Shown piece after piece: positions 1 to 12,802 of a stretch of DNA of 12,802 nucleotides. Source of the stretch: a virus. The number at the start of each line of letters is the position of its first letter. Within the stretch, counting starts at the first letter, position 1. The notes beneath the pieces are model-generated. The model was given only the letters and a program-made list of their open reading frames with translations. It searched no databases and was not told the origin of the DNA. A program made the translations under genes and the position numbers. The stretch lies in the IMG/VR virus record IMGVR_UViG_3300045970_001057. One strand, given 5' to 3'.

Positions 1-57
1 TTCGTCCCAGTAACTAACATCTTCTATTTTGTATGCACTATTATTATGAAATCTCAT
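1..57 (-). CDS. Possible N-terminus of the next minus-strand gene (MRFHNNSAYKIEDVSYWDE...), running off the window edge
   Basis: ATG is the reverse complement of 55-57. It is preceded in frame by a stop. The frame stays open to position 1, which is 19 codons. It lies 70 nt downstream of the 128..616 gene on the same strand. Confidence 0.2.
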   Translation of the reverse strand, partial: MRFHNNSAYKIEDVSYWDE

Positions 58-127
58 AGCAGTTTTTTTTATTCTAGAATGATTGTAATAATCTTTCTTA
101 CAAATAACTATATCACCGATATTAAAT

Positions 128-616
128 TCAATTTTGTGCAATTTCTGATATTTTTTTAAGTTTTTGCCTTCTTATTTCTTTAATGTTCTCTTCACTTTCA
201 AGCCATTCAACTTCAGATGTTTTTTTAAGTGATGAAAATTTAGTTCTCATAGTTCTTTTAACATGATCAAATTGAGAATTATCAAATCCAGATATTAACT
301 CTATTTCAGTTAATTCAATTTTAGACATACCATTAGTGTATCTATCTAATTCTTTGACATATAAAACACAGTTATATGGCTCACCTTTTAATCCTTTTTC
401 TTTATCTTCATGACTTAAAAGGTTTATTGAGTTTTCATAATAACCTCTTCTATTAGACAGATTTTTCAAATCTTCATAAGTTGATATTAAAGTTTTTGTT
501 TTTTGTAGGTTAGAATCTGTTTCTACATACTTTTTTTTCATCTTTAGATATAAAACAAGAAAGAGTATGCTTGTTGGTAAGCATACTCCTAAGGCTATTA
601 AAATCAAAATCGTCAT
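128..616 (-). CDS. Hypothetical membrane-anchored protein with an N-terminal hydrophobic helix (ILILIALGVCLPTSILFLVLYL) followed by a charged soluble domain
   Basis: 162-aa ORF with an ATG start and a TGA stop. It is the last gene of a co-oriented cluster with very short intergenic gaps. The N-terminal helix of about 22 residues is followed by KMKKK, a signal-anchor-like topology. Confidence 0.8.
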   Translation of the reverse strand: MTILILIALGVCLPTSILFLVLYLKMKKKYVETDSNLQKTKTLISTYEDLKNLSNRRGYYENSINLLSHEDKEKGLKGEPYNCVLYVKELDRYTNGMSKIELTEIELISGFDNSQFDHVKRTMRTKFSSLKKTSEVEWLESEENIKEIRRQKLKKISEIAQN

Positions 617-655
617 ATATTATATTTTTAATGGTTCATCTATTTATATGAAATT

Positions 656-976
656 TTATTCAAGTTGTTTAATTTTTTCAAGCTTTAACTTTCTAATTTC
701 TCTTTGATCATAGAAGAAATCATAAAAATTTGGATGGGTTGGATTTTCACATCCCCACCCATCCAAATTTTTATTCAAATGAAACCTAAGACCACCAGTT
801 TCATCATAAATGTAAATATATTTATATGTATATGGCACAGAATAATCTAAGCTTGTGTCTTCAGTTTCTAAAATAAATTTGCTATATTCAACACCTACTT
901 TAAAATCAACATAAATTTTTTGACCTCCTGATCTAATAGGCTTTTTACATATGACTTTTGTGATAGGTATGTTCAT
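656..976 (-). CDS. Hypothetical protein, Tyr-rich, 106 aa
   Basis: ORF whose ATG overlaps the TAA of the upstream gene by 1 nt (TAATG at 974-978 on the minus strand). This is typical translational coupling. Confidence 0.75.
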   Translation of the reverse strand: MNIPITKVICKKPIRSGGQKIYVDFKVGVEYSKFILETEDTSLDYSVPYTYKYIYIYDETGGLRFHLNKNLDGWGCENPTHPNFYDFFYDQREIRKLKLEKIKQLE

Positions 977-1773
977 TAATAAATATATTTTGTGATTTTG
1001 AAATCTTTTTTATCCACGTTAATTGTTTCTTCTTCATTATCATCAAATACAAATTCGAGATAGTATTTAATTGGTGTTTCTTTTTTGAATTTGATGCTTT
1101 TTACAACATTTCCATTATAATTGTTGAAATTGTATTTACATATACCTTTTAATAAGACCGTGTTATTCTCAAATAAAACAGATAGTTTCTCTGGTGTAAA
1201 ATTATCAATCAATTCTTTCTGTTGTTCAAATTTAATTTCGCTCTCCAATTTAGATATTTCATTTCTATTTCTTGGAGTTCTATCTTGATGCATTAAACGA
1301 ACTTTTCTATCTTCACTGATGAATTTTTTAATAGCTGTGCAGATTTCACCTTTATTAATCAAATCTTCTTTTAATAGTGGAAAAAGATTTTCAACTTCCT
1401 TATTTTTTGGTGTATATCCACCTTCATATACAGTTTCATCTTTTTCAATTTCTTTCATTTCCATTAAGTCCATAATGTATTCCATTGGATGACCACCAAA
1501 TCCAAATCCACGACGACCAAATTTTGATTTTACTCTCTTTTTTAATTTAAGAATATCATCTTGCATTGTATATTCATAAGTATTGGAATCATCTTTAATG
1601 TCAACACAATTTCCATCATGACTAGCATTCTTGAAGTTATCATCTAACCACTTTTTAAAATTGTCACGATTTTCTTTTAAGAAAAGATCAGATTCCTTAT
1701 TTTCTTCAATTAAAAAGTTAATTCTTTCTCTTTTCAATTGGCTTTCATTTTTACTTGAGTTTAAATTTTTCAT
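976..1773 (-). CDS. Hypothetical protein, 265 aa, with a Gly-rich segment (FGRRGFGFGGHP) and no recognisable domain
   Basis: Long ORF with an ATG start. It lies 23 nt downstream of the endonuclease gene on the same strand. Confidence 0.8.
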   Translation of the reverse strand: MKNLNSSKNESQLKRERINFLIEENKESDLFLKENRDNFKKWLDDNFKNASHDGNCVDIKDDSNTYEYTMQDDILKLKKRVKSKFGRRGFGFGGHPMEYIMDLMEMKEIEKDETVYEGGYTPKNKEVENLFPLLKEDLINKGEICTAIKKFISEDRKVRLMHQDRTPRNRNEISKLESEIKFEQQKELIDNFTPEKLSVLFENNTVLLKGICKYNFNNYNGNVVKSIKFKKETPIKYYLEFVFDDNEEETINVDKKDFKITKYIY

Positions 1774-1796
1774 TTTGTATTTTTTAGTAATTTATA

Positions 1797-2558
1797 TTAA
1801 AAAGGCATTTCAACATTAGCATCAAATCCAACACTTTCTTTCATTCTGGCTTCAGCCATTTTCATTATCAATTGTAAATCTGAAAGTGAAGCATTGTTCA
1901 TAAGAGCACAAATACTTTCAACAATAGTTTTCAATTTTTCTTGATAAGATTGGAATTTATGATCAAAAAGTCCACGAATATAAGAACTTTGATCATCAAT
2001 TTCGTTTTCTACATCAAGAATGCTTTCACTCATATCAATAGCACAATTTCCTTTCATCATGATAGAGTTGAAACCAGTCTTAAAAACTAGGATTTTGTTG
2101 TTCTGACGACAAAGATTTTTAGCAGTTTTAATTGATTCATAATCTTGCTTCATTTGTTCTGCAAAAGGCTCACCATCAAAGAATCTAACATCAACAATGA
2201 CCCTATTTTCATCAACACAAACAATTAGGATTTTGTTTGTTTTGTCCCAAATGTTTGATTCAAAGAAATTAGGCTCAGAATTCAAATAAGAACTAATATT
2301 TGTGTCACCACCAGTTCTCATTTGACCATTTTTTTTATTAAAATGTACTTTGATTTCTTTAACTTCAAATAGACCTTTGAAGTCCATACCACGTTCATTT
2401 TTAGGTAATTCTCTATCAAGCAATAGAGCAATTAGGTTTTCAACAAAACCTGAGGCTTTAACATCAAGTTTCTTTTCTCTAAAAATACGAAAAGCCACAT
2501 CAAGGTTGATTCCTTTAAGTGGCTGAAGTTTTTCAATGATTTCGTTTGCGACTTTCAT
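1797..2558 (-). CDS. MutH/Sau3AI-family (PD-(D/E)xK) type II restriction-like endonuclease
   Basis: The N-terminal region aligns by eye with MutH. KASGFVENLIALLLD resembles the KGWVGQLLE helix. GMDFKGLFEVKEIKV carries the D...E-x-K catalytic triad at D59, E65 and K67, matching MutH PDF..LGVELKTIPV. The conserved promoter element lies 22 nt upstream of the ATG. Confidence 0.6.
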   Translation of the reverse strand: MKVANEIIEKLQPLKGINLDVAFRIFREKKLDVKASGFVENLIALLLDRELPKNERGMDFKGLFEVKEIKVHFNKKNGQMRTGGDTNISSYLNSEPNFFESNIWDKTNKILIVCVDENRVIVDVRFFDGEPFAEQMKQDYESIKTAKNLCRQNNKILVFKTGFNSIMMKGNCAIDMSESILDVENEIDDQSSYIRGLFDHKFQSYQEKLKTIVESICALMNNASLSDLQLIMKMAEARMKESVGFDANVEMPF

Positions 2559-2577
2559 ATATCTCTTTGTTTTAGTA

Positions 2578-2610
2578 GTACAAAGATACGGATAATATTT
2601 GATATATTAT
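2578..2610 (-). promoter_or_regulatory. Promoter. The gene-strand core is GTATCTTTGTAC, containing a -7-type box TATCTTTG, plus a conserved upstream block (TATATCAAAtatTaTCCG)
   Basis: The 12-mer GTACAAAGATAC lies at 2578-2589 on the plus strand. The gene's ATG at 2558 is 22 nt downstream of the box. The element recurs with the same geometry at four other gene starts. Confidence 0.6.
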
Positions 2611-2788
2611 AATTTTTTACCACATTTTTGAAATTAATTCAAAGCAATATGGATGTTTTGGAAATGGTATGCTATATATCTTAGAGTATATAAAACAACT
2701 TCAATTATCCAAAGTGGACTAAAAAATAATACAATAAATATAATGATAGATGCAATTCTTCTTATAATAATTTCCAAATTTAGATTTT

Positions 2789-3250
2789 TCATTTGAATAT
2801 TTTATTAGGATCATAGATATTTTTCATCCTATCAGTATAAATTTTAACGATATCTCGTTTATCTTCATCTTTTGTTAAAATGCCAACAATATATGGAGTT
2901 AAAAAACTCATAGCAATTCTATCATTTATAAATTTAGAATAATATTTAGAAGCTTCATCAAACTCTTTATTTTCAATAAGTTCAAAAACCTTAATAACAT
3001 TTTTTCGCAATCTATATTCCTTAATTTTCTCTTTATAAAGCTTTAACTTATAAAGATTTCTATAACGCATAAGATCCATAATACCTGCTGACATAGCAAA
3101 TAATAAACCAAAAATGGCAAATATAGGATGGTTAAATTGCTCAATAACTGAAATTAAAATACATAACAAAAAATTTATAACACACGTCCAAGTTCCTATA
3201 TTCCAAATTTTTACAAGTAATTTAATACTTCTTTTTTCTGTTGCATTCAT
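2789..3250 (-). CDS. Hypothetical integral membrane protein with two predicted TM helices and a soluble C-terminal domain of about 90 aa
   Basis: 153-aa ORF with an ATG start. It lies 12 nt downstream of the 3263..3670 gene. The hydrophobic stretches are IGTWTCVINFLLCILISVI and IFAIFGLLFAMSAGIM. Confidence 0.75.
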   Translation of the reverse strand: MNATEKRSIKLLVKIWNIGTWTCVINFLLCILISVIEQFNHPIFAIFGLLFAMSAGIMDLMRYRNLYKLKLYKEKIKEYRLRKNVIKVFELIENKEFDEASKYYSKFINDRIAMSFLTPYIVGILTKDEDKRDIVKIYTDRMKNIYDPNKIFK

Positions 3251-3262
3251 AATTATTTGAAT

Positions 3263-3670
3263 TTATTTTGGTTCCTTATATGTCAAGCCACCAAACCTAT
3301 AATCGGTGGTTATTTTTAGTGCTGAACGTATAGATTCTGCTGTAAATTTGAAACCTTTACCATTTTCATCAACAGCATTTACTGGGAATTTTGGAGCTTT
3401 TGTATTAAGTTCGGTGATTGTGAAATTGACACCTCTGTTTGTGAAGGTTTTACCGATAATGTCTTCTGGCAAATTAAAAATTTGATAAATATAAGAGTCG
3501 TATTTTTTAACTGCATTTACAACTTCAACTTTCATCTTCATTGTGAAGTCATTTTCATTTAATGTTCCACCATTATTTTTAATGGTTACACCGTACTTTT
3601 TTGCGATGTTTTCTAATGCGATTTGTGATTCTTCTGCGATTTTCTTGGCTAAGTTTTTATCAAATGACAT
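3263..3670 (-). CDS. Hypothetical protein, 135 aa
   Basis: ORF with an ATG start. The conserved promoter element lies 28 nt upstream. Confidence 0.75.
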   Translation of the reverse strand: MSFDKNLAKKIAEESQIALENIAKKYGVTIKNNGGTLNENDFTMKMKVEVVNAVKKYDSYIYQIFNLPEDIIGKTFTNRGVNFTITELNTKAPKFPVNAVDENGKGFKFTAESIRSALKITTDYRFGGLTYKEPK

Positions 3671-3695
3671 AGTATATGTGTTTAATTGTTTAACA

Positions 3696-3726
3696 GTACA
3701 AAGATAAGGAAAAATTTTGATATACC
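3696..3726 (-). promoter_or_regulatory. Promoter. The gene-strand sequence is TTTG-N19-TATCTTTG-TAC, preceded by the conserved upstream block
   Basis: GTACAAAGATAA lies at 3696-3707 on the plus strand. A TTTG sits 19 nt upstream of the box on the gene strand, spaced as a Bacteroidetes -33 element would be. The ATG at 3670 is 28 nt downstream. Confidence 0.6.
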
Positions 3727-3729
3727 AAA

Positions 3730-4314
3730 TTATTTGAAGATTTTTTCTTCAACTAATTCACAAATAATATGACCAATCATAATATGTGATTCTTGAATTC
3801 TTGGTGTGTCACTAGATGGAACATTTATTACATAATCAGATAATTCTTTTAATTTACCTCCATTTTCTCCAGTAAAGGCAACTGTTCTCATACCTCTACC
3901 CTTTGCAGTTTCAAAGGCTTTAATGATATTTGTAGAATTACCAGAAGTAGATAGACCTATTAGTATATCATCTTCCATACCCATTGCTTGCACAAGACGA
4001 GAGTATATTACATCATAAGAGTAGTCATTGGCAACTGAAGTTACATAAGATGTATTTACATGTAATGCTTCTGCATATAGTGGTGGTCTATCAAAATAAA
4101 ATCTACCAGATAGTTCAGCAGCAAGATGTTGAGCATCTGCGGCACTACCACCGTTACCACAAAAAAGAACTTTACCATTATAAAAATAACAATTATTAAT
4201 TAAACTCACTACATTTTCAATAGTTTTAATCAATCTATCATCAGAATAGATTAATTGTTTAACATCTATTGAGTTTTGAATTACATTTTTAATCTTTTGT
4301 TGTATAATGTCCAT
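3730..4314 (-). CDS. gmhA: D-sedoheptulose-7-phosphate isomerase (phosphoheptose isomerase, SIS domain)
   Basis: 194 aa. It aligns over its full length with GmhA (E. coli GmhA is 192 aa). Shared motifs are GKVLFCGNGGSAADAQHLAAEL, GLSTSGNS, TGENGG and RIQESHIMIGHIICE. Confidence 0.85.
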   Translation of the reverse strand: MDIIQQKIKNVIQNSIDVKQLIYSDDRLIKTIENVVSLINNCYFYNGKVLFCGNGGSAADAQHLAAELSGRFYFDRPPLYAEALHVNTSYVTSVANDYSYDVIYSRLVQAMGMEDDILIGLSTSGNSTNIIKAFETAKGRGMRTVAFTGENGGKLKELSDYVINVPSSDTPRIQESHIMIGHIICELVEEKIFK

Positions 4315-4447
4315 AATCTATAAATACTTTTTCAGTAACTGGTTTAACTTGTTTTGATTGAATATCTTTCATATCTTCTTTCTTTTTTGGTATGTGCCAA
4401 TCTACAATATAGTGATGGTCTTTTTGTATTTTTTTTAATCTTTCCAT
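4289..4447 (-). CDS. Candidate small ORF, 52 aa (MERLKKIQKDHHYIVDWHIPKKKEDMKDIQSKQVKPVTEKVFIDYGHYTTKD)
   Basis: Its ATG is immediately adjacent to the TAA of the upstream gene (TAAATG). It fills an otherwise empty 133-nt gap and overlaps the gmhA start by 26 nt in another frame. It falls below the 60-aa cutoff of the ORF track. Confidence 0.3.
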   Translation of the reverse strand: MERLKKIQKDHHYIVDWHIPKKKEDMKDIQSKQVKPVTEKVFIDYGHYTTKD

Positions 4448-4753
4448 TTATAAATTATATTTTCTACGATCGTATTCTTCTTTTAATTCTTCGGCATATT
4501 TCCAAAAACTTTCTATCGGCACCCAATTTTCTTCTTCTTCTTTAAATTTTGTATATGTAGTTTCACCAACATGTCGTCTATCACCAGTTGACCAAATTCC
4601 TTTATCTTCAACATAATGTACAGAACCTTCGTTTATGAAGGTGACCCTATCTACCCAATGATATGATCTGTGAGCCGTTATGGTTTTATCAGCCTTTTTA
4701 TACCAATATCTACTACCAAATTCATTTAACCAATATGTTTTATCTTCTTCCAT
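4448..4753 (-). CDS. Hypothetical protein, 101 aa, Trp/Tyr-rich
   Basis: ORF with an ATG start. It lies 29 nt downstream of the 4783..5211 gene on the same strand. Confidence 0.75.
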   Translation of the reverse strand: MEEDKTYWLNEFGSRYWYKKADKTITAHRSYHWVDRVTFINEGSVHYVEDKGIWSTGDRRHVGETTYTKFKEEEENWVPIESFWKYAEELKEEYDRRKYNL

Positions 4754-4782
4754 ATCCTTTTTTCTTATATATCAGGTAAAAA

Positions 4783-5211
4783 TTATTTTGTTGACTTTTT
4801 TGTGTATTTCCTTTTTGGCTTTTCAACAACAGTTTCTGTTTTTTCTTTGTATATTTTAGCTGCTTTTTTTAATACTTTATTTGGTTTTGATGGAGTTGCT
4901 ATCGCATTAGCAAAAATAATTGCATCTTTTTCAGATACTAAAATTGTAGCATTTTTAGTTTTTGGTGCTGTAGCCTTTTTAGTTTTTGGTGTTGTAGTCT
5001 TTTCAACTTTAGGTTTTTTCTCAGCAACTTTATGGTACGGACGAAATTCTGTAATTCCTAATTCTTTAAGACATTCTGCACAATATATTGTGCTGTAATC
5101 ACGATCAGGTACATGTGCCACAAATAAATCTTTTGCATCAAAAAATTCAATACATCCTGAACAAACATGTTTTGTTGATTTTGTTTTTGCTACTTTTTTA
5201 GGATATGCCAT
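4783..5211 (-). CDS. Basic protein with an N-terminal CxxC...CxxC zinc ribbon and a Lys/Pro/Thr/Ala-rich histone H1-like tail. Putative nucleic-acid-binding protein
   Basis: HVCSGC and YCAEC are spaced about 27 residues apart. The C-terminal half contains KTTTPKTKKATAPKTKNAT-type repeats encoded by a 24-nt tandem repeat. The conserved promoter element lies 24 nt upstream. Confidence 0.7.
   Translation of the reverse strand: MAYPKKVAKTKSTKHVCSGCIEFFDAKDLFVAHVPDRDYSTIYCAECLKELGITEFRPYHKVAEKKPKVEKTTTPKTKKATAPKTKNATILVSEKDAIIFANAIATPSKPNKVLKKAAKIYKEKTETVVEKPKRKYTKKSTK
4946..5004. repeat. In-frame 24-nt tandem repeat, about 2.5 copies of GTAGCMTTTTTAGTTTTTGGTGYT, inside the basic-tail coding region
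   Basis: Copies lie at 4946-4969 and 4970-4993, with a partial copy at 4994-5004. They encode the PKTKKATA repeats of the minus-strand protein. Confidence 0.7.
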
Positions 5212-5232
5212 TTGTCTATATTTTTAATTAGA

Positions 5233-5244
5233 GTACAAAGATAC
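5233..5244 (-). promoter_or_regulatory. Promoter core GTATCTTTGTAC (gene strand) for the zinc-ribbon gene cluster
   Basis: GTACAAAGATAC lies at 5233-5244 on the plus strand. The ATG at 5211 is 24 nt downstream. The upstream block is less conserved than at the other copies. Confidence 0.55.
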
Positions 5245-5293
5245 TGCTTTTTATTCAAAAGAAAAAATTAATATATAATTAAAAAATAAAATT

Positions 5294-5827
5294 ATGGAAC
5301 TAATACCTAGCACTAAATTAAAGCCAGAAGACTTTGTTGGATTACTCTATCCTTTTGCAGAATCAACACAAAATGAAACTGGTATATCAGCAATAGCAAT
5401 TTTGGCACAAGCCGCACTAGAGAGTGGCTGGAATTCATCTTCACCAGGTTGGATGTTCTTTGGAGTTAAAGATACTGATGGAATTAATGGAAATGAACAA
5501 TTATTAACAACCACAGAATATAGTCGTAGAGCTGACTTAAAATTTCCTCAAATAATATCAGTAACACCAACAGTAAGAAATGGTCAAAAATATTTCAAAT
5601 ATGTTGTTAAAGACTATTTTAGAAAATATGAATCACCAGAAGAATGTTTTACTGATCATGCAAATTTTCTTATTAGAAATCCAAGATATTCTGCAGCATT
5701 AGAAGTTAAAGAAGATCCTATTGCATTTATAAATGCAATTGCAGTCGCAGGATATGCGACTGATCCAAATTACGCTAAAACACTTACATCTATTTGTAAT
5801 AGAATAAGTGGAATACTTAATTCATAA
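5294..5827 (+). CDS. Peptidoglycan hydrolase of the GH73 glucosaminidase family (mannosyl-glycoprotein endo-beta-N-acetylglucosaminidase domain). Candidate endolysin
   Basis: AQAALESGW matches the catalytic-Glu region of the FlgJ/AcmA type. GYATDPNYAKTL matches the C-terminal hallmark. The protein is 177 aa, consists of the single domain and has no signal peptide. Confidence 0.8.
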   Translation: MELIPSTKLKPEDFVGLLYPFAESTQNETGISAIAILAQAALESGWNSSSPGWMFFGVKDTDGINGNEQLLTTTEYSRRADLKFPQIISVTPTVRNGQKYFKYVVKDYFRKYESPEECFTDHANFLIRNPRYSAALEVKEDPIAFINAIAVAGYATDPNYAKTLTSICNRISGILNS

Positions 5828-5852
5828 AAAAAGTGGCAATTGCCACTTTTTT
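5827..5852. terminator. Bidirectional intrinsic terminator. It is a perfect 26-nt palindrome AAAAAAGTGGCAATTGCCACTTTTTT
   Basis: A GC-containing stem (GTGGC/GCCAC) is flanked by an A-run and a T-run. It sits in the 28-nt gap between the convergent genes ending at 5827 (+) and 5856 (-). Confidence 0.75.
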
Positions 5853-5855
5853 TAT

Positions 5856-6104
5856 CTACCGTGGATTTTCCTCCAGATAATTTTCAGGATAATTTTTACA
5901 ATCATAAGGATCAACACCAAGTATTTCTAATGTTTCATCTAATGAGTTTTTATCATGGCACAAATCTAATCTTTGATAGCCAGGTATTCCAAGTATAACA
6001 TAACCTTGGCATAGTTCATAACCAACATAATTCTTACCATCAACATGAGTGTATGGTCTTTTATTTACAAAAAAACCTGTGTTTAAATTAAAAATTTTAT
6101 TCAT
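5856..6104 (-). CDS. Hypothetical small Cys/Tyr-containing protein, 82 aa from the ATG at 6104. The ORF track extends it to a GTG at 6164
   Basis: An ATG at 6102-6104 leaves a 10-nt gap after the upstream gene's stop. The longer 102-aa version would need a GTG start and a 50-nt overlap with the upstream gene. Confidence 0.6.
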   Translation of the reverse strand: MNKIFNLNTGFFVNKRPYTHVDGKNYVGYELCQGYVILGIPGYQRLDLCHDKNSLDETLEILGVDPYDCKNYPENYLEENPR

Positions 6105-6114
6105 ATATTTATTG

Positions 6115-12287: not shown

Positions 12288-12802
12288 AGAAATTAAAATT
12301 ATTTGAAGATTTTTTATTAGAGTTTAAGTTGACAACTAACCCTATATCAGATATTAGCGAGTATATTGAAAAAATGAATAAAGGATTAGCGGATAAGTTA
12401 TTCTTTTTTAATAAAGTTGATATAGATACATTGGTTGATTTTGGATGTGCTGATGGCACATTATTAAAAGAGATTCACAAAATGAAACCAGATATGAATT
12501 TAATTGGTTATGATATTGATGATGATATGATTAAAATATCCACAACAAAATATCCAGAAATTAAATTTTATTCTGATTGGAATGATGTGCTACACAACGT
12601 AAATAATAACGCAGCAATATTATTATCATCTGTTATACACGAAGTTTATAGTTATGGCACATCAAGTGAAATTAGAAAATTTTGGAACGAACAAGTATTT
12701 AATAATAAGTTTAAGTATGTTATTATTAGAGATATGATACCTTCAACATCTTTTGATAAAATGAATTTGATTGATATTAAAAAGATAAGAGAAAAATCAG
12801 AT
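12284..12802 (+). CDS. Class I SAM-dependent methyltransferase, N-terminal 173 aa, truncated by the window edge
   Basis: The frame is open from the ATG at 12284 to the end of the window. Motif I is VDFGCADGTLL. An acidic beta-2 motif LIGYDID follows about 20 residues later, then a hydrophobic strand AAILLSSVIHEV. It is missing from the ORF track only because no stop codon falls inside the window. Confidence 0.6.
   Translation, partial: MKKLKLFEDFLLEFKLTTNPISDISEYIEKMNKGLADKLFFFNKVDIDTLVDFGCADGTLLKEIHKMKPDMNLIGYDIDDDMIKISTTKYPEIKFYSDWNDVLHNVNNNAAILLSSVIHEVYSYGTSSEIRKFWNEQVFNNKFKYVIIRDMIPSTSFDKMNLIDIKKIREKSD

Follow-up and report, generated by a model that had tools for sequence, protein, structure and literature searches.

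Gene content and expression signals of the locus

The stretch of viral DNA analysed in this study (the window, 12,802 nucleotides of the IMG/VR record IMGVR_UViG_3300045970_001057) carries the gene of a 253-aa nuclease with a promoter-like element in front of it and three genes behind it, and a partial gene at the far end of the other strand. The features are listed in plain coordinates of the window.

2578-2588, minus strand: putative promoter, TATCTTTGTAC, 20 nt upstream of the ATG; a -7 box of the Bacteroidota sigma-A type (TAnnTTTG)
1797-2558, minus strand: coding sequence of the MutH-fold endonuclease, 253 aa, ATG start, stop codon at 1797-1799
2430-2459, minus strand: predicted helix KASGFVENLI with K34 and E40, from the translation, in a low-confidence region of the hhalign alignment
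2358-2384, minus strand: catalytic motif D59-x5-E65-x-K67 (DFKGLFEVK), from translation, conservation and hhalign
2241-2258, minus strand: SNIWDK segment with the invariant K106, counterpart of MutH K116, from the translation and aligned to SHVRHK
1800-1991, minus strand: predicted helical C-terminus from residue 190 to 253, with no MutH counterpart for its last two helices and its tail
1800-1811, minus strand: C-terminal tail E-M-P-F-COOH, from the translation; family consensus [D/E/N]-[L/M]-x-F-COOH
976-1773, minus strand: 265-aa protein with the segment FGRRGFGFGG, downstream and probably co-transcribed, a variable accessory gene
656-976, minus strand: 106-aa protein, downstream of the nuclease gene
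128-616, minus strand: 162-aa protein with a predicted N-terminal membrane anchor (Kyte-Doolittle 19-residue mean 2.78, residues 3-21)
12282-12802, plus strand: partial methyltransferase ORF with a VDFGCADG motif

The 253-aa open reading frame is a real gene under purifying selection, with dN/dS values of 0.06-0.25. The sequence-only reading had placed it at the head of a promoter-driven cluster, and it does stand first after a conserved element of the TAnnTTTG type (PMC9723704), which is not of the sigma-70 type. The window has four exact copies of TATCTTTGTAC, each of them on the minus strand between genes and followed by an ATG 20-30 nt further on, and the core TATCTTTGT is kept 5' of the nuclease gene in L001, L003, L006, L009 and L012 despite differing upstream genes. 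Since the nuclease gene stands first behind this conserved -7 box of the host sigma-A type, host RNA polymerase probably transcribes it, and the motif, taken by itself, would suggest early expression. The same motif also sits before several unrelated genes. A scan for sigma-70 promoters and terminators gave 32 hits against 30.6 expected from shuffled sequences, which is no better, and the sole terminator-like hairpin lay inside the 162-aa coding region and was rejected as a signal.

The three downstream genes agreed with their earlier description as a Gly-rich, a 106-aa and a membrane-anchored protein, and no family matches were obtained for the 265-aa and 106-aa products. They had also been joined with the nuclease into a four-gene operon that might work as a defence or abortive-infection module. 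The four genes do run in one direction at close spacing behind a single promoter motif, with no further copy of the motif before the window end; the downstream gene content, however, is different in every lineage examined. The 265-aa gene occurs in the window and L003-L005 only, and is absent from L001/L002, L006, L011 and L012, the lineages without it being a 97%-identical relative and three others; its GFGFG-HPM motif is retained at 48% identity. Of the five other lineages with a fetched downstream region, two have a clear homologue of the 106-aa gene (L001/L002 and L006/L007), and L011 has a 58-aa fragment of one, while homologues of the 162-aa gene were found in L006, L011 and L001/L002, where it is split into ORFs of 91 and 66 aa; both genes are absent from L003-L005 and L012. 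No gene invariably adjoins the nuclease gene across the lineages compared, none of the four proteins was matched by a PADLOC model at E<=0.1, and none had a significant Pfam or NCBIfam match. The module reading is largely refuted by this synteny comparison, and we regard it as highly improbable. The three downstream genes would be ordinary variable neighbours of the nuclease and not its partners, so the operon reading is corrected to one of interchangeable cargo.

Fold and family assignment

The MutH fold is familiar from the nickase of mismatch repair, which a few proteobacteria have, and from restriction enzymes of the Sau3AI type. The structure predicted for the nuclease (pLDDT 87, pTM 0.76) is a single domain plus a unique C-terminal extension of three helices, and the structure search put MutH and Sau3AI clearly on top, MutH first (Foldseek E 2.6e-6, probability 1.0) and Sau3AI as the second-best match. 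The earlier claim of a MutH/Sau3AI-like nuclease is upheld by this ranking and by the retained catalytic residues described below. The sequence profiles failed for the protein of the window, which stayed below every threshold. The Pfam MutH model (PF02976) matched 15 of the 34 family members at E<0.1, and any other Pfam family matched at most one of them; the window protein itself scored 13.2 bits (E 0.085), below the 23-bit gathering threshold, and the distant member P0073 was the sole one above this curated cut-off, with 27.7 bits. The hhalign comparison of the family with MutH gave pairwise E values of 0.002-0.004 yet a probability of just 8-13%, and the relatives of E. coli MutH among the matches listed were all at least 83% identical, so that this comparison had no diverse MutH alignment to draw on. 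Searches of the PDB sequences by phmmer with the protein and by profiles of two family alignments yielded nothing useful, and PHROGs, NCBIfam and PADLOC gave no significant match to the nuclease. On the predicted model, the MutH call is right at the fold level, and the 253-aa protein is a very divergent, apparently active single-domain endonuclease from the MutH/Sau3AI branch of the PD-(D/E)XK superfamily, being neither a MutH nor a Sau3AI orthologue.

The D-x5-E-x-K pattern pointed out in the sequence-only reading is weak evidence by itself, as it occurs twice in the 3,518 aa of the window proteins, and it is conservation that backs it in the nuclease. In 34 homologues, with identities as low as 24%, D59 and K67 never change and only D or E occurs at position 65, and G57, F60, G84, K106 and D123 are likewise invariant; K106 does not vary in either of the family alignments (A1 and A2). 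The hhalign alignment pairs D59, E65, K67 and K106 of the nuclease with D70, E77, K79 and K116 of MutH, the last of which is the water-positioning lysine (bioRxiv 10.64898/2026.04.21.719898), and it also pairs DY (139-140) with DW (157-158). E40 is kept in at least 90% of the family, and K34 and E40 are probable counterparts of MutH K48 and E56, with a register uncertain by 1-4 residues. By homology, cleavage would be Mg2+-dependent, with metals bound by D59, E65 and probably E40 and the attacking water positioned by K67 and K106. With one active site in each monomer, the enzyme would primarily make nicks, on the 5' side of a short specific sequence. A nuclease-dead protein, in which the MutH fold serves a site-specific binder or effector as in the C-terminal domain of Sau3AI, is hardly credible in view of the family-wide conservation of D59, D/E65, K67 and K106.

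Comparison with known MutH-fold proteins

The nuclease belongs to the same single-domain size class as MutH (PDB 2AOQ, 2AOR and 1AZO; PF02976), shares with it the catalytic D...ExK and the extra lysine (K106 in the nuclease, K116 in MutH), and has similar motifs at three places (SHVRHK/SNIWDK, REDWEEL/KQDYESI and LQIRPKAAN/LVFKTGFN, MutH/nuclease). The differences are also considerable: the nuclease is about 14% identical to MutH and fails its Pfam model, carries an additional helical extension and an ELxF tail at its C-terminus, is without link to MutS or MutL, and is encoded by phages with Bacteroidota-type signals and not by a MutH-using bacterium. The MutL-operated latch of MutH is formed by His112, His115, Glu68 and Lys66 (bioRxiv 10.64898/2026.04.21.719898), and at these positions the nuclease would have N102, D105, G57 and E55 according to the sequence alignment. 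The methyl sensor Tyr212 of MutH faces I180/L181 of the nuclease, or M167 in an alternative register, none of them aromatic, in a low-confidence region of the hhalign alignment.

Sau3AI has two tandem MutH-like domains, one catalytic and one effector, in about 465-490 aa, and a cognate methyltransferase. Unlike this type II, GATC-specific enzyme (PDB 4PXG, 7XM0 and 2REU), the nuclease consists of one domain in 253 aa with no adjoining methyltransferase, and no second MutH-like copy was found within about 10 kb of its gene. Its one MutH domain predicts nicks and not double-strand breaks. Just two viral structures in BFVD matched significantly, A0A8F8X6W8 (503 aa, E 1.9e-6) and A0A7D5JWA5 of the Synechococcus phage S-CAM7 (196 aa, E 4.8e-5). 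Both are uncharacterised MutH-fold proteins like the nuclease, but they differ from it in length, are 15-18% identical to it and have no described function; by sequence they are outside its family (no tblastn match among 50,697 phage records).

Target site and methyltransferases

A GATC or GATC-like site is the most likely target of the nuclease, though the proposal stays somewhat short of an even chance. It draws on four MutH residues (K48, E91, F94 and R184; PMC10940147), which are matched in kind by K34, D85, I88 and K160 in the hhalign alignment, whose C-terminal half, that of recognition, is of low confidence. The suggestion that the element might lack GATC does not hold, because the window has 27 such sites, with an observed/expected ratio (O/E) of 0.62, a depletion which resembles that of other mixed palindromes. 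The ratio is 0.61 in 70.5 kb of carrier DNA (138 sites) and 0.63 in a related phage that lacks the nuclease gene, and GATC avoidance as a signature of self-targeting was rejected on this comparison.

A phage encoding an enzyme that cuts unmodified GATC would need self-protection, and no protection of the phage DNA against GATC cutting was found in the carrier DNA examined. The reported lack of an adjoining DNA methyltransferase was confirmed. The DNA-methylase families of Pfam had no match in the window proteins scanned or in any gene of L001-L007, and a scan for ORFs with N6A/N4C-type motifs (D/N/SPP[YFW]) within about 10 kb, at 17 loci, found none except one antisense ORF, the screen of L009-L013 consisting of these N6A/N4C-type motifs alone. 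The distant methyltransferase on the other strand does exist as the partial ORF at 12282-12802, whose sub-threshold matches are to generic class I SAM methyltransferases and not to DNA methyltransferase families.

These results bear on whether the nuclease provides the restriction activity in a restriction-modification or superinfection-exclusion system carried by the phage. It would then cut host or incoming DNA at unmodified GATC, and the protecting methyltransferase or base modification would be encoded elsewhere in a genome of at least 200-400 kb. The rank of Sau3AI in the structure search and the frequent GATC sites of the phage DNA, which would make self-protection a requirement, would suit such a system. 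So would the gene of the distant member P0073, which directly adjoins that of a 1165-aa helicase plus Eco57I-type methyltransferase fusion, and about 20 kb was inspected per carrier genome. Against it stand the methyltransferase screens near the gene (the N6A/N4C motif scan, and Pfam in L001-L007), the one MutH domain in place of the two-domain Sau3AI architecture, and the lack of any PADLOC model match at E<=0.1. On balance we consider it unlikely that the nuclease works as such a restriction enzyme.

The conserved C-terminal tail

The nuclease is the only ORF with such a tail among the 460 ORFs of the loci. The final residue is F in 57 of the 73 full-length members, with L or M at -3 and E, D or N at -4, and a pLDDT of 48-59 predicts the tail to be disordered. 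The C-terminal hexapeptide of SSB, DDDIPF, is a hub motif (PMC5872125). The nuclease tail is like this SSB-Ct (DDDIPF-COOH) in being predicted as disordered and in having a hydrophobic-x-Phe-COOH end after acidic or amide residues, and DNLPF, SELPF or DDDLAF is the ending of many family members. It is unlike SSB-Ct in that the acidic run is short or absent, the window protein ending in NVEMPF, and that it sits on a nuclease and not on an OB-fold ssDNA-binding protein. A motif of the clamp-binding type is an equally open reading of the tail.

MutH and Sau3AI are latent enzymes (bioRxiv 10.64898/2026.04.21.719898), and members of the MutH family stay so until activated by a partner. From this latency of the MutH family, together with the normal GATC density of the phage DNA, we infer that a partner bound to the conserved, disordered [D/E]-L-x-F-COOH tail may gate the activity of the nuclease or direct it to its target. 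The more specific proposal that the tail mimics the SSB C-terminal or clamp-binding hub peptide, and tethers the nickase to the replisome or SSB interactome of the host or the phage, is a speculative one to which we give a low probability. If it is true, the phage could nick specifically at replication forks or ssDNA gaps, or could compete with host SSB for its partners. Such a tail would gate a MutH-family nuclease in a new manner, in place of MutL, and docking on a hub would be a new way to keep a site-specific nuclease latent before it reaches the right place.

Distribution and biological role

The nuclease family had 37 representatives among 1.84 billion proteins, and no member was found in the 185,579 bacterial and archaeal species genomes searched. 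The gene is present on five IMG/VR contigs; the carrier contigs reach 400 kb, and all carriers are phage-like. Among 50,697 phage records, neither megablast with the window nor tblastn with the protein gave a match. A vault-like gene that neighbours the nuclease gene is shared with the huge phages of 462-735 kb, and for huge phages of more than 634 kb the predicted hosts are Bacteroidetes (PMC7162821). Small as it is, the nuclease family is restricted to uncultivated huge phages whose expression signals are of the Bacteroidota type.

PD-(D/E)XK enzymes also exist as homing endonucleases, and the nuclease could be a free-standing one, a selfish gene cutting the nuclease-free alleles of related phages. 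The gene is indeed missing in the related huge phages LR756500/1/3, and the region is mosaic, with a GIY-YIG/NUMOD homing-type gene inserted nearby in L001. However, the strong purifying selection on the nuclease, its regional position, which is conserved across relatives diverging to 65-74% identity, and its own conserved promoter all speak against homing, and a conserved partner-docking tail would not be expected of a homing enzyme. We consider this explanation very unlikely.

The explanation that we favour as a whole, with a confidence somewhat above even, is that the protein is a catalytically competent, phage-only endonuclease of the MutH/Sau3AI branch which has its own promoter, a tail through which a partner would gate it, and neighbours that are not its partners. 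The role of this enzyme is the least certain point: an attack on the DNA of the host or of competitors early in infection, by nicks or cuts, is put forward tentatively, and nicking coupled to replication or recombination at the replisome is a doubtful but possible function.

Pfam, PHROGs, NCBIfam and PADLOC all miss the branch to which the nuclease belongs. If its specificity is GATC-like, the nuclease would interest biotechnology as a compact natural nickase and would point to undetected self-protection in huge-phage DNA. As a solitary, strongly conserved and phage-only branch, it suggests that giant phages have taken over the MutH fold for another task.

Results

The nuclease gene lies in an AT-rich window (27% G+C), of which nearly everything from position 9911 down to 1 is one co-directional minus-strand gene array.

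Genes of the window
128-616, minus strand: 162-aa protein, third ORF downstream of the nuclease, N-terminal hydrophobic anchor (Kyte-Doolittle 19-mer mean 2.78)
656-976, minus: 106-aa protein, second ORF downstream
976-1773, minus: 265-aa protein, first ORF downstream, carrying FGRRGFGFGG
1797-2558, minus: nuclease, ATG start, 253 aa
3263-3670, minus: 135-aa protein, matched in its C-terminal part by PHROG 497 (E 1.1e-6; annotated as HicB-like toxin-antitoxin)
3730-4314, minus: 194-aa protein with a SIS domain (SIS_2, E 6.7e-24), of the GmhA-like sugar-phosphate isomerase fold
5294-5827, plus: glucosaminidase-type endolysin
6115-6474, minus: 119-aa protein, cREC_REC (cyclic-phosphate processing receiver) domain, E 1.6e-23, PHROG 1479
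6751-9159, minus: 802-aa protein, matches to major vault protein shoulder (E 1.3e-26), vault repeat and SPFH/Band-7
12282-12802, plus: class I SAM-dependent methyltransferase with a VDFGCADG motif, partial because it continues beyond the window end

The nuclease ORF is a real gene. A search among 5.8 billion proteins gave 49 clusters of homologues with 54-100% identity, and pairwise dN/dS among seven orthologues was 0.06-0.25, which indicates strong purifying selection. The family is small: when all 1.84 billion cluster representatives were scanned with an HMM, only 37 belonged to it.

The catalytic motif is D59-F-K-G-L-F-E65-V-K67. The bare D-x5-E-x-K pattern is weak evidence (two occurrences in the 3,518 aa of 15 window proteins), and sequence profiles by themselves do not establish that the window protein is MutH-like: Pfam MutH gave 13.2 bits (E 0.085), below the curated cut-off of 23 bits, PHROGs, NCBIfam and PADLOC searches gave no significant match, and phmmer and profile searches against PDB sequences returned nothing useful. 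The MutH-like assignment of the sequence-only reading thus failed at the Pfam threshold for this protein and stood on fold and family evidence. An AlphaFold2 model built from a 27-sequence alignment (mean pLDDT 87.3, pTM 0.76) retrieved MutH as the top Foldseek match (E 2.6e-6, probability 1.0), with NhoI, Sau3AI and DpnI next. When 34 family members were scanned singly, 15 matched Pfam MutH at E<0.1, any other Pfam family was matched by at most one, and the distant member P0073 alone passed the curated threshold (27.7 bits). Aligned by hhalign with E. coli MutH (from NC_000913.3), the family profile gave a pairwise E of 0.002-0.004 at a low probability of 8-13%, pairing D59/D70, E65/E77, K67/K79, SNIWDK106/SHVRHK116 and KQDYESI/REDWEEL.

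The D/E/K positions were not lost in homologues. G57, D59, F60, K67, G84, K106 and D123 are invariant in the family down to 24% identity, position 65 is E or D in every aligned sequence, and conservation reaches 90% or more at E40, N102, K160 and S177. In MutH, K116 places the attacking water and E56 aids metal B binding (bioRxiv 10.64898/2026.04.21.719898); by alignment, K106 is the clear counterpart of K116 and E40 the probable counterpart of E56, with the helix register uncertain. On three independent lines (structure, transitive sequence evidence and the profile comparison with MutH), together with conservation, we identify the protein as an intact MutH/Sau3AI-fold PD-(D/E)XK nuclease with a predicted complete active site.

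Promoter, neighbours and probable host

The motif TATMTTTGTAC occurs in four exact copies in the window (2578-2588, 3696-3706, 5233-5243 and 6496-6506, all minus), each intergenic and 20-30 nt 5' of an ATG, and a fifth, variant copy lies near 9924 (minus) ahead of a 57-aa gene. It includes TAnnTTTG, the sigma-A -7 box of Bacteroidetes (PMC9723704). In five related loci (L001, L003, L006, L009 and L012) the core TATCTTTGT is kept at about 20-30 nt 5' of the nuclease start despite differing upstream genes. At the sequence level the gene therefore heads a transcription unit, as had been proposed, with a conserved promoter of host type to itself.

The three downstream ORFs are present as first described, and they had been read as possible members of a four-gene defence or abortive-infection module. 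When neighbours were clustered in eight loci, no gene constantly adjoined the nuclease, and the genes upstream of it varied too.

Genes downstream of the nuclease in the window and related loci (nuclease identity to window)
Window (reference): 265-, 106- and 162-aa genes
L001/L002 (97%): 106-aa homologue, then 162-aa homologue split into 91 + 66 aa (L001 11130-11623; L002 2381-2874); 265-aa gene absent
L003-L005 (74%): 265-aa homologue (48% identity), then unrelated genes
L006 (73%): unique 84-aa gene, then 106- and 162-aa homologues
L011 (91%): 162-aa homologue directly downstream
L012 (65%): none of the three genes

No PADLOC defence model matched the four products at E<=0.1. The module is therefore not upheld; the three genes are variable cargo in a fluid region and neither immunity proteins nor obligate partners. 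A paralogue of the 162-aa protein (37% identity) was seen in L006 at 5692-6087. Beside the cREC gene of L001, a 97%-related contig, lies a GIY-YIG/NUMOD homing-endonuclease-type gene (4521-5288), a mobile insertion polymorphism since it is absent from the same place in the window. L002 (NCBI MAG contig CAZFOC010000011.1) carries a TnpB/OrfB_IS605 (Cas12f-like) gene at 7805-9019, about 6 kb from the nuclease.

The family was not found in 185,579 bacterial and archaeal species (one genome each) or in 50,697 deposited phage records; it occurs on five IMG/VR viral contigs and on metagenomic contigs that are phage-like in content (58, 97, 212 and 400 kb). The 802-aa vault-like protein, kept at 80-97% in all related loci, has 49-52% identity to ORFs in uncultured huge phages (LR756500/1/3; 462 and 735 kb); we found no publication in which a vault-protein homologue is described as conserved among huge phages. 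The 194-aa SIS-domain gene, conserved in relatives, may be an auxiliary metabolic gene. The endolysin is the sole plus-strand gene within the long minus-strand array, divergent from the promoter of a 142-aa gene. Window start codons lack Shine-Dalgarno sequences, described in one report as typical of the Bacteroidetes phylum (PMC6847099), and this together with the -7 box points to a Bacteroidota host, consistent with the prediction of Al-Shayeb et al. (2020) that phages >634 kb infect Bacteroidetes (PMC7162821).

GATC sites and methyltransferases

The idea that the element might lack GATC was not borne out. The window has 27 sites, against an expected 31.5 (base composition) or 43 (second-order Markov model), and 70.5 kb pooled from four carrier loci has 138, against 167 and 226 (O/E 0.61). 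Other palindromes in carrier DNA are similar (CATG 0.50, CTAG 0.59, ACGT 0.57), as is GATC in 42 kb of LR756500 (0.63), a related huge phage that lacks the nuclease, so there is no avoidance signature and GATC density is normal. TCGA has one site in the window, against 13 (Markov) or 32 (composition) expected, and is likewise near-absent in L001; CCGG is absent from both. This scarcity is not seen in the more distant L006 and L018, and that of TCGA suggests lineage-specific avoidance of a TaqI-like host restriction enzyme.

As first noted, no DNA methyltransferase adjoins the nuclease: none was found around it in the Pfam tables of L001-L007, and a motif scan of all fetched loci gave no N6A/N4C-type candidate. 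The methyltransferase about 10 kb away on the other strand is there as a partial ORF (12282-12802, plus), with sub-threshold generic Methyltransf_31/23/12/25 matches only and no DNA-methylase family matched. At L014 397-4629, P0073 is directly adjoined downstream by a 1165-aa protein in which T5orf172/MUG113, a ResIII helicase and an Eco57I-type methyltransferase are fused, so that the edge of the family may include restriction-type contexts.

GATC reading by MutH involves K48, E91, F94, the 184-190 loop including R184, and Y212 (PMC10940147). In the nuclease, K48, E91, F94 and R184 align in kind with K34, D85, I88 and K160, of which D85 is invariant in the close family, and Y212 has no aligned counterpart; this residue set is compatible with a GATC-like site without proving one.

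Discussion

Nucleases of the MutH/Sau3AI fold are already known, and the present family is a new phage-restricted branch which curated libraries miss. Identity to MutH is about 14% and the correspondence is limited to residues 1 to ~185. The MutL-operated latch of MutH, His112, His115, Glu68 and Lys66 (bioRxiv 10.64898/2026.04.21.719898), aligns with N102, D105, G57 and E55, so the nuclease appears to lack it; no aromatic residue lies opposite the methyl sensor Tyr212, in an unreliable part of the alignment. Residues 190-243 are modelled as three helices; the first may be equivalent to MutH's C-terminal helix, and nothing in MutH corresponds to the second and third. The nuclease has one MutH-like domain, against two in the ~470 aa of Sau3AI. 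The branch thus differs in architecture, with a helical extension and a hub-like tail, and in its apparent lack of the latch and of a methyltransferase partner.

The chain end is of low confidence in the model and presumably disordered. Among 73 family members of at least 200 aa, 57 end in Phe, 55 have L/M at position -3 and 60 have E/D/N at -4 (...NVEMPF, ...GSELPF, ...EDNLPF, ...DDDLAF, ...EDDLEF), and the motif is still present in members of just 30-40% identity. Among 460 ORFs of the window and related loci, such a C-terminus is confined to nuclease orthologues. SSB uses its conserved C-terminal hexapeptide DDDIPF to dock over 14 proteins of replication, repair and recombination (PMC5872125). 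The nuclease tail is similar to it at the sequence level only, and by this resemblance is a putative docking peptide. Comparable devices are the acidic tails with a terminal Phe in T7 gp2.5 and gp4, and clamp-binding peptides at protein C-termini.

We infer that the D59/E65/K67/K106 centre would carry out Mg2+-dependent hydrolysis, and that the enzyme would nick instead of cutting both strands because a single-domain monomer has one active site. The recognition site would be short and specific, most probably GATC-like. The gene has no fixed partner gene in the loci compared, and a tail-binding partner may keep the nuclease latent or direct its activity, since MutH needs MutL and Sau3AI needs a second site (bioRxiv 10.64898/2026.04.21.719898) and a GATC cutter without such control would turn on the DNA of its own phage unless that DNA is modified. 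As a biological role, action against the DNA of the host or of competitors at an early stage of infection would be slightly favoured over replication- or recombination-coupled nicking. The reannotation of this nuclease is solid and correctable, and the tail is its one intriguing feature.

Follow-up and report, generated by a model that had tools for sequence, protein, structure and literature searches.

The window analysed here, a 12,802-nt (12.8-kb) stretch of viral DNA from IMG/VR record IMGVR_UViG_3300045970_001057, has a GC content of 27% and contains ~21 ORFs separated by short intergenic gaps, with intergenic DNA contributing 802 nt (6.3%). A repeated motif, GTATCTTTGTAC, marks five near-consensus promoters within the window, and each of these would drive one of five minus-strand transcription units that follow one another and carry small accessory genes, HicB-like, SIS-domain and cREC_REC-domain proteins being among the downstream products (Table 1). 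Hairpin terminators separate two of the units, and the promoter of the 142-aa gene is located in an 82-nt divergent intergenic region which it has in common with the endolysin gene. The 119-aa protein encoded at 6115-6474 on the minus strand matches Pfam cREC_REC (cyclic-phosphate processing receiver domain) at 1.6e-23.

The carrier is a member of an uncultivated jumbo-phage lineage. No nucleotide match to the window was detected by megablast among INPHARED phages. The 802-aa protein (6751-9159, minus strand) is homologous to the eukaryotic Major Vault Protein over almost its full length, matching Pfam MVP_shoulder (1e-26) and Vault_3 and aligning colinearly with MVP chains in the PDB (residues 423-586 vs 439-608, E 1e-10); an exact look-up did not find this protein on record and none of the PHROG families matched it. 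Used as a query, it recovered 16 IMG/VR loci, several of them on contigs of 200-500 kb. LR756500 and LR756501 (735-kb genome) encode homologs with about 49-52% identity to it, the protein being conserved in the 462-kb and 735-kb LR7565xx genomes. The 735-kb genome is that of a Mahaphage, and Bacteroidetes are the predicted hosts of this clade (PMC7162821). Close relatives of the window, L121/L129 and L122, show 92-95% protein identity and are syntenic with it, yet mosaic. Searches with Rfam in the window and with ARAGORN in four relatives found nothing.

Table 1. Predicted promoters and associated features of the window. PWM scores are those of the external matrix trained on unrelated phage loci; L121, L122 and L129 are close relatives.
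Feature	Position	Strand	Elements and predictions	PWM score (bits)	Relatives and neighbours
Predicted promoter of 253-aa gene (ATG 2558)	2576..2611	-	box TATCTTTG 2581-2588; TCAA 2599-2602 (~−26); predicted start ~2576; predicted leader ~18 nt	27.6 (top score of the window)	box kept in L129 ortholog
Predicted promoter of 135-aa HicB-like gene (ATG 3670)	3694..3729	-	box TATCTTTG 3699-3706; TCAA 3717-3720; −33 TTTG 3726-3729 (19-nt spacer); predicted start ~3694; predicted leader ~24 nt	25.1	near-identical in L129, L121 and L122
Predicted promoter of 142-aa gene (ATG 5211)	5231..5266	-	box TATCTTTG 5236-5243; block variant TTTTGAAT; predicted start ~5231; predicted leader ~20 nt	21.9	TAT(A/C)TTTG kept in L129 and L122 orthologs
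Predicted promoter of 119-aa cREC_REC-domain gene (ATG 6474)	6494..6529	-	box TATATTTG 6499-6506; TTAA 6517-6520; predicted start ~6494; predicted leader ~20 nt	23.0	adjoins terminator hairpin 6526-6555
Predicted promoter of 57-aa gene (ATG 9911)	9912..9947	-	box TATCTTTG 9917-9924, 5 nt before ATG; predicted start 9911-9912; predicted mRNA leaderless or with 1-nt leader	23.2	
13-bp hairpin followed by T-run	6526..6555	.	predicted terminator of the preceding minus-strand unit (802-aa and 59-aa genes)		directly before the 6494-6529 promoter
Second-class signal	9950..9976	+	T-run, TATATATA (9965-9972), 4 nt, ATG 9977; distinct from the motif of the five boxes		counterpart in the same divergent region as the 57-aa gene promoter
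Second-class-like box before endolysin gene (ATG 5294)	5268..5293	+	TTAATATATAAT, related ATATATAA box		conserved in L129 and L122

Sequence and placement of the five boxes

A search with the 12-mer GTACAAAGATAC, allowing at most one mismatch, gave five matches in the window as compared with 0.06 expected from dinucleotide-preserving shuffles. Exact copies are present at 2578 and 5233 and copies with a single mismatch at 3696 (GTACAAAGATAA) and 6496 (GTACAAATATAC). A preliminary description of this DNA had listed five copies as exact or differing at one position, which applies to these four; the copy at 9913 (GAGACAAAGATAC) has two mismatches to the 12-mer, with TATCTTTG intact at 9917-9924. 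The fifth match, absent from that description, is a one-mismatch copy at 8581 inside the 802-aa gene, and it is without the G of TTTG, as the gene strand reads TATCTTTC. Using TAT(C/A)TTTGT, five boxes are detected on the minus strand, all five intergenic and each in the sense orientation relative to the next minus-strand ATG. Because the intergenic share of the window is 6.3%, the probability of five intergenic boxes out of five is ~1e-6 under uniform placement. Distances from the G of TTTG to the ATG are 22, 28, 24, 24 and 5 nt for the sites at 2578, 3696, 5233, 6496 and 9913, respectively, the range of 5-28 nt given previously, and the motif does not occur at a similar density in coding DNA, the finding that would have spoken against a promoter role.

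Chance repetition in AT-rich DNA, with no function attached, might be considered given the 27% GC of the genome and the 24 occurrences of the loose TAnnTTTG pattern in coding DNA of the window. This explanation is scarcely credible against the excess of matches over expectation, the exclusively intergenic and sense placement, the conservation of the sites in relatives and scores with an external matrix, described below, that are far above the shuffle maximum.

All five sites, reading TATCTTTG or TATATTTG, fit the −7 element in its stricter form TAHHTTTG, in which G is excluded from the two middle positions. A −33 TTTG, expected about 19-20 nt upstream of the box, was observed at one of the five sites (3726-3729), TTTT or TATA occupying this position at the other four. 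Four of the copies carry an additional upstream block, which reads ATATCAAA in the 2578 and 3696 copies and TATTTAAA in those at 6496 and 9914; in its place TTTTGAAT is found at 5233. When the box is placed at −12 to −5, the T-run falls at −20 to −16 and (A/T)T(C/T)AAA at −29 to −22 in four of the five sites. Both features noted earlier, a TTTG located 19 nt before the box at 3696 and an extra block in four of five copies, are present, and sequence and placement agree with the original identification of the motif as the Bacteroidetes sigma-A −7 box at gene starts. Sigma-70-type −35/−10 sites are not enriched, 94 being found as compared with 87.9 expected.

The −33/−7 promoters of sigma-ABfr or sigma-A were defined in Bacteroides fragilis, and genome-wide maps exist for Flavobacterium johnsoniae, F. 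psychrophilum and B. thetaiotaomicron. The primary sigma factor of Bacteroidota recognises TAnnTTTG at ~−7 and TTTG at ~−33; in F. johnsoniae the −7 box reads TAHHTTTG and lies 4-5 nt from the start site, the −33 element is weak and is surpassed in strength by AT-rich motifs, centred at −18 and −28, which are observed in uninfected cells (PMC6847099). AT-rich motifs near −18 and −28 are likewise found at the window sites. In F. psychrophilum, for which ~1,000 mapped promoters are listed (Table S2 of PMC9723704), the box occupies −12 to −5, likewise 4-5 nt from the start site, three sigma-A motif variants with 5′ and 3′ extensions are distinguished, and TTTG at −33 is confined to the most highly expressed variant, SM2, from which it follows that this element is dispensable. 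In F. psychrophilum 5′ UTRs have a median length of 24 nt and leaderless transcripts account for 5.5% of mRNAs (PMC9723704), while B. thetaiotaomicron has a modal 5′ UTR of 23 nt with ~3.7% of 5′ UTRs shorter than 10 nt. Our literature search found nothing specific on promoters of Bacteroidota phages.

The window sites resemble Bacteroidota sigma-A promoters in the TAHHTTTG box, an apparently optional −33 TTTG, AT-rich motifs spaced one and two helical turns from the −7 box on its upstream side, and predicted A-rich leaders of ~20 nt without a Shine-Dalgarno sequence. They differ from the mapped promoters in being on a phage rather than a chromosome and in an unusually close fit to the consensus, which extends to nearly all spacer positions, T(C/A)AAA at ~−26 and TA(C) after TTTG among them; in addition, one site predicts a leaderless transcript.

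Two upstream signals in the lineage

Enrichment of 8-mers was determined by comparing the 60 nt upstream of all called genes with coding DNA in seven non-redundant loci of the lineage. The most enriched upstream 8-mer is TATCTTTG, with 15 upstream and 6 coding occurrences (14.6-fold), and its overlapping neighbours rank immediately after it. The next independent 8-mer is TATATATA, enriched 9.3-fold. As these are the two most enriched independent upstream 8-mers, two classes of upstream signal are real, in line with the earlier proposal of at least two promoter classes. The k-mer ATCTAAG is enriched upstream of genes because tandem paralogs end alike: several consecutive small genes at L126 8780-9130, L134 6030-8380 and L128 600-2940 have identical ends, GATATTGAAAA(A/T)TATCTAAGAAAAAAGAAA, a pattern which indicates a tandem paralog family with a conserved C-terminus.

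In the lineage, distances from the class-1 box, TAT(C/A)TTTG, to the ATG cluster at 18-28 nt, in agreement with typical host 5′ UTRs (modal 23, median 24 nt), with two further cases at 4-5 nt. Orthologous promoters of L129 and L122 strictly retain TAT(C/A)TTTG while the TAC extension and spacer drift (Gtag, Gtgc, Gtaa, Gtga, Gaat); the conserved TAC after TTTG is generic only in part. In the 42 kb surrounding the 802-aa homolog of LR756500, boxes of either class are few. At L123 17970-18010 (+), GGGAGATAGCTCAGTTTGGTTTAGAGCGCA is positioned 9 nt after a class-1 box and resembles a tRNA 5′ half; no tRNA was detected at this position by ARAGORN or Rfam.

As originally noted, no −7 box precedes the plus-strand genes at 5294 and 9977. 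The 802-aa gene also is without a full box, as had been stated; the 'degenerate copy' attributed to it is not a copy. None of the relatives carries a −7 box at this position, and the gene has a conserved TATAAAT-containing leader. The second signal consists of a T-run and TATATATA exactly 4 nt before the ATG and is found at 9977 in the window and at six further gene starts in relatives (L129 12963 and 8980; L122 19581, 8996 and 586; L126 1150). The 7-mer ATATATA occurs at this 4-nt distance at 11 gene starts. The geometry is that of a −7 box with a leaderless start and predicts leaderless mRNAs. Both divergent intergenic regions, 5212-5293 (82 nt) and 9912-9976 (65 nt), contain a leftward class-1 promoter and a rightward TATATA-type box. 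The TATATATA class is a candidate for a phage-controlled, possibly late, promoter class, and genes other than those of the five units may be served by a signal of this type.

Generality of the upstream block

The preliminary description considered conservation over ~30 nt to exceed the requirements of a host sigma factor and suggested a co-regulated temporal class or a binding site for an extra factor, such as a phage-encoded regulator, as possible reasons. The distribution of the block was compared across viral and bacterial sequences. A viral scan with TCAAA-N9-TATCTTTGTAC returned at least 120 stretches on mostly unrelated contigs of 22-55% GC and, among the matches listed, most also carry TTTG(G) at −33, which the search pattern does not specify. 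A contrasting scan with the 14-mer CCGTATCTTTGTAC, from which the block is absent, gave mostly chance matches with no upstream signal. In a scan of bacterial genomes with TTTG-N19-TATCTTTGTAC, Bacteroidota account for 52 of the 80 matches listed, and some spacers are almost equal to those of the window, such as TTTGtgtatatcaatattttccgTATCTTTGTAC from a Bacteroidales MAG. The chromosomal set obtained in this manner is biased to gut Bacteroidales and its spacer profile is weak; a positional profile of all strong −7 boxes in the scanned loci, excluding the search seeds themselves, is more informative than the plain chromosomal profile.

In the seed-excluded profile, TTTG peaks at −24/−23 from TA and TCAA shows a sharp peak at −14. 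The latter was observed in 19 cases in unrelated phage loci as compared with a background of ~3 (Poisson 5e-10) and in 5 cases as compared with ~1 in Bacteroidota chromosomes, and TCAA and the −33 TTTG occur together in 13 of the 19 (odds ratio 13.7). At ~−26 from the start, the TCAA peak (L137-L254, unrelated IMG/VR loci; L255-L334, Bacteroidota genomes) is more sharply defined than the 'AT-rich' motifs published for −18 and −28. In 66 independent phage promoters, with offsets counted from the T of TA, the consensus is T at −14 (0.77), C or A at −13, A at −12 to −10 (0.70, 0.80 and 0.64), A at −8 (0.70) and T at −7 to −3 (~0.6), a spacer consensus equal to the pattern of the window.

A PWM covering offsets −19 to +10 was trained on 62 promoters from phage loci without similarity to the lineage and applied to both strands of the window. 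The five sites occupy ranks 1-5 with scores of 21.9-27.6 bits, as compared with 11.1 for the next-best position and a maximum of 18.1 in 50 shuffles. With the PWM restricted to the spacer (−19 to −1), the five spacers score in the 99.75-100th percentile relative to all positions in the window. Since the block is generic and a matrix trained on unrelated phages ranks the five sites at the top, no extra factor is needed. The proposed phage regulator is thus not upheld, the extended conservation being matched by the published AT-rich motifs and −7 extensions and by a spacer consensus present in unrelated phages and in chromosomes.

A specific form of the regulator hypothesis can be modelled on phage T4. 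At T4 middle promoters the MotA box is centred at ~−30, some 12 bp upstream of the sigma-70 −10 element, and the sigma factor is appropriated by AsiA and MotA. A phage-encoded activator binding the T(C/T)AA block at ~−26 could, in the manner of a MotA box, replace the missing −33 contact and define a separately timed class. The geometry is comparable, as a conserved block is present ~10-12 bp upstream of the downstream element and most sites are without a canonical upstream hexamer; in the four of five sites that are without a −33 TTTG, the block is retained and its distance to the −7 box is constant at 9-10 nt. In addition, some huge phages encode AsiA-like proteins or sigma factors of their own (PMC7162821). 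However, unlike the MotA box, the block of the window is generic to uninfected Bacteroidota and unrelated phages, occurring at the same register in many such phages (22-55% GC) and in Bacteroidota chromosomes, it accompanies the −33 TTTG rather than replacing it, and it fits the AT-rich motifs described in uninfected F. johnsoniae (PMC6847099). A phage-specific box substituting for the host upstream element, the hallmark of T4-middle-type promoters, is therefore not what is observed. A Pfam scan of 20 of the 21 called ORFs of the 12.8-kb window, namely all except the truncated ORF 12284-12802, detected no sigma, anti-sigma or MotA-like domain and no MotA or AsiA homolog. Because the block is generic, accompanies the −33 element and is found in a window in which the scanned ORFs have no such domain, an activator of this type is improbable.

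The same data raise the possibility that T(C/A)AAA-N-A-TTTTT, at ~−26 to −16, is a third, separate element of Bacteroidota promoters with a sequence specificity of its own, recognised by the polymerase or sigma factor or acting through an A-tract/T-tract bend, and that phages carry a near-consensus form conferring very strong promoters without a −33 element. We advance this proposal tentatively and with more doubt than conviction. The published description of such a spacer signal has so far been the looser one of AT-rich motifs at −18 and −28 (PMC6847099).

Transcription units and their probable control

The five elements are very probably promoters for the host RNA polymerase carrying the Bacteroidota primary sigma factor (sigma-A/sigma-ABfr). 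Their sequence match and position, enrichment upstream of genes, conservation in relatives and the generality of their spacer consensus are direct observations, from which we infer the polymerase used, together with the start sites and timing. TAT(C/A)TTTG would constitute the −7 element spanning −12 to −5, and transcription would initiate 4-5 nt after the G, giving leaders of 18-24 nt that are A-rich and have no Shine-Dalgarno sequence in four units (18, 24, 20 and 20 nt) and a leaderless mRNA in the fifth, that of the 57-aa gene. The upstream block would represent the AT-rich spacer pattern that strong Bacteroidota promoters have in general, with T(C/A)AAA at ~−26 to −22 and a T-run at ~−20 to −16, and the −33 TTTG retained at a single site would be dispensable, as it appears to be in Flavobacterium.

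T4 early promoters, which are strong sigma-70 promoters with an extended consensus and are often found beside stem-loops, provide a second comparison. As in T4, near-identical, near-consensus host-type promoters precede short units composed of small accessory genes, they have a longer consensus than the average host promoter, and they are located beside terminator hairpins and at mosaic junctions. Unlike in T4, the sigma family and sequence are of the −7/−33 and not the −10/−35 type, and early timing is a prediction here. It is suggested by the probable use of the host polymerase together with the nature of the genes, and a common temporal, early class for the five sites is plausible; they most likely form a host-polymerase-dependent, probably early, class.

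The junctions themselves raise the possibility of another role, in which the extended similarity would be retained mainly as the repeats are recombination and cassette boundaries, comparable to the promoter-stem-loop repeats of T4-type phages, promoter function being additional. L122 is without window positions 2574-3283, comprising two genes and the 2578 promoter, and the junction coincides with the 3′ edge of the promoter; L129 has an extra 256-aa gene directly after the 6496-type promoter (window 6491-6495 vs L129 12928-13745), the promoter which a terminator hairpin adjoins. Furthermore, the site pairs 2578/3696 and 6496/9914 are more alike than the consensus requires, for which duplication or an added layer of control could be the source. 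The junctions observed number only two, however, and junctions in intergenic regions are expected in any case, since selection disfavours breakpoints within genes. Conservation coincides exactly with the positions that define the generic promoter consensus, and no additional common sequence was found. As a principal explanation for the conservation, a boundary function is therefore unlikely, although less so than an activator; given that two mosaic junctions fall at promoters, these may secondarily act as cassette boundaries alongside their role as host-type promoters.

Combined, these results do not introduce a new regulatory principle, the extended conservation corresponding to the normal, little-publicised spacer signature of Bacteroidota promoters. 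The near-consensus sequences could serve as strong promoter parts for Bacteroidota genetics. Within the window, five predicted host-polymerase transcription units are marked out, together with a second, probably phage-controlled, class. The promoter type, the missing Shine-Dalgarno sequences and one gene in common with Mahaphages point to Bacteroidota as the probable host phylum, and the promoter grammar would thereby tie this uncultivated jumbo-phage lineage to a Bacteroidota host.

Follow-up and report, generated by a model that had tools for sequence, protein, structure and literature searches.

The window, by which we mean the whole 12,802-nucleotide stretch of virus record IMGVR_UViG_3300045970_001057 analysed here, is AT-rich (G+C 23–35%) and carries on its minus strand, at positions 4783–5211, an open-reading frame for a 142-residue protein, MAYPKKVAKTKSTKHVCSGCIEFFDAKDLFVAHVPDRDYSTIYCAECLKELGITEFRPYHKVAEKKPKVEKTTTPKTKKATAPKTKNATILVSEKDAIIFANAIATPSKPNKVLKKAAKIYKEKTETVVEKPKRKYTKKSTK, with a pI of 9.8, whose product is on record at JGI (100% identity) as a "hypothetical protein". 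The protein, its upstream signal and its neighbours are laid out as follows:

4783–5211, minus: open-reading frame of 142 codons plus stop codon (4783–4785), ATG start, frame conserved in relatives
5232–5244, minus: promoter-like motif GTATCTTTGTACT, 13 nt, containing TAnnTTTG, ~25 nt upstream of the ATG
5032–5211, minus: N-terminal part, residues 1–60, a basic arm (1–15) and a zinc-ribbon core ending in R-P-Y-H, from the alignment of relatives and AlphaFold
5152–5163, minus: first knuckle, C17-S-G-C20, invariant
5071–5082, minus: second knuckle, C44-A-E-C47, invariant
4945–5031, minus: K/T/P/A-rich low-complexity linker, residues 61–89, 34% K, net charge +8, predicted disordered
4944–5003, no strand assigned: 24-nt tandem repeat, 2.5 copies (Tandem Repeats Finder, 88% matches, score 99)
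4831–4944, minus: TacA/DUF1778-type C-terminal module, residues 90–127, from Pfam TacA1, PDB profiles and AlphaFold
4786–4830, minus: basic C-terminal end VVEKPKRKYTKKSTK, residues 128–142, 40% K, with EKPKRKY conserved in close relatives
4448–4753, minus: 101-aa open-reading frame, downstream in the close-packed cluster, not GNAT
4289–4447, minus: 52-aa open-reading frame, same cluster, not GNAT
3730–4314, minus: SIS/GmhA-like open-reading frame, same cluster, not GNAT
5294–5827, divergently transcribed: glucosaminidase/endolysin-like gene
6115–6474: cREC_REC gene
6751–9159: gene for an 802-aa protein with a major-vault-protein shoulder and repeat domains

Gene, promoter motif and genomic setting

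The open-reading frame is a real gene. Relative to close relatives (87–94% identity) all insertions and deletions are multiples of three and keep the frame, and against the two closest relatives the zinc-ribbon codons carry 5–7 synonymous and no non-synonymous changes, which bears out translation in the frame from which the original prediction had worked. That prediction had also placed the gene first in a promoter-driven cluster, and in substance this holds: GTATCTTTGTACT is conserved upstream, and no terminator-like site was found after the gene or through the three close-packed genes that follow. Within two mismatches the motif occurs five times in the window against 0.57 expected, a count reached by none of 200 shuffles, and it also stands upstream of the minus-strand open-reading frames at 1797–2558 and 3263–3670. 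Its TAnnTTTG core, which we take to resemble the Bacteroidota −7 box, is conserved upstream of orthologues in seven related loci (L001, L003, L005, L007, L008, L011 and L012). Taken over the window as a whole, the bare TAnnTTTG pattern is not enriched, and a simple sigma-70 scan gave no site in the divergent intergenic region (5212–5293).

Gene order is kept over a considerable range of relatives. In the divergent loci L001, L003, L005 and L007 the order is vault-like gene, zinc-ribbon gene, other small genes, SIS gene, and in L008, where the vault-like gene was not seen, the zinc-ribbon gene is again followed by a 168-aa gene and then by the SIS gene; directly after the zinc-ribbon gene, all five have a gene of 160–187 aa. 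By eye, the products of this gene in L001 and L003 look membrane-associated. Full-length homologues of the vault-like protein (49–52% identity) occur in the phage collection only in uncultured phages of 462 kb and 735 kb (LR756500, LR756501/3), and the 735-kb genome also encodes an 80-aa member of the zinc-ribbon family, the only tblastn match among the phage records, over the N-terminal part; megablast of the window against the phage records gave no match. The source is probably a huge phage of Bacteroidota. The zinc ribbon defines a family of about 100 clusters that carries no annotation and goes with the vault-protein-like gene of huge phages.

Zinc ribbon, lysine-rich linker and family

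In the predicted model residues 1–60 fit a generic C4 zinc ribbon, with two CxxC knuckles on beta hairpins. AlphaFold places the cysteines in a small beta domain (pLDDT 81–88) made of strands 14–16, 23–25, 29–33, 40–44 and 56–58 and a helix at 45–51. Both knuckles of the CSGC...CAEC ribbon first noticed in the sequence are present, and in 55 relatives all four cysteines are invariant, P58, Y59 and K61 are nearly so, and the knuckle starts most often lie 27 residues apart. The core matched no family in Pfam, NCBIfam or PHROG, and searches of PHROGs, NCBIfam and PADLOC returned nothing for the window protein as a whole. Likeness to Stc1 (2luy), the sole PDB match of the zinc-ribbon profile at E 0.029, was judged too weak, as was a rank-6 match in BFVD to a phage "Stc1 domain" protein, and a recurring weak Pfam SNAPC3 match (E ~0.03–0.07) was rejected as it covers the knuckles only and persists in controls with a scrambled module. 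The best fold neighbours, themselves insignificant, were zinc-containing ribosomal proteins with extended tails.

A profile built on the N-terminal domain brought in about 50 further clusters; when 1.84 billion representatives were searched exhaustively by HMM, 100 clusters reached E ≤ 0.001, encoding proteins of 46–130 aa, none of them annotated. The family core is a basic N-terminal arm, a CxxC, about 23 residues, a second CxxC and then a P-Y-x-K-(P-R-K) motif. What follows is very variable in length: the tails of 141 members have a median of 25 residues, with 33% K, 14% T and a median net charge of +0.33 per residue, and minimal members have only about ten basic residues past the ribbon. 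The tails are made of lineage-specific repeats, for example four copies of the octad TAKTKKGT in P0042, and T-A-K-T-K-K-x-T-type octads recur among divergent members, whilst other members have KEKVV or KKAPV units and one has an AT-hook-like KRGRPPK. In the sub-family P0029/32/35/40 a helical domain takes the place of the usual tail; by eye it resembles HeH/SAP, an assignment dropped when neither Pfam nor PDB profile searches brought any significant match.

In the window protein the tail runs from residue 61 to 142, so that the lysine-rich tail of the original prediction stands, with 82 residues rather than about 70. It is 29% K and 63% K+T+P+A, with a net charge of +18, and falls into three parts: the linker (61–89), the module (90–127) and the basic KRKY end (128–142). 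The linker and the end are indeed basic and of low complexity, but residues 90–127 between them form an ordered-looking helical module. The EKPKRKY end is conserved in close relatives with or without that module.

The repeat under the linker is likewise real. Tandem Repeats Finder scored it at 99, and the best score in 100 dinucleotide-preserving shuffles of the window was 76 (mean 48.9, s.d. 8.4; none reached 99), therefore it is not due to chance. It encodes the octads EKTTTPKT / KKATAPKT / KNAT over residues 70–89. Among close relatives the linker is indel-prone and fast-evolving, with changes mainly at the amino-acid level. The expectation that the repeat would vary between isolates was borne out modestly: L010 has a 12-nt insertion inside it, and L001 is 18 nt shorter over the same stretch.

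Segments of this kind invite comparison with eukaryotic H1 tails and bacterial Hc1 and Hc2, with which the protein shares a lysine-rich, low-complexity, repeat-built segment with T-P-K-x-K-K units. The resemblance extends to composition but goes no further: no Pfam linker-histone, Hc1 or HC2 model matched the window protein at E ≤ 0.1, and the HC2 model was brushed by only four of the 55 relatives (best E 8.7e-4). The protein also differs from H1, Hc1 and Hc2 in lacking a globular winged-helix domain, the AlphaFold model showing a zinc ribbon instead, and in having only about 29 residues of basic repeat. Judged by these comparisons, the H1 analogy is superficial, compositional and not homologous.

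A TacA-like segment before the basic end

The module consists of a strand ILV, a helix SEKDAIIFANAIA, a linker TPSKP and a second helix NKVLKKAAKIYKEKTE, and its homologous stretch covers residues 90–122 (4846–4944). TacA1 (PF08681) was the only recurrent Pfam match, and always through its C-terminal half (model positions 41–80). In the window protein residues 86–122 align to model positions 43–79 of 80 at 18.3 bits, below the curated cut-off of 21 bits, which the relatives P0003 (21.1 bits) and P0005 (23.5 bits) exceed. The match recurs in all seven module-bearing zinc-ribbon proteins and in eight unrelated carriers, five of these fifteen lying above the cut-off. Neither nine shuffled versions of the module nor one reversed version, each placed inside P0005, matched TacA1 at E ≤ 1, thus composition does not explain it. 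In no carrier was there a match to TacA1 positions 1–42, the ribbon-helix-helix half.

Searches against structures lead to the same antitoxins. With a profile of seven module sequences the seven best PDB matches were all DUF1778 antitoxins (1y9b, KacA 5zgn, TacA 7ak9_C, AtaR 6gtq_C/6ajn/6ajm, and 7zg5), of which 7ak9_C and 6gtq_C are C-terminal pieces alone, in complex with the toxin, and with a profile of fifteen the best was the 36-residue TacA fragment crystallised on its toxin (7ak9_C, E 0.001); the E-values of all module matches in the PDB are marginal (0.001–0.1). YAP1 peptides intrude in the fifteen-sequence search at E 0.011. AlphaFold predicts helices at 94–105 and 112–127 with TPSKP between them. 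In the KacA–KacT structure, strand betaB (52–56), helix alphaC (57–70), 71-PPAP-74 and helix alphaD (75–86) together wrap the toxin and make the high-affinity contact (PMC6698736); the predicted ILV strand, helix 94–105, TPSKP turn and helix 112–127 correspond to this betaB–alphaC–PPAP–alphaD order.

A scan for this variant of the motif in one genome per bacterial or archaeal species returned two loci only, both in Bacteroidota MAGs (L020 and L021), and in both a 96-aa full-length TacA (73–74 bits) ends in the motif, its gene overlapping one for a 165–167-aa homologue of KacT/AtaT/TacT (E 7.6e-22 to 2e-11). Residues 90–122 of the window protein are 55% identical over 33 aa to residues 55–87 of the Bacteroidales TacA (pairwise E 8e-9), and tblastn of the full TacA against the window matched over antitoxin residues 55–88 only. 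These alignments give good support to homology between the module and the end of a Bacteroidota TacA that neutralises the toxin. With TacA, KacA and AtaR (DUF1778, PF08681; the partners of the GNAT toxins TacT, KacT and AtaT) the window protein shares the betaB–alphaC–PxxP–alphaD segment, over residues 90–122, and the motif S/T-E-x-D...F...I/L..P..PN..L..AA. It differs from them in having a zinc ribbon and a lysine-rich spacer in place of the ribbon-helix-helix DNA-binding and dimerisation half, in being phage-encoded with no nearby GNAT toxin gene, and in scoring below the Pfam cut-off.

Within the zinc-ribbon family the module is confined to the window's own sub-clade, where it is inserted after the lysine-rich linker and before the conserved KRKY end. 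As it is carried by only 7 of about 144 family clusters, it gives no account of the core function of the family. Elsewhere it turns up on quite different scaffolds. A search of 5.8 billion proteins with the 46-column module alignment found eight proteins outside the zinc-ribbon family (E 1.5e-7 to 0.7), all of which match the C-terminal half of TacA1 at 18–22 bits and three of which JGI names "DUF1778 family"; their scaffolds are a CPKC...CC zinc knuckle, a short helical N-terminus or nothing at all (a 42-aa peptide). In IMG/VR the module was found in 22 viral loci and at least five architectures: small CPKC zinc proteins, membrane/coiled-coil proteins of 448–505 aa that carry it in their cytoplasmic parts, stand-alone peptides of 42–58 aa, an acidic 448-aa protein, and the zinc-ribbon family itself.

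A partner toxin was not seen beside any of these. The open-reading frames of the window include no GNAT, neither the window nor 41 related phage loci gave a tblastn match to the Bacteroidales TacT-like toxin, and none of the 22 viral module loci has a TacT-like gene within 2.5 kb, whereas the two bacterial loci have the toxin gene beside TacA. The 101-aa downstream gene was considered as the cognate toxin and rejected: it has no GNAT features, and it also follows orthologues that lack the module. The window protein is therefore phage-encoded and antitoxin-derived, with no cognate toxin in the window and phage loci, which is the arrangement of an orphan antitoxin.

Possible roles of the protein

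The best reading, though a tentative one, is that the protein is an orphan antitoxin-like counter-defence protein of a large Bacteroidota phage; we read it as orphan because both the ribbon-helix-helix half and a toxin gene are missing. In such a protein four modules would each have a part. The family-specific C4 zinc ribbon flanked by basic arms (1–60) would be followed by a disordered lysine/threonine-rich spacer, produced by slippage-prone 24-nt repeats (61–89), then by a copy of the segment with which TacA, KacA and AtaR antitoxins wrap and inactivate GNAT tRNA-acetyltransferase toxins (90–127), and lastly by the conserved basic end (128–142). After infection the third module would bind and neutralise a TacT-like toxin of the host, or at least a GNAT-fold partner, and so prevent a toxin–antitoxin system from aborting the infection, whilst a scaffold, and perhaps a nucleic-acid anchor, would be provided by the zinc ribbon and the basic parts. 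We infer GNAT-toxin binding, the counter-defence role, early expression and nucleic-acid binding alike; for the last of these, DNA or RNA binding by the basic arms is plausible.

Comparable strategies have been described. Orphan antitoxins are documented as phage counter-defence against DarTG (PMC11257639), and have been noted in the leading regions of plasmids (PMC11541004). AdfN and other NADAR proteins, which act against DarTG1, and T4 Dmd, which acts against RnlA/LsoA, are likewise antitoxin-related or antitoxin-mimicking phage genes without a toxin; however, AdfN is an enzymatic type IV antitoxin and Dmd an unrelated mimic, whereas the window protein would be a short type II binding segment grafted onto another scaffold. 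The GNAT/DUF1778 target family also differs from the DarTG cases in having no documented anti-phage role: it is not among the known and candidate anti-phage systems in PADLOC, and we found no paper that ties it to phage defence. Type II antitoxins are usually specific, therefore cross-neutralisation of a host toxin is not guaranteed.

The chief competitor is a nucleic-acid-binding architectural protein, whose ribbon, basic arms and K/T-rich octads would bind phage or host DNA or RNA non-specifically, and would condense, coat or regulate a genome in the manner of an H1 or Hc1 tail, the module being incidental. The charge and lysine content of the family tails, the recurrence of their octads in divergent members, the single AT-hook-like motif, the faint HC2 likeness in four relatives and the ribosomal fold neighbours all speak for it, yet we think it unlikely: the likeness of the window protein to histones is compositional, it has no winged helix, minimal members manage with about ten basic residues after the ribbon, and a conserved TacA-like module is left unexplained. 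Since roughly half of the "tail" is this module, protein binding rather than DNA condensation is indicated. Genome packaging or a place in the virion, which had also been suggested for the protein, finds no support; the gene stands downstream of a host-type promoter motif, in the company of small genes and away from structural genes.

Other explanations concern what the module does. It could be a general short interaction or stability motif, for example a recognition site or decoy for Lon/Clp, or a docking site for a partner other than a toxin, that phages have pasted into many proteins without any GNAT toxin being involved. Its spread in 22 viral contigs, over five or more architectures unrelated to one another, including membrane proteins and 42–58-aa peptides, would suit this, and its presence inside the 448–505-aa membrane proteins may point to a more general interaction motif. 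Antitoxins are also typically protease-labile. Free type II antitoxins often have C-terminal regions that are intrinsically disordered (PMC6698736), which would again fit. We nevertheless regard a general motif as quite improbable, in that it is this segment that binds the toxin in every DUF1778 complex solved, and its closest bacterial copies are all in TacA paired with TacT-like toxins; to our knowledge no other partner of it has been described. A transcription regulator, in which the zinc ribbon would bind an operator and the module would sense a phage or host GNAT enzyme, tuning the four-gene cluster to which the gene itself belongs, seems very improbable. A possibly DNA-binding N-terminus joined to a toxin-binding C-terminus would mirror autoregulating type II antitoxins (PMC6698736), and the gene does head its cluster, with a conserved promoter motif in front of it, but no GNAT gene was found in any of the phage loci examined and most family members do without the module.

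If the module of the orphan antitoxin-like protein does neutralise TacT-like toxins, it would count as the first case of phage counter-defence that stems from the antitoxin of a type II GNAT system, and as indirect evidence of an anti-phage role for a very common toxin–antitoxin family. What is unexpected here is that a new zinc-ribbon family, from genomes like those of huge phages, has an antitoxin segment grafted into it, and this shows that short pieces of antitoxins can pass from one phage protein to another as portable cassettes. A wider version of this idea, possible but doubtful, is that TacAT-type systems are anti-phage in Bacteroidota, acting by abortive infection, and that large phages graft the toxin-wrapping TacA peptide of about 35 residues onto many carriers (zinc ribbons, stand-alone peptides and membrane proteins) as a portable "antitoxin cassette", of which the window protein would be one carrier, with a K-rich, length-variable spacer that may tether it to nucleic acid or tRNA. 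Domain-level annotation misses such a cassette, as the window protein falls below the Pfam cut-off and is labelled "hypothetical". The contigs of the carriers outside the zinc-ribbon family, up to 242 kb long, have arrays of tiny same-strand open-reading frames and no GNAT neighbour, and one of them has a ribosomal L7/L12 gene.

Vault-like gene and other neighbours

In several loci the zinc-ribbon gene is syntenic with a gene for a vault-like protein, whose full-length homologues in the phage collection (49-52% identity) were found only in uncultured phages of 462 kb and 735 kb, and which had no match in PHROGs or NCBIfam.

Genes of the window near the zinc-ribbon gene
3263-3670, minus strand: 135-aa open-reading frame with the promoter motif GTATCTTTGTACT upstream
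3730-4314, minus strand: SIS/GmhA-like (sedoheptulose-7-phosphate isomerase-type) gene
6115-6474, minus strand: protein with a cREC_REC domain (cyclic-phosphate processing receiver; E 1.6e-23)
6751-9159, minus strand: vault-like protein, 802 aa, with a major-vault-protein shoulder domain (E 1.3e-26) and Vault_3 repeat domains

The cREC_REC gene is a conserved neighbour of the vault-like gene, adjoining it in the related loci L001 and L003 too, and every syntenic locus keeps, 3' of the zinc-ribbon gene, the SIS/GmhA-like gene, which may be an auxiliary sugar-modification gene. The 135-aa product matches PHROG 497, a family annotated as “toxin-antitoxin system HicB-like”, at the family's C-terminal end (E 1.1e-6), and its gene may be a second antitoxin-related one; Pfam and PADLOC gave no support. 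In related contigs the otherwise syntenic region is broken by GIY-YIG homing-endonuclease-like and IS605 OrfB/TnpB-like genes (L001, 7498-8268 and 15483-16670; L008, 307-1146 and 7286-8485).

Promoter-like motif

Three minus-strand genes of the window share the motif about 25 nt upstream, and the five matches in the window compare with 0.57 expected.

Matches to GTATCTTTGTACT in the window
2577-2589, minus strand: motif
3695-3707, minus strand: motif
5232-5244, minus strand: motif
6495-6507: weaker match
8580-8592: weaker match

Its TAnnTTTG core, which resembles a Bacteroidota -7 promoter box, is kept 5' of the orthologues in other loci. In L008 the promoter motif that precedes the zinc-ribbon orthologue has immediately 5' of it, at ~5935-5960, a GC-rich hairpin and then a run of T (AAACCTTCTTCGGAAGGTTTTTTT), which suggests that this gene begins a new transcription unit there.

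Alternative tails and scaffolds

One zinc-ribbon sub-family (P0029, P0032, P0035 and P0040, e.g. L005 6001-6357) lacks the lysine-rich tail and carries in its place a conserved helical domain of ~50 aa (KISEVREWLKKL…LSVKQLRELYK), for which neither Pfam nor PDB gave a significant match.

The TacA-like module itself also occurs on other scaffolds. At L013-L019, L022 and L036-L038 it is joined to a CPKC…CC zinc knuckle in proteins of 54-82 aa, the genes for which lie within long arrays of tiny same-strand open-reading frames on large contigs, one of them adjoining a ribosomal L7/L12 gene; these regions look like phage early regions. In IMG/VR contigs of up to 270 kb (L023-L035, L042 and L043) the module (…LSEKDAEVFFNEIxNPSEPNEAL…) is found in membrane/coiled-coil proteins of 448-505 aa, C-terminal to an N-terminal transmembrane/coiled-coil region, and is followed in L023-L035 and L043 by a conserved C-terminal DGDGTIDGYD…NWxDR…NAVNYW domain, which is replaced in L042 by a long acidic C-terminal region.
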